From contig JARRQJ010000005.1 of the NCBI GenBank assembly GCA_037381915.1, positions 21,097-85,096 on the forward strand: a stretch of 64,000 nucleotides of DNA. Reading direction: 5' to 3'. This stretch comes from Gammaproteobacteria bacterium (GTDB lineage Bacteria > Pseudomonadota > Gammaproteobacteria > DRLM01). Within the stretch, counting starts at the first letter, position 1. Each line of letters begins with the position of its first letter. Shown one piece after another: positions 1 through 64,000 of this stretch. The notes below the pieces were generated by a model, which was not told the origin of the DNA, made no database searches, and saw only the letters and a list, made by a program, of their open reading frames with translations. A program made the position numbers and the translations under genes.

Positions 1-8
1 GGTGAATC

Positions 9-914
9 ATGGACTTGATCCTGGAATATTTTCGCAATATCAAATGGGAAGACATCATCTTTGCCGGCTTGAGGATCCTGCTGATCCTTATCATGGTGTG
101 GGTCTTCATCGCTGTCGTGCGCAAGCTGCTTCACCGGCTGGAGGAGGCCTTGATCGCCAAGGCCCACGCAGAAGGCGAGGTGCCCGGCGAGGCGGCCAAG
201 CGCGCCGAGACCCTGGTGCGCCTGTTGCGCCAAGGGGTGGTCATCGTCGTGTGGGTTATGGCGTTTCTGCTGATCTTGCGGCAACTGGGCGTGGACATCG
301 GTCCCGTTCTGGCCAGTGCCGGTATTGTCGGGGTGGCGGTGGGTTTCGGCGCCCAGCATCTGGTGCGCGATGTGATCTCCGGCTTTTTCATGATCCTGGA
401 GAACCAGGTGCGCGTCGGCGACGTGGCCATCATCAACGGTACGGGCGGCCTGGTGGAAAAGATCAATTTCCGCACCATCGTGCTGCGCGACCTCAGCGGC
501 ATCGTACACACCTTCCCTAACGGCACCATCAATACCCTGGCCAACATGACCCGCGAATGGTCGGCCTTCGTCTTCGATATCGGCGTGGCCTACAAGGAAG
601 ACACCGACAAGGTGGTCGCGCTGCTGCGGCAGGTGGGTGCCGAGCTGCGCCAGGATCCGCACTTCGGGCCGCTGATGCTCGACGACGTGGAGATCTTCGG
701 CGTGGACAAATTCGCCGATTCGGCGGTGGTCATCAAGGGGCGTACCCGGACACTGCCCATCAAGCAATGGGACGTGGGACGGGAGTTTCAGCGCCGGGTG
801 AAGAAGGCCTTCGATCAAGCGGGGATCGAGATCCCTTTCCCCCACCTGTCGGTGTATTTCGGCGAGGCCAGCAAGCCCTTTCTCGCCCATCTTGTCAAGA
901 GCGCGCCGGAATGA
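9..914 (+). CDS. Small-conductance mechanosensitive channel, MscS family
   Basis: 301-aa ORF with N-terminal TM helices and an MscS-like beta/alpha-beta C-terminal region (GIVGVAVGFGAQHLVRDVISGFFMILENQVRVGDVAIING...). An in-frame stop lies immediately upstream, so the gene is complete at the window edge. Confidence 0.85.
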   Translation: MDLILEYFRNIKWEDIIFAGLRILLILIMVWVFIAVVRKLLHRLEEALIAKAHAEGEVPGEAAKRAETLVRLLRQGVVIVVWVMAFLLILRQLGVDIGPVLASAGIVGVAVGFGAQHLVRDVISGFFMILENQVRVGDVAIINGTGGLVEKINFRTIVLRDLSGIVHTFPNGTINTLANMTREWSAFVFDIGVAYKEDTDKVVALLRQVGAELRQDPHFGPLMLDDVEIFGVDKFADSAVVIKGRTRTLPIKQWDVGREFQRRVKKAFDQAGIEIPFPHLSVYFGEASKPFLAHLVKSAPE

Positions 915-1080
915 AATAACAGGTAAGATGCACCCGGTGTCCGCCGAACCGCGGCGGTGACGCTCTAATAATATAGAGAAAGCCTGAATGATTCGAAGCC
1001 CACCATTCCGTGCCTCCCTTGGCCGGCATAGCTGATTATTCAGACACTCCCATAGTAGTGGATATTTTCTTACGCGAGGT

Positions 1081-3048
1081 ATGGTCGTGAGTCTCAATGC
1101 CCAGCAGCGCGCCGCGGTGCGCTATTTGGACGGTCCCCTGCTGGTGCTGGCGGGCGCCGGCAGCGGCAAGACCCGGCTGATCACCCACAAGATCACCTAT
1201 CTTATTAAGCAGTGCGGCATCGCGCCACAGCACATTGCCGCGGTGACCTTTACCAACAAGGCGGCGCGCGAGATGCACAGCCGTGTCGCCGCCCTGCTGG
1301 GCGGCGGGAAGGCCCAGGGGCTGCGGGTGTCCACCTTTCACAGCCTCGGTTTGCACATCCTGCGCCGCGAGACGGCGGCCCTGGGATACCGCCCGAACTT
1401 CTCCATTCTCGATGCCGAGGACAGCGCCGGCTTGATCCGCGACCTGTTGCGCCGGGAATTCAGCGACGACGGCCAGGTCGGTGCGGTGCAGCGGCAGATC
1501 TCCGCGTGGAAGAACGCCATGGTGGACGCCGAACAGGCATTTACCCTCGCCGCCGGCGATGCGGCCCGGGCCATGGCGGCGGGTTTGTACGGCCAGTATC
1601 AACGCCACCTCAAATCCTACAATGCCGTGGACTTCGACGATCTGATCTTTCTGCCGGCGCGGCTCCTGGGTGAACAGCCCGCAATCCTGGATGCCTGGCA
1701 GAACCGCATCCGCTACCTGCTGGTGGACGAGTATCAGGACACTAACAGCGGCCAATATCAACTGGTACGTATCCTCACCGGGGCGCGCGGCGCCCTCACC
1801 GCGGTGGGGGACGACGATCAATCGATTTACGCCTGGCGCGGCGCCCAACCGGAGAACCTTGCCCTGTTGCAGCAGGATTTTCCCAGTTTGAAGGTGATCA
1901 AGCTGGAGCAGAATTATCGCTCCACCGGGCGGATCCTCAAGGCCGCCAATCAGCTCATCGCCAACAATCCCCACGTATTCCCGAAATCCTTGTGGTGCGA
2001 ACTGGGTTACGGCGACCCGCTACGGGTGATCGAGACCCGCAGCGACGAACATGAAGCGGAGGTGGTGGTCTCGGAGATTCTGAGCCACAAATTCAAGCAC
2101 CGCGGCGCTTACCGCGATTATGTCATTCTCTATCGCGGCAACCATCAGGCTCGAGAAGACCCTGCGTGAACAACGCATCCCCTATTATCTCAGCGGCGGC
2201 ACTTCGTTTTTCAGCTATGCCGAGGTCAAGGACATCATGGCCTACCTGCGCCTGCTGGTGAATCCCGACGACGACAGCGCATTTCTCCGCGTGGTGAACG
2301 TTCCCCGCCGCGAGATCGGTCCCACCACCGTGGAAAAGCTGGCCGCGTACGCCGGGGGACGCGGTGTCAGCCTGTTTGCCGCCTGTTTTGAGCTGGGGCT
2401 CAAGACGCAATTGCCCGAGCGCGCTGCGACCCGTCTCGAACAATTCACCCGCTGGCTGGTAGAGCTGGGCGACCGCGGTCAACGTGGCGACCCCATCGCC
2501 GCGGCGCGGGACATGATCGCCGGTGCCAACTACGACCCATCGCCGCGGCGCGGGACATGATCGCCGGTGCCAACTACGAACAGTGGCTGCAGGACACCAG
2601 CAAAGACGAAAAGAGCGCGGAACGGCGCATGGCCAATGTTTGGGAGTTGATCGCATGGATGCAGCGCGTCGCCGAACATAACAGCGAAGACAAGACCCTC
2701 GCCGACCTGGTAGCGCACATGAGTTTGATGGATATCCTCGAACGCGGCGAGGACGACAGCAGCGCCGATTGTGTGCACCTGTTGACGTTGCATGCCGCCA
2801 AAGGTTTGGAATTTCCCCACGTATTCTTGGCGGGGATGGAAGAATCGCTATTGCCGCACCGCAGCAGTATCGAAGCGGATGATATAGAAGAGGAACGGCG
2901 TTTGGCCTATGTGGGCATCACCCGTTGCCGAACTGCCCGCCGACGATTTGCAGTGGGAGGGCGGCCGCCGCGAAGAGGACCCCGTGCAACGTCAGGAGCG
3001 CGGCCAGGCCCACCTCGCCAATCTGCGCGGATTGTTGAGTTCCGGATG
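1081..3048 (+). pseudogene. rep: ATP-dependent DNA helicase Rep (UvrD/Rep family), disrupted by two frameshifts and an internal deletion
   Basis: The N-terminus (LLVLAGAGSGKTRLITHKITYLI, Walker A) and motifs through YRGNHQ match Rep. The frame breaks at about 2149 (Rep-like sequence continues in frame +2: LEKTLREQRIPYYLSGGTSFF...). It returns to frame +1 after a 44-bp tandem duplication (2492-2579). A roughly 30-codon deletion with frameshift follows at about 2925 (GITR joined out-of-frame to [12 protein letters not shown]...HLANL, the C-terminus). Three ORF-track fragments (1081-2169, 2120-2560, 2557-3120) tile one Rep homologue. Confidence 0.8.
2492..2579. repeat. Perfect 44-bp tandem direct duplication (2 x CCCATCGCCGCGGCGCGGGACATGATCGCCGGTGCCAACTACGA) inside rep
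   Basis: Copy 1 is 2492-2535 and copy 2 is 2536-2579, identical by eye. 44 is not a multiple of 3, so the repeat shifts the reading frame. Removing one copy restores a continuous Rep-like sequence (...[22 protein letters not shown]...). Confidence 0.9.
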
Positions 3049-3126
3049 ACGATGTTGCGCTTGAACTGCGGCGCTTATTCGAACTTCGATCGAATGAAAA
3101 ATTTTCGACTTGACATTTGACAGTAT

Positions 3127-3154
3127 AGATACTTTACTTACTCGTTAAGTATCT
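3127..3154. promoter_or_regulatory. Inverted repeat AGATACTT-N12-AAGTATCT next to two overlapping TTGACA hexamers
   Basis: Seen directly: 8-bp perfect arms at 3127-3134 and 3147-3154. TTGACATTTGACAG lies immediately upstream at about 3103-3117. Candidate promoter/operator at the head of the 600-bp leader preceding the ParA-CBM48 gene. Confidence 0.3.
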
Positions 3155-3723
3155 CACGAGGGGTGAGTATGACCGATACGGGATCCTATGCCCGTCGGAT
3201 ACATGGTTTTGTTCAAACCAAGTTGCGCCGGACCTTACACTGGCGCTGCGTCAGCCCCGTCACCCCCGCTCATTCCCTTCCGAGTTTGTCTTACCCGATC
3301 GTTCCGCCCGTCATGCAGCGGAGACGGCAATGGACGGTGCATCCCTGCGCGCCTAGGCGCGGACGACGTCCAGTGTGTACGGCGCCAGGCTCCGTGCGCA
3401 GTCCATTGTCGAAATTGCTCACAAGCGTTACCACCCCGGCCCGAATGGGGGCATTCTTCCGTAACGAGGACGGGAGGTTTCCTTCCGTTCTTCCAAGGAT
3501 GGAGGGGGAGACACAGGGTGTGACTCCTCCTTTTAAAGAAGAGGTGGCCTGGGGTCGGGGTGGTTCCCTTTAAGCTGTACGAAACGAAGTGTCGGCATCG
3601 TTTATGTTTTAGTCGTCGCACCGATTCGATAGCGATACCGGCGACGGCGTTTAAGCGAAAGGAGGAACGGGCTCGCCCGGAAAACAGCGGAAATATCCTA
3701 TAAGGCATACGGAGGGATGTGGA

Positions 3724-4827
3724 ATGAATGTTATCGCCATTACTAACCAGAAGGGTGGCTGCGGCAAGACCACCTTCGCCATCAATCTCGCAGCGTGTTT
3801 GGGGCGCAAGGGATTGAGTGTCCTGCTCGTCGACATGGATTCACAAGGCCATTGCGGATTGGGTTTGGGCGTCAAACCCGAGGAAACCTGGGCAAGCCTC
3901 TATGAAGTCTTTATGGGTGACCTCGCTCTCTCCAACGTGATCGTCCCATCGGTGGCCCGGGGCGTGGACCTGGTGCCTGGGTTGCCAGATCTCGCGTTCG
4001 TGGAACAGCGGCTGGCGTTTCGCCAGGATCCGGAAGCCGAACTCTTCAAACAACTGTCCATGTTGGGCAGGCGCTACGACTACGTGGTGCTGGACAGCCA
4101 TCTGGCTCTAAACATCCTGGCGGTCAACGCCATCCGCGCCGCCCATCAGATTCTCGTTCCGATCGAGCTGAGTTCCTTTGCCCTGGATGGCATCTCGCGG
4201 GTGCGGGAAGTGGTGACGCAAATGTGCGAGCGGCACGGCGGTTATGCGGAGATCAAGATCGTTCCCTCGCGGGTCAATACCCGCACGCGCCTGGCCAACA
4301 GGCTGTTGGAGAATCTGCGGCGTGACTTGGCGGATGAGCTGCTGCCGGTGATGATACGGGAAAGCGTGCGGGTGCGGGAGGCGGCGGGTACCGGTCGTCC
4401 GGTGATCGATTTTGCGCCCAAATCCGCGGTGGCGGAGGATTTCTTGAATCTAACCGAGCTGTTGACCGGTGAGGTCGAAACCGTCGAAGAGGAACAGGCG
4501 TCGTCCGAGAGCGATGCGGCGCGTCCCGCCAGCATGACCTTCAGCGAGAGCATGGGCCTCGTCGGCGAGCGGCGGGTGGTATTGAGCTATCACCATTTCC
4601 TGGGGCGGGAATTGCAGATCGCCGGCGACTTCAACGATTGGATCCCGGACTATCTCGTGGAGACCCGCAGCTTCAACGGTACGGTGCAGAAGGTACTGAA
4701 GGTGCCGCCGGGCGCCTATCAGTATCGGGTGATCATCGACGGCGAGTGGCAGGAAGACCCGGTCAATCCGGTGCGGGTACCCAACGATATGGGCGGGACC
4801 AACTCGGTATTGCGGGTAACGGCATGA
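3724..4827 (+). CDS. ParA/MinD-family P-loop ATPase with C-terminal CBM48 (AMPK beta-subunit glycogen-binding) domain
   Basis: N-terminus has a deviant Walker A (KGGCGKTT, NQKGGCGKTTFAINLA) and ParA-like core (LLVDMDSQGH, VLDSHLALN...). An acidic linker follows (EVETVEEEQASSESD). The C-terminus (VVLSYHHFLGRELQIAGDFNDWIPDYLVETRSFNGTVQKVLKVPPGAYQYRVIIDGEWQEDPVNP) matches the CBM48 glycogen-binding fold. A rho-independent terminator follows the gene. Confidence 0.8.
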   Translation: MNVIAITNQKGGCGKTTFAINLAACLGRKGLSVLLVDMDSQGHCGLGLGVKPEETWASLYEVFMGDLALSNVIVPSVARGVDLVPGLPDLAFVEQRLAFRQDPEAELFKQLSMLGRRYDYVVLDSHLALNILAVNAIRAAHQILVPIELSSFALDGISRVREVVTQMCERHGGYAEIKIVPSRVNTRTRLANRLLENLRRDLADELLPVMIRESVRVREAAGTGRPVIDFAPKSAVAEDFLNLTELLTGEVETVEEEQASSESDAARPASMTFSESMGLVGERRVVLSYHHFLGRELQIAGDFNDWIPDYLVETRSFNGTVQKVLKVPPGAYQYRVIIDGEWQEDPVNPVRVPNDMGGTNSVLRVTA

Positions 4828-4914
4828 GTTTTTTTCGTGAGTTAGTGCGGCAAGCTAACGGCAGAGTAACAGAAGTAGTAAAGCAGTGATCATACTTTCA
4901 TCTTGTTGAACGGC

Positions 4915-4942
4915 ATCCCCGCCTCGGCGGGGATGATTTTTC
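4915..4942 (+). terminator. Rho-independent terminator after the ParA-CBM48 gene
   Basis: ATCCCCGCC-TCG-GCGGGGAT stem-loop followed by GATTTTTC. Confidence 0.6.
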
Positions 4943-5230
4943 AATCTATCACGACGCTTCGTACTTTTCCAGCCGACTGTTCGACGCTTTCCGATACAGG
5001 GGTCGCTTCACGGTCCGCGCTCCTTTGCCAAATGCCGCGATCAAGGCGGCAGAAATTGACCAGTGTTCTTCCGTATCGGTGCCACATCTAGGGGGCATTC
5101 CAGAGACGTTCCCGCCAAACGTACTCTTACCGGAAATATAGCCGAGTCACAAAAGATTCATCAAATTTTCACGCGGCGGACATCTTACTTGCCGATATTA
5201 CTATTGAAGTAAGGCAAGCGAGCAGGACTT

Positions 5231-5764
5231 ATGAGTGTCCATTCCGCTTTCAAACGCATGGAAAGCCGGGAGCTAGCGCTGTGTGAACTGTGCAACCGCG
5301 CCTGTCGCCTCCGCGCGATAAAGCGCTTGTTCATCGCCGTCAGTCGGCTTGGCAACGGTGTTTTCTGGTATCTACTTATCATCCTCTTGCCCTTCCGGTA
5401 CGGGAAGGACGCCCTGCAGGCCTCATTGCATATGTGCTTTGCGGGCATGATAGGCGTGGTACTGTATAAGTATCTGAAATCCCATCTGGCACGACAGCGG
5501 CCTTATATCCTGCACGGCGGGATTACCCTCGGGGCCGCCCCGCTGGATCTCTACAGCTTTCCTTCGGGGCATACCCTGCACGCCGTCACCTTTACCGTGG
5601 TGTGTTTGTCTTATTATCCACACCTGGCCTGGTTGCTTGTCCCCTTCGCCAGCCTGGTGGCGATGTCGCGGGTGATATTGGGACTGCATTATCCCAGTGA
5701 TGTCTTTGCCGGCGCGTTGATCGGTGCGTTACTGGCATGGGGCAGCTTCATGGTATTGCCGTGA
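5231..5764 (+). CDS. PAP2-superfamily phosphatase (phosphatidic acid/undecaprenyl-PP/PGP phosphatase-like)
   Basis: Three PAP2 signature motifs are present: KSHLARQRPY (KX6RP), PSGHT, SRVILGLHYPSD (SRX5HX3D). A multi-TM protein. Confidence 0.8.
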   Translation: MSVHSAFKRMESRELALCELCNRACRLRAIKRLFIAVSRLGNGVFWYLLIILLPFRYGKDALQASLHMCFAGMIGVVLYKYLKSHLARQRPYILHGGITLGAAPLDLYSFPSGHTLHAVTFTVVCLSYYPHLAWLLVPFASLVAMSRVILGLHYPSDVFAGALIGALLAWGSFMVLP

Positions 5765-5806
5765 CCTACAACTCGCCTGACGGCGACGAACACCATTAGT
5801 CGAACC

Positions 5807-7000
5807 GTGCGCATCCTGTTTATCTCCGATGTGTTCTTTCCCCGCGTCAACGGGGTGTCCACGTCGCTGCAGACGTTTTGGCGGGAGCTGGAGCGCCTGG
5901 GGCACGAGGTCATCATTATCGCGCCCGACTATGGCCGCCAGGAGGGTGATGATCCCTGCTTGAGACGCATTCCCGCACGGGTCGTCATGTTCGATCCCGA
6001 GGATCGCATGATGCACAAACGCCGCATTCTCGATTTGGCGGATGAGCTGCGGCGTCAGGATGTCGATGTGATTCACATTCAGACACCGTTTGTCGCCCAT
6101 TACGCGGGCGTCGAACTCTCGCGCGATTTGAACGTACCGCGCATTGAAACCTATCACACGTTCTTCGAGGAATATCTGTTTCATTATGTGCCCTATCTGC
6201 CCGCGTCGTGGCTGCGTTATGCGGCAAGACGATTCTCCCGGGCGCAATGCAATGAAGTCGATGCCGTCGTGGTGCCGTCCATCGCCATGCGCGATATCCT
6301 GGCAGGGTACGGGGTGACGACGCCTACGGAAGTGCTCCCCACCGGCATTCAGCTGGAGCAATTCGAGGGTGGCGACGGAGCGCGCTTTCGTGCTGTCCAT
6401 CAGATCCCGCGCGAGCGGCCACTGCTGCTGCATGTCGGCCGCGTGGCCTTTGAAAAGAACATCGGCTTTCTGTTGCGCATGGTGAAGCGTGTCAAGGCCG
6501 AGATTGCGGACATCTTGTTCGTGATCGCCGGCGAAGGTCCGGCAACGGTGGCGCTGCGTCGCGAAGCGCGGGATCTGGGGGTCGAGGGCAATGTGCTATT
6601 CGTCGGCAACATGCAGCGTGACACGGAGCTGCTGGACTGTTATCGCGCCGCGAATGTGAAAGTGTTCGCCTCCCGCACCGAAACGCAGGGCCTGGTGCTG
6701 TTAGAAGCGATGGCCTTGGGTGTTCCGGTGGTATCCACGGCCGTGATGGGCACCACGGATGTACTGCAACCCGGTTGCGGCGCGGAAGTTGTCAGGGAAG
6801 ACGAACAGGAATTCGCGGCGGCCGTTGTGCGTGTGCTGGTTGACCAGGATCTGGCGTCGAGGCTGGGCAAGGCCGGCAGAGAATATGTCAAGTCATGGGC
6901 GGCGCCGGTCATGGCGCGGCGCATGGTCGATCTCTACCGGCATGTGGTCGAGACGCGTAGAGCACACCCTCGCAGCAGTACGCAAGACGCGGGCCTGTAA
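5807..7000 (+). CDS. GT4-family (GT-B) glycosyltransferase
   Basis: N-terminus MRILFISDVFFPRVNGVST (typical GT4 start) and a C-terminal E-X7-E-like region (ETQGLVLLEAMALGVPVVST). GTG start. Confidence 0.8.
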   Translation: MRILFISDVFFPRVNGVSTSLQTFWRELERLGHEVIIIAPDYGRQEGDDPCLRRIPARVVMFDPEDRMMHKRRILDLADELRRQDVDVIHIQTPFVAHYAGVELSRDLNVPRIETYHTFFEEYLFHYVPYLPASWLRYAARRFSRAQCNEVDAVVVPSIAMRDILAGYGVTTPTEVLPTGIQLEQFEGGDGARFRAVHQIPRERPLLLHVGRVAFEKNIGFLLRMVKRVKAEIADILFVIAGEGPATVALRREARDLGVEGNVLFVGNMQRDTELLDCYRAANVKVFASRTETQGLVLLEAMALGVPVVSTAVMGTTDVLQPGCGAEVVREDEQEFAAAVVRVLVDQDLASRLGKAGREYVKSWAAPVMARRMVDLYRHVVETRRAHPRSSTQDAGL

Positions 7001-7203
7001 ATTCGTCGCCTCGTTAGGGTCGCGCCCGGCCCCGAGGCGGCCATCCATGCTGTCGTTTCGTCACCGTCCGTCCCCTATGCCTTAAGCCGGGGGCGGAGTC
7101 CGACAATCTGCAATCTCAACCGACGGCTTGCCTGAGGGCCCGGTAGGGTTACAATGTTGGCAATCTTGCGGGTAGGCCGCGTAGCCATGGAACGATTACC
7201 CTA

Positions 7204-7722
7204 ATGCTGAAAAAAGTCGAAACGGCTCTGGAGCGGACGATGTTCAACAGCCGTTGGCTGTTGGCACCTTTCTATATCGGCTTGGTGGGCGCCGTGTTCT
7301 TGCTGCTGGTCAAGTTCATTCAGGAGTTTATTCATGTAGCGCCGCATATCCTGGATTCTTCCGAGACCGAGGCCATCCTCGCCATCCTGTCCCTAGTGGA
7401 CATGTCGTTGGTGGCTAACCTGCTGCTCATCATCATTTTCAGCGGTTATGAAAATTTCGTGTCCAAGATCGATGCGGCGGGCCATGAGGACAAGCCGGAA
7501 TGGATGGGTAAGGTGGATTTCTCCGGCTTAAAGTTGAAGCTCATCGCCTCCATCGTCGCCATTTCGGCGATCGAGTTGCTCAAGGCCTTCGTCAATCTCG
7601 ACAAGGTGCTGAACGCCGATCAATTGAAATGGAAGGTCGGTATTCATATCACGTTAGTGGTGTCGGGCGTGTTGTTTGCGCTCATGGATCGCCTGGCCGA
7701 ATCCAAACAAGGTCAGCATTGA
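7204..7722 (+). CDS. yqhA: UPF0114 family inner-membrane protein YqhA
   Basis: Collinear similarity to E. coli YqhA (SRWLLAP.YIGL, FSGYENFVSKID, KLKLIASIVAISAIELLK). Confidence 0.8.
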   Translation: MLKKVETALERTMFNSRWLLAPFYIGLVGAVFLLLVKFIQEFIHVAPHILDSSETEAILAILSLVDMSLVANLLLIIIFSGYENFVSKIDAAGHEDKPEWMGKVDFSGLKLKLIASIVAISAIELLKAFVNLDKVLNADQLKWKVGIHITLVVSGVLFALMDRLAESKQGQH

Positions 7723-7849
7723 CATAGGTCTTAAGCCGGCGTGCTTTTGAATCGCCGTGCGCCGGGACCGTCGCCGTGACAGAGGGGAGATCAGGGCCTT
7801 TCGCCATGCTTGCCGCTGAGCTGCACAACATTCCGGGAAAGATCACCGT

Positions 7850-9712
7850 ATGATGGAACACGCCATGGTCACCTTGGCCGTGATCGTCGTCTTTGGCATT
7901 GCTTGCCAATGGCTGGCGTGGTGGCTCAAATTGCCTGCGATCCTGTTTTTGCTGCTGGCGGGGCTTGTAGTTGGACCGTTTACAGGCTATTTCCGGCCCG
8001 ACCAACTGTTCGGTGATCTGTTGTTTCCCATGGTGTCGCTGGGCGTCGCGGTGATCCTGTTTGAAGGCAGCCTCACCTTACACCTCGGAGAGATCAAGGG
8101 GCTGGCCCGCGTGGTGCGCAACCTGGTAACCGTCGGCGCGGTGCTGAATGCAGTGATCATCGCCGCCGCCACCCGCTGGTTCCTGGATTTTTCCTGGGAA
8201 ATGGCCTTTTTGTTCGGTGCCCTGGTATCGGTGACCGGTCCCACGGTGATCGTCCCCATGTTGCGCACCGTGCGTCCCAACAGCAAACTGGCCAACATCC
8301 TGCGTTGGGAAGGCATCATCATCGATCCCCTGGGCGCCTTGATGGCGGTGTTGGTTTTCGAATTCATCGTTTCCGGACGAGACCATCAGACCTTGTTGGT
8401 ATTCGGCAAGATGTTGCTGATCGGAGGCGGGTCCGGGTCGGCCGCAGCCTACGGTCTTGCGACCCTGCTGCGGCGTCACCTCATCCCCGAGTATTTGCAC
8501 AACGTCTCGACCTTGGCGCTGGTGGTGGGGGTGTTTACCCTCGCCAATGGTCTGCAGAACGAGTCCGGTCTGTTGGCGGTTACCGTGATGGGCATGATCC
8601 TGGCAAACATGAAGAATGTGCCCATCGAGGAGATCCTGGATTTCAAGGAGAGTCTCAGTGTGCTGCTGATCTCTTTGTTGTTCATCGTGCTGGCGGCGCG
8701 GGTGGATTTCCAATTGTTCGCCGCAGTGGGATGGGGCGCGCTGCTGGTGTTTCTGGTGATCTTGTTCGTTGCGCGCCCGGCGATGGTACTGGTCTCCACC
8801 CTGGGCTCCAAACTCAATTGGCGGGAAAAGACCCTGCTCAGCTGGGTGGCACCGCGCGGCATCGTCGCCGCGGCGGTCTCCGCCCTGTTTGCCCTGCGGT
8901 TGCAGAAGCTGGGGTTTGCCCATGCCGATTTGCTGGTGCCCTTGACCTTCATGGTGATCATCGGCACCGTAGTCTTGCAGAGCGCCACGGCTCGACCCTT
9001 GGCAAATCGCTTGAAGGTGTCGGAGCCCGAGCCGCGCGGTGTCCTGATCGTCGGCGCCAATCCGGTGTCGCGCGCCATCGCCAAGTTTTTAACCACAAAG
9101 GGCTTTCGCGTCGTCATCGCCGATACCTATTGGGATGATGTGCGCACCGCGCGCATGGAGGGTTTGGCTACCTATTACGGTAATGTGGTATCCGAACACG
9201 CCGACCGCCATCTCGATTTGGTGGGCGTCGGGCGCCTGTTCGCGATGTCGCGCCGCCCCGCGCTCAACGCCCTGGCCTGTATGCGCTATAGGAGCGAATT
9301 CGGTGCCAATAATGTGTATACCCTGCAAACCGCCGAAGAAGAAGGGGCGCCGGAAAAGCAGGCCATCGCCACCCATATCGCCGGTCCGCGTCTCTTCGGC
9401 GAGAACGTCACCCATAGCAAGTTGGCAAGCATGATCGGTCAGGGCGCGGAGATCCGCGGCACGCAACTCTCCGAATCTTTCGATTACGCCAGCTATCGGG
9501 AAAAGTACGGAAAGGGACTCGTCCCCCTGTTTGCCCTCGACACCCACGGTGAATTGCGGGTCTTTTATGTGGGTGGCGAACTGGAGCCCGGGCCGGGCTG
9601 GACCGTGATCAGTCTGTTGCCGCCGGAGAATGAAAAACAAGCATCAGGATTGCATGAGGGGTCAAACGCGACAGCTGCGCAGAGCAAGGCCGGTGATAGT
9701 GCGCCGGCTTAG
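7850..9712 (+). CDS. CPA1-family Na+(K+)/H+ antiporter with C-terminal RCK/TrkA-like regulatory domain
   Basis: About 400-aa polytopic Na_H exchanger core followed by a cytoplasmic region with a Rossmann-like segment (VLIVGANPVSRAIAKFLTTKGFRVVIADT). Confidence 0.8.
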   Translation: MMEHAMVTLAVIVVFGIACQWLAWWLKLPAILFLLLAGLVVGPFTGYFRPDQLFGDLLFPMVSLGVAVILFEGSLTLHLGEIKGLARVVRNLVTVGAVLNAVIIAAATRWFLDFSWEMAFLFGALVSVTGPTVIVPMLRTVRPNSKLANILRWEGIIIDPLGALMAVLVFEFIVSGRDHQTLLVFGKMLLIGGGSGSAAAYGLATLLRRHLIPEYLHNVSTLALVVGVFTLANGLQNESGLLAVTVMGMILANMKNVPIEEILDFKESLSVLLISLLFIVLAARVDFQLFAAVGWGALLVFLVILFVARPAMVLVSTLGSKLNWREKTLLSWVAPRGIVAAAVSALFALRLQKLGFAHADLLVPLTFMVIIGTVVLQSATARPLANRLKVSEPEPRGVLIVGANPVSRAIAKFLTTKGFRVVIADTYWDDVRTARMEGLATYYGNVVSEHADRHLDLVGVGRLFAMSRRPALNALACMRYRSEFGANNVYTLQTAEEEGAPEKQAIATHIAGPRLFGENVTHSKLASMIGQGAEIRGTQLSESFDYASYREKYGKGLVPLFALDTHGELRVFYVGGELEPGPGWTVISLLPPENEKQASGLHEGSNATAAQSKAGDSAPA

Positions 9713-10728
9713 AGGGTGGCGCGCTCGCCGCTCGCGTCAGGCGCCGATGCCGCCTTGGCATGGCTGAATTCGAAGGGGTCGGCCAGGATGTCCTTGAACG
9801 CGGCGCCGGCGAGGAACACTTTCTTCTTCGTGGTCTTCACCATGTAGACGTTGCCACACAGGTAGATGCGCCAGCCTTTGAGTCGCGGGTAGGCCGCCAG
9901 TGCGACGGCATTGGCGCGGCCCGCGGTGAGCCCGTCGGAAGGGGTTTCACCGGAAATACAGCTTGTGTAGGAGACATTGGGGTAGCGCACGGCCGTGGCG
10001 CGCAACTCGTTCACCAGATATAGGCCGTGGCCGCCGCGACTGCCGTGGAATAGATGAATGGGGCCTTGATGGGCATGATGCAGGGCGTCGCGCAGCACAC
10101 CCCATAAGGGGGCGAGGCCGGTGCCGGTGGCGATCATAAGCAGCGGTTGTTGAGGTTCCCCGGGCGTATAGACGCAGTCGCCGAAAGGCCCCTGGATTTG
10201 CACCTTGTCGCCCACCGCCATCCCGTCGTGGATCCAGCTGCTCATGCTGCCGTCGGCGACCCGCTGTACGTGCAGTTCCAGCGACTCGTCCACGCCCGGA
10301 ACACTCGCCAGGGAATAACTGCGCATCACGTCCCCATGTTTCACATTGATGAATTGTCCCGCGCGATAGGAGAGCTTATCCGCGCATCGCAGACGCACGC
10401 GCATGACGCGCTCGGCGAGGGGTTCCTTGGCCACGACTTGCGCTGCATGCAACGGCATATCGGCATCACTCGGCAATGCCACCTCCATGTCCGAGCTAGG
10501 TTTGCATTGACAGGCGAGAAAGTGGTTGCGCTCGCGCAGCGACGGCTTCAAACCCTTTTGTGCCTCGACAGGCGGCGCCTTGTCGACGGCGCGCATCAGG
10601 CAGGTTTGGCAAATACCGCTGCGGCAGGAAGACGGAATCGGGAGGCCGTGCCGCGTCAAACCTTCGAGTACCGATTCCTGTTCCCCCAGTGGATAACGGT
10701 GGTTATCAAAGGTAATGACAGGCGACAC
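9709..10728 (-). CDS. 2Fe-2S ferredoxin / FAD / NAD(P)H oxidoreductase (MmoC/AscD-like ferredoxin-NADP reductase family)
   Basis: N-terminal plant-type 2Fe-2S motif (CRSGICQTCLMRAV...C), RSYSLAS FAD-binding motif and GTGLAPL NAD-binding motif. GTG start preceded by AAGGAG. Sits 21 bp downstream of the globin gene on the same strand. Confidence 0.8.
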   Translation of the reverse strand: MSPVITFDNHRYPLGEQESVLEGLTRHGLPIPSSCRSGICQTCLMRAVDKAPPVEAQKGLKPSLRERNHFLACQCKPSSDMEVALPSDADMPLHAAQVVAKEPLAERVMRVRLRCADKLSYRAGQFINVKHGDVMRSYSLASVPGVDESLELHVQRVADGSMSSWIHDGMAVGDKVQIQGPFGDCVYTPGEPQQPLLMIATGTGLAPLWGVLRDALHHAHQGPIHLFHGSRGGHGLYLVNELRATAVRYPNVSYTSCISGETPSDGLTAGRANAVALAAYPRLKGWRIYLCGNVYMVKTTKKKVFLAGAAFKDILADPFEFSHAKAASAPDASGERATL

Positions 10729-10749
10729 GGCTCCCGCTCCTTTTCGCGT

Positions 10750-11118
10750 TTAGCGGCCCAATACGTCGTTGCGGGTGCTTTCGGCGATGGCGGCTGCCTC
10801 GGCGATCAGCTCCTCGGGGACGTTGAGCTCTTGCAGGGTGGCGGCCAGATCTTCCATCACCGCATCGAAGTGGCTGTCATTCAGGCCCCGCTTCACCAGA
10901 TGGGCATGGCCCTCGCGCATGGACTTGTCGGTGTAATTGTTGGGGCCGCCGAAAGCCACGGTCAGGAAGGCCTTTTGTTTCGCCGCCTGCCTGTCCATAT
11001 CCACATCCTCGAAAAACTCGCTGATGCGGTCGTCGGCAAGGACCTTGCGATAAAAGATGTCCACGGCGGCATTGACGGCGGCTTCACCGCCGATACGATC
11101 ATAAAGACTCTGGGTCAT
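10750..11118 (-). CDS. Truncated haemoglobin, group I (trHbN/GlbN-like)
   Basis: About 123 aa from the ATG at 11118 (AAGGAG SD 8 nt upstream). Sequence MTQSLYDRIGGEAAVNAAVDIFYRKVLADDRISEFF...HAHL is a classic 2/2 Hb signature (Gly-Gly motif, B10 Tyr). The ORF track gives a longer 151-aa frame; the internal start is preferred from the SD and homology. Confidence 0.8.
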   Translation of the reverse strand: MTQSLYDRIGGEAAVNAAVDIFYRKVLADDRISEFFEDVDMDRQAAKQKAFLTVAFGGPNNYTDKSMREGHAHLVKRGLNDSHFDAVMEDLAATLQELNVPEELIAEAAAIAESTRNDVLGR

Positions 11119-11162
11119 GATGAGATCTCCTTTTGAGACTGAGGCGTTAACGGGCACAAAAG

Positions 11163-11179
11163 ATGTATCAAAGATACAT
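11163..11179. promoter_or_regulatory. Perfect palindrome ATGTATC-AAA-GATACAT in the globin promoter (candidate NO-responsive NsrR-like operator)
   Basis: Seen directly, flanked by A/T runs (AAAAGATGTATCAAAGATACATTTTAG). Lies about 45-60 bp upstream of the trHb start in the divergent intergenic region shared with the MFS gene. Confidence 0.4.
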
Positions 11180-11315
11180 TTTAGGGGGGATAAGCAAAAA
11201 GTCAATAAATATCTTATGGTTATTATGACCGATTTCGTCGGGTATTTAAGGGCAAAGCCTCAGCGGCGGGTCTTGTTACCATAGCCGGCTGGTAAGGACA
11301 TCCGCCGTTGCCATT

Positions 11316-12482
11316 ATGAAAGCCAATCTTCTCTCATTGCCCCGAACGGTGCTGGTCCTCGGCGGTGTATCGATGCTCAACGACGCCGCCAGCGATATGC
11401 TGGCGCCGTTGTTGCCCGTGTTCCTCACAGTCACCCTGGGAGGCGGGCCTGTGATCGTGGGTCTGATCGAGGGTGTCGCCGAGGCTACCGCCAGCATCCT
11501 GAAGTTGATAGCGGGGTGGCTGGCGGACCGCGGCTGGAACCAAAAAGGATTGGTGATCGGGGGCTACGGCCTGTCCAACGCCGCACGGCCGCTGATCGGT
11601 GTGGCTGCGAGTTGGGCGCCGGTGCTGGTGCTGCGCTTCCTCGATCGGGTGGGCAAGGGGCTGCGCACCGCACCCCGTGACGCCATGATCGCCGCGTCGG
11701 TGTCGCCGAGCATCAGCGGCCGCGCCTTCGGTTTCCATCGCGCCCTGGACCACGGCGGCGCCGTGCTCGGTCCCTTACTGGCCTATGCCATGCTGGAAGC
11801 GCAGGTGCCATTGCGCCATATTTTTTTCGCCTCGGTGGTTCCCGGAGTGCTGGTGATGCTGCTGTTGATCTTCGGCCTGTCCCATACCACCGTTCAGCCA
11901 CCGCCTGCGAGCGCGCCGCGATTCGCCTGGCGGCAATTGGACAGCCGCTTGCGCGGCTTGATCGTCGCCTCGGCCGCCTTGGCCCTGGCGGCGGTCCCCG
12001 ATGCCTTTCTGGTGTTGTGGATGGAGGCGCGGGGATTCAACATCCTGTGGGTTCCGTTGCTGTGGGCCGCCATGCACGCCGTCAAGGGTATGGTGGCCAT
12101 GCCCTTCGGCATGTTGTCGGACCGGACCTCCCGTCTGACCGTGGTGACCGGCGGCTGGTGCGCCCGGGTAATATTGCTGTTGGGGCTGGGCTGGTTCAGC
12201 AACGGTACTGGGCTGGCGTGGGGAATGTTGCTGGCCTATGCTGCCGCGGTTGCCTCGACCGAAGGGGCTGAGCGGGCCCTGATCGGTGACGTGGCGCCAC
12301 CTGAAAGCAAGGCCACCGCCTTCGGCACCTATCACATGTTGAGCGGCTTGTGCGCCCTGCCGGGAGCCTTGTTGTTCGGCACCCTATGGGAGTGGGCGGG
12401 CATGAGCACCGCCTTCGCGGTGGCTGCGGCCCTGACTGCGGTTTCCGCGGCGGCCTTGGTGACGATTGCACGGCGCGGTTAA
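11316..12482 (+). CDS. MFS transporter
   Basis: 12-TM topology with an MFS motif between TM2 and TM3 (GWLADRGWNQKG...RFLDRVGKGLR). Confidence 0.75.
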   Translation: MKANLLSLPRTVLVLGGVSMLNDAASDMLAPLLPVFLTVTLGGGPVIVGLIEGVAEATASILKLIAGWLADRGWNQKGLVIGGYGLSNAARPLIGVAASWAPVLVLRFLDRVGKGLRTAPRDAMIAASVSPSISGRAFGFHRALDHGGAVLGPLLAYAMLEAQVPLRHIFFASVVPGVLVMLLLIFGLSHTTVQPPPASAPRFAWRQLDSRLRGLIVASAALALAAVPDAFLVLWMEARGFNILWVPLLWAAMHAVKGMVAMPFGMLSDRTSRLTVVTGGWCARVILLLGLGWFSNGTGLAWGMLLAYAAAVASTEGAERALIGDVAPPESKATAFGTYHMLSGLCALPGALLFGTLWEWAGMSTAFAVAAALTAVSAAALVTIARRG

Positions 12483-12615
12483 CCGTCCGGCGTGGCGCTG
12501 CACGGAGGCAGAGTTGCATACGGGAACGGCCTGGATGATATGCACGCCGTCAGCATGGTGCAGGGTGGGACCCGGATCGTAATCATCGGGCGCAGACCGG
12601 ATTCCGGGGTGAATC

Positions 12616-14052
12616 TCAGGCGCTCAGTTTTATCTTCAACAGTTCGTTCAGCTGCTGCGGATTGGCCTTGCCCTGGGTGGCCTTCATCACCTGACCGACG
12701 AAGAAGCCGAACAATTTGTCCTTGCCTGCCCGGTAGTCCGCCAGCTGTTGCGGGTTCTTGGCCAGCACCTCGTCGATGATCTTTTCGATGGCGCCGCTGT
12801 CGGTGACTTGCTTGAGACCGCGCTTTTCGATAATGGCATCGGCGTCGCCGTCCCCGTTCCACATGGCCTCGAATACCTGTTTGGCGATCTTGCCGGAGAT
12901 GGTGTTGTCGGCGATGCGTTTGAGCATGCCGCCCAGCATGGCGGCGCTTACCGGACTGGCGGCCAGTTCCTTGCCTTCCTTGTTGAGGGCGCCCAGCAGG
13001 TCGCCCATCACCCAGTTGGCGGCAAGCTTGGGTTCGCCACCGCTGCTCTCGACCACCGCCTCGTAATAGTCGGCCAACTCGCGGCTGGAAGTGAGCACCC
13101 CGGCGTCGTAGGGTGGCAGGCCGAATTCATAGCAGAAGCGTTCGCGCTTGCTGTCGGGCAATTCCGGCAGGGTGGCGCGCACCTCTTCGACGAACGCCTG
13201 GTCGATTTCCAGCGGCAGCAGATCGGGATCGGGGAAATAGCGGTAATCGAATGCTTCTTCCTTGGAGCGCATCGAGCGAGTCTCATCCTTGTTGGCGTCG
13301 TAAAGGCGGGTCTCCTGCGAGATGTGGCCGCCGGATTCCAGGATCTCGATCTGGCGCTCTACTTCGAAATTGATGGCGCGCTCCACGAAACGGAAGGAGT
13401 TGAGGTTCTTGATCTCGCAGCGCGTGCCGAAACGGTGTTCGCCCTTGTGGCGCACCGAAACATTGGCGTCGCAGCGAAACGAACCCTCCTGCATGTTGCC
13501 GTCGCAGATCTCCAGGTAGGTCACCAGGGAGTGGATTTTCTTCATGTAGGCCACCGCCTCCTTGGCGGAGCGCATGTCCGGTTCGGAGACGATCTCCAGC
13601 AGGGGGGTGCCGGCGCGGTTGAGGTCGATGCCGGTCAGGCCATGAAAATCCTCGTGCAGGGATTTGCCGGCGTCCTCTTCCAGATGGGCGCGGGTGACGC
13701 CTATGGTCTTGCTTTCGCCGTTTTCCAGCTCGATCTGCACCTGGCCGTGCTGTACCACCGGGAGCTCATATTGACTGATCTGATAGCCCTTGGGCAGATC
13801 GGGGTAAAAATAATTCTTGCGGGCGAAGACCGAGCGCGGCGCCACCGTGGCCTGAATGGCCAGGCCGAACTTGGCCGCCATGCGCACCGCCTTCTTATTC
13901 AATACCGGCAATACCCCGGGCAGGCCCAGATCCACGGCGCAGGCCTGGGTATTGGGCAGCGCGCCGTAAGCGGTGGCCGCACCCGAGAAGATCTTGCTGC
14001 GGGTGGCCAGTTGGGCATGGATTTCAAGGCCGATGACAGTTTCCCATTCCAT
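12616..14052 (-). CDS. gatB: Asp-tRNA(Asn)/Glu-tRNA(Gln) amidotransferase subunit B
   Basis: [24 protein letters not shown]...; full-length collinear GatB. Confidence 0.95.
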
Positions 14053-14121
14053 ATTCAGAGTTCCGAGTAACGAGTAGCCGTTAATTTGTGACCGCGGGCG
14101 AACGGCGTTGCACCGCCGAGA

Positions 14122-15576
<1,455 letters not shown>

Positions 15577-15618
15577 TACGCAACTTTCCTTGCAATCTGG
15601 GTTAAAGTGTTGGCCCTA

Positions 15619-15906
15619 TCATTCGATAACCTTGGGGACCAGGTACAATCCCGCCTCCACTTGCGGTGCGATGGATTGGAAATGGTCGCGTTGATCGGCT
15701 TCGGTGATTTCGTCGGCGCGCAAGCGCTGGCCGGCCTCCATGGGGTGGGCCATGGGAATCACGGAGTGGGTATCCACACTATTCATCTGTTCCACCATGT
15801 GGAGGATGTTGGAAAGCTCGCGGACGTAGCGGGGTATATCTTCCTCGGCAACGGCCAGGCGCGCCAAATGGGCGATTTTTTCGATGTCGGAATGCTGCAG
15901 ACTCAT
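15619..15906 (-). CDS. gatC: Glu-tRNA(Gln) amidotransferase subunit C
   Basis: MSLQHSDIEKIAHLARLAV... The ORF track extends 6 codons upstream (to 15924); the start at M7 is chosen by homology. Confidence 0.9.
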   Translation of the reverse strand: MSLQHSDIEKIAHLARLAVAEEDIPRYVRELSNILHMVEQMNSVDTHSVIPMAHPMEAGQRLRADEITEADQRDHFQSIAPQVEAGLYLVPKVIE

Positions 15907-15918
15907 GGGATTGAGTGA

Positions 15919-17124
<1,206 letters not shown>

Positions 17125-17284
17125 TAAGTGGCGGCGGCGCTTTCGCAGGAAAGCATGGGCCGTCACTTTGTCGGTTACCGGGCCATGGCGTTAAGGGCAG
17201 CAGCGGCCGCGAAACCGACGGTTTTCGGGGGATCCTCCCATTAAGCCGCTGTTCATACGAGGGCCGTCCGAGAATAGCCGGCTC

Positions 17285-18157
17285 GTGGTATTCGTGGCCA
17301 TATCCTTGGTGCTGATGACCGTGGATCATCGTCAACACCACTTGGAAAGCGTTCGGTCAGCGCTCTCCTTTGTGATATCCCCCCTGGAATACATGTTGAG
17401 CGTGCCCGTGGGTGCCGGCCATTGGTTGGGCGAGGCCTTAAGCAGCCGCCAAACCTTGGAGCAGCAAATCGCCGAGTTGCGTTCCCGCGAGCTCTTGCAG
17501 AGCGCACGTCTGCAAAAGTTGGCGGCACTCGAGGCCGAGAATACGCGCCTGCGTTCCCTGCTGGATTCTTCTTTCAAGGTCGGGGAGCGGGTGCTGGTGG
17601 CGGAACTGCTGGAAGTGGACTTCGATCCCTTCTCCCAGGAGATCGTCATCAACAAGGGCAGCCATGACGGCGTGGAGATAGGTCAATCCATTGTGGACGC
17701 CGAGGGGGTGATGGGGCAGGTGGTACATGTGGCGCCGTTCACCAGCACGGCCATGTTGATCACCGATCCCAGTCACGCCATACCGGTGGCGGTGAACCGA
17801 AACGGTTTACGGGCCATCGCCATGGGGACGGGAGCGGCGGACCGTCTGGATATCCCCAATTTGCCGCTGAACGCCGATATCCAGACGGGTGATCTGTTGG
17901 TGACCTCCGGACTGGGCGGCCGATTTCCACCGGGTTATCCGGTAGCGGTGGTGAAAAAGGTGGTACGTAATCCCGGTCAGCCTTTTGCCGATGTGACGGC
18001 CCGGCCGACCGCCCATTTAGAGCAGAGCCGCGAAGTGTTGTTGGTGTGGCGTTCGTCACAGCAGCCGGCGGACGCGCCATGCGATCCCGATCACGGGCCG
18101 TGTCCGTCAGCGGACGATAAGGCGCCGGCGAAGGCCAAGTCCGGGAAGGGAAGCTGA
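17285..18157 (+). CDS. mreC: Rod-shape determining protein MreC
   Basis: TM helix plus coiled coil plus beta-rich domain. MreC-like N-terminal similarity (KPLFIRGPSENSRL) continues upstream to an ATT codon at 17240, so the true start is uncertain. Confidence 0.85.
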   Translation: MVFVAISLVLMTVDHRQHHLESVRSALSFVISPLEYMLSVPVGAGHWLGEALSSRQTLEQQIAELRSRELLQSARLQKLAALEAENTRLRSLLDSSFKVGERVLVAELLEVDFDPFSQEIVINKGSHDGVEIGQSIVDAEGVMGQVVHVAPFTSTAMLITDPSHAIPVAVNRNGLRAIAMGTGAADRLDIPNLPLNADIQTGDLLVTSGLGGRFPPGYPVAVVKKVVRNPGQPFADVTARPTAHLEQSREVLLVWRSSQQPADAPCDPDHGPCPSADDKAPAKAKSGKGS

Positions 18158-18159
18158 GC

Positions 18160-18648
18160 ATGGTATTGGCCACCCATCACCGCGGCTGGGTCATCGTCGT
18201 CACCTTCATCGGGGCCATGATGCTGGATATCGCGCCCCTGCCGGACTGGATCGTCGCGTTCCGCCCCGAGTGGTCGGCGATGGTGTTGATCTACTGGTGT
18301 TTGGCCCTGCCGCAACGGGTGGGGGTGGGGATCGGTTGGTTGGTAGGCCTGGTGGTGGACGTACTGCGCGGCGCGCTGCTGGGCCAACACGCCTTGGGCT
18401 TCGCGGTGATGGCCTACCTCGCCCTGAAGCTTCACCGCCGGATACGGGTCTTTCCACAGTGGCAGCAGGCATTGACGATTATGGTGTTTATCGCACTTCA
18501 TCAACTATTGGTATTGTGGGTATTGGGTATAATCGGTCAGTCGCGAGGCACATTCAGCTACTGGCTGCCGAGCGTCTCCAGCGCCGTATTGTGGCCATGG
18601 ATGTTCGCCGGGTTGCGGGGCGTGCGCCGCCGTTTCCATGTGACGTGA
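18160..18648 (+). CDS. mreD: Rod-shape determining protein MreD
   Basis: Small polytopic protein directly after mreC with MreD-like sequence. Confidence 0.85.
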   Translation: MVLATHHRGWVIVVTFIGAMMLDIAPLPDWIVAFRPEWSAMVLIYWCLALPQRVGVGIGWLVGLVVDVLRGALLGQHALGFAVMAYLALKLHRRIRVFPQWQQALTIMVFIALHQLLVLWVLGIIGQSRGTFSYWLPSVSSAVLWPWMFAGLRGVRRRFHVT

Positions 18649-18664
18649 CCCCGGTCCCCGTGCC

Positions 18665-20515
18665 ATGCAGCAGCGCACCCACCTAAAAGACCACCTGCGA
18701 GAGACCCACTCCTTTACCAATCGGGTGGTGATCGCCTTGGTGTGCGTGGGCTTGTTGTTAGGGGTCGTGATCGTGCGTCTGGTCTATCTGCAGATCGTCA
18801 ATCATGAACATTTCGCCACGCTCTCGGAAAATAACCGCGTCAACATCGTTCCGGTGCCGCCTACCCGCGGGCTGATCTTCGATCGCAACGGCGTACTGCT
18901 GGCGCAGAATCTGCCGTCCTTCAGCCTGGAGATTATCCCCGAACAGACCGACAATCTGGAGTCGACCTTAAAGGGTTTGCGAAAACTGATCGCGATCAGC
19001 GACGACGACCTGGACAGTTTTCGCAAGCGTTTGCAGCAGAAGCGGCCCTTCGAATCGATTCCCCTGCGCTTTCGGCTCGGCGAGGACGAGGTGGCGCGCT
19101 TCGCCGTCAACCGTTACCGCTTTCCCGGGGTGGACGTTCAGGCGCGACTGACCCGCGACTATCCCTTCGGCAAGATCGCCTCACATACCATCGGCTACGT
19201 CGGCCGTATCAATGAGGAGGAATTGAATCAAGTCGATCCCTCCAATTACAGCGGTACTACCCACATCGGCAAGACCGGCGTGGAAAAGTCTTACGAGAAC
19301 ATCCTGCACGGGACGGTGGGTTATCAGCATGAGGAGAGTAACGCCCGCGGGCGGGTTTTGCGGGTGCTGCAGCGCATTCCGCCCAAGCCCGGCGAGAATC
19401 TCTATCTGACGATTGATATGGATCTGCAGACGGTCGCCGAATCGTCCTTGGAGGGGAAGCGCGGCGCCTTGGTGGCGATCAATCCCAAGACCGGCGAAGT
19501 ATTGGCAATGGTCAGCGCGCCCGGGGTCGATCCCAATCTTTTTGTCAACGGGATCAGTTCCCGGCAATATCAGGCCCTCCAGGATGACATCGATCAGCCG
19601 CTGTTTAATCGCGCTTTGACCGGCCAGTATCCGCCGGGATCGACGATAAAGCCCTTCATGGCCTTGGCGGGTCTGGAATATAAGGAGGTGACGCCCGCTA
19701 CCCAAGTATTGTGCCAAGGCTCTTATTCCTTGCCCGGCGACAGCCATCGCTATCGTGATTGGAAGCGGGGTGGGCACGGTTTCATGAATGTGACCACGGC
19801 CATCATGCATTCATGCGACGTGTATTTTTATCAGCTTGCCCACGACCTCGGGATCGATCGCATGCATAAATACCTCCACTATTTTGGCTTCGGCCAAAAG
19901 ACCGGGGTCGATCTGCCGGGGGAACTGGGAGGATTGTTGCCGTCGCGCGAATGGAAGAAGGCAGCGCGTCATGAGGTATGGTACCCGGGGGAGACGTTGA
20001 TCAGCGGTATCGGTCAGGGGTACGATCTGATTACGCCCATGCAATTGGCGGAGGCTACGGCGATTCTTGCCAACCGTGGGACGATCGTTCAACCTCATGT
20101 CGTGCATGCGACCCAGGTTTCCGGTGCCGAACCCGAGCCGGAGGCGCCCGTGGCACGGGGCAAGGTTCCCATCGCGTCGTCGAAGAATTGGGATACGGTG
20201 ATTTCGGCCATGGAAGATGCGGCAAACAAGCCGACGGGAACGGCATACAGGGTCGGTCACGGAGCGCCTTACCTGATCGCGGCCAAGACCGGGACGGCGC
20301 AGGTATTCGGCATTAAGCAAAACGAACGATATAAAGCCAAAGATGTGGAAGAACGCCTGCGCGACCACGCCCTCTTCATCGCCTTCGCGCCGGCCGATGA
20401 TCCGGAGATCGCCGTGGCGGTGGTGGTGGAAAACGGCGGGCACGGCGGCAGTGCGGCGGGTCCCATCGCACGGGCGGTGATGGATCGATACTTTTCCTCA
20501 AAACCGGCGTCATAG
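18665..20515 (+). CDS. mrdA: Penicillin-binding protein 2 (elongasome transpeptidase)
   Basis: PBP dimerisation plus transpeptidase domains (STIKP, SHR/SGN, KTGTA motifs). Confidence 0.95.
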   Translation: MQQRTHLKDHLRETHSFTNRVVIALVCVGLLLGVVIVRLVYLQIVNHEHFATLSENNRVNIVPVPPTRGLIFDRNGVLLAQNLPSFSLEIIPEQTDNLESTLKGLRKLIAISDDDLDSFRKRLQQKRPFESIPLRFRLGEDEVARFAVNRYRFPGVDVQARLTRDYPFGKIASHTIGYVGRINEEELNQVDPSNYSGTTHIGKTGVEKSYENILHGTVGYQHEESNARGRVLRVLQRIPPKPGENLYLTIDMDLQTVAESSLEGKRGALVAINPKTGEVLAMVSAPGVDPNLFVNGISSRQYQALQDDIDQPLFNRALTGQYPPGSTIKPFMALAGLEYKEVTPATQVLCQGSYSLPGDSHRYRDWKRGGHGFMNVTTAIMHSCDVYFYQLAHDLGIDRMHKYLHYFGFGQKTGVDLPGELGGLLPSREWKKAARHEVWYPGETLISGIGQGYDLITPMQLAEATAILANRGTIVQPHVVHATQVSGAEPEPEAPVARGKVPIASSKNWDTVISAMEDAANKPTGTAYRVGHGAPYLIAAKTGTAQVFGIKQNERYKAKDVEERLRDHALFIAFAPADDPEIAVAVVVENGGHGGSAAGPIARAVMDRYFSSKPAS

Positions 20516-20517
20516 AC

Positions 20518-21648
20518 ATGGCCATGGATATACAACAACCCCGCTGGTATGAGCGCCGTCGCAGCGGTCCGTTGATGCGCGAGCTGCACATGGACGTTCC
20601 GTTATTGGTGGGGTTGCTGCTGCTTTCCGCGGTGGGCTTGATCGTCCTTTACAGCGCCAGCGGGCAGAATATGGACGTGATCATCCGCCAGTGTATCCGT
20701 TTGGCGGCGGGCTTCACGGTCCTACTGCTGCTGGCGCGGATCCCCCCGCAACACTTCGCGCGCTGGATACCTTGGATATACGGCATCGGCGTGCTCCTGT
20801 TGCTCGCGGTACTGGTAATGGGCGAAATCGGCAAGGGTGCACAGCGCTGGTTGAACTTCGGGTTGCTGCGTTTCCAGCCGTCGGAGATGATGAAAGTGGT
20901 GGTGCCGATGATGGTGGCCTGGTATCTGGCGGAAAACCCTCTGCCGCCGAGTCGCCGCGCCGTGGTGGTGGCGAGCCTGATGATCATCGTCCCCACCTTC
21001 TTGATTATTCGCCAGCCTGATCTGGGGACCGCCCTGCTGGTGGCGAGTTCCGGCATCTTCGTCCTGTTGTTGTCGGGGATTTCCTGGTGGCTGGTCGCCT
21101 CGGTGGTGGGGCTGCTGGCCACCGCCGCACCAGTATTGTGGTATTTCCTGCGCGATTATCAAAAACAGCGGGTGCTCACTTTCTTGAATCCCGAGAGCGA
21201 CCCGTTGGGGGCCGGTTATCACATCATCCAATCCAAGATCGCCATCGGTTCGGGTGGCTTGTACGGCAAGGGTTGGCTCAACGGCACCCAGGCGCATTTG
21301 GATTTCCTGCCGGAGCATTCCACGGACTTCATTTTCGCCGTGCTGGCGGAGGAATTCGGTTTTATCGGGATTCTATTGCTATTGGCGATCTACTTTTTTA
21401 TCGTGGCGCGCGGACTCTACGTCGCCACTCAAGCCCAGAGCAGTTTTAACCGCCTGGTTGCCGGCAGCTTGATCCTGACCTTCTTTGTCTATGTGTTCGT
21501 CAATATCGGCATGGTGACCGGGCTGTTGCCGGTGGTGGGATTGCCGTTGCCCTTGGTGAGTTACGGCGGGACGTCCTTGGTGACCATGATGGCCGCTTTC
21601 GGCGTCTTGATGTCCATACACACCCATCGCCGCTTGCTGTCCAGCTAG
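20518..21648 (+). CDS. mrdB: SEDS-family peptidoglycan glycosyltransferase RodA
   Basis: FtsW/RodA-family 10-TM protein immediately after mrdA. Confidence 0.9.
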   Translation: MAMDIQQPRWYERRRSGPLMRELHMDVPLLVGLLLLSAVGLIVLYSASGQNMDVIIRQCIRLAAGFTVLLLLARIPPQHFARWIPWIYGIGVLLLLAVLVMGEIGKGAQRWLNFGLLRFQPSEMMKVVVPMMVAWYLAENPLPPSRRAVVVASLMIIVPTFLIIRQPDLGTALLVASSGIFVLLLSGISWWLVASVVGLLATAAPVLWYFLRDYQKQRVLTFLNPESDPLGAGYHIIQSKIAIGSGGLYGKGWLNGTQAHLDFLPEHSTDFIFAVLAEEFGFIGILLLLAIYFFIVARGLYVATQAQSSFNRLVAGSLILTFFVYVFVNIGMVTGLLPVVGLPLPLVSYGGTSLVTMMAAFGVLMSIHTHRRLLSS

Positions 21649-21660
21649 GCCGGATCGCGC

Positions 21661-22683
21661 ATGCAGGCCTGGCGGAATATCGCGCTTATCCCCTTTTTCC
21701 TGGTGGCATGCACCAGCATGGCCAGGGCTCCCGACCTTTCCCGGCAAGGCGACATGGGCGCCTTTATCACCGAGATGGTGCAACGCCACGGTTTTGACCG
21801 GGCGCAATTGGAGTCATGGTTTCGGGCGACGCGGGTACGCGGCGACATCATTGATGCGATTTCCCGGCCGGCGGAGAGCAAGCCGTGGTACCAATATCGG
21901 CCGATCTTTTTGCAGGCGGGACGCATCGAGGGCGGGGTGCAATTCTGGACTGAACACGCCCAGGCGCTGGACCGTGCTGAAAAAATCTATGGGGTACCCC
22001 CGCAGATCATTACGGCCATCCTGGGTGTGGAAACACGTTACGGCAGCCGTCAAGGCCGTTACCGGGTGATGGATTCCCTGGTCACCCTGGCGTTCGATTA
22101 TCCGCCGCGCGCCGCGTTCTTCAAGGATGAACTGGAACAGTATCTATTGCTGGCCCGGGAGGAGGGCCTCGACCCCCTGGCCGTGACCGGGTCGTATGCA
22201 GGGGCCATGGGTCAGACCCAGTTCATCGCCAGCAGTTACCGCCATTATGCCGTTGATTTTGACGGCGACGGTGAGCGGGATTTGTGGCATAACGCCGCGG
22301 ATGCCGTCGGCAGCGTCGGCAATTACTTCAAGGAGCACGGTTGGCAGCGAGGTGCTGCGATTGCAGTTCCCGTCATGGTCGGAGACGCGCGAGTTGCAGC
22401 CTTGGTGGCCAAGGGGCTCAAACCCTCCTTCAGAGTTGTGGATTTGCAGCATCGCGGGATCAAACTGGGGAAGCCGCTTTCCGGAGACGACATGGTTGCG
22501 CTCATCGAGTTGGAACAACAGGATGGGCCCGAATATTGGGCGGGTTTGCAGAATTTTTACGTGATTACTCGCTATAATCACAGTCCCTTGTACGCGATGG
22601 CGGTCTATCAGCTGAGTGAAGAGATCCGCGACATGCACGATAAACAGTCGGATGATAATGAACACGTGGGGCGCCGGCACTAG
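21661..22683 (+). CDS. mltB: Lytic murein transglycosylase B
   Basis: Lipobox-like LVAC plus MltB/Slt35 motifs (ILGVETRYG). Confidence 0.85.
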   Translation: MQAWRNIALIPFFLVACTSMARAPDLSRQGDMGAFITEMVQRHGFDRAQLESWFRATRVRGDIIDAISRPAESKPWYQYRPIFLQAGRIEGGVQFWTEHAQALDRAEKIYGVPPQIITAILGVETRYGSRQGRYRVMDSLVTLAFDYPPRAAFFKDELEQYLLLAREEGLDPLAVTGSYAGAMGQTQFIASSYRHYAVDFDGDGERDLWHNAADAVGSVGNYFKEHGWQRGAAIAVPVMVGDARVAALVAKGLKPSFRVVDLQHRGIKLGKPLSGDDMVALIELEQQDGPEYWAGLQNFYVITRYNHSPLYAMAVYQLSEEIRDMHDKQSDDNEHVGRRH

Positions 22684-22684
22684 C

Positions 22685-23548
22685 ATGCGCGCTTCGTACC
22701 TTACCGGCGTGGCGGGGATACGTCGGCACGGACGGCGCGCCTGGTGGGCGCTGATATTACTCCCATTTCTCTCGTCATGCGGCAGCTTGCCCCCATCCCG
22801 CAGTGGTTTGGGCCAGGACGGGCCGCCCCCGGTACCGGTTGACGCCGCGGCGATTCCCGATGCGGTGCCGCGCGTCGAGCCGCGTAGCCCCTACGGCAAT
22901 CCCCCTTATTATGAGGTCGACGGTCGGCGCTATTACATTATGAAGAGCAGTAAGGGCTACGTGGAGCGCGGTATCGCCTCATGGTACGGTTCGAAATTTC
23001 ACGGTCGGCGCACGTCCAGCGGCGAGCTTTACAATATGACCGCCATGACCGCGGCCCACCGCACCCTCCCCATCCCGACCTATGTCCAAGTCACCAACCT
23101 GCGCAACGGGCGCAAAGTGATCGTCAAGGTCAACGATCGCGGTCCTTTTGTGCGTAATCGGATCATCGACCTTTCCTATGTGGCGGCGGTGAAGCTCGGG
23201 ATTACCGCCAAGGGTACGGGATTGGTGGAGGTGCGGGCCATCGATCCGTCCCGGCGGGCGCGACTTACCCAAGTCAAGGCCGGTTCCGACGCCGGTCACG
23301 CCGCCTCCGACCTGTATCTGCAAGTCGGCGCCTTCACCGACCGCAAGAACGCGGAGCGTTTGTCGCGACGCGTGGACTCGCTCAAGCCGGGTGCCGCGAT
23401 TCAGGTCAGCGAGGCCAGTAGCGCCAGGGGCAGTGTGCCGATTTTTCGAGTACGCATCGGCCCCTTGCCCGACGTCGATGCGGTGGACAGCTTGACGCGT
23501 AAACTGAGCAATATCGGCGTCGTTGATTCCCAGGTTGTGATAAACTGA
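22685..23548 (+). CDS. rlpA: Septal ring lytic transglycosylase RlpA (DPBB domain) with C-terminal SPOR domain
   Basis: Lipobox LSSCG, DPBB region (ASWYGSKFHGRRTSSGELYNMTAMTAAH) and C-terminal SPOR (LQVGAF...RVRIGPL). Start chosen just after the mltB stop; alternative in-frame starts begin at 22616. Confidence 0.85.
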   Translation: MRASYLTGVAGIRRHGRRAWWALILLPFLSSCGSLPPSRSGLGQDGPPPVPVDAAAIPDAVPRVEPRSPYGNPPYYEVDGRRYYIMKSSKGYVERGIASWYGSKFHGRRTSSGELYNMTAMTAAHRTLPIPTYVQVTNLRNGRKVIVKVNDRGPFVRNRIIDLSYVAAVKLGITAKGTGLVEVRAIDPSRRARLTQVKAGSDAGHAASDLYLQVGAFTDRKNAERLSRRVDSLKPGAAIQVSEASSARGSVPIFRVRIGPLPDVDAVDSLTRKLSNIGVVDSQVVIN

Positions 23549-23696
23549 ACCGTCAGCGACGGCAGGGCTGTAAATTGCCGCGATGCGCGCTAAAATACCA
23601 TCCTATCATCCGCTTTTATTCTTACCGAGCACCGTGCCGCGCCGATTGGCTGAGGCACTCATCCAACAAGGGTTTCTGCCAGTGAAGTTGACGTTT

Positions 23697-24854
23697 ATGA
23701 AATCATTCTTCCGCGCAATATTGCGAGGATCATATTGCTTATTCCTAATCTCCGCGTCATGGAGCGGTATCGCCGCAGCGGCCATGAATATACCGCCGCC
23801 GCCCGCCATCAAGGCGCGGGCCTATATTTTGATGGATTACGACAGCGGCCAGGTTCTCGCGGCGTCCAAGGCCGACGCGCGCATGCAACCGGCGAGCCTG
23901 ACCAAATTGATGACGTCTTACGTGATCTATAAGGAGATGCGGGACGGCCGCATCAAGCTCAGTGACATGGTAACCATCAGCAAGCACGCCTGGCGTATGG
24001 GGGGGTCCCGGACCTTCGTCCCGGTGGGCAAGAAGGTGTCCGTGGAAGATCTGCTCAAGGGTATGATCGTCCAGTCAGGAAACGATGCTACGGTGGCCTT
24101 GGCGGAGTACGTCGGCGGCAGTGAAGATGTATTCGTGTCGATCATGAATCAGGAGGCGAAACGCCTCGGGATGACCGGTACTCATTTCGTGGACAGTACC
24201 GGCATGCCCAACGCCGACCACTATACCACCGCCCACGATCTCGCCGTGCTGACACGCGCCATCATCAAGGAATTTCCCGACCATTACCAGCTTTATTCGA
24301 TGCGCACCTTCACCTTCAACGGCATCACCCAGCACAACCGCAATAAATTGTTGTGGCGCGATAAGACGGTGGACGGTGTCAAGACCGGCCATACCGAATC
24401 GGCAGGCTATTGTCTGGTGGCCTCGGCGCTGCAGAATCATATGCGGCTCATCTCCGTGGTCTTGGGGACCGACAGCGAAGAGGCGCGGGCGGATGAAAGT
24501 GAGAAGCTGTTGCGCTACGGTTTTCGTTTCTATGAAACCCATCGTCTGTATGCCGCCAACAAGCCCTTGTCCACGGTGAAGATCTGGAAAGGGGCGACCG
24601 ACAGGCTGCCGCTGGGGCTGCGCCGCGAATTATATGTCACCATCCCGCGCGGTGCGTATGACAAGCTCGACGCCAAGATGAAATTTCAACAACCCATCGT
24701 TGCCCCCGCCAGCAAAGGAAAGCTCTACGGCAGCTTGAACGTCAGCCTTGATGGTCAGACCGTGGTGACCAAGCCCCTGGTTGCCTTGAAGAATGTGGCG
24801 GAGGGCGGTTTTTTCCAGCAGGTCATGGACGACGTCATGCTGTGGTTTGAATAG
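23697..24854 (+). CDS. dacA: D-alanyl-D-alanine carboxypeptidase (PBP5/6 family)
   Basis: SLTKLMT (SXXK), SGN and KTG motifs. Start chosen at the Met preceding the signal peptide; the ORF extends upstream to 23583. Confidence 0.9.
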   Translation: MKSFFRAILRGSYCLFLISASWSGIAAAAMNIPPPPAIKARAYILMDYDSGQVLAASKADARMQPASLTKLMTSYVIYKEMRDGRIKLSDMVTISKHAWRMGGSRTFVPVGKKVSVEDLLKGMIVQSGNDATVALAEYVGGSEDVFVSIMNQEAKRLGMTGTHFVDSTGMPNADHYTTAHDLAVLTRAIIKEFPDHYQLYSMRTFTFNGITQHNRNKLLWRDKTVDGVKTGHTESAGYCLVASALQNHMRLISVVLGTDSEEARADESEKLLRYGFRFYETHRLYAANKPLSTVKIWKGATDRLPLGLRRELYVTIPRGAYDKLDAKMKFQQPIVAPASKGKLYGSLNVSLDGQTVVTKPLVALKNVAEGGFFQQVMDDVMLWFE

Positions 24855-24861
24855 GCGGCGG

Positions 24862-25731
24862 ATGGATATCGTCTATCTCAATGGGGAATTTCTGCCCGTC
24901 GAACGGGCGCGGGTCTCGGTTCAGGATCGCGGATTTATCTTCGGTGACGGCGTCTATGAGGTCATTCCGGCGTACGGTGGCCGTCTGTTCCGGCTGGACC
25001 AACACCTGCAGCGTCTGGCGCGGAGTTTGGCGGAGATCCGGCTGACAAACCCCGCGAGCGGTGAGCAGTGGCGGCAGTGTCTACAGGAGCTGGTAACGCA
25101 CAACGGCGGCGGCGATCAATCGGTATACGTGCAGATCACGCGAGGGGCTGCCCCGCGCGACCACGCCTTTCCCGGTGAGGTCAAACCTACAGTCTATGCG
25201 GCATCCAGTGTGCTGCGACCCATGTCGCCGGATGCGGCGGAGTACGGCGTGGCGGCCGTTACCTTGCCCGACATCCGCTGGCAGCGTTGCGATATCAAGG
25301 CCATCACCTTGTTGCCCAACATCCTGTTGCGGCAGCAGGCCATCGACCAAGGGGCCGTTGAGGCGATCCTGACGCGGGACGGCCACGTCAATGAAGGGGC
25401 GGCGAGTAATCTGTTCATCGTCAAGGCGGGCGTGCTGTTGACCCCGCCCAAGGGACCGCATCTGCTGCCGGGAATCACGCGCGACCTGATATTGGAATTG
25501 GCGGCGTCCCATGGCATCGCCTATCGCGAGGAGCCGATCACGACCGGGGATCTGGCGCTTGCCGAGGAGGTGTGGTTGACCAGTTCCACGCGGGAAATCC
25601 TCCCAGTGACCCGCCTCGACCAGGTCGCGGTGGGGAATGGCAAGCCCGGTCCCTTGTGGCGGAAGATGATAAGCTTGTATCAAGACTACAAACAGGGCGT
25701 GCGCGAACGGGGCGAGGCGCCGGCGGCTTGA
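24862..25731 (+). CDS. Class IV (fold type IV) PLP aminotransferase (D-amino-acid aminotransferase/PabC-like)
   Basis: MDIVYLNGEFLPVERARVSVQDRGFIFGDGVYEVI... is typical of the Dat/IlvE/PabC family. Exact substrate cannot be assigned from sequence. Confidence 0.8.
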   Translation: MDIVYLNGEFLPVERARVSVQDRGFIFGDGVYEVIPAYGGRLFRLDQHLQRLARSLAEIRLTNPASGEQWRQCLQELVTHNGGGDQSVYVQITRGAAPRDHAFPGEVKPTVYAASSVLRPMSPDAAEYGVAAVTLPDIRWQRCDIKAITLLPNILLRQQAIDQGAVEAILTRDGHVNEGAASNLFIVKAGVLLTPPKGPHLLPGITRDLILELAASHGIAYREEPITTGDLALAEEVWLTSSTREILPVTRLDQVAVGNGKPGPLWRKMISLYQDYKQGVRERGEAPAA

Positions 25732-25772
25732 CGGCGCCTCGCCCCGTTCGCCGCACGCAGAGTTGCAGACCC

Positions 25773-26063
25773 ATGCATCGCGATGAACTCCCAATACCCG
25801 GTAGCGATGAATCCCCCTTGCAGTTTCCCTGCGCCTTTCCGATCAAGGCCATGGGGCCGGCGACAGCATCCTTTGACGCCTTGGTGGTGAGCATCGTGCG
25901 GCGCCACACCCCCGATATCGCCGAGGGGGCGGTGACGGTGCGGCCTAGCGCGGCGGGCAAATACCTGGCGGTAACGGTGACTATTCAGGCGCGGAGCCGG
26001 GCGCAGTTGGATGCCATTTATCAGGACCTGGTGGCCTGCGAACAGGTACTGGTTGCGCTATGA
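25773..26063 (+). CDS. ybeD: UPF0250 protein YbeD
   Basis: About 96-aa YbeD-like protein immediately upstream of lipB (conserved ybeD-lipB-lipA order). Start at the internal ATG by homology. Confidence 0.8.
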
Positions 26064-26734
26064 TCGCGCCGGCCGGGCTGGTGGTGCGTAATCTGGGATG
26101 CCAGGCATACGTCAAGGTGTGGCGGGCCATGCAGGTCTTCACCGATGAGCGGGACGCGCACCGGGGTGACGAATTGTGGCTGGTGGAGCATCCGCCGGTA
26201 TACACCTTGGGGCTCAATGGCAAGCCCGAGCATGTACTTGAGCCGGCGGGTGTGCCGGTGGTGGCGGTGGACCGCGGCGGTCAGGTTACCTATCACGGTC
26301 CGGGACAGACCGTGGTCTACGCCCTGCTGGACTTGCGTCGTTTGGGCTTGGGGCCCAGGCAATTGGTGATGGCCTTGGAACAGGGTGTGATCGACCTGCT
26401 GGCCGAATACGAGATTGACGCCATCGGCCGCCGCGATGCGCCGGGGGTTTACGTCGGCGGGGCCAAGATCGCCGCCGTGGGGCTGCGGGTGCGGCGCGGC
26501 TGCTGTTATCATGGGCTCAGTTTTAACGTGGCCATGGATTTGGAGCCCTTCAGGCGTATCAATCCCTGCGGTTATTCCGGCATGGCAGTGACGCAGCTCA
26601 GTGACTTGGCGCCAGTGGCGGACCATGCAGCCGTCGCCCGCCGGCTGGCCGATAAACTTGCCGGGCGTCTCGGTATGGGGATGACGTGGGCGGGCGGCGC
26701 TCAGCTCGAGCGCAACGCCTCCCGCTTTGCTTAA
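26060..26734 (+). CDS. lipB: Octanoyltransferase LipB
   Basis: [13 protein letters not shown]...[14 protein letters not shown] matches LipB. Confidence 0.9.
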
Positions 26735-26748
26735 GCTTAGGAGAAGTC

Positions 26749-27711
26749 ATGTCGTCTATGAAAAGAGGAGCGGCGGCCGGCACGGTGCGGGAGCGTGGTG
26801 CCGCCAAGGTCGCGCGCATCCCGGTCAAGATCGAACCCACGGTGGAGTTTCTGCGTAAACCCCGGTGGATCCGCGCCAAGGCGCCCACCTCGCCGGAAGT
26901 GTCGCGTCTGAAAACGGTGCTGCGCGAGCACCGCCTGCATACGGTGTGCGAGGAGGCCTCCTGCCCCAATCTTGGCGAATGTTTCAGTCACGGTACCGCC
27001 ACCTTCATGATCATGGGCGATCTTTGTACCCGACGTTGCCCATTTTGCGACGTAGCGCACGGCCGTCCCGGGATGCTGGACGGGGAGGAACCCGCCAACC
27101 TGGCCAAGACCATCGCCGCCATGGACCTGCGGTATGTGGTGATTACGTCGGTGGATCGCGATGATCTGCGCGACGGCGGCGCCGGGCATTTTAAGGCCTG
27201 TATTGACGAAGTGCGCCGCCAGTCTCCCCATACCAAGATCGAGATTCTGGTGCCGGATTTTCGCGGCCGGGCCGATGCGGCCTTGGAAATATTGGGCGAG
27301 TCTCCGCCCGATGTGTTCAATCACAATCTGGAAACCATTCCACGGCTGTACAAAGCCGTGCGCCCGGGAGCGGATTACCGGGGCTCGCTGCGCTTGCTGC
27401 AGCACTTCAAGGAGTACCGTCCCGAAGTTCCCACCAAATCCGGCTTGATGCTGGGTCTGGGAGAGGACCCTGCAGAAATCGAAGCGGTCATGGCGGACTT
27501 GCGTCAACATGGATGTGACATGCTGACCCTCGGCCAGTATTTGCAACCCAGCCGTCACCACCTGCCCGTGACCAGATATGTAACGCCAGATGAATTTGCG
27601 GTCCTGGGGGAACGTGCCAAGGCCTTGGGTTTCAGTAACGTTGCCAGCGGACCCATGGTCCGTTCTTCGTATCACGCCGATCTTCAAGCCGCAGGCCAGG
27701 TGGTTTCCTGA
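26749..27711 (+). CDS. lipA: Lipoyl synthase
   Basis: CPNLGEC plus radical-SAM CTRRCPFC motifs. AGGAGAAGTC-ATG start. Confidence 0.95.
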
Positions 27712-27785
27712 CTACTTAACACCGGGTTAACCCTCCGCATGCTTATGGCTGTATACTGATTGGACCGTTGAGGCATGGCGGAATC

Positions 27786-28265
27786 CTATTCACCGCGGGT
27801 GCTCATCACCGCATAATGCAGCACCAACTTGCCGCGCGGGGCGAGGGGCGAGCTGAGGTACAGCGGTTCACGGAAATCGCGGGCCTGCCCGGGGGGGACC
27901 TCGGGTTTGAGTGTAATGTCCGTCTGGTTGATAACCTCGCAGTGGCCGTTTTTCGCGCAATCTTCCATGGAAACGCGCAGCTGCAGTTCGGTCAGGGTGT
28001 ATTTTTGGGAATGATTGCGAACGCGGCCGGTAACCTGTCTGCCCCGCGTCTCATGGGTGATTTTCATGTCCGCCAGCTCAACTTCCGCCACGGGAATACG
28101 TCGCTTAGAGAGGTCCAATTCATGATTCTGATACCAGGCCAGATAACCGATGATGCCGATGACCATGGCAAGCGCCACGGGAAGTACGCGGCCGGCATTC
28201 GAGTTGGTAAAGGCCACCCCGATCAATACCAGTACCAGGATTAGACCCAGTAAGCCCCAGATCAT
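27786..28265 (-). CDS. Hypothetical membrane protein (two N-terminal TM helices plus about 100-aa soluble domain with a CxxxxxHC pair)
   Basis: Hydrophobic N-terminus (MIWGLLGLILVLVLIGVAF...VIGIIGYLAWY) then a charged domain. The opposite-strand ORF looks like antisense noise. No recognisable family. Confidence 0.5.
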   Translation of the reverse strand: MIWGLLGLILVLVLIGVAFTNSNAGRVLPVALAMVIGIIGYLAWYQNHELDLSKRRIPVAEVELADMKITHETRGRQVTGRVRNHSQKYTLTELQLRVSMEDCAKNGHCEVINQTDITLKPEVPPGQARDFREPLYLSSPLAPRGKLVLHYAVMSTRGE

Positions 28266-28865
28266 CTATATGCCTCAGCGATTCGCTCTTGAAAACATGG
28301 CGACACGATTTCCTTATGTTTGGCGGGCGTGGGCGTGATTATGACGGGAAATACACACTGAACCCGGAAAGCTTAGTCGATGCGGGAAGCTAAATATGGA
28401 TGGCAATGCCGAGCGGCAGATGCTGTGTTTCTTGGTCAGCGGAATCATGGCGGCGTTCGTGGGTCCGTCTTTCGTAGTGGCTGCGGGTGTCGGGCAATAC
28501 GACGGATTGGCGGTTCTGGCCGCGGCAGTCACGACGGCGTTCCTCGGGAATGCTGGTCGGTGCCGAGCGGATGGGAGATGATTGAGGGACTATGCCAGTG
28601 GTGGTGGTGGTGAGCGAGGATACGGACGCAGTGGCTTTGCTGAGGTTGGCCTGTTCAAGGCGCAGCAACCCAAGATCGTCGCGCGGTAGCTTGAGCACCA
28701 TCACAGTGTTTGTCCCATCAGTTGCCTCTCCTTTTCTAGTTAGCAGAAGTTAAGGCAATTCGTCAATCGCCTCGCTCTGGGTGCTTCGAAGGAACGAGCG
28801 CCATGCTCGCGGCAATAAGCATGGCATAATCTAGAAATTTTTTATAGATCAAACAGGTTCAATGA

Positions 28866-30065
28866 ATGGGATCACTGTGGCGCGGACGTGAGGTCGTGAC
28901 GAGGGAAAGCCTTTTCGCATGCGGGCCCGCGGGCCGGGGGGGATGGGCCTGGCTTGCCTTCATCTGTGTAATGCTGTTGAGCGGTTGCGCCCAGTGGGGT
29001 GACAAAAAGGACGCGGCGAAGTTCGCCGGTATCAAGTACCGCACGCCCTTGTCCAGTACGGAACTGGATAGCTTGGTTCTCGCCGAGAAGATTCGCTACT
29101 TCACCGACAATGTCTATCTGGCGGCCGAAGGCGGGCGTGATGTGCGCGCCTCGCGGGGGGCGGCCGAATCGGCCCTGGATGATCTGCGCAAGACCCTGGA
29201 CAAGAAAGCCTTCGTTGATTTTTGGGTGGGTGTGGATCCGGAATTTTTCGGCAGGGTCAACGCCGCCCTGGGCTATACGGACTATACCCATCCCCAAGTG
29301 ATATTGAATGCGCGGCAGACGCGTACCGCATACAATCTGATGGCGCGTCACTTGAAGGTGCTGGGTAACTTGGGCCGGACGCGCCGGGAGGCCATGCAGG
29401 ATTTCATCGCTCTGGCCGAGGAGGGCGACACGGCGGCATGCTTTGCCTTCCATAAGGCCTACAAGGATTATACGGATCCCCGCCATGGCGAGGCCGGGGT
29501 CAGTTGGCTCGACGTGGACGGGGTCCCCTTTCGCAAATCATCCATGTGGGCCGGGTCCGGCGAGGCCAATTATAAAGGGCATGTCGTACAGATTGCGATT
29601 CCCCCGCAGGCAGTGTTGGGTTGTCGACGGATTCTCCATCCTCCGAATCAGGTCACCGCCGGCGTGGTGGAGGAAGTGGAGCAATTTTTCTCCGCCATTA
29701 ATCTGGATAAGGAATTCAATCCTGCGGCCTACGCCGAACGTAAGAAAGTCTGGCGGCGCCATTTGCAGGAGAAAGCGGCTGCGGCGGCGCGGCGGGTCCG
29801 CTTGCACCGGATTCGGGTCATCAATGTCGTCGATGTATACCGCATCTTTCCCCCGGCGCTGGACTATGAGTATGAACTGGCCGTTGCGGATGGCACGCTG
29901 TCGGACATGGTGGCGACGGGCATGTTGTCCGAGGAACAGGCCTTCGTCGTAGAAGAGCGGATCCATGAACGGCGTGTCCTGCTCAGCGGTGTCGGCGCTA
30001 CGCCGGAACAGACTCCCATGGCCTTTCTGAAGTTGGTGGCGGATCGAGCGACAAACGGTAAGTGA
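28866..30065 (+). CDS. Hypothetical lipoprotein, unknown function
   Basis: Hydrophobic h-region then lipobox LLSGC. About 360-aa mature protein without recognisable motifs. The true start may lie internal to the ORF (several in-frame Met/Val). Confidence 0.55.
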   Translation: MGSLWRGREVVTRESLFACGPAGRGGWAWLAFICVMLLSGCAQWGDKKDAAKFAGIKYRTPLSSTELDSLVLAEKIRYFTDNVYLAAEGGRDVRASRGAAESALDDLRKTLDKKAFVDFWVGVDPEFFGRVNAALGYTDYTHPQVILNARQTRTAYNLMARHLKVLGNLGRTRREAMQDFIALAEEGDTAACFAFHKAYKDYTDPRHGEAGVSWLDVDGVPFRKSSMWAGSGEANYKGHVVQIAIPPQAVLGCRRILHPPNQVTAGVVEEVEQFFSAINLDKEFNPAAYAERKKVWRRHLQEKAAAAARRVRLHRIRVINVVDVYRIFPPALDYEYELAVADGTLSDMVATGMLSEEQAFVVEERIHERRVLLSGVGATPEQTPMAFLKLVADRATNGK

Positions 30066-30112
30066 GTAGCCGCCGGGAGGCTGTTGGATGGGCTAAGCGG
30101 GGGCGTCGCCGC

Positions 30113-30946
30113 TTAGGGGCTCAGCAATTGGATGTCCTCCGGGACCTCGATCTCCATGGCGATGGGGAGATGGTCCGACAAGGCGTGATGGATCACCTGA
30201 AGATTGGAGATCTTCAAGGTTGGGGTGACCAAGATGTGATCAATATTGCGGTAAGGGCGCCAACTGGGGAAGGTATGCAAGGCGCTCGCCGGCTCACATA
30301 GATGGGTTTTGTTGAGCAACAGATCCATTTCATGGCTTTCCGGGACGCAATTGAAATCCCCCATCACCACCACATGCTTAAAATCCCGGATCAATTCACT
30401 GATAAAGTCGAATTGGCGGAGGCGCGCGCGACGTCCCAAAGCCAGATGCACCAGTAACACGTTCAGGGTGGTGTCACCGTGGCCGAGTTGGATCATCATC
30501 GCGCCGCGGCCCGGGATTAAGCCGGGCAGCTTGTGCTGGGCAATGAGATGGGGACGAAACTTGCTCAACAGGCCGTTGCTGTGCTGCGCGAATTTGCCCA
30601 GGTCGCGATTGGTCTGATGGCACCAAAAGGGGAAACGGCCGCGGCGCGCCAGGTATTCCACCTGATTGACGAAATAACTGCGCATGCTGCCGGCGTCGGC
30701 CTCTTGGATCGCCACGATGTCGTAATTGGAGGCCAGGCGGGCAATGCGGTCGAGATTGTCGAAACTGGAGGGGTGGGGTAGCACGTGCTTCCAGCTATGG
30801 GTCAGATAATGATGAGGCCGGGTCGAGGCGATGCCCGCTTGAATGTTATAGCTCAGCAAGCGCAGCGAAGACTTGAGCTTGCTTGGCCGCGGCGCGTCGA
30901 ACGGTGTCTCTGCGGCAGCGTCTAGGATTGCGGTGTTTGTCTTCAT
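30113..30946 (-). CDS. Endonuclease/exonuclease/phosphatase (EEP) family protein
   Basis: EEP catalytic motifs (LSYNIQ near the N-terminus, IVAIQEAD, GDFN, SDHLPI near the C-terminus). The start codon overlaps the stop of the upstream TPP enzyme (ATGA). Confidence 0.8.
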   Translation of the reverse strand: MKTNTAILDAAAETPFDAPRPSKLKSSLRLLSYNIQAGIASTRPHHYLTHSWKHVLPHPSSFDNLDRIARLASNYDIVAIQEADAGSMRSYFVNQVEYLARRGRFPFWCHQTNRDLGKFAQHSNGLLSKFRPHLIAQHKLPGLIPGRGAMMIQLGHGDTTLNVLLVHLALGRRARLRQFDFISELIRDFKHVVVMGDFNCVPESHEMDLLLNKTHLCEPASALHTFPSWRPYRNIDHILVTPTLKISNLQVIHHALSDHLPIAMEIEVPEDIQLLSP

Positions 30947-32574
30947 AGCTGGAAGATCGCCTCGCCAAGTTTCGCGGTCAATTTGATGTTCTCAGTATAA
31001 TCGACCGGGCAGTCAATAATGTTTACTTTGTCGTTACTCAAGGCCTCCTTGAGGACGGGCAGCAACTCCGCGGCGTGACTGACCCGGTACCCCCTCGCCC
31101 CGAAGGACTCGGCATATTTTACGAAATCCGGGTTGTTAAAGCGCACATGGGCGGCGCGTCCATATGTAACCATTTGTTTCGACTCAATTAATCCGTAGGC
31201 GCCATCGTTCCAGATCAAGATCGTCAGCGGGATATCCAAGCGTATCGCCGTTTCGATTTCCTGGGAATTCATCATAAATCCGGCATCGCCGGTGACCGCC
31301 AGCACCCGGCGTTGAGGATGGGCCAGCCGGGCCGCGATGGCGCCGGGCACCGCGATGCCCATGCTGGCGAAGCCATTGGAAATGATGCAGGTATTGGGAT
31401 GCTCGCAGCGGAACATGCGCGCCATCCACAACTTGTGGGCTCCCACGTCGCATATGGCGATGTCCTCCAGGTCCATGGCGGTGCGCAGATCCCAGATGAT
31501 CTTTTGGGGTTTCAGGGGGAAGTCCGTATCGTTCCGATGACGGTTCATGTCTTCAATGAGGGCGTTGCGCAACGGCCGCAGTTTATGCCCCTGCTGTGGA
31601 TGCGCCCGCTCACCGATCTGCGCCAGGCTGTGGCCGATATCGCCCACCACCCCCACCTCCACCATATAGCTGGTGTCGACCTCCGCCGGGGCGGTGTCGA
31701 TGTGGATGATCTTGCGATCGCAGGTGGGATGCCACAGGCGCGGATGATATTCCACCAGGTCATAGCCGACGCACAGGATCACATCGGCCTTGTCGAAACC
31801 GGTGTTCACGTAGTCATGGGCCTGCAGCCCCACGCTGCCCAACGCCATGGGGTGCTTGAAGGGGATGACACCTTTGGCCATGAAGGTGTTGGCCACGGGA
31901 ATATTGAGTTTGGTGGCGAAGTCGGCGAGTTGCCGCCAGGCCTTGGCGCGGATCACGCCGTTGCCGGCGAGAATGATGGGGTAGCGGGCCTGTGAGATGA
32001 GTTCGGCCGCCACGGCCACCCGGTCGTCGGCGGGTTCCGGCATGGTGGGTTGCTGGGCCTGCAAGGGCTTGGAGTCGATCTCCATCTCGGCCAGGTTTTC
32101 CGGAAACTCGATAAAGCAGGCCCCGGTTTTTTCCGTCTGGGCGAGTTTGAAGGCCTTGCGTATCACCTCGGGGACCACATTGGGGGTCAGCACCCGCGAG
32201 GCATACTTGGTGACCGGTGCGAAAATACTCTGCAGGTCCAATACCTGGTGGGATTCTTTGTGGAGACGATTGGTATCCGCCTGACCGGCGATGGCCACCA
32301 GCGGGGCATGATCCATATTGGCGTCCGCCACGCCCGTGAGCAGATTAGTGGCGCCGGGCCCCAGGGTCGACAGGCACACCCCGGCCCGCCAGGTGAGCCG
32401 CCCATAGACGTCGGCCATGAAGGCGGCGCCTTGTTCGTGCCGGGTGGTGACGAACTGGATGGAAGTATCCAACAAGGCATCCATGAGGGCCAGGTTTTCT
32501 TCTCCGGGAATGCCGAAGATATACGCTACGTCCTCATTTTCCAGACACTTGATGAATAGCTCGGCGGCCTTCAT
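30943..32574 (-). CDS. Thiamine-pyrophosphate enzyme, acetolactate synthase (AlsS/IlvB)-like
   Basis: All three TPP-enzyme domains are present (N-terminal IFGIPGEENLALMDAL..RHEQGAAFMA, a central domain, and a C-terminal GDAGF TPP-binding motif). Closest to catabolic acetolactate synthases. Confidence 0.85.
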   Translation of the reverse strand: MKAAELFIKCLENEDVAYIFGIPGEENLALMDALLDTSIQFVTTRHEQGAAFMADVYGRLTWRAGVCLSTLGPGATNLLTGVADANMDHAPLVAIAGQADTNRLHKESHQVLDLQSIFAPVTKYASRVLTPNVVPEVIRKAFKLAQTEKTGACFIEFPENLAEMEIDSKPLQAQQPTMPEPADDRVAVAAELISQARYPIILAGNGVIRAKAWRQLADFATKLNIPVANTFMAKGVIPFKHPMALGSVGLQAHDYVNTGFDKADVILCVGYDLVEYHPRLWHPTCDRKIIHIDTAPAEVDTSYMVEVGVVGDIGHSLAQIGERAHPQQGHKLRPLRNALIEDMNRHRNDTDFPLKPQKIIWDLRTAMDLEDIAICDVGAHKLWMARMFRCEHPNTCIISNGFASMGIAVPGAIAARLAHPQRRVLAVTGDAGFMMNSQEIETAIRLDIPLTILIWNDGAYGLIESKQMVTYGRAAHVRFNNPDFVKYAESFGARGYRVSHAAELLPVLKEALSNDKVNIIDCPVDYTENIKLTAKLGEAIFQL

Positions 32575-32623
32575 GGCAATGGCCCTTATGCTGTCCCGCT
32601 CCCGTTGGCTGATGGAACGCCGC

Positions 32624-33259
32624 CTAGCCCTTGCCGGCGGCGCGTTCTTTGTCTATCAGGTAGTTCATGATCTTGATCATGGTATTGAAATTGCCGTTAG
32701 AGTTGTCCGGATTGAGAATATACTTGCCGTCGACGACCACGGACGGCGTGGCCTCCGCCTGGTAGCGGCGGCTCATTTCCCGCGCCCGATTGACCTTGGC
32801 CTCCACCGTGAAGGAATGGAAGGTCTTCTTGAACTCATCGTTGCTTATGCCTTGTTCGGCGAAAAATTTCATGAGGTCCGTCTCGCTGTCCATGCGACGT
32901 TTCTCGGCGTGAATGGCGTCGAACAGGGGCTGATGAATGCGATCGGCGATTCCCAGGGCCTGCGCGGTGTAAAAGGCCCGTGCCAGCAGCGCCCAGTTTG
33001 GCCTGAGGATGGCCGGCATGCGGCGGTATACCACGTCGGCCGGCTTATGCTTCAGCCAGCGGGCCATATAGGGTTGGAAACGGTAACAATGAGGGCAACC
33101 ATACCAGAACAATTCCACTACTTCGATCTTGCCTTGGCCCTCGGTGGGTTGGGCGGGGACGATGCGTTTGTAATTGACGCCTTCCTGGTAGGTGGCCGCC
33201 TGAGCCAGCAAGGGAAAAACGATGAGCAGGAGCAACAAAGAGCGGGCAAAAATTTTCAT
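32624..33259 (-). CDS. dsbA: Thiol:disulfide interchange protein DsbA
   Basis: Signal peptide plus CPHC active site (FWYGCPHCYRF). Confidence 0.9.
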   Translation of the reverse strand: MKIFARSLLLLLIVFPLLAQAATYQEGVNYKRIVPAQPTEGQGKIEVVELFWYGCPHCYRFQPYMARWLKHKPADVVYRRMPAILRPNWALLARAFYTAQALGIADRIHQPLFDAIHAEKRRMDSETDLMKFFAEQGISNDEFKKTFHSFTVEAKVNRAREMSRRYQAEATPSVVVDGKYILNPDNSNGNFNTMIKIMNYLIDKERAAGKG

Positions 33260-33528
33260 GAGGACAGCACCTGTTGATTCTAGTGGATGATTATTCGGTC
33301 GTTGAGCTTAGAGCATGTTCGGGCCAGTTTGTTGCAAAGTCTTGCCGTTTGTCGGCGGAAACCTTGATAATGGGTCGCCGCCGTGGCCAGAGCGGCATGG
33401 TAACATGCCTAGCCTATGCGGCTCATTAAGTTGGCGCAATGCTCGATGCCTGGCGATTGCCGCACCGGTCGTCGGGAATAAAAGAACTTATCGCCCTTGA
33501 CCTGGGGTCTTCAGCGGAGTGCATATCC

Positions 33529-34017
33529 ATGACGGAAAAACGAGCCAAACTCACCAAGTTTCTCAACCAACAGTACCTGTGTGAATCCCTGACGGTAAAA
33601 GAGGTGGAAACCCTTCTGGATTTTACCGAACTGGTGGAACTGAAAAAGAACCAGGTGATCGCCGACATCGGGGAGGTGGGCGAGGCCCTGTTCTTCGTCA
33701 TCACAGGGGAGGCGGTCTTACTGTATGACGACCATGGCCGAGAGATCGAGGTGGGGCGCATGCACGAGGGTGAACTGATGGGGGAGATGTCCTTTTTCGA
33801 CCGCCATCCCCGCTTGCTGCGGATGCGCGCCTTGAGTGCGGAGACCCAGCTCTTGAAGTTGCCGCGCCCCATGTACGATCGTCTGCGGGTCGAGCACCCT
33901 TATATCGCCGTCAATCTCCTGGAGCATGCCATCATCAGCCTGGATCGCCTGGTGCGCCGGGTAAGCGAAGACGAGGCGACCTTGACGCGCTATATCTACG
34001 GCGTCGGCAAGAAGTAA
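33529..34017 (+). CDS. Stand-alone cyclic-nucleotide-binding (cNMP/CAP-effector) domain protein
   Basis: About 162 aa with a CAP_ED-like beta-roll (GEALFFVITGEAVL...GELMGEMSFFDRHPR) and no attached output domain. Confidence 0.7.
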   Translation: MTEKRAKLTKFLNQQYLCESLTVKEVETLLDFTELVELKKNQVIADIGEVGEALFFVITGEAVLLYDDHGREIEVGRMHEGELMGEMSFFDRHPRLLRMRALSAETQLLKLPRPMYDRLRVEHPYIAVNLLEHAIISLDRLVRRVSEDEATLTRYIYGVGKK

Positions 34018-34030
34018 TCGCGAGCTTGCG

Positions 34031-34669
34031 GTGCAAGACACGGAGGAAGGGGCCGGGACACTTTCCCCATTGGACTTACGCCATACCGCCTTCTTGTTGG
34101 GCGCCGCCCGACCCAAACAGTTTCCGGCCGACGACGGCTGGGAGGTGGCGATCGCGGGGCGTTCCAATGCCGGCAAATCCAGCGCCATCAACGCTATCAC
34201 CGGGATAAGGGGGTTGGCGCGGGTCAGCAAGACCCCGGGTCGCACCCGCGAGATCAATTTTTTTCACGTGGCTGCCCGGCGTCGGTTGGTGGACTTGCCC
34301 GGCTACGGCTACGCGCGGGTGCCCGTCCCGGTGCGGGAGGCCTGGCGGCGCTTGATAGAGAACTATTTCGCTCATCGTCACTGTCTGCGGGGCGTGGTGG
34401 TGGTCATGGATTGCCGCCATCCGCTGACGGACTTCGATCGGCAGATGCTGGTGTGGTGTGACCATGCGCGGCTTCCCGTGCATATCCTGCTCACTAAGGC
34501 CGACAAGCTCAGCCGCGGCGCCGCGACGGCGGTGCTACACCAGGTACGCGCCCGGCTCATCCATGAATATCCGGGAAGTGAAGCCATCACGGTGCAGTTG
34601 TTCTCCGCCCTGAAGCAAGCGGGGGTTGCGGAGGCGCAGCAAATACTTGCAAAATGGATGGGATTTTAG
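34031..34669 (+). CDS. engB: Ribosome biogenesis GTP-binding protein YihA/EngB
   Basis: G1 GRSNAGKSSAINAITG, DLPGYGYA, TKADK; collinear with E. coli YihA. Confidence 0.9.
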   Translation: MQDTEEGAGTLSPLDLRHTAFLLGAARPKQFPADDGWEVAIAGRSNAGKSSAINAITGIRGLARVSKTPGRTREINFFHVAARRRLVDLPGYGYARVPVPVREAWRRLIENYFAHRHCLRGVVVVMDCRHPLTDFDRQMLVWCDHARLPVHILLTKADKLSRGAATAVLHQVRARLIHEYPGSEAITVQLFSALKQAGVAEAQQILAKWMGF

Positions 34670-34678
34670 AAAAGAAAA

Positions 34679-34726
34679 AAGGCCCCGGTTTATAAGAGGG
34701 AGGAGGAACCGGGGCCGAAGATACCC
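34679..34726 (-). terminator. Rho-independent terminator readable on the minus strand (serves polA)
   Basis: GGCCCCGGTT...AACCGGGGCC 10-bp stem; on the minus strand it is followed by TTTTTTCTTTTCT. Confidence 0.55.
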
Positions 34727-34823
34727 GGCTTGGGGAAGCCAGGCTAGAGGGGTTCCCGCTCAAGGGAGGGCGAGCGGGAGAGCACGGGCCAGAAATGTAG
34801 AAACCGTACTCACCATCATGAGA

Positions 34824-34866
34824 GTGTCGGGCAGGGAAAAAGTTCATGCCCGACACCAAATTTTTG
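34824..34866 (+). terminator. Rho-independent terminator readable on the plus strand (serves engB)
   Basis: GTGTCGGGCA...TGCCCGACAC 10-bp stem followed by CAAATTTTTGG. Confidence 0.55.
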
Positions 34867-34934
34867 GCGAAAAGAATAAAATTTATATAAATTAAATACT
34901 TATAGCTTATGCCTGGGGCAAGTGGTTGACGGGC

Positions 34935-37649
34935 TCAATGAGCTTCGTCCCAGTTCGCCCCGATGCCGATGTCGACCACCAGGGGTACCGCCAGTGCGGC
35001 GGCCGCCATCATGCACCGTTCGATGTCGGCCGCGATCGGTTCCACGCTCGCGGCAGCGACCTCGAACACCAATTCATCGTGAACCTGCATGATCATTCTG
35101 GCGTCCGCACCGCTTGCCCGCAGCCGGGCATCGGTGAGCAGCATGGCACGCTTGATGATGTCCGCGGCCGTACCCTGCATGGGGGCGTTGATGGCGGCCC
35201 GTTCGGCGTATTGCCGGCGTTGTTGCTGGCGGGCATTGATATCCGTGAGATAAAGTCGCCTGCCGAACAGTGTTTCCACGTAGCCCTGTTTCCGGGCCAG
35301 CAGCCGGGTGCGGTCCATGAATTGCTTGGCGCCGGGATAGCGGGCGAAATAAAGGTCGATGTATTGCTGGGCGGCATTGCGGTCGATGCCCAGTTGGCGC
35401 GCCAGGCCGAAGGCGGACATGCCGTAGATCAGGCCGAAGTTGATGGCCTTGGCGTTGCGGCGCTGTTCGGCGCTGACCGTGTCCGGCGCCACACCGAAGA
35501 TCTCCGCCGCGGTGGCAGTGTGGATATCGGCGTTGGAGGCGAAGGCGTGAAGCAGGCGCTCATCTTCCGACAGATGGGCCATGATGCGCAGTTCGATCTG
35601 GGAATAGTCCGCTGCGATGATCTTGTAACCCGGCGGCGCGACAAAGGCTTGGCGGATCCGGCGCCCTTCCCGGGTGCGGATGGGGATATTCTGCAGGTTG
35701 GGATCGCTGGAGGACAGGCGCCCGGTGGCGGCCACCGCCTGGTGATAGGAGGTGTGGACCCGGCCGCTGCCGGGATTGATTTGTTGGGGCAGGCGATCGG
35801 TGTAGGTGGATTTGAGCTTGCTCATGGCCCGGTAGTCCAGGATCAAGGCCGCCAGGGGGTGGTGGTCGGCCAGTTCCTGGAGGGCCTCTTCCCCGGTGGA
35901 GGGTTGCCCGGTGGGGGTCTTGAAGTTAACCGGCAGGCCAAGCTTGCCGTAGAGGATCTCCTGGATCTGCTTGGGCGAGCCGAGATTGAAGGCCTGGCCC
36001 GCCAGCTCATGGGCGCGGCGCTCCTGTTCCGCCATAGCCTCGGCCAACTCGGCACTTTGTTGGCGCAACATGGCCGCATCCACCAGCACCCCGGTGCGCT
36101 CCATGCGGGACAGAACGCTCACCAGGGGAATCTCAATGTCCCTGTACAAGGAGGCCAGGCCGGGCACCTGGGCGAGTTGCGGCCAGAGATGCCGGTGGAG
36201 GCGCAGGGTGATATCGGCGTCTTCCGCGGCATAGGGGGCGGCCTGCTCCACGGGGATCTGGTTGAAGCTGCGCTGCTTGGCGCCCTTGCCGGCGATGTCT
36301 TTGAAGGCGATGGTGGCATGGTCCAGATATTTGCGGGACAGGGAGTCCATATCATGGCGGCTGGCGGTGCTGTTCAGCACATAGGACTCCAGCATGGTGT
36401 CGTGGGCGATGCCCGCCAGGCGAATCCCGTGGTTGGCCAGCACGCTCATGTCGTATTTCAGATTGTGTCCCAGCTTGGCCCGCGTCTCATCCTCCAGCAA
36501 CGGTCGCAGCCTGGCCAGCACCGCCTCGCGCGCCAATTGCGGCGGGGCGTCCAGATAATCGTGGGCCAGGGGGACATAGGCGGCCTCGCCGGGCGTGACG
36601 GCAAACGACACGCCCACGATCTGCGCCTGCATATAATCCAGGCTGGTGGTCTCAGTATCGAAGGCGAACAGTTCGGCCTCGCTCAGACGCGTCACCCAGC
36701 TATCGAGCGCCGCGGCGCCCAACACCGTGTCGTAGCGGGCGGGCGCCGGGGCGGCTTGGGCGGTGGTGTCGGCCCGGGCGGTGTCGCCTTGTTCCTCAAG
36801 CTGCCTTAACCAGGTTTTGAACTCCAAATGCCGATACAGGTCGGATAGCGCGCCGACATCAGGGGGCTGCGGGCGCAGCGTGGTGGGTGTAACATCGAGT
36901 GTGACGTCACAGTGTATGGTGGCGAGCCGGCGCGCGAGTGGCAGCTGCTCCAGATGGCTGCGGAGATTTTCGCCGACCTTGCCCGGGATCTCCCCGGCAT
37001 GGGCCACCAAATTGTCCAGCGTTCCGTAGGCCGTGAGCCACTTGACCGCGGTTTTGGGTCCCACCTTGGGCACACCCGGAATATTGTCAGAGCTGTCGCC
37101 CACAAGGGCGAGATAATCGACGATCTGTTCCGGGGTGATACCGAATTTTTCCGCCACGCCCTGGCGGTCCAGGACACTGTTGGACATGGTGTTGATCAGC
37201 GTGATATGGCTGTCGACCAGCTGGGCCATATCCTTGTCGCCGGTGGAGATCAGCGTGTCTATGCCCGCGACGGCGGCCTGGCGCGCCAGGGTGCCGATAA
37301 CGTCATCCGCCTCCACCCCATCCACCACCAGACAGGGTAGGCCGCTGGCGCGCACGATGGCGTGCAAGGGTTCGATCTGGGCGCGCAGATCGTCGGGCAT
37401 GGGGGGGCGGTGGGCCTTGTATTGTTCGAACAGCTCGTCGCGAAAGGTCTTGCCCTTGGCGTCGAAGACCACCGCCACGTAATCGGCCTCATAATCGCTC
37501 AGCAGCTTGCGCAACATGTTGGCCACGCCGTACACCGCGCCGGTGGGTTCGCCGCGGGAGTTGGTGAGGGGCGGCAGGGCGAAAAAGGCGCGGTATAGAT
37601 ACGAGGAGCCGTCCACCAGAACCAGCAATTGCGAGGATTTTTTATTCAT
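34935..37649 (-). CDS. polA: DNA polymerase I
   Basis: 904 aa with 5-prime nuclease, 3-prime-5-prime exonuclease and polymerase domains (motif A DYSQIELR, motif [10 protein letters not shown]). Confidence 0.95.
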
Positions 37650-37760
37650 GAATGATAAGGTGTTAAATACTGGGCCGGGCCGCGGTGCATGCGGAGATTG
37701 TACTAAAAATTGTTCTCGACGCGGCCGATAGCATCAGCAGCAGCGAGGAAAAGCATTACT

Positions 37761-38486
37761 ATGGACGATAAACACCGCGCCACCCATCCCAGTTTCATGC
37801 CCGTCAACGATTCTCTGCTCAGCAGGGAGTCGTGGAAGATCTTTCAGATCATGGCGGAGTTCGTCGAAGGCTTCGAGCGTCTTGCTCAGATCAAGCCTTC
37901 CGTGAGCCTGTTCGGCTCGGCGCGCATGGCACCCGATCATCCCTATTACCAGCTCACGGAGGAGATCGCGCGGGCGTTGTCCGATGCCGGGTTCAGCGTG
38001 GTGAGCGGCGGGGGGCCGGGACTGATGGAGGCGGCGAACAAGGGGGCCTTCGCCGGCAAGTCACCGAGCATCGGCCTCAATATTGCGCTGCCCCAGGAGC
38101 AGCTCGCCAACCAGTACCAAGATATCTCATTGAATTTCAGGCACTTTTTTTCGCGCAAGGTGATGTTTGTGAAATACGCCTCGGCCTATGTGGTTCTGCC
38201 CGGCGGTTTCGGCACCTTGGATGAATTGGCCGAAATATTGACGCTGGTGCAGACCGGCAAGACCCGGCGGATTCCCATCATCCTGGTGCACAGCCCATTT
38301 TGGGGAGGTTTAATCGAATGGTTTAAGACTACACTTGTCAAAGAAGTAACCATCGATGCCGGCGACCTGGACTTGGTGCAAGTGCTGGACAAGCCGCAAG
38401 AGGTAGTAGATGCTATCTTTAACCATTATGAGAGTCGTGGCTTCGAGCCTTCTGCTGAAGAGCAGGAAATGCTGTTGGATTTGTAA
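37761..38486 (+). CDS. LOG-family protein (TIGR00730; cytokinin riboside 5-prime-monophosphate phosphoribohydrolase-like / nucleotide nucleosidase)
   Basis: VVSGGGPGLMEAANKGA plus PGGFGTLDELAEILTLVQTG signature motifs. Confidence 0.85.
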   Translation: MDDKHRATHPSFMPVNDSLLSRESWKIFQIMAEFVEGFERLAQIKPSVSLFGSARMAPDHPYYQLTEEIARALSDAGFSVVSGGGPGLMEAANKGAFAGKSPSIGLNIALPQEQLANQYQDISLNFRHFFSRKVMFVKYASAYVVLPGGFGTLDELAEILTLVQTGKTRRIPIILVHSPFWGGLIEWFKTTLVKEVTIDAGDLDLVQVLDKPQEVVDAIFNHYESRGFEPSAEEQEMLLDL

Positions 38487-38515
38487 CATCTTCCCCTTCG
38501 GAACGGGACCCGGTT

Positions 38516-38845
38516 ATGTCTTCTAGCGTTGTGCCGCAAGCAGCTGTCTTGTTTTTTTGCTCCATCGGGATGGCCATGGCCGCTACCGAGGGCGGTGCGT
38601 CCGCCCCGGACCAGTCTGCGTCCAGCGTGCCTCAACAGCCCGAAATCACCATCATCCAGCGGGGCAAGGAACGGGTGGAAGAATATCGCGTGAACAATCA
38701 GATCTATATGGTCAAGATTACGCCAGCCATGGGTTACCCCTATTATCTTGTCGACACCACTGGTGACGGCAATTTCGATACGCGGCGGCCCCAGCTGAAT
38801 ACCCCGCCCGTGGTTCCCCAGTGGGTGTTGTTTCGTTGGAAATAG
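38516..38845 (+). CDS. Small secreted protein, DUF2782-like
   Basis: Signal peptide plus a conserved core (RVEEYRVNNQIYMVKITPAMGYPYYLVDTTGDGNFD) typical of a family often found next to polA in gammaproteobacteria. Confidence 0.65.
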   Translation: MSSSVVPQAAVLFFCSIGMAMAATEGGASAPDQSASSVPQQPEITIIQRGKERVEEYRVNNQIYMVKITPAMGYPYYLVDTTGDGNFDTRRPQLNTPPVVPQWVLFRWK

Positions 38846-39071
38846 CTGGAGTGGCTATTGTCCCTCGTCATTATTATCAAGGACCTGCGAGCAAGAGGTA
38901 AGAGCACGAAATTTTCCCGGACAGGCGCGTAAGCCGGAAATCTCAGGGAAAAAGTGCCGCTGTAATGATATCGACATGTCTCCGAAGGATAATTTCCTTC
39001 TGAGCTGATCAATTTTAAAGTTGCCCGCTACCATTATTTGATAAACCCTTGCCGAAGGTTGTAATTTTTGA

Positions 39072-39106
39072 CTATCCACAAAACCTGTGGATAAGTATGT
39101 GGATGA
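39072..39106. promoter_or_regulatory. Cluster of three DnaA-box-like 9-mers in an AT-rich 690-bp intergenic region
   Basis: CTATCCACA (39072-39080), TGTGGATAA (39086-39094, perfect consensus) and ATGTGGATG (39098-39106). An A/T run (ATTATTTTTTTGTAAAAACAAAAC) lies about 90 bp downstream. Confidence 0.45.
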
Positions 39107-39535
39107 GTTGCGACTGATGTTTGCTAAAGCTAGTCATATCCGGCGTTTCCGGAATTGGCGCGAAAATGACCATCGATTATTTTTTTGTAAAAACAAAACG
39201 TTACTAATTTCCGCATAGCTCTCCAGGCAAAACATCATAAACTTAGTTCATGATCTGTGTCGGCACCGGAATTGTGCATAAGACGGCTCTGAATCCAGCA
39301 CCATGCCCTGCGTTTGAGACACAGTGGGAAAAGCACGGGTCGCCCTGGCTAGGATCTGAGAGGCTTTAAGGATTTGCCAGGGGACGGAAAGTTAAGCGTT
39401 GTTTCAGGTCAAAACGGCATGATGAAGCTTAAAGACCGGCCGCGCTCTTTCGAGGAGATTAAATTTTCTGCATTTTTTTGGTGACGATGGGCTAAAGGCG
39501 TATGATGTGCAGGATTTGCTTCCTTAAAATCGAGC

Positions 39536-40468
39536 GTGAGCACGGAGCCTGATACGGCATTGATGAATTGGATACAATACAAATCCTTGGGAGCGGAGGC
39601 GCTGATTACGGAGCGATCTGCATCTTGGGTGTTGGTCTTGTGCGTGGTGTTGTTGGCCTATAGTGCCGCTCGTATTACTTGGATGGTGGTGCCGCTGCAG
39701 TCGGGTGGCGGCGCGGTTATGCCTCCCCGGCCTCTACCCACCCCCGCCCCAACGTCCCAGGGCGCGGACGCCCTTTCCATGAGCCGCGCCGTCGTCGCCC
39801 GGCATTTGTTTGGTGAGGCGCAAACTGCCGGCGCGACTCCGGGGCCCGCCGCCATTCCGGAGACGCAACTGAAGTTGGTGTTGCGCGGCGTCATGGCCTC
39901 TCCGGATGTGCACACCGCGACGGCGATTGTGGCGGACCCCAGTGGTCATGAGGACTTTTACACGGTGGGCAAGGAATTGCCCGGCGGCGCGGTCCTCAAG
40001 GAGGTGCACCCTCAGTATATTGTGTTGTCCCGGGGTGGGCGCCTGGAGACTCTGCGCTTGCCCACCGATGCCTTGCAGGTTGCCAATGGCGCGCCGCCGC
40101 CGTCCGTCGTCGCCAATACCGCCTCCAGCGGCGTCTCCCCTGAGGCGGGAGCGCTGATACGACGCTACCGTGATGAATTTATGAAGAATCCCCAAAGTCT
40201 CATTAACCTGTTCCAGGGGGAGCCCTATTGGCAAAACGGCCGCATGATCGGCTATCGCTTACGTCCGGGTCGCAATCCCGGCGTTCTGGAAAAATTCGGC
40301 ATACAACCGGGAGACGTGGTGACGACCGTAAACGGCGTGAGCTTGACCGATCCGTCAGGGAGAATGAAGCTGCTGCGCGATATAAACAGCGCAACGCAGA
40401 TTAACCTGAACGTGATCCGCCGCGGCAGCCCTGTCTCCATTTCCATACCCGTGGGCCGTCCGGGTTAA
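39536..40468 (+). CDS. gspC: Type II secretion system protein GspC
   Basis: N-terminal TM helix, Pro-rich linker and C-terminal PDZ domain (GYRLRPGRNPGVLEKFGIQPGDVVTTVNG). First gene of the gsp operon; the start could be M10 (39563). Confidence 0.8.
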   Translation: MSTEPDTALMNWIQYKSLGAEALITERSASWVLVLCVVLLAYSAARITWMVVPLQSGGGAVMPPRPLPTPAPTSQGADALSMSRAVVARHLFGEAQTAGATPGPAAIPETQLKLVLRGVMASPDVHTATAIVADPSGHEDFYTVGKELPGGAVLKEVHPQYIVLSRGGRLETLRLPTDALQVANGAPPPSVVANTASSGVSPEAGALIRRYRDEFMKNPQSLINLFQGEPYWQNGRMIGYRLRPGRNPGVLEKFGIQPGDVVTTVNGVSLTDPSGRMKLLRDINSATQINLNVIRRGSPVSISIPVGRPG

Positions 40469-40558
40469 AATGGCGGCCGGCAAGGATTGGAAGTGATGAA
40501 CATGACTACAGGCGATTCGGGATGGCCGTCGAAGGTCTTCGGTGAATTAGGATGACAA

Positions 40559-42589
40559 ATGCGCAAAAACATAAGCGATAAGAATTGCCTGGGTAAAACC
40601 TTGCGCTGGGTGATGGGGATCTATTTGTTGTTCCTGTCGGGTATTGTGCCGGCCTTCGCCGCGAATACGGTCACCTTGAATTTCAAGGATGCGGACATTG
40701 ACTCGGTGATCGGTTGGATGGCGGAACAGACCGGCAAGAACTTTGTGGTTGATCCGCGAGTCAAGAGCAAGGTCACCATTATTTCCGGCAAACCTCTCAA
40801 CAAAGACGAACTATATCAGGTCTTCCTGTCGGTCCTGCAGGTACATGGGTTTGCCGCGGTGCCCAGCGGCGAGGTCATCAAGATCGTGCCGGACATCAAC
40901 GCCAAACAAGACGGGGTGCCGGTGGGAGATGCCCGACACCCGGGGCGGGGCGACGAGGTGATCACCCGCGTCATTCCACTGGAAAACGTACCCGCCGCCC
41001 AGTTGGTGCCCATCCTGAGGCCCCTGATTCCCCAACAGGGGCATATGGTGGCCTATCCCCCCAGCAACGTTTTGATCATTTCCGACCATGCGGTAAATAT
41101 CGATCGTATCGCGAAGATCATCTCGCGGGTCGACGTGCCCAGTGCGGAAAACCAGGTGGAGGTCATTCACCTGCATCACGCCTCGGCGGTGGAGGTCGCG
41201 CGTATCCTCACCACCCTGGAACAGCAGAATCAGCGGAACGTCCAGAAACAAGGCGGGCATTTGGAGGGCAGGGCAACCATCATTGCCGATGAACGGACCA
41301 ACAGCATCCTGTTGGGCGGCGGTAAGACCAACCGCCTGCAAATCCGCGCGCTGGTCTCCAATCTCGACATCCCCTTGGAACGGGAAGGCAACATTCATGT
41401 GATCTATTTGCGCTACGCCAATGCCAAGGACCTGGTGCCGGTCCTCACCGGCATCGGACAAAGCGTGGTAAAGGAGGAGCAGGCGAAAAAGGGCGGCGCG
41501 GCGGCGAAGCGCCAATCCTCGTCACCGGCCTTCGATATCCAGGCCGACGAGAGTACAAACGCGCTGGTAATCACCGCGAGCCTGGAAGTGTTCCGTTCCC
41601 TGCGGGCGGTGATCCGTCAGTTGGATGTGCGCCGCGCACAGGTTCTGGTGGAAGGCATCATCGCCGAGATCTCTGTTAACAAGGCGGCGCAATTGGGTAT
41701 CCAATGGGCCGTGGACGCCACCCCCGGCGGTCATGGTCCAATCGGTTTCACCAATTTCGCCAGCGGTACCGGTTCCAGCTTGGGTGAGATCGCCGCTGCG
41801 GCGGTGAGCGGCACCGTGACATCGGTGCCGGAAGGCTTGAGCCTCGGTGTCGGACGCTTTAACAGTAACAACATCAATTTTGGCGCCCTGCTTCGCGCCC
41901 TGCGAGGCGACGGATCCACCAATGTGTTGTCCACCCCCACCCTGCTGACCTTGGATAATCAAGAGGCGGAGATCGTCGTCGGCCAGAACGTGCCGTTTGT
42001 GACCGGCTCTTATTCCAGTGTGAGCAACGCCAACACGGTGTCCAATCCCTTCCAGACGATCCAGCGGCAAAACGTCGGTATCGATCTCAAGGTCAAGCCT
42101 CAGATCAACGAAGGTAATACCATCAAGCTGGATGTGGAACAAAAGGTGGACAGCTTGGCAGCCAGCTCCGCGGGCGCGGCGGATCTGATCACCAATACCC
42201 GCTCCATCAAGACCACGGTGCTGGTGGACGACGGCCAGGTGGTGGTATTGGGCGGGCTGATCAAGAATGATCTTAAGGAGAGCGAGCAAAAGGTGCCGGG
42301 GCTGGGCGATCTCCCCCTCATAGGCGGATTATTCCGTTATAAAACCTCCACCAAGGACAAGACCGATCTCATGGTGTTCCTGCACCCCGTGATCATGCGC
42401 GACGAGCAGCTGTTGGCCAACGTCTCCGGCGACAAATATAATTATATTCGCGCCAAGGAACTGGCCTTGCGGGAGAAAGGCGTATCCTTGCTGCCCGATG
42501 AAAGTACCCCTCTGATGCGCCCCTTGGACGAATTACGTGAATTGCCCGCACCCTTTAGCAACAACCCGCCGCCCCCGGCCAAACCTTAA
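40559..42589 (+). CDS. gspD: T2SS secretin GspD
   Basis: N0-N3 domains plus a secretin core (VPFVTGSY...[10 protein letters not shown]...[15 protein letters not shown]). Confidence 0.95.
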
Positions 42590-42597
42590 GCTCGATC

Positions 42598-44136
42598 TTG
42601 AGCCCCGCAGCCATGTCAAACGAGATTGCTCAGCAGGTCAGTGTGGAGTCGACACCGCCCCCGGTGGAGGAACGGCGTTTGCCCTTCGCCTACGCCAAAC
42701 GGCACGGCGTGCTGGTTAATCGCTGGGAGAACGGTCACGCCGTGGTGTGGTGTCGCCCCGATGTGGACAGCCAGGTGATCACCGAGGTGCGCCGTCATCT
42801 GGGCGCGCCGGTGCGGCTGGAACCCCTTGAGCTGGACAAGTTCGATTATCAGTTGCGCCAGGCCTACGAACAGGGTTCCTCCGAGGCCATGGAGATCATG
42901 GAGGACATGGGAGATGACGAGGATCTGTCCAGTATCGCCCAGCAACTTCCGGAACCGGAGGATCTGCTGGAAAGCGAGGACGACGCCCCTATCATCCGCC
43001 TGCTCAACGCCCTGTTGACCCAGGCGGTGAAGGAGAACGCCTCCGATATACACATCGAGCCTTATGAACATCGGCTGGTGGTGCGCTATCGTGTCGACGG
43101 CGTGTTGCGTGAGGTCTTGGAGCCGCGGCGGGTGCTGGCGCCTCTCATCACCTCGCGCATCAAGGTCATGGCCAAACTGGATATCGCCGAAAAACGCCTG
43201 CCGCAGGACGGCCGCATCTCCCTGCGCATCGCCGGGCGGCCGGTGGACGTGCGCGTCTCCACCATCCCCTCGGGGCACGGCGAACGGGTGGTGTTGCGCC
43301 TGCTGGATAAACAGGCGGGGCGCCTCGATCTGGAGCATCTCGGGATGGCCCCCGATGCCCTGACGCTGATGGACCAGATCATCCGCCGTCCCCACGGCAT
43401 CGTGCTGGTCACCGGTCCCACCGGTTCGGGCAAGACCACCACCCTGTACGCGGCGCTTATCCGGCTCAACGACCGTTTGCGCAATATTATGACCGTGGAA
43501 GATCCCATCGAATATTATCTGGACGGCATCAGCCAGACCCACGTCAACACCCGGGTGGAGATGACCTTCGCACGCGGTCTGCGCGCCATCCTGCGCCAGG
43601 ACCCGGATATCGTCATGGTGGGCGAGATCCGCGACCTGGATACCGCCGAGATCGCCGTGCAGGCCAGTCTCACCGGTCACCTGGTGCTGTCCACCCTGCA
43701 TACCAACAGCGCCGTGGGCGCGGTGACCCGTTTGCGCGATATGGGGGTGGAACCGTTTCTGCTGTCGTCCAGCCTGATCGGCGTCTTGGCGCAACGCTTG
43801 GTGCGTTTGTTGTGCCCGCAGTGCAAAAAGCCCTATGTCCCCCCCGCCACGGATTGCCAGCGCTTCGGTTTCGCCGTGGATAAGCCACCCACCCTCTATA
43901 CTGCCGGCGGTTGTCCCACGTGCAATCAATCCGGCTACAGCGGCCGCACCGGGATCTATGAGCTGCTGGAGGTGGACGAGAAGATGCGCGGCATGATTCA
44001 CGACGGCGCCGGCGAACAGGAGCTCGAGGCCTACGCCCATGCGCGTTATCGCGGCCTGTTCCAGGACGGGATGCGGCGTGTGTTGGCGGGTGATACCTCC
44101 CTGGAGGAAGTGTTGCGCGTCACCCACGAGGGCTAA
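42598..44136 (+). CDS. gspE: T2SS ATPase GspE
   Basis: Walker [10 protein letters not shown], Asp/His boxes and a tetracysteine motif (CPQC...CPTC). Confidence 0.95.
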
Positions 44137-44139
44137 ACG

Positions 44140-45357
44140 GTGGGCGCCTTCGAATTCACCGCATTGGACGAAGGGGGTCGGGAGCGCAAAGGCGTGCTCG
44201 AGGCGGACACGCCGCGCCAGATCCGCCAGCAGTTGCGGGAAAAGGGCTGGGCGCCGCTGGCGGTGGCGGAGGTGAAGCAACAGGAGGCACGGCGTCAGAT
44301 CAGTTCCCCGCTGTTGCGGCGGCGCATCAGTGCCGTGGATCTGGCTCTCATCACCCGCCAGTTCGCCACCTTGATCCGCTCGGGCCTGCCGGTGGAGGAG
44401 GCCTTACAGACCCTGTCCCGCCAGACCGAGAAACCGCGCCTCAAAAGCCTGTTGATGGCAGTGCGGTCGCGGGTCATGGAAGGGCATGCCCTGGCGACGG
44501 CCTTCGAGGACTTTCCCCACGTGTTTCCCGACCTCTACCGTGCCACGGTGGCGGCGGGAGAGCAGTCCGGTTATCTCGACGCTGTATTGGAGCGGCTGGC
44601 GGACTACACGGAAAGCCGTCAGACATTGCAGCAAAAGACCATGCTCGCCTTGATCTACCCCTTGATCGTGATGGGCGTGTCCTTGCTGGTGGTGGTGTTC
44701 TTGATGGTCTACGTGGTGCCGGAGATCGTCCAGGTGTTCGAAGGTATCGGGCAGAAACTGCCCCTGTTGACCCGCAGTCTGATCGCCACCAGCGACTTCA
44801 TCCGCGATAACGGCATCGTGCTGTTGGTGGGGATTGCGGCAGCGGTGGCAGCGCTACGCGCGCTACTGCGCCGCAGCGGGCCGAAACGGCAGCTTCATCG
44901 TATTCTATTAGGCTTGCCCATGATCGGGCGCCTGGTGCGGGGCTTGAATACCGCGCGTTTCGCACGGACCTTGAGCATCCTGACCGGCAGCGGCGTGCCG
45001 GTGCTGGAGGCCTTGCGTATCTCGGCCACCGTGGTGGGCAATCTACCCATGCGCGCGGCGGTGGAGGAGGGGGCGCGGCGAGTGCGGGAAGGGGCCGCTT
45101 TGCATACCGCCTTGGAACACAGCGGCTATTTCCCGCCCATGACGGTCCATCTGATCGCCAGCGGGGAGTCCAGCGGCAAGCTGGATGAGATGCTGGAGCG
45201 AGCGGCGGCCTCGCAGGAACGGGAGATGGAGGTGTTGGTCACCACCATTACCGAATTGTTCGGGCCGCTGTTGATTTTGGTCATGGGCGGCATTGTGCTG
45301 GTGATCGTGTTGGCGATCCTGCTGCCTATCTTCGATTTGAATCAGCTGGTGAAATGA
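44140..45357 (+). CDS. gspF: T2SS inner-membrane platform protein GspF
   Basis: Two GspF-type repeats, 3 TM helices. Confidence 0.95.
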   Translation: MGAFEFTALDEGGRERKGVLEADTPRQIRQQLREKGWAPLAVAEVKQQEARRQISSPLLRRRISAVDLALITRQFATLIRSGLPVEEALQTLSRQTEKPRLKSLLMAVRSRVMEGHALATAFEDFPHVFPDLYRATVAAGEQSGYLDAVLERLADYTESRQTLQQKTMLALIYPLIVMGVSLLVVVFLMVYVVPEIVQVFEGIGQKLPLLTRSLIATSDFIRDNGIVLLVGIAAAVAALRALLRRSGPKRQLHRILLGLPMIGRLVRGLNTARFARTLSILTGSGVPVLEALRISATVVGNLPMRAAVEEGARRVREGAALHTALEHSGYFPPMTVHLIASGESSGKLDEMLERAAASQEREMEVLVTTITELFGPLLILVMGGIVLVIVLAILLPIFDLNQLVK

Positions 45358-45466
45358 GGGGTTGCGGCGGCGAACGATACGCAAAGTGCGACCGCGGTGA
45401 TATAGGGATTAGTTTTCAATGTGAGAGATGGTAACCATGATGATGTCCGTAAACAGATCCAAATTA

Positions 45467-45898
45467 ATGCGGCCCCCGCGGGCTCGCGATGAGCAAGGCT
45501 TTACCCTGATCGAGGTCATGGTCGTGGTGGTGATACTCAGTATTCTCGCCGCGATCATCGTGCCGCGCATCATGGATCGACCCGAAAAGGCCCGTATCGT
45601 CAAGGCTAAGGCCGATATCCGCTCCTTGGAGAGCGCCCTCAACCTCTACAGATTGGATAACCATAATTATCCCACGACCGATGAGGGGCTGGAGGCGCTG
45701 GTGCAAAAACCCAAGGATGCGCCGAGCTGGAAGGAAGGCGGCTACCTCGACCGCCTTCCCAAGGATCCCTGGGGGCGGCCCTATCAGTATCTCAATCCCG
45801 GCGCCCACGGCAACATCGACATCTTCAGTCTGGGGGCCGACGGCCAGCCGGGAGGAGACGGCAAGGATGCGGACATCGGCAACTGGATGCTTGAGTAG
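45467..45898 (+). CDS. gspG: T2SS major pseudopilin GspG
   Basis: Prepilin leader then G/FTLIEVMVVVVIL. The ORF track start is 45428; the shorter leader start is preferred. Confidence 0.9.
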   Translation: MRPPRARDEQGFTLIEVMVVVVILSILAAIIVPRIMDRPEKARIVKAKADIRSLESALNLYRLDNHNYPTTDEGLEALVQKPKDAPSWKEGGYLDRLPKDPWGRPYQYLNPGAHGNIDIFSLGADGQPGGDGKDADIGNWMLE

Positions 45899-45910
45899 CG
45901 GTTTTGCTTT

Positions 45911-46450
45911 GTGATTACCCGCCAGTGCCTCGCCTGGAAAAGGGCAGATACCCCGTCACGCGGCTTCACCTTGCTGGAAGTGTTGGTGGTGGTGATCATC
46001 ATCGGCGTGGTCATCAGTTTCGCGGTACTGTCGATCAACAGCGACGATAAGACCTTGGAAGAGGATGCGCGGCGTCTCGAGGCGTTGATCAAATTGACGG
46101 GTCAGGAAGCGGTATTGCAGAGTACCGAATTGGCGCTGCAATTTGATGACGGCGGTTACGAGTTCCTGGCATACGACGGGAAAAAGTGGCAACCCATCAC
46201 GGACGATGAAATATTGCGGCCGCGTAAACTGCCCGACAACGTCGCTGTGGACTACGAGCCCGAAGGGCAGAAGGTGACGCTGAAGGGCATGGATGAGGAG
46301 GCGAAGCCGCCGCGCATCTATTTCTTTTCCAGCGGCGAGATGACGCCATTTCGTTTAAGCCTGCATCGCCGCGGTGAACTGGATGGTTATGTCTTGACCG
46401 GCAGCGCACGGGGCAAGACCGAATTGCGCGGAACGGGCGATGGCGGATAA
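45911..46450 (+). CDS. gspH: T2SS minor pseudopilin GspH
   Basis: RGFTLLEVLVVVIII prepilin motif; GTG start. Confidence 0.85.
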   Translation: MITRQCLAWKRADTPSRGFTLLEVLVVVIIIGVVISFAVLSINSDDKTLEEDARRLEALIKLTGQEAVLQSTELALQFDDGGYEFLAYDGKKWQPITDDEILRPRKLPDNVAVDYEPEGQKVTLKGMDEEAKPPRIYFFSSGEMTPFRLSLHRRGELDGYVLTGSARGKTELRGTGDGG

Positions 46451-46865
46451 CGCAAACTCTCGGCAGCGCGCCGCTGGATTCACGCTGGTCGAGATTCTGG
46501 TGGCCTTGGCGATCTTGGCTATCGCGGTGGCCGCAGTGGTGGCGGCGGTGAGCGCCAACGTCAGCAACGCCGCCTATTTGCGGGATCGTACGCTCGCCCA
46601 TTGGGTGGCCATGAATAAGGTCGCCGAGATGCAGGTGGACGGTGATTGGCCGTCGCCGGGAACGAAGCACGGTGACAGCCTCATGGCCGAGCAGAAGTGG
46701 TCATGGCAGATCACCGTGTCCACCACGGATGACAAGGATGTGCGCCGGCTCGACGTGGACGTCTACGGCGACAAGGGCCAGAAAGATGTGCTGGCCACCC
46801 TGGTGGCGTATGTGGGGCGTTCTACCCAGAGCAACGCCGCCGCCACGGGCACGGTGGCGCGATGA
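46440..46865 (+). CDS. gspI: T2SS minor pseudopilin GspI
   Basis: AGFTLVEILVALAIL. Confidence 0.85.
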   Translation: MADNANSRQRAAGFTLVEILVALAILAIAVAAVVAAVSANVSNAAYLRDRTLAHWVAMNKVAEMQVDGDWPSPGTKHGDSLMAEQKWSWQITVSTTDDKDVRRLDVDVYGDKGQKDVLATLVAYVGRSTQSNAAATGTVAR

Positions 46866-47482
46866 ACGGGCGATGGCGCAGCAAGGGTTTTACCCTGCTG
46901 GAATTGCTGGTGTCCCTGGCCATCTTTGCAATCCTGGCGACCATGGCCTATACGGCCCTCAATACGGTGATGAACGCGCGCAAAGAAGTGGAGAAGCGCG
47001 CGGCGCGCCTCACCGAGCTGCAAACCGCGTTCATGGCCATGGAGCGTGATATCGAGGAGGCGGTGGCCAGGCCGGTGCGCGATGACCTGGGCGATGAGCA
47101 GCCCGCGCTCAAGGGCGGCGGGGTGGGCACCAACGTCCTGATGTTGACGCGCACCGGTTGGCGCAATCCCTTGGGTGTGGCGCGCAGCGACCTGCAGCGC
47201 GTGGCCTACGGGTTTACCAACCATCAGCTGTTGCGGGAGAGCTGGGGTACCTTGGATCGCGGCCCCGGGAACGAGCCCTACCAGGAGGTGCTGATAAACG
47301 GCGTGTCGGCAGTGGATGTAAGGTTTCTGGGGCAGGACCGCCAATGGCTGGGATACTGGCCGCCCGAGTCCAACATCGCTGCGCAGAACCCAGACCTGGC
47401 GCAAATGCCGCTGGCGGTTGAAATCAGCGTGGATGTGAAGGGCTGGGGTAGGATAGTGCGCCTGTTCCGTGTCCCGGGATGA
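46862..47482 (+). CDS. gspJ: T2SS minor pseudopilin GspJ
   Basis: KGFTLLELLVSLAIF. Confidence 0.85.
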   Translation: MNGRWRSKGFTLLELLVSLAIFAILATMAYTALNTVMNARKEVEKRAARLTELQTAFMAMERDIEEAVARPVRDDLGDEQPALKGGGVGTNVLMLTRTGWRNPLGVARSDLQRVAYGFTNHQLLRESWGTLDRGPGNEPYQEVLINGVSAVDVRFLGQDRQWLGYWPPESNIAAQNPDLAQMPLAVEISVDVKGWGRIVRLFRVPG

Positions 47483-47509
47483 GGCATAGAGAATGCGACC
47501 GACAAAAGT

Positions 47510-48448
47510 ATGAGATACTCATTATCCACAAGGCGGCACAATCAAGGGGTGGCGTTGATCACCGCGGTGTTGATCACCGCCGCCATCGCCATCGCGGCGG
47601 TCGCGATGGCGGCGCAGCAGAACCTGGACGTGCGGCGCACCGCCAATATAATCAACGGCGACCGCTCCTACGTGTTCGCCTTGGGGGTGGAAAGCTGGGC
47701 GACGCAAATACTGATGCGGGACCGGCGCGATAACAAGACCGACAATTTGCATGAGGACTGGGCGTCGCAACTTCCCCCCATCACTGTAGAGGGTGCAGTG
47801 GTAAGCGGACATATCGAAGACATGCAAGGGCGATTCAACCTCAATAATCTGATTAAGGACGGCAAGATCAGCGCCTTGGACATGCGGCGCTTTCAGCGTT
47901 TGCTGGTTATCTTGGGGCTGGATCCCAATCTTGCCGACGCCGTGGTGGATTGGATCGATCCCGATAGTGACATCACCCAGCCGGCCGGCGCCGAGGATCC
48001 CCAGTACCTGCGTGCCGACGTCCCTTACCGGGCGGCGAATCGTCCCTTCGTGAGTCCCAGCGAATTAGTACTGGTACAGGGTTTCAGCAGCGACGTCTAT
48101 CAGAAGCTGGCGCCTTTCATTTGCGCCTTGCCGGTGCGTACCACGATCAATGTCAACACCGCCCCCAAGGAGGTGCTCATGGCCTTGGCGGACAAAATCA
48201 CCGAGGATGATGCGCAGCAATTGATCGACGGGCGCGGGGATAAAGGCTATGCCAGCGTCGACGCCTTTCGTCAGGAGAAGGTTTTGGCGGGAAGCGGCCT
48301 CAAAGCGGATGGCTTGAGTGTGGCCTCGGACTATTTCTTACTGGACGCGGCGACCAAATTCGATCGGGCGCAAACCCACTTGTATAGTCTGCTGGCGCGG
48401 AGCGACACCGGCATTAGGGTCATTTACAGAGGACAGGGGGCTTTCTAG
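47510..48448 (+). CDS. gspK: T2SS minor pseudopilin GspK
   Basis: GVALITAVLITAAIAIAA; about 300-aa GspK-like protein. Confidence 0.85.
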   Translation: MRYSLSTRRHNQGVALITAVLITAAIAIAAVAMAAQQNLDVRRTANIINGDRSYVFALGVESWATQILMRDRRDNKTDNLHEDWASQLPPITVEGAVVSGHIEDMQGRFNLNNLIKDGKISALDMRRFQRLLVILGLDPNLADAVVDWIDPDSDITQPAGAEDPQYLRADVPYRAANRPFVSPSELVLVQGFSSDVYQKLAPFICALPVRTTINVNTAPKEVLMALADKITEDDAQQLIDGRGDKGYASVDAFRQEKVLAGSGLKADGLSVASDYFLLDAATKFDRAQTHLYSLLARSDTGIRVIYRGQGAF

Positions 48449-49657
48449 GTGCGGGAGAATCTTTTCTTACGCCTCGGCGCGTCTGGGCGAGTGACGTGGC
48501 TGAAGGAAAGCGAACCCGGCCAGGTCTACGAGGGTACGCTCGCCGAGGCCGCCGCCGCTGCGGCAGGCAGGCAAGTCATCGCGATGGTCCCCGGTACTGA
48601 CGTCATATTGACCAGAGTCGCCGTCCCCACCCGTAACCGCAACCGCATGGCCGCGGCGGTGCCCTATCTCCTCGAGGAGCAACTGGCCGCCGACGTGGAC
48701 GACTCCCATTTTGCCTTGGGGGAGCGTGACGCCGAAGGTCGGGTGGCCGTAGCAGTGGTGAGCCAGGCGCGCATGGATGCCTGGCTGGCGCTCCTCGCCG
48801 AAGTCGGGATACAGGCGGACAAGCTTATCCCCGAGACCCTCTTGCTACCCTACCAATCCGATGCATGGAGCCTGCTGGTGGAGCCCGATTGCGTCACCCT
48901 GCGTAACCAGCCCCAGGGCGGGATGGCCATGGACAGCGCCAATGCGGCCTTCCTTCTGCGGCGCGCTTTGGCGGAAACGGACCTCGCCCCCGCACAACTG
49001 CATGCCTGGGTCGCCGGGGACGCGGCGGATACCACGATGTTCTCCGATGATCTGGGAGTAGCGGTGCGGATTGAGCCCCTGGCTGTTCCGCCCTTGGCGT
49101 TTTTGGCGCAACAGGCGCAGGCGGAATCCAGCATCGATCTGTTGCAGGGCGCCTATAGTCGACGCGAACAACTGGGCAAGTTGTGGCGGCCGTGGCGGCC
49201 CGTGGCGGCGCTATTGGCGGTGTGGGTGGTCCTGCAGTTCGGCGTCAAGATCTTTCAGCACCACGAGCTGCAACGGCAGGAGCAGCAGTTGCGCGAGGAA
49301 ATCAGCCGGATTTATCTGCAGACCTTCCCCGAGGCGAAGCGGGTCGTCAATGCGCGGCTGCAGATGCAGCAGCACCTTGATGAGTTGCGCGGCGGCACGG
49401 GCAACGTGGGTGAGTTCCTCACCCTCCTTGACCAGATAAGCGGGCCGACCACCGATCTCGGCGGGGTGGAGATCGATCGCCTCAGCTATAAGCAAGGCGA
49501 GTTGAATGTCGCCCTGATGATCTCCGATCTGCAGCGCTTGGAACAACTCAAAGACCGTTTGAGCGGCGGCGGGCGATTGTCCGTGGAGATCCAGTCCGCT
49601 ACGGCGCGCAACGATCGTGTTGAAGCCCACTTGCAAATCAAGCGGGGGCGCTCATGA
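48449..49657 (+). CDS. gspL: T2SS inner-membrane protein GspL
   Basis: Cytoplasmic actin-like domain, single TM, periplasmic domain. Confidence 0.85.
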   Translation: MRENLFLRLGASGRVTWLKESEPGQVYEGTLAEAAAAAAGRQVIAMVPGTDVILTRVAVPTRNRNRMAAAVPYLLEEQLAADVDDSHFALGERDAEGRVAVAVVSQARMDAWLALLAEVGIQADKLIPETLLLPYQSDAWSLLVEPDCVTLRNQPQGGMAMDSANAAFLLRRALAETDLAPAQLHAWVAGDAADTTMFSDDLGVAVRIEPLAVPPLAFLAQQAQAESSIDLLQGAYSRREQLGKLWRPWRPVAALLAVWVVLQFGVKIFQHHELQRQEQQLREEISRIYLQTFPEAKRVVNARLQMQQHLDELRGGTGNVGEFLTLLDQISGPTTDLGGVEIDRLSYKQGELNVALMISDLQRLEQLKDRLSGGGRLSVEIQSATARNDRVEAHLQIKRGRS

Positions 49658-50139
49658 AGGAGTGGTTCAACGCTTTGGCGCCCCGCGAGCGGCTTATGGT
49701 GAGCATCGCTGCCGCCGTCGTCGTGTTGGCCCTGGTTTATGCCGCGGCCTGGAGCCCCTTGACGTCGTCCGTCGACCACTTGGAGCAATCCGTAACAGAA
49801 GAGCAGGCCCTCAAGCAATGGATGCAGCAATCGGCCGCCGAGGTGAATCGCCTGCGTCATGCCGGAGGGGGTGCCGGCGGTGACCATCGTTCCCTGCTGG
49901 CGGTGGTGGATCAGACTTCCAAGCAATCAAAAGTGGCGCCGGCTGTGAAACGCATCGAGCCCGACGGCCAGACATTGGTGCGCGTTACCCTGGAGAAGGC
50001 CGCGTTCGATGACTTGGTGACATGGCTGGGGAGTCTGCAGCGCGACTTCGCCGTGAGCGTCGCCGATGTTTCCATCGACCGTCAGGCCGACAGCGGTCTG
50101 GTTAATGTCCACCTTACCCTCAAGAGGGGTGAGCAGTGA
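49654..50139 (+). CDS. gspM: T2SS protein GspM
   Basis: Short TM-anchored protein overlapping gspL and gspN. Confidence 0.8.
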   Translation: MKEWFNALAPRERLMVSIAAAVVVLALVYAAAWSPLTSSVDHLEQSVTEEQALKQWMQQSAAEVNRLRHAGGGAGGDHRSLLAVVDQTSKQSKVAPAVKRIEPDGQTLVRVTLEKAAFDDLVTWLGSLQRDFAVSVADVSIDRQADSGLVNVHLTLKRGEQ

Positions 50140-50912
50140 AAAAGGCGGTGAAATATATACTGCTCGGCGTGGTGATGTATATGGTCTTCCTGGCGGGAAC
50201 CTTGCCGGCACCGTGGATATACAGCCATTGGCTCCATGCCCGTCTGGGAAACTGGGTGTTGTACGGCGTGCAGGGCACGGTCTGGGAAGGGCGCGCCACC
50301 TTGGCGCGATCGGGGAATCTTGAGGTAGACAACCTGCATTGGGATTTCCATCCCTTGAGTCTGCTGCTGGGCAGGGTGGAAGTGGGCTTGCACTTTGAAT
50401 ATGCGGCGGCGCCTAGCGCCATGGTAGTGGGTCGAAGTTTCACCGGCGCCTGGCATGCCGATGATGTCGACCTGGAACTGCCCGCCGAACGCTTGACCCC
50501 CCTGCTGCGCCTGCCCGGCGCCCAACTGGGCGGCAAACTGAGGGTCAACTTGTCCGAACTCACGGTGAAGCAGGGGCGGATAACGGCGGCCGCGGGCAGT
50601 GTGGCGTGGGAGAAGGCCGCGGTGCGTAAACCGGTGGCGGTGGACCTGGGGACCTTCACGGTCGATCTTAAAACCACCGCGGAGGGTGTCAGCGGTACCT
50701 TGCTGGATCATGGCGGCGCGGTGCAGGCACAGGGGATATTGAAATTGAACGCCGACGGCAAATACCGATTTACGGCAACGTTTGCCTCGCGCGACCCACG
50801 GCAACCCCTCATCACCCAGGGCTTGCGGCTCTTCGGTACCCCGGGTCCCGATGGTCGGGTCAAATATTCGGCCGCGGGTGTCGTGCCGTCCCTCATTCCT
50901 GGGACCGTTTGA
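50136..50912 (+). CDS. gspN: T2SS protein GspN
   Basis: TM anchor plus GspN-like periplasmic domain; last gene of the operon. Confidence 0.75.
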   Translation: MKKAVKYILLGVVMYMVFLAGTLPAPWIYSHWLHARLGNWVLYGVQGTVWEGRATLARSGNLEVDNLHWDFHPLSLLLGRVEVGLHFEYAAAPSAMVVGRSFTGAWHADDVDLELPAERLTPLLRLPGAQLGGKLRVNLSELTVKQGRITAAAGSVAWEKAAVRKPVAVDLGTFTVDLKTTAEGVSGTLLDHGGAVQAQGILKLNADGKYRFTATFASRDPRQPLITQGLRLFGTPGPDGRVKYSAAGVVPSLIPGTV

Positions 50913-51073
50913 TGCCCGGTCGTTTCGGCGGCTCAGGTCGAGCGGCATGTTCGCCGCCGATTCACGGTAATCTATGCCGGGTTGACAGAGTTCGGCGCGA
51001 GACAAGCATCCCGGCTTACTGCCGGACCGGGAATGGGGTGCCGGCGGGGTGAACGGTGTAACGAGGATGCGGA

Positions 51074-52075
51074 ATGTATTTTGTGCTGTTGGTGGTGATG
51101 TTGCTGGTGATCCTGGTGGCATCCGAGATCTTCGTCAATGCCCTGGAGCATTTGGGTGAACGCCTGAAGATTTCCGAGGGCGTCACCGGCTCATTGTTCG
51201 CCGCGGTGGGCACCGCCATGCCGGAGACCATGGTGCCATTGATCGCCCTGTTCGCCGGTACCGACAATCAAACCATCAACGAGGAAATCGGTGTCGGCGC
51301 GATCCTGGGCGCGCCATTGATGCTGGTGACCCTGGCCATGGGTCTGTTGGCGATCGCTACGCTGCGCAAGCGCGGTTTAGGCGGGGCGTTTCACCCGGAA
51401 ATTTCCGGTATCCGCCGCGACCTCAATTTCTTTCTCCTGGCCTTCGGCGCCGCGACCGTGGCCCTGTTTGTTCCCCATCATCTCGCCGTTGTGCGTGTGG
51501 CCATCGCCTCGGTTCTGGTGTTGACTTATTTTGTCTATATCATGTTGACGCTGCGCGCTTCGGAGAAGCTGGTGGAAAATGGCCATGCTACGGAGGCCGA
51601 TCATCCCATGCTGCTGAGCCGCATGGGCCTTCCCGATAATCTGTTCGTCGTGATGATCCAAATCGGCCTGGGTGTATCGCTGCTGATCGCGGGTGCGAAG
51701 GGTTTTATTTACGGTGTGGAACAGCTCGCGACGCACTTCGGCGTGTCGGCCTTGCTGATCTCCCTGCTGGTAGTGCCCATCGCCACTGAACTACCAGAGA
51801 AGGTCAACAGCATATTGTGGATCCGCCGCCGCAAGGATACCCTCGCTTTCGGCAATTTGACCGGCGCCATGGTATTCCAAGGGGCGTTGTTGCCGGCAAT
51901 CGGGGTGATGTTGACCCCGTGGGAACCACGCCATGAGGTGTTTGTCGGCGTCGTCATCACGCTCGGTGGTGCCTTGTGGTTGCGTTTTCTGATTAACAGC
52001 GGAGGTCTGCGGGTGTGGCATGCCATGGTCAACGGCGCCCTTTACCTGACATATCTGGCCGTGGTGTGGCGTTGA
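51074..52075 (+). CDS. Ca2+/cation antiporter (CaCA) family membrane protein, YrbG-like
   Basis: Two alpha-repeats, including GTAMPE (the GxSxPE alpha-1 motif). Confidence 0.8.
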   Translation: MYFVLLVVMLLVILVASEIFVNALEHLGERLKISEGVTGSLFAAVGTAMPETMVPLIALFAGTDNQTINEEIGVGAILGAPLMLVTLAMGLLAIATLRKRGLGGAFHPEISGIRRDLNFFLLAFGAATVALFVPHHLAVVRVAIASVLVLTYFVYIMLTLRASEKLVENGHATEADHPMLLSRMGLPDNLFVVMIQIGLGVSLLIAGAKGFIYGVEQLATHFGVSALLISLLVVPIATELPEKVNSILWIRRRKDTLAFGNLTGAMVFQGALLPAIGVMLTPWEPRHEVFVGVVITLGGALWLRFLINSGGLRVWHAMVNGALYLTYLAVVWR

Positions 52076-52085
52076 GCGGTGGCGC

Positions 52086-52649
52086 TCAATAGATCACGAC
52101 CTTGGTGCCCAGGGTGATCCACCGGGCCAGTTGGTCGATCTGTTTATTGGTAAGGGCGACGCAGCCTTCCGTCCAATTGGTGGTTTCATGGATAAAGCGA
52201 TTGCCGTGCCCGATGCCGTGGATACCGATATTGCCGCCCAAGGGCGTGTCCTGCGGAGGCAGGTCCCCATGGTAGATGGCCTGGTTAATGGCGGTATAGG
52301 TAGCGTAATCGATGAGATTGTGGCTCAGCGCCGCTTCGGCGTATTGCCGGTTGGGATAATCCAGGCCGAAGAACATGTGAAAACGGCTGTTGGGATTGAT
52401 CCAGGCGACGTGGAACACACCGAGGGGCGTTTTGCCGTCACCTTCGTGATGGTCGAGGGTGTAACCGTTGCGTCCCACGGAGATGTTACGAAATATTTTC
52501 TCGATGTGATTGCCTTTGAGGATGGACAGGGTTTGCTTGGCGACGTCGATCATCACCCACGGCTGCCCTGCAGCCTGGGCCTGGACAGGGGTGGTGGCAG
52601 CCAGCCAGATCAAACTCAAGCAAATGAGTACGCGGCGCATATGCTTCAC
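52086..52649 (-). CDS. Periplasmic L,D-transpeptidase (YkuD domain) protein
   Basis: Signal peptide plus YkuD catalytic motif (IGIHGI..., TNWTEGCVAL). Confidence 0.8.
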   Translation of the reverse strand: MKHMRRVLICLSLIWLAATTPVQAQAAGQPWVMIDVAKQTLSILKGNHIEKIFRNISVGRNGYTLDHHEGDGKTPLGVFHVAWINPNSRFHMFFGLDYPNRQYAEAALSHNLIDYATYTAINQAIYHGDLPPQDTPLGGNIGIHGIGHGNRFIHETTNWTEGCVALTNKQIDQLARWITLGTKVVIY

Positions 52650-52914
52650 CCATTGGTGGCGGGCAGTTGATCGAACCGGTTCACAACCGGGTACCTGCTA
52701 CTTAGGGTACCATAGCGGTCGGGAGATTTCCTGAGTGTCAAGGATGCGACTATCCTGCAAAGATAAACTGATAACATATTATTTTTTAGCGGTGCCGGGC
52801 CGCTAAGCTTAAGGAAACGGTTTGGACGGGAGCTTTACGGGGTTTTCACGGTCGTACACCCGAGAGGAGTGAGCGTCGGAATGGCGGGGCGGATAATGCA
52901 GGGAGATTTGCTCG

Positions 52915-54168
52915 GTGTCGCGTAAACCAATCGAAGCACGCTGTATATGGCGCACCGTACTGCTTGGGTGCTTGAGTCTCTGCGCCTACGCGCAGGCGAG
53001 TACCTACCCCTTGCCGCCGGGTGGACAGTTCATGGTAGGGCAATTACAGGACACCCGGGTGCAATCCGGCGACACGCTGTTGGACATCGCGCGGCGCTTC
53101 GATGTGGGCTTGGACGAGTTGGAGGACGCCAATCCCGGCGTTGATCCATGGTTGCCGGCGGTGGGCCAGCGGGTTGTGATCCCCAGCCAGTATATTTTGC
53201 CCAATGTCCCCCGCGAGGGCATCGTGGTCAACTTACCCGAGTTGCGGCTATATTATTTCCCACCGGCGAAGCCGGGTGGTCGGCGCGTGGTGATGACCTA
53301 TCCGGTGGGCATCGGTTCGGAAGGGCGGGCCATTCCCGTGACGCTCACCAGTGTCATCCAAAAGGAAATCGATCCCCGCTGGGTGGTGCCCGAGTCCATC
53401 CTCGCCGAGCATGAGGCGGAGGGCGATCCCTTGCCCAAGGTGGTGCCGCCGGGGCCGGATAATCCCCTGGGCCGTTACGCGATGCGTTTGGGTTTGGGAA
53501 GCTTTCTGATTCACAGTACCAACCATCCTTACAGCGTGGGCATGCGTATCAGCCATGGTTGCCTGCGTATGTATCCCGAGAATATCGAACAGCTTTTTGG
53601 CAAAGTGCCGGTTGGTACGCCGGTGCGCATCATCAATCAGCCCTATAAAGCGGGTTGGCAGGGGGACGTCTTATACCTAGAGGCCCATCCCCCCTTAGTG
53701 GAGTTAACCCATGCTGCCGAGACGGATCTGACCCCCATGGTGGTGGCCCTGACCAGGGTAGTCAGCCAACGCCTCAATGATCATGCCTGGCAGGCTGCGG
53801 TCCGGGTGGCGGGCCGGGATTCGGGTATCCCCACGCCGATATTTGCGGTGGGTGCCAAGCAGGCCCAAGCGGTGCTCGCCCATATCGAAGCGAGGAAGAT
53901 CGATGACCCGCGGTGGATGGTGCAGGTGGGCGTGTTTCACGACCGTGACAAGGTGCAACATGTGGCGAAGATGATGCAGAGTTTGGACCTCCCCGTCAGA
54001 GTGAGTAAGGCGGGGGAGAATCGCTTGTGCCGGATATTGGTGGGGCCGTTCCCTACGCGTAAGGTGGCGACGGTGACGGCCGACAGAATTTCTAAAAATA
54101 CCGGCCTGGACAATTTTCTGGTGCCGCAGCATCTCGCTTATGCCCCTGCTTGCCGGCTAAGTAATTGA
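52915..54168 (+). CDS. L,D-transpeptidase with N-terminal LysM and C-terminal SPOR domains (ErfK/YbiS/YcfS-like core)
   Basis: LysM (VQSGDTLLDIARRFDVGLDELEDANPGV), YkuD core (IHSTNHP...ISHGCLRM) and C-terminal SPOR (MVQVGVF...RILVGPFPTRKVA). Confidence 0.8.
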   Translation: MSRKPIEARCIWRTVLLGCLSLCAYAQASTYPLPPGGQFMVGQLQDTRVQSGDTLLDIARRFDVGLDELEDANPGVDPWLPAVGQRVVIPSQYILPNVPREGIVVNLPELRLYYFPPAKPGGRRVVMTYPVGIGSEGRAIPVTLTSVIQKEIDPRWVVPESILAEHEAEGDPLPKVVPPGPDNPLGRYAMRLGLGSFLIHSTNHPYSVGMRISHGCLRMYPENIEQLFGKVPVGTPVRIINQPYKAGWQGDVLYLEAHPPLVELTHAAETDLTPMVVALTRVVSQRLNDHAWQAAVRVAGRDSGIPTPIFAVGAKQAQAVLAHIEARKIDDPRWMVQVGVFHDRDKVQHVAKMMQSLDLPVRVSKAGENRLCRILVGPFPTRKVATVTADRISKNTGLDNFLVPQHLAYAPACRLSN

Positions 54169-54181
54169 CCGCCGCTTCGCG

Positions 54182-54211
54182 CCGGATGGCCGAGGTGAAA
54201 CGGCCATCCGG
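54182..54211. other. Stable 11-bp perfect hairpin (CCGGATGGCCG-AGGTGAAA-CGGCCATCCGG) without U-tract in a convergent intergenic region
   Basis: Seen directly. Not followed by a T-run on either strand. Confidence 0.4.
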
Positions 54212-54299
54212 ACTCCTTAGCTGCCTGTAACTGCGGGCGGCGCTTCCTGGTTCGCCGCGCCGGTCTACGGTGACGCGCGGCATGGCGTCCGCCCTTTTC

Positions 54300-54632
54300 T
54301 TATTTGCTCATGGCCTTCTTGAACATGCGGTCCGCCTTTTCATTGGCGTTATCGGCGGCCGTCTTGGCGGCGGCGGCATCTTGCTGAGCCTGGCTGGCCA
54401 TGTTCTTGGCGTCGTTGGCGTCCGCCTGCGCCTTGGAGGCGGCGTCCATGGCGCGGTCCGCTTCGCTCTTGGCGTCCGTAGCCAACTGTTTGGCATCATC
54501 GGCACTCTTCTTGGCTTCGTCGGCGGTCCTTTGCGCCTGATCTATCGAAGCTTTCAATTCACTGGTGGATGCGCAGCCGCCTAATATCAAGGCAAGTACC
54601 GGGATGGTGAGTAAGGCAGTCCTTTTTAACAT
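54300..54632 (-). CDS. Major outer-membrane lipoprotein, OprI/Lpp-like (alanine-zipper, C-terminal Lys)
   Basis: Lipobox ILGGC, Ala/Lys/Asp-rich coiled coil and C-terminus ...EKADRMFKKAMSK, resembling the Pseudomonas OprI C-terminus (...RALRMLEKASRK) with a terminal Lys for PG attachment. Confidence 0.75.
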   Translation of the reverse strand: MLKRTALLTIPVLALILGGCASTSELKASIDQAQRTADEAKKSADDAKQLATDAKSEADRAMDAASKAQADANDAKNMASQAQQDAAAAKTAADNANEKADRMFKKAMSK

Positions 54633-54958
54633 GTTGGTATTCCTCTTTTCGAATTGCTGTTGGGTAGATTATTTCCGAAAACCGGAGATTCTCCTGTGGC
54701 CGATAATGCGCTGCGTAACTTCTTCCAAGGCCGGGGAAGTGCATGGTTGAGACATTCCAATTGCTAAAGGTTCCAATGGTTCCAAAGCACCCGCTCAAAT
54801 TTTAGGGATTATCGTCATGGCTCGCAACTGCAAGTCTGGCGGCAATGTTATATTTCTGCTCCAGAAGGCGCGGCGGGGCGACTTTGACAGCTTGGTGAGG
54901 GTGGTACAGAATCCTTGGGCAACGCTGTTTTATCAAGCTCATCATAAGGCGGGGGGAA

Positions 54959-57037
54959 ATGGAGCCGGCTAAGTCCGTAGGAAAGCTTGTAATTTGGATA
55001 GGCGTGGCGGTGGCCGGCGCCGCCGCTTTAGGCGGTATCGCCCTGCATCGGGGTGAAACCATCAATAGCGTCTGGTTCGTCACCGCCGCCTTGTGCGTCT
55101 ATGCCCTGGGTTATCGGTTCTACAGCGCCTTCGTCGCCGCCAAGGTCCTGGCCCTGGACGCCAGCCGGGCCACACCCGCAGAGCGGTTGAACGACGGGCG
55201 TGATTACGTACCCACCAACAAATGGGTGGTGTTCGGCCACCACTTCGCCGCCATCGCCGGTCCCGGTCCGCTGGTTGGTCCGACCCTGGCGGCCCAATTC
55301 GGCTATCTTCCCGGGACCCTGTGGATCTTGATCGGCGCGGTGTTCGGCGGCTGCGTGCAGGATTTCGTCATCCTGTTCTTTTCCACCCGCCGCGACGGTC
55401 GTTCGCTGGGACAGATGGCCCGGGACGAACTGGGACCGGTGGGCGGGGTAGCGGCGCTCATCGGGGTCATGATGATCATGATCATCCTGATCGCGGTGCT
55501 GGGACTGGTGGTGGTCAACGCCATGAAACACAGTCCATGGGGGACCTCAACCATCGCCGCCACCATTCCCATCGCGATCCTGGTCGGTATTTACATGCGC
55601 AATATCCGCCCGGGACGGGTGTTGGAGGGGACCCTGATCGGCGTTGCCCTGCTGATATTGGCGGTGGCGGGCGGCGGTTGGGTCGATCACCATCAGATCC
55701 TGCGCACCTGGTTCGATTTCGACGCCCCCCACCTGGCGGTGCTGGTGATCGCCTACGGCCTTTGCGCCGCGGTACTGCCGGTGTGGTTGCTGCTGGCGCC
55801 GCGCGATTATCTTTCCACCTTCATGAAGATGGGGACCATGGCCTTGCTGTGCATCGCCATCGTGCTACTCCATCCTGAGGTGAAGATGCCGGCCCTGACC
55901 CAATTCGTTGACGGCACCGGGCCGATCTTCGGCGGCAAGCTGTTTCCCTTCGTGTTCATCACCATCGCCTGCGGAGCCATATCCGGTTTTCATTCCTTGA
56001 TCTCTTCGGGGACCACACCCAAGCTTCTCACCAACGAGGTCCATGCGCGCATGATCGGCTACGGGGGGATGATGATGGAATCCTTCGTTGCCATCATGGC
56101 GATGATCGCCGCCTGCGTCCTGGACCCGGGGGTGTTCTTCGCCATCAACAGTCCCGCCGGCGTGGTGGGCGGCGCGGCGGCGCAGGCGGTGGCGACGATT
56201 TCCGGCTGGGGCTTCCCCGTGTCCGCAGAGCAGATGAGCGCCCTGGCCCATACCATGGGCGAGGCGACCTTGTTCGCCCGCACCGGCGGCGCGCCCTCAC
56301 TGGCGGTGGGGATGGCCAGCATTTTCGGCAGCGCCTTCGGTACGGGCCTGCTCGCGATGTGGTACCACTTCGCCATCATGTTCGAGGCCTTGTTCATCCT
56401 GACCACGCTGGACGCCGGGACGCGGGTGGCGCGCTTCATGCTGCAGGACATGCTGGGCAATCTCTATGAACCTCTGGGACGCACCGCGTGGTACCCGGGG
56501 GTGATCACCACCAGCGGCGTGGTCGTGGCGGCCTGGGGCTATTTTCTCTACATGGGAACCATCGATCCCTTGGGGGGGATCAACAGTCTGTGGCCCCTGT
56601 TCGGCATATCCAATCAGATGCTGGCGGCGATCGCCTTGTGCGTCGCCACCACCATTCTCGTCAAATCCGGCAAGGCCCGTTACGCGTGGGTGACCGCGCT
56701 GCCCCTGGCCTGGCTGGTGATGGTGACCAGTTGGGCCGCGATCGAAAAGTTGTTTTCGCCGGAGTTGCGCGTGGGCTTTATCGCCAAGGCCAATGAACTG
56801 GCCGCGCAGTTGGCAAGTGGGAGTCTGCCGCCGGATAAAATCGCCGTCACCCAGCAACTCATCTTCAACATCCGGGTGGATGCCCTGTTGACCATTGTCT
56901 TTCTGGTAACCACCTGGGTCCTGGTATTCGAGACCGCGCGCGTCTCCCACAGGATCCTGAGCGGGCGTCGGCATCCGCCGCTCTCGGAGGCGCCCCATGT
57001 GCCCACCCGTATGGCCGAACAATGGATGCGGGACTAG
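54959..57037 (+). CDS. cstA: Carbon starvation protein A (CstA/BtsT family peptide/pyruvate transporter)
   Basis: 692-aa polytopic protein, collinear with CstA (SVWFVTAALCVYALGYRFYS, GPLVGP...). Confidence 0.9.
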   Translation: MEPAKSVGKLVIWIGVAVAGAAALGGIALHRGETINSVWFVTAALCVYALGYRFYSAFVAAKVLALDASRATPAERLNDGRDYVPTNKWVVFGHHFAAIAGPGPLVGPTLAAQFGYLPGTLWILIGAVFGGCVQDFVILFFSTRRDGRSLGQMARDELGPVGGVAALIGVMMIMIILIAVLGLVVVNAMKHSPWGTSTIAATIPIAILVGIYMRNIRPGRVLEGTLIGVALLILAVAGGGWVDHHQILRTWFDFDAPHLAVLVIAYGLCAAVLPVWLLLAPRDYLSTFMKMGTMALLCIAIVLLHPEVKMPALTQFVDGTGPIFGGKLFPFVFITIACGAISGFHSLISSGTTPKLLTNEVHARMIGYGGMMMESFVAIMAMIAACVLDPGVFFAINSPAGVVGGAAAQAVATISGWGFPVSAEQMSALAHTMGEATLFARTGGAPSLAVGMASIFGSAFGTGLLAMWYHFAIMFEALFILTTLDAGTRVARFMLQDMLGNLYEPLGRTAWYPGVITTSGVVVAAWGYFLYMGTIDPLGGINSLWPLFGISNQMLAAIALCVATTILVKSGKARYAWVTALPLAWLVMVTSWAAIEKLFSPELRVGFIAKANELAAQLASGSLPPDKIAVTQQLIFNIRVDALLTIVFLVTTWVLVFETARVSHRILSGRRHPPLSEAPHVPTRMAEQWMRD

Positions 57038-57047
57038 AATATCAATC

Positions 57048-57239
57048 ATGATTCGTGCCTTGACCCGCCTTAAGTACCTGTGGCAAGGGGTCCGCACCCT
57101 GACCGGTGAGGACGCCTATGAGCGTTATCTGGCCCATTGGCATGACCACCACGGCGCTGAGGGCGTTCCCCTGGATCGCAAGACCTTTTACAAGCAGCAT
57201 CAAGAGCGCAAGTGGAACGGCATAAGCCGTTGCTGTTAG
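57048..57239 (+). CDS. ybdD: Small YbdD/YjiX-family (DUF466) protein coupled to cstA
   Basis: About 63 aa ending ...RCC, overlapping the cstA stop. This pairing is conserved in enterobacteria. Confidence 0.8.
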   Translation: MIRALTRLKYLWQGVRTLTGEDAYERYLAHWHDHHGAEGVPLDRKTFYKQHQERKWNGISRCC

Positions 57240-57410
57240 GGCAGTTTTCTCAACAGCCTAGCCGCATTGCCCGCCGACCCAAGAAGAAACAACGCCGCGT
57301 CTTACCGCAGGCTTATGTAATTTTCTTCCAAAATATCCAGCACTTAATTCAATTCATGCGGCCAAGCACCTGTATTTGTAATGTAAAAAGCTGGTGAGTT
57401 GTAATTCTTT

Positions 57411-60383
57411 TTGACATCATGGGATGACGAGTCGGGGCGTGACCGCGAATTCGCCACGGACAGCCCACACTTTAGGAAGACGTCAACTAGCACGCCCCGT
57501 GTGGAAATAATCGGCAGTGATGGGTTCCTAAATAATATGTGGTCGGAGCTTCGCGCAGTGCGTCAACGTTACCTGGGTATAGTGGCAATAGGATTTGCCG
57601 CCGTGCCCGTGGTCGGCTATGGCGTTGCGCTCTGGCTGGGGAACTGGCACGACACTTCCTTATTCCTATCAGGCGCCGGTCGACTATTGGCGACATTCGC
57701 CGTCGGCTGGTGGCTGGTGGCCCTCGCCCACTACCGCCAGATCTTTACCTTACTGCTCCCTGGGGAAGGCGATGTCATCGTACAGCCCAAGCTCCTATCG
57801 CGGGGGCTTTCCCGGCTCCATAGCCACTATTGGCGCTGGTTGTGTGCCTATGTGGTGATTGCCTCCCTGATTTACGCCGCCGAACCCGCCACATCCGCCA
57901 CCGCGGCGGTGGATTGGCTGCGTTGTCTGCTGATTCAACTGGTGGTGGCGGTGCTGGTCGGAGTTCCCTTCTATCTGCTGGCCTTGAATGCCCTGGGCGG
58001 ATTTGCTGCGGCGGCGGGTCTGGAAAAGGCCCACGTCTTCGTTGAAAGCAAGCTGGTGCTGTCCGGGGTATTGGTGCCGTTGCTGGCCGGGATGGCCATG
58101 ATGTACTTCTACTGGTTGCGCACCGGATTATGGACGGAGGAGACATTGCTGGTGTGGAGCGGTTTGGGCGTGTTGGTCTTGAGCAGCGTGATGATCGGTT
58201 CGCGCAGCATCCTGAGGGCGCTGCAACCATTGCAGCCGGTGATAACAAATCAGGATACCGCCTCGTATTTGCAGAAATTGGCCGCCTTGCGCCCGACGTC
58301 GACCGACGACTTGGGGTTGCTCATCCAGTCTCTGAGTCGTTTGGGACACAGCCTGGAGGCCAAGGATCCAGAGATCCAGGCCCTCATCGATGCCGCTCCG
58401 GGCGGGATCCTGCTGACCGATGAAAGCGGCCATATCCAAATGTTCAACGCCGTCGCGGATGGCCTGCTCGGGTCGCGGCTGACCGAGCTGCAAGGTTTGC
58501 CGATTTGCGATTTATTGCCGGGTTTGCGCTGCGAAGGCGATTTACCGCTTCCCACGCGGGAGGCACAACAGCTGTGGGTGCAAAACCCGGATGGGCGCAA
58601 CCTCGCCCTGACGGCCAGGATCGCCGCAATGGAGCGTGGGGGCGGGCACGCCCGGTTTGTCTGCTTTCTTTCGGAAAACGAGTCCGATGAAAGGATGCGA
58701 CGGCACGCGCAGGAGACGGAATCCCGCTATGAGGATCTGGTGGAATCTTCCCGCGATTTGATCTGGAGCATGAATGAAGAGGGCCATTGGACATTCGTCA
58801 ACCGTGCGGCCAAGCATATCTACGGCGTCGAGCCGGCGGAATTGATCGGTTGCACCGTGCATGAATTTACCGAGCCCGATTATCTTAAACGGGAAAAGGC
58901 CGCGTATCAGGCGCTGTGGGAGGGAAAGGATTGGCTGGACTTCGAGAGCGTACATCATGATCGCGACGGGGCTCTCCATCATTTGCACTTCAGCGCCGTA
59001 ACGCGCAAGGATCAGCAGGGTAGGGTGGCAGCCATAAACGGCGTCACCCGCGATATCACCGAGCAAAAGGTCTATGAACAAAAACTCGCCTATCAGGCGT
59101 CCCATGACGCACTCACTGGCCTGTTCAATCGGAATTATCTGCATCAGGAGCTGGAGCGCATGGTGGCCAGGGTGGCGCGCGGCAACGAGTACGGGGTGTT
59201 GATGTTCGTAGACCTGGATCAGCTCAAGTTTATCAACGATACCATCGGTCACGGCGCCGGTGACCGCTTATTGGTGGAGGCAGGCCGCTTGCTGAAGAAT
59301 CACACCCGTGAGAGCGATCTGTTGGCGCGCTATGGTGGTGACGAGTTTACTGTGTTGCTTTACAACGTAGACGCGGAAGGCGCGCGCAAGGTGGCGGAAA
59401 ACATGCGGGCGCGGTTCGGCGAATTCAAATTTCTCGAAGGCGGTAACGCCTATTCCCTGACCTGCAGTATCGGTCTGGCGCTGATCGACGAAGGCGTGAA
59501 ATCGGCGGACGAATGCCTGGCGCAAGCGGAGCGCGCCTGCAAGAACGCCAAGACCCTGGGGCGGAACCAAGTGGTGTTTTACGACGCCGGCGTGACCAAA
59601 CGACCGGCGTTGCAGGACGCCACCTGGCTGGACCGCATCAAAGGATTGATAGAGAAAGAACACTATCAGTTGGTCTATCAACCCATCGCCTCCGTGACGA
59701 CCGGCAGCATTTACGACTACGAGGTGCTGGTGCGCATGGTTGAGAGCGAGGGACATTTGCTGAATCCCGGTGCATTCCTGCCTACGGCGGAGCGCCTGGG
59801 ATTGAGCCAGAGTCTGGATCGCTCCGTGGTATTGAAGTCGATTCAGGAGTTGGCGTTGCTGCGCGAAGCGGGACAATCGGTTCGGTTTTTCATCAACCTG
59901 ACTCCCGCCGCGATGCGCGACGATACGCTGCTGACCAGGATCCGCGACACGCTAGTGGAGACCAAGCTGGACGCCTCGGTGCTTACCTTCGAGATCAATG
60001 AGACCGCGGCGGTGGCCGATCTGGTCGCGGCCGCCGATTTTATCCGCGTTATTAAGGAGATGGGCGGCCGCGTGGTGTTGGAGCACTTCGGCTTGGGCTT
60101 CAGCTCTTTCACCTATCTCAAACACTTGCCGGTGGATGCGCTTAAGATCGACGGCTCCTATATACAAGGTTTGACGCAATCGGTGGTCAACCAGGTGGTG
60201 GTGCGATCCATCAATCAAGTCGCTCACGCCCTGGGCAAGGTCACGATCGCGCCCCATGTGGAAAACAAGGAAACCCTCATGCTGTTGCGTGATCTCGGCG
60301 TGGATTACGTGCAGGGTTATTACTTGGGGCGGCCGGAACGGGCCATCGGAGCCGAGCGCTATATCGCCACCGACATCCATTGA
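57411..60383 (+). CDS. Membrane-anchored PAS-PAS-GGDEF-EAL signalling protein (c-di-GMP turnover)
   Basis: N-terminal multi-TM sensor region, two PAS-like domains, intact GGDEF (RYGGDEFTV) and an EAL domain (EVLVRM...). The true start is possibly the Met at 57537. Confidence 0.85.
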   Translation: MTSWDDESGRDREFATDSPHFRKTSTSTPRVEIIGSDGFLNNMWSELRAVRQRYLGIVAIGFAAVPVVGYGVALWLGNWHDTSLFLSGAGRLLATFAVGWWLVALAHYRQIFTLLLPGEGDVIVQPKLLSRGLSRLHSHYWRWLCAYVVIASLIYAAEPATSATAAVDWLRCLLIQLVVAVLVGVPFYLLALNALGGFAAAAGLEKAHVFVESKLVLSGVLVPLLAGMAMMYFYWLRTGLWTEETLLVWSGLGVLVLSSVMIGSRSILRALQPLQPVITNQDTASYLQKLAALRPTSTDDLGLLIQSLSRLGHSLEAKDPEIQALIDAAPGGILLTDESGHIQMFNAVADGLLGSRLTELQGLPICDLLPGLRCEGDLPLPTREAQQLWVQNPDGRNLALTARIAAMERGGGHARFVCFLSENESDERMRRHAQETESRYEDLVESSRDLIWSMNEEGHWTFVNRAAKHIYGVEPAELIGCTVHEFTEPDYLKREKAAYQALWEGKDWLDFESVHHDRDGALHHLHFSAVTRKDQQGRVAAINGVTRDITEQKVYEQKLAYQASHDALTGLFNRNYLHQELERMVARVARGNEYGVLMFVDLDQLKFINDTIGHGAGDRLLVEAGRLLKNHTRESDLLARYGGDEFTVLLYNVDAEGARKVAENMRARFGEFKFLEGGNAYSLTCSIGLALIDEGVKSADECLAQAERACKNAKTLGRNQVVFYDAGVTKRPALQDATWLDRIKGLIEKEHYQLVYQPIASVTTGSIYDYEVLVRMVESEGHLLNPGAFLPTAERLGLSQSLDRSVVLKSIQELALLREAGQSVRFFINLTPAAMRDDTLLTRIRDTLVETKLDASVLTFEINETAAVADLVAAADFIRVIKEMGGRVVLEHFGLGFSSFTYLKHLPVDALKIDGSYIQGLTQSVVNQVVVRSINQVAHALGKVTIAPHVENKETLMLLRDLGVDYVQGYYLGRPERAIGAERYIATDIH

Positions 60384-60504
60384 TTCAGAGCGATTTCGGG
60401 ATCGGCGCGTACCCGGACATGATTTGTTCACGGATCTGGTGATCGGCAAAAAGTAGTCTATAGTTGTAATGGCGGTCCGCCGCTGTAGTTGTGTCCGAGC
60501 CGGC

Positions 60505-60531
60505 TTCCAGTTTTAACGTCTGGAATTTTTT
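60505..60531 (+). terminator. Weak rho-independent terminator after the GGDEF-EAL gene
   Basis: TTCCAG-N9-CTGGAA followed by TTTTTT; short AT-rich stem. Confidence 0.3.
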
Positions 60532-60600
60532 ACCCTTTATTCATGCTTGTCCGGTTGCGGGCATGGCCATCTTATTACCTCGGAGCAAAGGAGGAAGATC

Positions 60601-60903
60601 ATGGTCAAGCTGGCATTGTTCGTTCAATTGGAGGCCAAACCCGGAAAAGAGTCGGCGGTAGAGGACTTTTTGCATGGGGGTTTGCCGGTCGTGGAGGAAG
60701 AGCCGGCCACCACCGCCTGGTTCGCGCTTCGTCTCGGCCCCCGGCGCTACGGCATTTTCGACGCCTTCCCCGACGAAGCGGGCCGGCAGGCGCATCTTGC
60801 CGGGCGGGTCGCCGCGGCGTTGATGGAAAAGGCCGGCGAACTCCTGGCAAAGCCGCCCGTCATCGAAAAGGTCGATGTGCTTGCGGCCAAGTTGCCCGCA
60901 TAG
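60601..60903 (+). CDS. Antibiotic-biosynthesis-monooxygenase (ABM) domain protein
   Basis: About 100-aa ferredoxin-like fold (MVKLALFVQLEAKPGKESAVEDFL). AGGAGGAAGATC-ATG start. The ORF track gives a longer frame from 60547. Confidence 0.7.
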   Translation: MVKLALFVQLEAKPGKESAVEDFLHGGLPVVEEEPATTAWFALRLGPRRYGIFDAFPDEAGRQAHLAGRVAAALMEKAGELLAKPPVIEKVDVLAAKLPA

Positions 60904-60920
60904 CCCGGGGATTTGGTGAA

Positions 60921-63077
60921 TCAAATGGTTTGCAGTTTGGCATAGGCCAGCACCAGCCATTTGCTGCCTACTCCGGCGAAATTCACCTGGACCCGGGCGG
61001 TACTGCCCTGCCCTTCGTAGTTGGTGACCACGCCCTCGCCGAAGGTGGGATGGGCTACATGTTGTCCCAGGCGCAATCCGTTGCTCATCTCCGGTGCCAC
61101 GGAACTGGTGCCCAGCGCGACGGGGCGGGTGACGTGGGCGCGGGGCCGTACTTCCTGTACTAACTCCGCGGGCAGTTCGCTGAGAAAACGCGAGGGACGG
61201 GGATAGGTTTCACTGCCGTGCAGGCGCCGGCTCTCCGCGTAGGTGAGATACAGTTCCCGGGCCGCGCGGGTGATGCCCACGTAACACAGCCGCCGTTCCT
61301 CTTCGAGGCGGCCCTCTTCGGCAAGCGACATCTGATGGGGGAACAGGCCCTCTTCCACCCCGCAGATAAATACCAGAGGAAATTCCAGCCCCTTGGCGGC
61401 ATGCAGGGTCATCAGTTGCACGCAGTCTTCCCATTCGCTGCTTTGACCCTCTCCCGCTTCCAGGGCCGCATGGGTGAGGAATGCGGAAAGGGGATCCAGT
61501 TCGCTGTCCTCCTCGCCTTGGAATTGGCGGGCGGCGGTGACCAGTTCCTCCAGGTTCTCGATCCGCGCCAGCCCCGCTTCGCCCTTTTCCTTGCGGTAGT
61601 GGTCCAGCAGTCCGCTGTGATGAATGACATGTTCCACCTTGTCACCCAGGTCCAACGGCGCGGCGTCGGCGCTGAGGCGCTCGATGAGCTGGACGAATCC
61701 CTTTAACGCCGTGATGGCCCGTCCCGGCAGCTGCGGTGTCTGGATCAATGCGACAGCGGCCCGGAATAAGGGGACCTGATGCAGCCGCGCATGATCGCGG
61801 ACAGCTGCGACCGTGCGCTCGCCGACGCCGCGGGTGGGCGTGTTCACCACCCGCTCGAAGGAGGCGTCGTCGTCGCGATTCGCCAGCAGGCGCAGATAGG
61901 CGAGGGCATCCTTGATCTCGGCGCGTTCAAAAAAGCGCAGGCCGCCATAGACCCGATAGGGCATGCCCGCCATCAATAAGGCCTCTTCCAGGACGCGGGA
62001 TTGGGCGTTGGAGCGATAGAGGATCGCCGCCTCGCTGCGGCGGTTGCCCGCTTCCGCCCAGTGGCGCAGCCGTTCGACGACAAAGCGCGCCTCGTCCAAT
62101 TCATTGAAGGCGGCGTAGAGCAGGATCGGGTCGCCTTCATCGCCGCGGGTCCATAATTCCTTGCCGAGACGGCCGCTGTTGTGGGCGATGAGGGCATTGG
62201 CCGCGGCGAGTATGGTGCGGGTCGAACGGTAATTTTCCTCGAGGCGCAACACCCGGGTGCCGGGAAAATCCTTGCTGAAACGCTGGATATTCTCGATGCG
62301 CGCCCCCCGCCAGCCATAGATGGATTGATCGTCGTCGCCCACGGCGAACAGATTGCCGCGCCCGCCCGCCAGCAGCCGCAGCCAGGCATATTGGATGGCG
62401 TTGGTGTCCTGGAATTCGTCCACCAGGAGGTGCTGGAAGCGGCTTTGATAATGCGCGAGGATGTCGCCGCGGTCGCGGAGCAGCTCGTGGGCCCGCAGCA
62501 GCAATTCGGCGAAATCCACCAGCCCGGCGCGCCGGCAGTTGTCTTCATAAGCTTGGTAGATACGTACCATTTGCGCGGTGAAGATATCGCCGCGGGCGTC
62601 AATGTGCTGCGGACGCAGCCCCTCTTCCTTACGGCCGTTGATGTACCACTGCACCTGTTTGGGCGGCCATTTGGACTCGTCCAGTTCCAGGCTTTTCAGC
62701 AGGCGCCGGATCAAGCGGTATTGATCGTCGGCGTCGAGGATCTGAAAGGTCTGCGGCAGATCCGCCTCGCGCCAATGGGCGCGCAGCAGGCGGTGGGCCA
62801 GATTGTGGAATGTTCCCACCCACATGCCGCCCACCGGAATGCCCAGCAATTGTTCGGTGCGGCCACGCATCTCCGCGGCGGCCTTGTTGGTGAAGGTCAC
62901 CGCCAATACCCCATAGGGCGAGGCGCCCTCGACGCGGATCAGCCAAGCGATGCGGTGCACCAGCACCCGGGTCTTGCCGCTGCCGGCGCCGGCGATGACC
63001 AGCACCGGGCCCGGCGGTGCAGTCACTGCCTCGCGCTGCGCGTCATTGAGGGGATCGAGCAGATCGGAAACATCCAT
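60921..63077 (-). CDS. uvrD: DNA helicase II UvrD
   Basis: 718 aa with VLVIAGAGSGKTRVLVHRIAWL and all UvrD motifs. Intact, unlike the rep paralogue at the other end of the window. Confidence 0.95.
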   Translation of the reverse strand: MDVSDLLDPLNDAQREAVTAPPGPVLVIAGAGSGKTRVLVHRIAWLIRVEGASPYGVLAVTFTNKAAAEMRGRTEQLLGIPVGGMWVGTFHNLAHRLLRAHWREADLPQTFQILDADDQYRLIRRLLKSLELDESKWPPKQVQWYINGRKEEGLRPQHIDARGDIFTAQMVRIYQAYEDNCRRAGLVDFAELLLRAHELLRDRGDILAHYQSRFQHLLVDEFQDTNAIQYAWLRLLAGGRGNLFAVGDDDQSIYGWRGARIENIQRFSKDFPGTRVLRLEENYRSTRTILAAANALIAHNSGRLGKELWTRGDEGDPILLYAAFNELDEARFVVERLRHWAEAGNRRSEAAILYRSNAQSRVLEEALLMAGMPYRVYGGLRFFERAEIKDALAYLRLLANRDDDASFERVVNTPTRGVGERTVAAVRDHARLHQVPLFRAAVALIQTPQLPGRAITALKGFVQLIERLSADAAPLDLGDKVEHVIHHSGLLDHYRKEKGEAGLARIENLEELVTAARQFQGEEDSELDPLSAFLTHAALEAGEGQSSEWEDCVQLMTLHAAKGLEFPLVFICGVEEGLFPHQMSLAEEGRLEEERRLCYVGITRAARELYLTYAESRRLHGSETYPRPSRFLSELPAELVQEVRPRAHVTRPVALGTSSVAPEMSNGLRLGQHVAHPTFGEGVVTNYEGQGSTARVQVNFAGVGSKWLVLAYAKLQTI

Positions 63078-63114
63078 GCCGGCATTTTAACAGATGCACC
63101 TCCCGGGCTGGGCG

Positions 63115-63732
63115 TCAGGCTCCGGCGGGGATATGGTGGATATCGATATGACCGGGCTGCGATCTGACTCTGTCCAGCCATGTCAGGATATTGGGAAAGG
63201 GGTCGAGTTCGAAGCCGCCTTCCGGAGCTACGTGCGTGTAGGCATACAGGCCGATATCGGCGAGGCTGTAGCGGTCCGCGACGAAAAAAGGGTGCGCAGC
63301 CAGGTGGTGCTCCATGATCTTGAGGGCCGCGCAGCCGGGGCCGCGCTTCTTGGCCAGCTCGTCCCGGTACTGCCGCTCCTTTCCCAATAAGGCGATCCAA
63401 TAGCGGGAAGTGGCGATATAGGGTTCATGGCTGTACTGTTCGAAGAACAACCACTGCAGCACTTGTGCGTACTGCAATGGATCGCTCGGCAGCAGCGCAC
63501 CGCCTCGGGCCAGATAGCACATGATGGCATTGGATTCGCTCAAGCAGACCTGCGGCGCGATTTCCAAAAGCGGGATGCGGCCGGTGGGGTTTCTGGCCAG
63601 GAACGTCGGGTTGCGGTTTTCACCTTTGAGGATGTCCACGTCGATGCGCTCGTAGGGGATGCGGAGCTGGGACAGGAGCAGGCGCACCTTGTAGCTGTTG
63701 CCGGAAGGAAGAAAATCATAGAGTTTCAACAT
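63115..63732 (-). CDS. Glutathione S-transferase
   Basis: N-terminal thioredoxin-like GST fold (MLKLYDFLPSGNSYKVRLLL..., ES.AIMCYLA) plus a C-terminal alpha domain. Confidence 0.85.
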   Translation of the reverse strand: MLKLYDFLPSGNSYKVRLLLSQLRIPYERIDVDILKGENRNPTFLARNPTGRIPLLEIAPQVCLSESNAIMCYLARGGALLPSDPLQYAQVLQWLFFEQYSHEPYIATSRYWIALLGKERQYRDELAKKRGPGCAALKIMEHHLAAHPFFVADRYSLADIGLYAYTHVAPEGGFELDPFPNILTWLDRVRSQPGHIDIHHIPAGA

Positions 63733-63873
63733 GCTGCGGGTCTTCCGGTTGCGTTAGGGAAGAAAGCAAGGGGCAATAGTATAAACTAGGGTGTAGCGTT
63801 ATTGCGCCGAATGGCCGGCGATCGATCACGGCAATTGTGAGCGTGACGATTGCGACCACAGCGAGGAACATCT

Positions 63874-64000
63874 ATGGCCAAATTTCCAGGAATGGCGGCG
63901 TGTTGCACCTGGCTGTTCCTCGCCGCCTTTGCCAACGCGGCGGTCGCCGCCTCCGATACGCTGCGATGCGGCAACCGCCTGGTATCGGTGGGGGACAACA
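63874..64000 (+). CDS. Partial (5-prime end only) secreted DUF2845-like protein
   Basis: ATG at 63874 then a signal peptide and ...DTLRCGNRLVSVGDN, a motif typical of small periplasmic DUF2845 proteins. The ORF runs off the window end. Confidence 0.45.
   Translation, partial: MAKFPGMAACCTWLFLAAFANAAVAASDTLRCGNRLVSVGDN

Follow-up and report, generated by a model that had tools for sequence, protein, structure and literature searches.

An orphan ParA-type ATPase fused to a CBM48 domain: a candidate adaptor-free tether for glycogen granules

In the 64-kb stretch of chromosomal DNA analysed here (the window), the gene at positions 3724 to 4827 of the + strand starts with ATG and encodes a protein of 367 amino acids, followed by a stop codon, in which a Soj/ParA-type ATPase is joined through an acidic linker to a C-terminal CBM48 domain. 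The earlier note had read this architecture from the DNA, and Pfam, PDB sequence searches, two AlphaFold models and Foldseek agree on it. More than 170 proteins show the same combination of ParA and CBM48, and the identical 367-residue protein is encoded on 8 other contigs, so the fusion is not a product of chance. Judged by these homologues, ParA-CBM48 is a real and widespread family that was previously unstudied. We propose, with a probability of about 0.45, that ParA-CBM48 positions glycogen granules on the nucleoid as a tether that depends on ATP. That the cargo would be glycogen and the function positioning is suggested by the domains alone.

ParA/MinD ATPases place chromosomes, plasmids, carboxysomes, chemoreceptor arrays, flagella and the divisome, and to our knowledge a separate partner protein joins the ATPase to its cargo in every characterised case. 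If the proposal is true, ParA-CBM48 would handle the first polysaccharide cargo of the ParA/MinD family and provide the first example of cargo recognition built into the ATPase itself, and glycogen stores would be something that bacteria arrange and partition by an active process. So far, hardly anyone has asked whether glycogen granules in bacteria are subject to active positioning and inheritance. In the literature on ParA/MinD ATPases, we found no link to glycogen, in line with the earlier statement that no characterised ParA-like system for glycogen or alpha-glucan granules was known to its author. The hosts of the family are MAGs of the gammaproteobacterial sulfur-oxidiser type, Planctomycetota and others. 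Carriers of the fusion include Sulfuricaulis and Thiohalobacter MAGs, GCA_037381845.1 and the contigs CAVXFH010000002.1 (3.0 Mb) and CAWEOA010000002.1 (885 kb). That uncultured sulfur-oxidising Gammaproteobacteria and Planctomycetota carry it may be why it has gone unnoticed.

Pfam, PDB sequence search, Foldseek and residue conservation define the ATPase domain (aa 1-250; 3724..4473, + strand). As anticipated, Pfam matched AAA_31 (aa 1-170, E=2.9e-41) and CbiA (aa 4-227, E=2.9e-18). The deviant Walker A motif KGGCGKTT, with K10 and K15, spans aa 10-17 (nt 3751-3774) and is the single occurrence of the pattern KGGxGK[ST] in the window. Further conserved motif residues are D37, D39 and D124, the Walker A' and Walker B aspartates. 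We aligned the window protein with 178 other fused proteins (179 sequences in total). K10, K15 and D37 are unchanged in 171 out of 171 sequences having the position and D124 in 176 out of 176, and a Cys takes the place of Val in the Walker A motif (KGGCGKT) of 167 of 171 family sequences. ParA-CBM48 is predicted to dimerise in an ATP-dependent manner and to hydrolyse ATP.

The closest relatives of this domain in sequence and in fold are chromosomal Soj/ParA proteins. A PDB sequence search matched ParA 8ray (E=6e-40) and Thermus thermophilus Soj (E=2e-29), and Foldseek superimposed the AlphaFold model of ParA-CBM48 (pLDDT 84.9) on Soj/ParA structures with a target-normalised TM of 0.92-0.93, an rmsd of about 1.5-2.1 Å and 28-33% identity. 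R187 is kept in 169 of the 179 sequences, and position 216 is R or K in 173. We take R187 and R216 to be equivalent to R189 and R218 of Bacillus subtilis Soj, the numbering and alignment being our own. Two arginines of B. subtilis Soj are essential for DNA binding and are also conserved in PpfA and PomZ (PMC7229837). With its conserved DNA-contact arginine positions, the ATPase domain of ParA-CBM48 is predicted to bind DNA.

The best NCBIfam match of the protein was ParA_partition, which at 109.3 bits stays below its cut-off of 180, and RepA, SopA and other models were far below theirs. Matches in a plasmid collection were limited to the ATPase part with an identity of at most 36%. None of the 5,000 best-scoring plasmid records covered more than this part, and on this ground we rejected an identity as a plasmid partition protein. 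A PADLOC search for defence-system membership gave no match for ParA-CBM48.

The C-terminal domain (aa 281-367; 4564..4824, + strand) is a CBM48 of the AMPK-beta glycogen-binding type, both by sequence and by modelled fold. Pfam AMPK1_CBM (PF16561) matched aa 285-366 with E=3.1e-10 and 40.5 bits, above the gathering cut-off of 26.8, and the PDB sequence search found the AMPK beta1 CBM (E=1.5e-10). A model of the CBM48 alone reached a pLDDT of 90.4. Its best Foldseek matches were the AMPK beta1/beta2 CBMs 1z0m, 4yee and 2f15 (TM 0.77-0.83, rmsd 2.0-2.1 Å; for 1z0m, TM 0.83 and rmsd 2.1 Å), followed by SEX4, which bears out the carbohydrate-binding fold that had been predicted for this region. 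Two stretches stand out in the domain, FNDW at aa 303-306 and YQYRVIIDGEWQEDP at aa 332-346.

The putative sugar-contact residues W306, R335, W342, G357 and N360 align to W100, K126, W133, G147 and N150 of AMPK beta1, where we take N150 to be a sugar-contact residue as well. In the 179-sequence alignment, W306, W342 and G357 are invariant (179/179 each), position 335 holds R in 176 sequences and K in 3, and N360 is kept in 175. Mutation of W100 or K126 abolishes glycogen binding by AMPK, and mutation of W133 or G147 weakens it (PMC6274970). From contact residues and fold, we infer that ParA-CBM48 binds glycogen. A search of 1.84 billion representatives showed that the closest single-domain CBM48 relatives belong either to further ParA fusions or to a set of short proteins (90-229 aa); three of these short relatives were scanned, and each contained AMPK1_CBM alone. 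By sequence, the CBM48 of the ParA fusions is a dedicated CBM subfamily.

Between the two domain matches lies a flexible acidic linker (about aa 251-280, VETVEEEQASSESDAARPASMTFSESMGLV; 4474..4563, + strand) with a net charge of -6, largely coincident with the region of pLDDT < 50 in the AlphaFold model (aa 252-279). Family linkers range from 16 to 236 aa, are of low complexity, rich in A, E, P, S and T, and net acidic in 122 of 178 proteins. Such variable length and low complexity are as expected for a tether.

Taken together, these features suggest the following cycle. Binding of ATP would bring two molecules into a sandwich dimer via the signature lysine K10, and the dimer would bind chromosomal DNA non-specifically through a basic patch with R187 and R216 among its residues. 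Each dimer would carry two CBM48 domains on flexible linkers, and these would then bind alpha-glucan chains at the surface of cytoplasmic glycogen granules, firm attachment being the sum of many weak CBM48 contacts. Hydrolysis of ATP, at a basal rate or with the help of a stimulating factor that the locus does not encode, would reset the cycle. As a net effect, granules would be tethered to the nucleoid, spread over it, dispersed and inherited by both daughter cells; this effect on granule position is what the cycle predicts. The three proposed activities each map to one conserved residue, K15 for ATP, R187 for DNA and W306 for glycogen. Chromosomal Soj/ParA works on the nucleoid as its matrix, and the closeness of the ATPase domain to it, both in sequence and in structure, favours the nucleoid tether. 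The ParA positioning systems known to us need a cargo-borne partner that stimulates the ATPase. Since no such partner is encoded here, directed positioning is doubtful compared with passive tethering, and a cargo-binding domain that is fused and has no stimulating partner is more in keeping with a tether than with a Brownian-ratchet system of the classical kind.

The genomic context was examined in the window and at homologous loci. The gene is flanked by MscS and Rep/UvrD helicase genes on its 5' side and by PAP2, GT4 glycosyltransferase, UPF0114 and Na+/H+ exchanger genes on its 3' side. As the earlier note had stated, there is no parB-like partner: we found no ParB in the window, nor did Pfam detect one among the 61 neighbours scanned at 24 dereplicated loci, and minC and minE are likewise absent from the gene's neighbours in the window. 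No neighbour or adaptor is common to all clades at the 24 loci. The neighbours gave only scattered TPR, kinase, GT2 and MerR matches, and the idea of a common functional theme was dropped. The 10 largest ORFs of the window encode gatB, gatA, PBP2, polA, gspD, gspE, cstA, a GGDEF-EAL protein, uvrD and a TPP enzyme; no glycogen-metabolism gene is among them, nor did the scan of the 61 neighbours reveal one next to the homologues, which speaks against a tether for glycogen. The GT4 gene was considered as a glycogen synthase and rejected, since its product is nearest to monoglucosyl-diacylglycerol synthases and below the cut-off, and the gene is paired with the PAP2 phosphatase gene beyond a terminator. 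This terminator, which had been noted before as a clean one, is an intrinsic-terminator-like hairpin, CATCCCCGCC-TCGG-CGGGGATG followed by ATTTTTCAAT, at 4914..4945 (+ strand), 87 nt past the stop codon; its stem (4914-4935) has 9 pairs, 7 of them G-C, and precedes ATTTTT.

In a sister gammaproteobacterial clade, whose proteins are 41-50% identical, the gene lies in an operon with a MerR regulator gene on its 5' side and two translationally coupled genes on its 3' side, which encode conserved uncharacterised proteins (cl2 and cl6). The true partners, or else the true cargo, may lie in these operon proteins, an observation that counts against a tether. Such partner genes are absent from the window, from the window's clade and from planctomycetal loci, and a tblastn search at E <= 1 for degraded MerR, cl2 or cl6 genes in the window or close relatives gave only noise. 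Two Thiohalobacter MAGs have lost the ATPase domain and keep the CBM48 alone in an operon of the sister-clade type, beside the partner genes. Because these natural variants and the short proteins with AMPK1_CBM alone keep it without the ATPase domain, the CBM48 has a use independent of ParA activity, a further point against a tether. The suggestion that ParA-CBM48 is a stand-alone, one-protein module does not hold for the family as a whole, given the operon of the sister clade and the ATPase-less CBM48 variants; in the window's clade there are no partner genes.

The same parts could be put to a different use, which we think unlikely: an ATP-bound dimer could coat glycogen granules via CBM48 and there recruit or regulate proteins, either glycogen enzymes or the two operon partners of the sister clade, the nucleoid playing no role. 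MinD has a weak C-terminal membrane anchor that is effective only in the ATP dimer, and the CBM48 occupies the same C-terminal place, after the last ATPase helix, as the membrane-targeting helix of MinD. A single CBM48 binds weakly, so a gain in avidity by dimerisation is plausible. The two coupled partner genes and the ATPase-less variants that remain beside them are also consistent with such a switch, as is a hint from the cl2 profile, whose best PDB matches are FleN/FlhG-type ATPases but are not significant (E=0.12). A direct comparison of cl2 with the family profile (hhalign, probability 0.5%), together with this non-significant match, led us to discard cl2 as a degenerate ParA. Against such a switch, the ATPase is far closer to Soj/ParA than to MinD, whose matches have E=1e-16 or weaker in the PDB sequence search and a TM of about 0.8, and whose model TIGR01968 scored 46 bits against a cut-off of 212.9. 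Furthermore, the protein ends in the CBM48 and has no MinD-like C-terminal amphipathic membrane-targeting helix, the family-wide conservation of the Soj DNA-binding arginine positions would be unexplained by a cycle on glycogen only, and the window's clade has no partner genes.

A sensory role is, in our view, improbable. Here, the CBM48 would report the amount or kind of glycogen, and glycogen binding would sequester or release a Soj/MipZ-like ATPase that acts on replication initiation, chromosome segregation or division-site placement, thereby coupling carbon reserves to the cell cycle. In its favour, the AMPK CBM is a glycogen sensor that inhibits the kinase (PMC2642990, PMC6274970), and Soj and MipZ, besides being partition ATPases, also have regulatory roles (PMC7229837). 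In AMPK, the CBM is also regulatory and protein-contacting; glycogen could be a signal and not a cargo, which again speaks against a tether. The long structured 5' leader described below, which suggests tight regulation of the gene, would suit a sensor. However, no clade has a linked parB, dnaA or ftsZ-regulator gene, the length and variability of the linker suggest that its reach is more important than any allosteric coupling of the domains, and it is clear from the ATPase-less variants that the CBM is of use on its own.

We consider it very improbable that the CBM48 binds another alpha-glucan or glycoconjugate (for example, a cytoplasmic capsule or exopolysaccharide intermediate) or acts as a protein-protein module while the ATPase determines where biosynthetic machinery is located, in the manner of BcsQ and cellulose synthase, since the match to BcsQ (Pfam E=8e-11, with BcsQ structures among the Foldseek matches) is far weaker than that to Soj/ParA, the positions that touch alpha-1,4/1,6-glucan in AMPK hardly vary across the family, nothing in the protein points to membrane association, which leaves a cytoplasmic ligand as the expected one, and, of the neighbours that would favour such a role, namely the GT4 and PAP2 phosphatase genes found 3' throughout the closest clade and the glycosyltransferases and GH5 cellulase near some planctomycetal homologues, the GT4 gene is not conserved outside the closest clade.

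The gene is preceded by an unusually long leader. Previously described as a non-coding region of about 600 bp, it is a gap of 674 nt (3050-3723), the stop codon of the upstream rep gene having been mapped via identical contigs. We rejected the ORFs inside it, at 3163-3573 (+), 3188-3523 (+) and 3235-3708 (-), as genes because their products are Arg/Pro-rich and their frames shift between relatives. At its 3' end, a Shine-Dalgarno sequence GGAGGG (3711..3716, + strand), read directly from the sequence, lies 8 nt 5' of the ATG, and GGAGG is kept among relatives in the leader alignment. Near its 5' end, an invariant island in a five-sequence leader alignment (A1) marks a promoter-like and operator-like block at 3110..3151 (+ strand), with TTGACA at 3110-3115, repeated at 3117-3122, and the inverted repeat TACTTTACTTAnnCGTTAAGTA at 3130-3151. 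A sigma-70 consensus scan did not call this block, as it found no good -10 hexamer, and we regard promoter and operator functions as putative; transcription is predicted to begin around 3140-3160. A pattern search with the leader RNA motif gave 27 metagenome matches, 16 of which showed no similarity to leader or gene and were treated as chance.

Two candidate RNA domains were found in the leader. The first (3159..3267, + strand) comes from RNAalifold on 11 relatives and from a single-sequence fold (z = -3.16). It has a closing helix GGGGUGA/UCACCCC and three inner hairpins, one of which is an invariant ACGGG/CCCGU stem, and 7 of its 28 pairs show compensatory changes. Support for it is weaker than for the second domain, of about 150 nt (3424..3575, + strand), which RNAalifold, shuffles and a covariance model identified. 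Its branch with two 12-bp hairpins and a 3-bp hairpin lies within a closing helix of 14 bp and an inner helix, UCUUC/GAAGA, that is invariant. RNAalifold on 13 sequences gave -84 kcal/mol and 51 pairs, 14 of them with compensatory changes. Paired cells amounted to 96.8%, compared with 53-65% when the partners were slid by 1-3 columns, and all 500 shuffles fell short of the observed value on each of five measures. The covariance model scored 156 bits on the + strand versus 41 bits on the - strand. By its covariation, the second domain is a structured RNA.

A cmscan of 2800-5300 on both strands against Rfam gave no match at E <= 1. Among the loci examined, the second domain occurs only 5' of the ParA-CBM48 gene in the closest clade; a covariance-model search for copies in other clades or elsewhere in the window returned the window copy and one weak truncated match in a coding region (L020, E=0.039), which we judged spurious. 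With about 150 nt, support by covariation and no Rfam match, this RNA is a lead of its own. The wider picture, in which a ParA ATPase on the nucleoid holds glycogen granules directly with its own CBM48 and the lineage-specific leader RNA is a new cis-regulator that tunes the system, is a tentative one, quite possible but short of an even chance.

Compared with known systems, ParA-CBM48 is most similar to the chromosomal Soj/ParA of ParABS (T. thermophilus Soj 1wcv/2bek, Helicobacter pylori Soj 6iub, ParA 8ray), with which it shares the fold, the signature-lysine Walker A motif, the Walker A' and B aspartates and equivalents of the DNA-binding arginines. It differs in lacking a parB gene or parS context, in scoring below the NCBIfam ParA_partition cut-off and in having Cys for Val in the Walker A motif, and we know of no characterised ParA that carries a C-terminal linker and a CBM48. 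MinD belongs to the same ATPase superfamily and also has its surface-binding element at the extreme C-terminus, where avidity could rise on dimerisation. ParA-CBM48, in contrast, lacks an amphipathic helix for membrane targeting, has neither minC nor minE in its vicinity, and resembles MinD much less than Soj/ParA.

The earlier note had counted PHB granules among the established ParA/MinD cargoes. This is inaccurate as far as is known, since it is PhaM/PhaF-type proteins and not a ParA that attach such granules to the nucleoid; the papers from 2023 and 2024 that were consulted do not contain the word "granule". PhaM/PhaF would achieve the outcome proposed here, a storage-polymer granule that reaches both daughter cells on the nucleoid, but they are unrelated to ParA-CBM48 and bind DNA by histone-like tails without an ATPase cycle. 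On the tether reading, McdA/McdB, together with the PpfA and ParC systems, is a parallel, in which an orphan ParA-type ATPase likewise uses the nucleoid for a large non-DNA cytoplasmic body; the McdA structures 6non and 6nop are among the best Foldseek matches of the ATPase domain. McdA reaches its cargo, a protein shell, via the separate adaptor McdB, which also stimulates the ATPase, whereas ParA-CBM48 has a fused cargo-binding module, no stimulator encoded nearby in the window's clade and, presumably, a polysaccharide as its cargo. The AMPK/SNF1 beta CBM and the plant CBM48 targeting proteins SEX4, LSF1 and PTST have the same CBM48 fold and the same sugar-contact residues. In all of them, the CBM48 is not itself catalytic but delivers a different activity to a glucan particle, as we propose for ParA-CBM48, a cytoplasmic protein of bacterial hosts whose partner domain is a P-loop positioning ATPase instead of a kinase scaffold, a phosphatase or a coiled coil.

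The ParA-CBM48 gene occupies positions 3724-4827 on the forward strand, with GGAGGG located 8 nt 5' of its ATG, and encodes a protein of 367 aa that begins with MNVIAITNQKGGCGKTT. Pfam searches with this protein returned AAA_31 at aa 1-170 (E=2.9e-41), CbiA at aa 4-227 (E=2.9e-18), and AMPK1_CBM (CBM48, PF16561) at aa 285-366 (E=3.1e-10, 40.5 bits vs a gathering cut-off of 26.8). None of the curated NCBIfam models reached its cut-off, the top one being ParA_partition with 109 bits vs 180. The full-length AlphaFold model, for which 99 homologues served as input, has a mean pLDDT of 84.9; aa 1-250 form a confidently modelled ATPase domain, aa 252-279 are disordered, and aa 283-365 form an all-beta domain. 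For the ATPase half, the closest folds are the Soj/ParA structures 9a6n, 8ray, and 2bek (target-normalised TM 0.92-0.93, rmsd 1.5-2.1 A), followed by McdA, FleN, BcsQ, and MinD; its closest solved sequence relatives are ParA 8ray (E=6e-40) and Thermus thermophilus Soj (E=2e-29). When modelled separately, the C-terminal domain reached a pLDDT of 90.4 and adopted an AMPK-beta-type CBM fold, with the AMPK beta1/beta2 glycogen-binding domains (1z0m, 4yee, 2f15; TM 0.77-0.83, rmsd ~2.1 A) and the starch phosphatase SEX4 among its top structural matches. In agreement with the fold, AMPK beta1 CBM was also a sequence match to this domain (E=1.5e-10). The profile searches, which detected both halves, together with the models and matches thus confirm in all structural detail the ParA ATPase-CBM48 architecture that the earlier note had read from the sequence.

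The architecture is solid and the family is large. The window protein has 1,181 database matches, and the best 120 are nearly all full-length and combine ParA with PF16561 down to 42% identity; the identical protein is found on 8 further contigs. A scan with one genome per species yielded 80 loci, of which about 20 belong to gammaproteobacterial MAGs labelled Chromatiaceae, Thiohalobacter/Thiohalobacterales, Sulfuricaulis, or Sulfurifustaceae and about 40 to Planctomycetota, chiefly Phycisphaerae and Pirellulales, with 28-37% identity and longer linkers. Single loci are labelled Gemmatimonadales and Desulfobia, and all fused matches come from MAGs. The NCBI MAG protein P0029 is 99% identical to the window protein over aa 1-263 and wholly divergent thereafter at equal total length, which suggests a frameshift in that assembly that masks the CBM48 from annotation.

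Linkers in the family range from 16 to 236 aa and have a high content of A, E, P, S, and T; 122 of the 178 carry a net negative charge. Within this otherwise variable region, the motif (M/L)TFSES(M/L)G (window 4534-4557, aa 271-278) is conserved in 24/178 members, limited to the closest clade (77-93% identical to the window protein) and some relatives with about 50-55% identity. It could represent a docking or regulatory peptide. In a search of 1.84 billion representative proteins with the isolated CBM as query, its nearest single-domain relatives (52-72% identity) were either ParA fusions of 356-682 aa (fusion architecture in 4/4 scanned) or short proteins of 90-229 aa in which AMPK1_CBM is the sole significant domain (3/3 scanned); the remaining CBM matches listed are multi-CBM48 repeat proteins. 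The composition of these two nearest groups argues that the CBM is a dedicated sub-lineage that has travelled together with the ParA-type ATPase.

In the window, as in its closest relatives, genes for sucrose-phosphate synthase, sucrose synthase, MscS, and Rep helicase precede a leader of about 670 nt, and PAP2, GT4 glycosyltransferase, UPF0114, and Na+/H+ exchanger genes follow ParA-CBM48. Additional ORFs separate ParA-CBM48 from PAP2 in two close relatives; the inserted ORF (L001 11548-12036 and L002 12637-13065) encodes 142-162 aa (YYLIYVSSA...) and is a candidate BLUF blue-light sensor domain. The PAP2 phosphatase and GT4 genes (5231-7000, forward strand) are kept downstream across the closest clade. 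We do not connect GT4 with ParA-CBM48: it is closest to alpha-monoglucosyl-diacylglycerol synthase, with a score below the cut-off, and in the window is located past the terminator at 4914-4935. The pair probably makes a glycolipid unconnected with the ParA-CBM48 gene. The Rep/UvrD helicase gene (1081-3049, forward strand) is split over three frames. Relative to contig L081, where the gene is intact and encodes 671 aa, it shows a 1-nt indel near 2150, a ~48-nt duplication at ~2488-2580, and the loss of 82 nt at 2925; it is either a strain pseudogene or an assembly artefact. Just upstream of the window start, L081 713-6187 holds a cluster for fructokinase, sucrose-phosphate synthase/phosphatase, and sucrose synthase; this cluster lies ahead of MscS and rep in the organism of the window and also in L001, L002, and L004. 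Sucrose synthase can be a source of nucleotide-glucose, and the cluster is no more than a loose hint at sugar-storage metabolism in the host.

Neighbour clustering of 84 loci and the first 16 kb of the window revealed no gene that adjoins the fusion in every clade. Among 61 neighbours taken from 24 dereplicated loci, Pfam detected no ParB, no glg genes, and no common theme; PADLOC gave no matches, and plasmid matches, judged from the 5,000 best-scoring records, never extended beyond the ATPase part. The gene can therefore be called an orphan in the window, as had been proposed from its lack of a parB-like partner. The KGGxGK[ST] motif occurs only once in the 64 kb, and the ten largest window ORFs include no glycogen genes.

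In a gammaproteobacterial clade with 41-50% identity (L006, L007, L009, L010, L013, L058, and others), the gene instead belongs to a conserved operon, in which a MerR-family regulator, ParA-CBM48, two proteins termed cl2 and cl6, and a double response regulator follow one another (e.g., L058 9378-13125). The start of cl2 (203-256 aa) overlaps the ParA stop codon, and cl6 (about 195 aa) ends in EEEAFFQHL. Neither matched Pfam, NCBIfam, or PADLOC, and the top solved matches of the cl2 profile, FleN/FlhG, were not significant (E=0.12). Both cl2 and cl6 could be missing partners of the ATPase; tblastn searches of the window and its close relatives revealed no traces of either. The ATPase domain has been lost in two independent Thiohalobacter MAGs, L060 and L061. 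CBM48-only proteins of 95-122 aa are encoded at L060 9935-10303, L061 10001-10291, L064 9965-10258, and L065 779-1066. The 122-aa protein of L060 retains the former linker and lies between MerR, still called just upstream, and cl2; its L061 counterpart is likewise upstream of cl2, and L064 and L065 encode CBM48 alone (95-97 aa) in another genomic context. The natural occurrence of such variants shows that CBM48 is useful without the ATPase. Both the cl2/cl6 operon of the sister clade and the ATPase-less variants complicate the idea of a stand-alone, one-protein module.

The unusual non-coding leader is real: other assemblies with this gene likewise call no gene in 3050-3723. Alignment of five relatives showed two conserved islands amid otherwise divergent sequence. 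Island 2 (3424-3575, forward strand) is a structured RNA of about 150 nt with covariation, in which a 14-bp closing helix and an invariant inner helix surround two 12-bp hairpins and a 3-bp hairpin. With 13 distinct sequences, RNAalifold predicted 51 pairs at -84 kcal/mol, and compensatory changes occur in 14 of these pairs. Paired cells amounted to 96.8% vs 53-65% after sliding partners by 1-3 columns, and 0/500 shuffles reached the observed values on any of five measures. G-U pairs and covariance-model scores (156 bits on the forward vs 41 bits on the reverse strand) place the element on the strand of the gene. Rfam had no match to the leader RNA. A metagenome scan with the motif core found 27 loci, 11 with a ParA-CBM48 gene directly downstream; the other 16 look like chance matches and were set aside. 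The covariance model found no copies in other clades among the loci examined, where the RNA occurs only upstream of closest-clade ParA-CBM48 genes. Island 2 is a candidate new cis-regulatory RNA. Island 1 (approximately 3110-3267, forward strand) contains a duplicated TTGACA box, the inverted repeat TACTTTACTTAnnCGTTAAGTA, and a second structure closed by GGGGUGA/UCACCCC, with weaker support than island 2 (7 of its 28 pairs are compensatory); the promoter, an operator, and the transcript start may all lie here. The leader looks like a long structured 5' UTR that would respond to a regulatory input. We consider its covariation real but shallow because the RNA is confined to a narrow lineage.

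An alignment of the window protein and 178 further fusions served to assess conservation. The ATP-binding residues K10, K15, and D37 are present in 171/171 and D124 in 176/176 of the sequences having the position, and the Walker A cysteine C13 (KGGCGKT) in 167/171. R187 (169/179) and R216 (R or K in 173/179) are putative DNA-binding residues; their pairing with Soj R189 and R218, numbering included, is our own assignment. The putative glycogen contacts W306, W342, and G357 (AMPK W100, W133, and G147) are found in 179/179 proteins, R335 (AMPK K126) is R in 176 and K in 3, and N360 (AMPK N150) is kept in 175/179. The two Soj arginines are required for DNA binding, and their equivalents are kept in PpfA and PomZ (PMC7229837). 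In AMPK, glycogen binding is lost with the substitution W100G or K126Q and reduced with W133L or G147R (PMC6274970). Conservation thus points to a family with both ends under selection.

These data are best fitted by an ATP-dependent bridge from the nucleoid to glycogen granules. ATP would drive dimerisation of ParA-CBM48, the dimer would bind DNA via a Soj-type basic patch while two CBM48 domains on flexible linkers grip the granule surface, and hydrolysis would release the bridge. Beyond architecture and conservation we infer every step, and the function entirely. In a rival reading, the protein would be a MinD-like switch with glycogen as its surface rather than its cargo; the conserved DNA-binding arginine positions and the Soj-like fold speak against this. 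An AMPK-like glycogen sensor governing a Soj/MipZ-type regulator is disfavoured by the lack of a linked target and by the variable tether. A CBM48 ligand other than glycogen sits poorly with the invariance of the glucan-contact residues. For the nucleoid-granule bridge, a model in which granules are tethered to and dispersed on the nucleoid is preferred to a complete Brownian-ratchet cycle of positioning, because no ATPase-stimulating partner is encoded at the locus; stimulation by glycogen itself or by an unlinked factor would change this preference.

Neither a 2024 review of ParA/MinD positioning nor a 2023 study of seven such ATPases mentions glycogen or granules, and full-text literature searches pairing ParA terms with glycogen or CBM48 returned nothing relevant. 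The glycogen-granule hypothesis for a ParA-type ATPase is new and readily testable. ParA-CBM48 falls outside ParABS ParA, MinD, and every curated equivalog; its ATPase side would function most like McdA or Soj, and its CBM side most like AMPK-beta or the plant CBM48 targeting proteins.

Follow-up and report, generated by a model that had tools for sequence, protein, structure and literature searches.

We confirm that a globin gene and a reductase gene form a genuine two-gene operon (glbN-reductase) at this locus, and we consider it quite probable that this is an NsrR-repressed bicistronic operon encoding a two-component nitric oxide dioxygenase. Observed directly at the locus or in related genomes are the gene structure, the cofactor motifs, a conserved pairing of the two genes, a conserved operator and promoter, and linkage of nsrR to the pair in other genomes. 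Within the window (the whole 64,000-nucleotide stretch of DNA that was analyzed), glbN occupies positions 10750–11118 of the minus strand and is predicted to encode a group I (N-type) truncated haemoglobin of 122 aa. It is followed on the same strand by the gene for the partner reductase (9709–10728, 339 aa), which begins with GTG. The globin stop codon TAA (10750–10752) and the reductase start (10728) are separated by 21 nt, and an AAGGAG ribosome-binding site, read from the sequence, lies 8 nt 5' of the ATG of the globin (11127–11132, minus strand) and 8 nt 5' of the GTG of the reductase (10737–10742, minus strand). An earlier sequence-only reading of this DNA had described both genes on one strand with a 21-bp gap and a separate AAGGAG site for each, and this description, like every other sequence claim it made, holds, with the one correction that the strand is the minus strand. 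Both products are intact, and none of the cofactor-binding residues typical of their families is missing.

The same reading had placed the globin among the trHbN-like 2/2 haemoglobins of group I with a Tyr at B10. Consistent with this, the globin matches Pfam Bac_globin (E 4e-19), and its top PDB matches all belong to group I (1s69, 3aq5, 2ksc, 4xdi, 1dly, and 1idr). The best solved relative is Synechocystis cyanoglobin 1s69 (E 2e-38), followed by Tetrahymena trHbN and Chlamydomonas THB1, and group II proteins (HbO and YjbI) reach no better than E 1e-5; judged by these matches, the protein is assigned to the group I truncated haemoglobins. Tyr23 corresponds to B10 and lines up with the FY-motif Tyr of Synechocystis GlbN. 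Together with Gln44 (E7), Lys47 (E10), Gln48 (E11), His71 (F8), and the Gly10-Gly11 and Gly57-Gly58 motifs, it is invariant in 30 partner-linked globins, and all of these residues except Lys47 align with their equivalents in Synechocystis GlbN. The globin therefore has in common with the characterised group I truncated haemoglobins (Synechocystis and Synechococcus GlbN, THB1, Tetrahymena trHbN, and Mycobacterium HbN) the fold family, the B10 Tyr, the E7 and E11 Gln, the F8 His, and the Gly-Gly motifs. Mycobacterium HbN, Tetrahymena trHbN, Chlamydomonas THB1, and Synechococcus GlbN act in NO dioxygenation or in protection from reactive nitrogen species. The differences are that E10 is Lys here but His in Synechocystis GlbN (THB1 likewise has Lys at E10), that the haem-linking His117 of cyanobacterial GlbN is without a counterpart, and that the pre-A extension of Mycobacterium HbN is missing, the alignment beginning at HbN residue 14. 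We know of no adjoining dedicated reductase gene for the model proteins of the group (GlbN, THB1, Tetrahymena trHbN, and HbN). Very close relatives of the globin include tandem di- and tri-globin fusions.

The residues of the distal pocket bear on the chemistry of the pair, because the same redox couple could instead serve as an anaerobic NO, nitrite, or hydroxylamine reductase in low-oxygen marsh sediment, a reading that we regard as unlikely. Haemoglobins have several NO-related activities, and an Acinetobacter haemoglobin is reported to have both dioxygenase and reductase activity. The stretch occurs in marsh and salt-marsh metagenomes, which would suit an anaerobic role, and close globins without a reductase adjoin nitrate/nitrite assimilation genes (for a molybdopterin oxidoreductase, a NirB-like nitrite reductase, and an HPP protein), which ties the family to N-oxide chemistry in general. 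However, Tyr B10, Gln E7, and Gln E11 make up the distal pocket of O2-binding group I globins, and group I globins with this pocket have NO dioxygenase activity. Further, the same module is found in obligately aerobic methanotrophs, and no sequence feature specifically indicates anaerobic chemistry.

The proposed NO dioxygenase role is also consistent with the control region of the operon. The promoter consists of a −35 hexamer TTGACT (11200–11205, minus strand) and a −10 hexamer TAAAAT (11178–11183, minus strand), both located by a consensus scan and a family alignment, and the scan gave 10/12 consensus matches with a 16-nt spacer. The −10 hexamer overlaps the left arm of a predicted 19-bp NsrR-type operator (11162–11180, unstranded), found by consensus match, whose palindromic core ATGTATCAAAGATACAT spans 11163–11179 and for which 0.04 window matches are expected from shuffles. 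On the coding strand, the operator reads aATGTAT-CTTTG-ATACATC and fits the published NsrR consensus gATGyAT-N5-ATrCATc at 13/14 specified positions; its half-sites are identical to those of the Legionella glbN site GATGTATTTcAAATACATC. The strict core ATGyAT-N5-ATrCAT has one occurrence in the 3.46-Mb assembly, at this operator, which is also the top match genome-wide to the position weight matrix (PWM), with 37 bits vs 24 for the next. The runner-up (C12:12489) was considered as a second NsrR target in the PWM genome scan and rejected, its surroundings being AT-rich and free of NO-related genes. Across 10 aligned same-family genomes, TTGAC is invariant and its flanks are variable, and a (T/A)A(T/A)AAT block is fused to ATG(T/C)AT. 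Boxes with no more than 2 mismatches lie 5' of the globin in 49/85 loci (shuffle mean, 2.1; maximum, 8). The palindromic operator that had been noticed in the promoter is thus borne out, and it can now be described as being of the NsrR type, overlapping the −10 hexamer, and conserved in the family.

The sole NsrR-like gene of the genome lies on contig C3, away from the operon, and an nsrR gene adjoining the operon is absent both in this genome and in its family. In other genomes, an orthologue of this gene (52–64% identity) stands divergently upstream of the globin in 40/80 loci, and a divergent NsrR-like orthologue is next to the globin in several further globin-centred or phylum-level loci. 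The regulator, an Rrf2 protein with three Cys where they are expected, reaches 140 bits with the NsrR model (cut-off 182) and 135 bits with that of RirA, both below cut-off. Such near-equal scores for NsrR and the iron sensor RirA would fit a different view, quite unlikely in our estimation, in which the pair manages O2 or redox state, with the globin storing, delivering, or scavenging O2, the reductase keeping it ferrous, and the Rrf2 protein sensing iron or redox; the tandem di- and tri-globin relatives, a form that might suit ligand storage, would fit it as well. This view is countered by the operator, which has the NsrR consensus that also precedes hmp, nnrS, hcp, and nirK in many bacteria, by the reductase-less globin relatives, which lie among nitrite/nitrate genes and not beside oxidases, and by the lack of a full-length flavohaemoglobin in the genome, which leaves an NO dioxygenase role to be filled by the module. 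Searches of the 94%-complete assembly turned up neither a full-length flavohaemoglobin nor Hcp, so that NO dioxygenation in this organism could depend mainly on the module, as proposed for Legionella.

The reductase has the architecture that had been read from its sequence, an N-terminal plant-type ferredoxin domain followed by FNR domains, with Fer2 (residues 15–77, E 5e-11), FAD_binding_6 (97–187), and NAD_binding_1 (198–301) in that order. The plant-type 2Fe-2S ligands (Cys35, Cys40, Cys43, and Cys73), the RxYS motif for FAD (Arg136-x-Tyr138-Ser139), and the NAD(P)H motif (Thr201-Gly202-x-Gly204-Leu205) are invariant in both reductase alignments, and conservation is 90% or higher at Gly200, Ala206, and Pro207. 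Compared with the equivalog models BenC, MmoC, AntC, and PRK05713, the protein belongs to none, all scores being below the curated cut-offs: the best NCBIfam match is PRK05713 (191 vs cut-off 338), and the scores for BenC (136 vs 430) and MmoC (128 vs 500) are lower. Its best solved relatives are the GcoB P450 reductase 5ogx (E 1.5e-40), T4moF, and BenC. Although GcoB, T4moF, BenC, and MmoC share their domain order and cofactor motifs with the reductase, they serve oxygenases, whereas the partner here is a globin.

The phylogenomic survey proposed in the sequence-only reading was run from both the reductase and the globin side, and the pairing was upheld. That reading had named reductases unlinked to globins in related genomes as the outcome that would speak against it; the opposite was found, with the globin directly upstream of the reductase in 12/12 orthologues from related genomes, and no reductase paired with a monooxygenase was seen in these surveys of the globin neighbour. 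The same arrangement was present in 74 of the ∼77 testable orthologous loci of other species, a sample spanning Methylococcales, Chromatiales, Burkholderiales, Dongiaceae, Zetaproteobacteria, Chthonomonadales, and one Planctomycete MAG. From the globin side, the reductase was directly downstream in 23/29 of the best loci of a class-wide sample. The pairing also held in 10/15 hand-picked phylum-level loci. Because several close globins are without a reductase partner and three orthologous reductases are without a globin, neither partner is strictly obligatory. No globin-reductase fusion was found among the 120 best longer proteins, all of them tandem multi-globins, and a search for long open frames across 401 genomes from the phylum gave none either; with multi-globins filling so much of the list, this null is weak evidence.

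The flank survey (tblastn) covered only the window's MFS and antiporter genes, and these turned up only in loci of the same genus, apart from the antiporter in a few loci of the same family; outside close kin, the pair therefore has other neighbours. The divergent MFS transporter, a possible nitrate/nitrite exporter, was considered as a member of the regulon and rejected, its adjacency being kept within the genus only. In the reductase phylogeny, the globin-linked clade comprises 100 linked rows and 7 others (among these 7, 3 stop at a contig end and in 1 the globin is frameshifted), and it is divided with an SH-aLRT of 100 from 12 unlinked paralogues, including the BenC-like one of the same genome, which falls in a separate clade without globin linkage. 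That the adjacency is without functional meaning, with the reductase serving another acceptor (e.g. an oxygenase) and general cellular reductases serving the globin, is highly improbable and largely refuted by the pairing surveys: although the protein is a member of the oxygenase reductase superfamily BenC/MmoC/T4moF/GcoB and three orthologues (L043, L065, and L100) have no neighbouring globin, gene order and spacing are kept in several classes from three or more phyla, the reductases linked to globins branch together and away from the generic paralogue that this genome also encodes, and the neighbours of the pair differ beyond close kin.

The split, regulated NO dioxygenase-like system that had been proposed for this locus is therefore supported by both surveys and by the NsrR-type operator, with catalysis and electron transfer as its predicted part. 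In the scheme that we infer for regulator binding, electron path, and NO dioxygenase chemistry, the NsrR-like Rrf2 repressor would bind the operator over the −10 box and block transcription when NO is absent, and NO would lift repression by damaging the Fe-S cluster of the repressor. NAD(P)H would give two electrons to the FAD of the reductase, from which they would travel one at a time via the 2Fe-2S domain to the ferric haem of the globin, although either the Fe-S cluster or FAD could be the direct donor. The ferrous-oxy globin would turn NO into nitrate and then be re-reduced. We lean slightly toward the view that the globin-linked reductases are dedicated, monophyletic reductases of truncated haemoglobins that supply the haem with electrons via 2Fe-2S and not from FAD directly as in Hmp. 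GcoB, which has the same architecture, reduces its haem partner, a P450, directly, and feeds it by such a 2Fe-2S route. If this view is correct, these reductases would settle, for Proteobacteria at large, the long-standing question of how group I truncated haemoglobins are reduced.

The proposed system resembles Hmp in that FNR-type FAD and NAD domains would use NAD(P)H to reduce a globin haem (positions 158–385 of the Hmp model are matched by the reductase, with 82 bits vs a cut-off of 432), and the NsrR-type operator parallels the NsrR control of hmp in many bacteria. However, Hmp is one polypeptide with a 3/3 globin and no 2Fe-2S ferredoxin domain, whereas here there are two polypeptides, a 2/2 group I globin, and an extra ferredoxin domain in the reductase. 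The "novel haemoglobin" of Acinetobacter from 2025 was considered as the same system and rejected; it is reported to be a 3/3 globin whose FAD domain is degenerate.

The sequence-only reading had called such a two-component system poorly described, and this part of it does not stand. An NsrR-regulated glbN-lpg2536 operon with a divergent nsrR was already predicted in Legionella pneumophila (Rodionov et al. 2005, PMC1274295), and a later review restated the prediction as an example of a truncated haemoglobin with a linked reductase (Gardner 2012, PMC3820574). In both loci, a gene for a cyanoglobin-type truncated haemoglobin is followed by a ferredoxin reductase gene (lpg2536 being compared by the paper's description), and a single NsrR box lies upstream, its half-sites (ATGTAT-N5-ATACATC) being shared by the two loci. 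Neither genome has another strong NsrR-type site, and hmp and hcp are lacking in Legionella and apparently also here. The two differ in that nsrR is divergent beside glbN in Legionella but on another contig here, and in that the host is an intracellular pathogen in one case and an uncultured marsh gammaproteobacterium in the other. The metagenome runs that match the stretch are of marsh and salt-marsh DNA only, with no RNA run among them. The module design is thus widespread and already predicted, and the present locus is one more, confirmatory, instance of it, in which the operator persists though nsrR is unlinked and in which the host is apparently without Hmp and Hcp.

We found no biochemical, genetic, or expression evidence in the literature for any member of the glbN-reductase module. 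Group I truncated haemoglobins dioxygenate NO efficiently, and, to our knowledge, few of their physiological electron donors have been identified. A reductase that is linked to the globin, probably co-regulated with it by a repressor of the NO-sensor type, and placed in a clade of its own is an obvious candidate for the native donor. Previous in vitro work on truncated haemoglobins used foreign reductases, and the superoxide by-product confounds NO assays (Gardner 2012, PMC3820574). Because the module is present in culturable methanotrophs, in iron/sulfur oxidisers, and in Legionella, a direct biochemical test is feasible.

The two genes lie on the reverse strand of the window and comprise a globin gene encoding 122 amino acids (10750-11118; Pfam Bac_globin) and a GTG-initiated gene encoding a 339-amino acid reductase (9709-10728), with the Pfam domains Fer2, FAD_binding_6, and NAD_binding_1 in that order. 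The ORF listing and translations place a 21-nt gap between them, and AAGGAG precedes both genes, in each case 8 nt from the start codon. A family search identified the neighbors as a divergent MFS transporter gene and a cation/proton antiporter gene with a TrkA_N domain (7850-9712, forward strand), which converges on the reductase gene. The stop codons of these convergent genes overlap by 4 nt (9709-9712), which leaves no space between the genes for a terminator; the sole terminator-like hairpin on the reverse strand (9511-9528) falls within the antiporter gene.

The closest solved relatives of the globin are all group I truncated hemoglobins (Synechocystis cyanoglobin, E 2e-38; Tetrahymena trHbN; Synechococcus GlbN; Chlamydomonas THB1; and Mycobacterium HbN), and group II proteins gave weak matches only. 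Alignment with Synechocystis GlbN assigned Tyr23 to B10, Gln44 to E7, Gln48 to E11, and His71 to F8. However, E10 is Lys47 in the window globin and His in the Synechocystis protein, whose heme-linking His117 is without a counterpart here. At B10, E7, E10, E11, and F8, and in both Gly-Gly motifs, no variation occurs among 30 reductase-adjacent homologues, across whose alignment mean column identity is 82%.

Two independent orthologue alignments of the reductase revealed invariant 2Fe-2S cysteines (35, 40, 43, and 73), an invariant RxYS FAD motif (residues 136-139), and an invariant NAD(P)H glycine-rich core, Thr201-Gly202-x-Gly204-Leu205, flanked by Gly200, Ala206, and Pro207, which are at least 90% conserved. 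The protein scored under the curated cut-off of all named NCBIfam equivalogs (the best being PRK05713, 191 versus 338 bits). Its best solved match was GcoB (E 1.5e-40), a three-domain protein that serves as the reductase in a P450 system; T4moF and BenC came next.

Upstream of the globin gene lies the palindrome ATGTATCAAAGATACAT (11163-11179), for which shuffled sequences give an expectation of 0.04 matches across the window. The site on the coding strand reads aATGTAT-CTTTG-ATACATC, compared with the NsrR consensus gATGyAT-N5-ATrCATc (Rodionov et al., PMC1274295). The -10 hexamer of a promoter-like TTGACT-16-TAAAAT overlaps the left arm of this box and, in ten genomes of the family, the -35 and -10 hexamers and the box alone are conserved, the rest of the upstream region being variable. 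In the 300 nt preceding the globin, 49 of 85 loci carry an NsrR-type box with two or fewer core mismatches (dinucleotide-shuffle control: mean 2.1, maximum 8). The assembly as a whole contains the strict operator core a single time, and a position weight matrix built from 47 sites upstream of globins at the surveyed loci, the window's own included, ranked the window site first in the genome at 37 bits; the runner-up, at 24 bits, is without an NO-related neighbor.

Among the four Rrf2 genes of the genome, the best NsrR scorer is encoded on contig C3 (140 bits for NsrR, where the cut-off is 182, and 135 bits for RirA) and is not adjacent to the operon. At 40 of 80 loci, a divergent gene upstream of the globin encodes an orthologue of this NsrR-like protein (52-64% identity), and the same arrangement recurs at additional loci in the class and phylum samples. 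A 140-amino acid hydrophobic ORF without a family match (L003:1926-2348, reverse strand, contig C3) shares its strand with the NsrR-like gene, lies 26 nt upstream of it and, given this distance and orientation, may be co-transcribed with it.

With the anatomy, conservation, and regulatory linkage of the pair observed directly, the reading with the strongest support is that of a two-component NO dioxygenase repressed by an NsrR-type regulator. The sequence-only reading had proposed a two-component NO-detoxifying system with regulated expression. Judging from the families involved, the regulator would bind the operator, and electrons would pass from NAD(P)H through FAD and the 2Fe-2S cluster to the heme, where the predicted chemistry would take place. 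A rival reading is that the globin and reductase together carry out anaerobic N-oxide chemistry; another assigns the pair an oxygen or redox role and, with it, the regulator a different effector. That the adjacency is fortuitous is very unlikely and is countered by surveys of the pairing conducted from both the reductase and the globin side.

Because related genomes are non-independent samples, the counts in these surveys are higher than the number of truly independent observations. All 12 reductase orthologues (47-100% identity) in 40 related genomes are immediately preceded by a globin in the same orientation, compared with none of 12 paralogues (31-35% identity). Among one-genome-per-species contigs, a full globin lies directly upstream at 74 of the 80 best reductase loci, with gaps of 17-217 nt and, once, 1380 nt; the remaining six comprise one locus where a partial globin abuts the end of the contig, two loci too short to judge, and three genuinely globin-less loci. 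Carriers include Methylococcus, Methylobacter, Methylomonas, Methylocaldum, Chromatiales, and Sulfuriferula, together with Sideroxydans, Dongiaceae, a Zetaproteobacterium, a Chthonomonadales MAG, and a MAG labeled Blastopirellula. From the globin side, homologues occur in 39 of 201 genomes (200 sampled evenly over the class plus the own genome), a tally that counts the unpublished G050, whose weak matches were left out of later analysis. The reductase is directly downstream in 23 of the 29 best foreign loci of this sample and present at 10 of 15 hand-picked loci of a phylum-wide sample, in which it is missing beside the globins of L151-L154 (56% identity or less) and L147 (71%) and, within 2 kb, beside the three globins of L145. 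In a maximum-likelihood tree of 119 reductases, all 100 globin-linked proteins and seven others (three at contig ends, one with a frameshifted globin, and three true exceptions) form one clade, split from 12 unlinked paralogues with SH-aLRT 100. The own genome's paralogue is BenC-like and adjoins hemY. The MFS neighbor is kept within the genus only, and the antiporter also at a few same-family loci; because flanking genes are thus kept only among close kin, the gene pair itself is the conserved unit.

The assembly is 94% complete, and we found in it no full-length flavohemoglobin, no Hcp, and no NirS or NirK above cut-off. It encodes one NnrS (C14:17215-18339), a second Bac_globin protein (138 bits; C22:63709-64065), a globin domain within a 997-amino acid open frame that is possibly a globin-coupled sensor (C17:30694-31080), and a weak 135-amino acid globin match (C55:33641-33955); the matrix scan detected no strong NsrR-type box at these globin genes or the NnrS gene. 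The window DNA is present in marsh and salt-marsh metagenomes, the listed runs being DNA only.

The glbN-reductase design was predicted previously for Legionella pneumophila, where glbN-lpg2536 was called the sole NsrR target, with a proposed Hmp-like NO oxidation (Rodionov et al. 2005, PMC1274295) and the site GATGTATTTcAAATACATC beside a divergent nsrR (Table S4 therein). A 2012 review by Gardner (PMC3820574) cited this pair in arguing that ferredoxin reductases are donors to truncated hemoglobins, and a 2014 Legionella comparison mentions the trHbN gene but not the reductase. Our literature search found no report on the biochemistry or genetics of the globin-reductase pair. The likeness to Legionella rests on the published description, and nsrR is divergent there but unlinked here. 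The window pair is a further instance of this already predicted design, with a function that is itself a prediction, and it stands out only in that nsrR is unlinked and that Hmp and Hcp appear to be absent.

Several loci depart from the simple arrangement. At L140-L144 (family f229/f251, phylum sample), nsrR is divergent from two tandem, separate globin genes, which are spaced by ∼140 nt and share 62-77% identity with the window globin; a single reductase gene follows them. The globin-reductase gap widens to 167-217 nt in four related gammaproteobacterial MAGs (L035, L038-L040), where an NsrR-like box lies ∼200 nt upstream of the globin, and to 1380 nt in a Sideroxydans MAG (L103:2259-4001), implying an insertion between the genes. 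In a genome of the same genus (G002, L016:1116-1473), the globin upstream of the reductase matches as two segments, residues 4-73 and 59-122, that overlap and lie in different frames, either a frameshift pseudogene or an assembly error; the reductase is intact, as is an nsrR-like gene nearby. Among proteins P0129-P0242, tandem single-chain di-globin (∼270 amino acids) and tri-globin (∼400 amino acids) fusions occur among very close relatives of the window globin (75-88% identity), and eukaryotic multi-globins reach 1923 amino acids; neither of the two di-globin loci examined (L111:1066-1866 and L112:1498-2313) has an adjacent reductase, and a Pirin gene follows one. Other reductase-less globins of the family adjoin nitrate/nitrite genes: at L135 the neighbor is a molybdopterin oxidoreductase carrying an Fe4S4 domain, at L138 it is an HPP membrane protein, and at L139 it is a NirB-like nitrite reductase. 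These neighbors suggest a tie between the globin family and NO arising from nitrate/nitrite assimilation.
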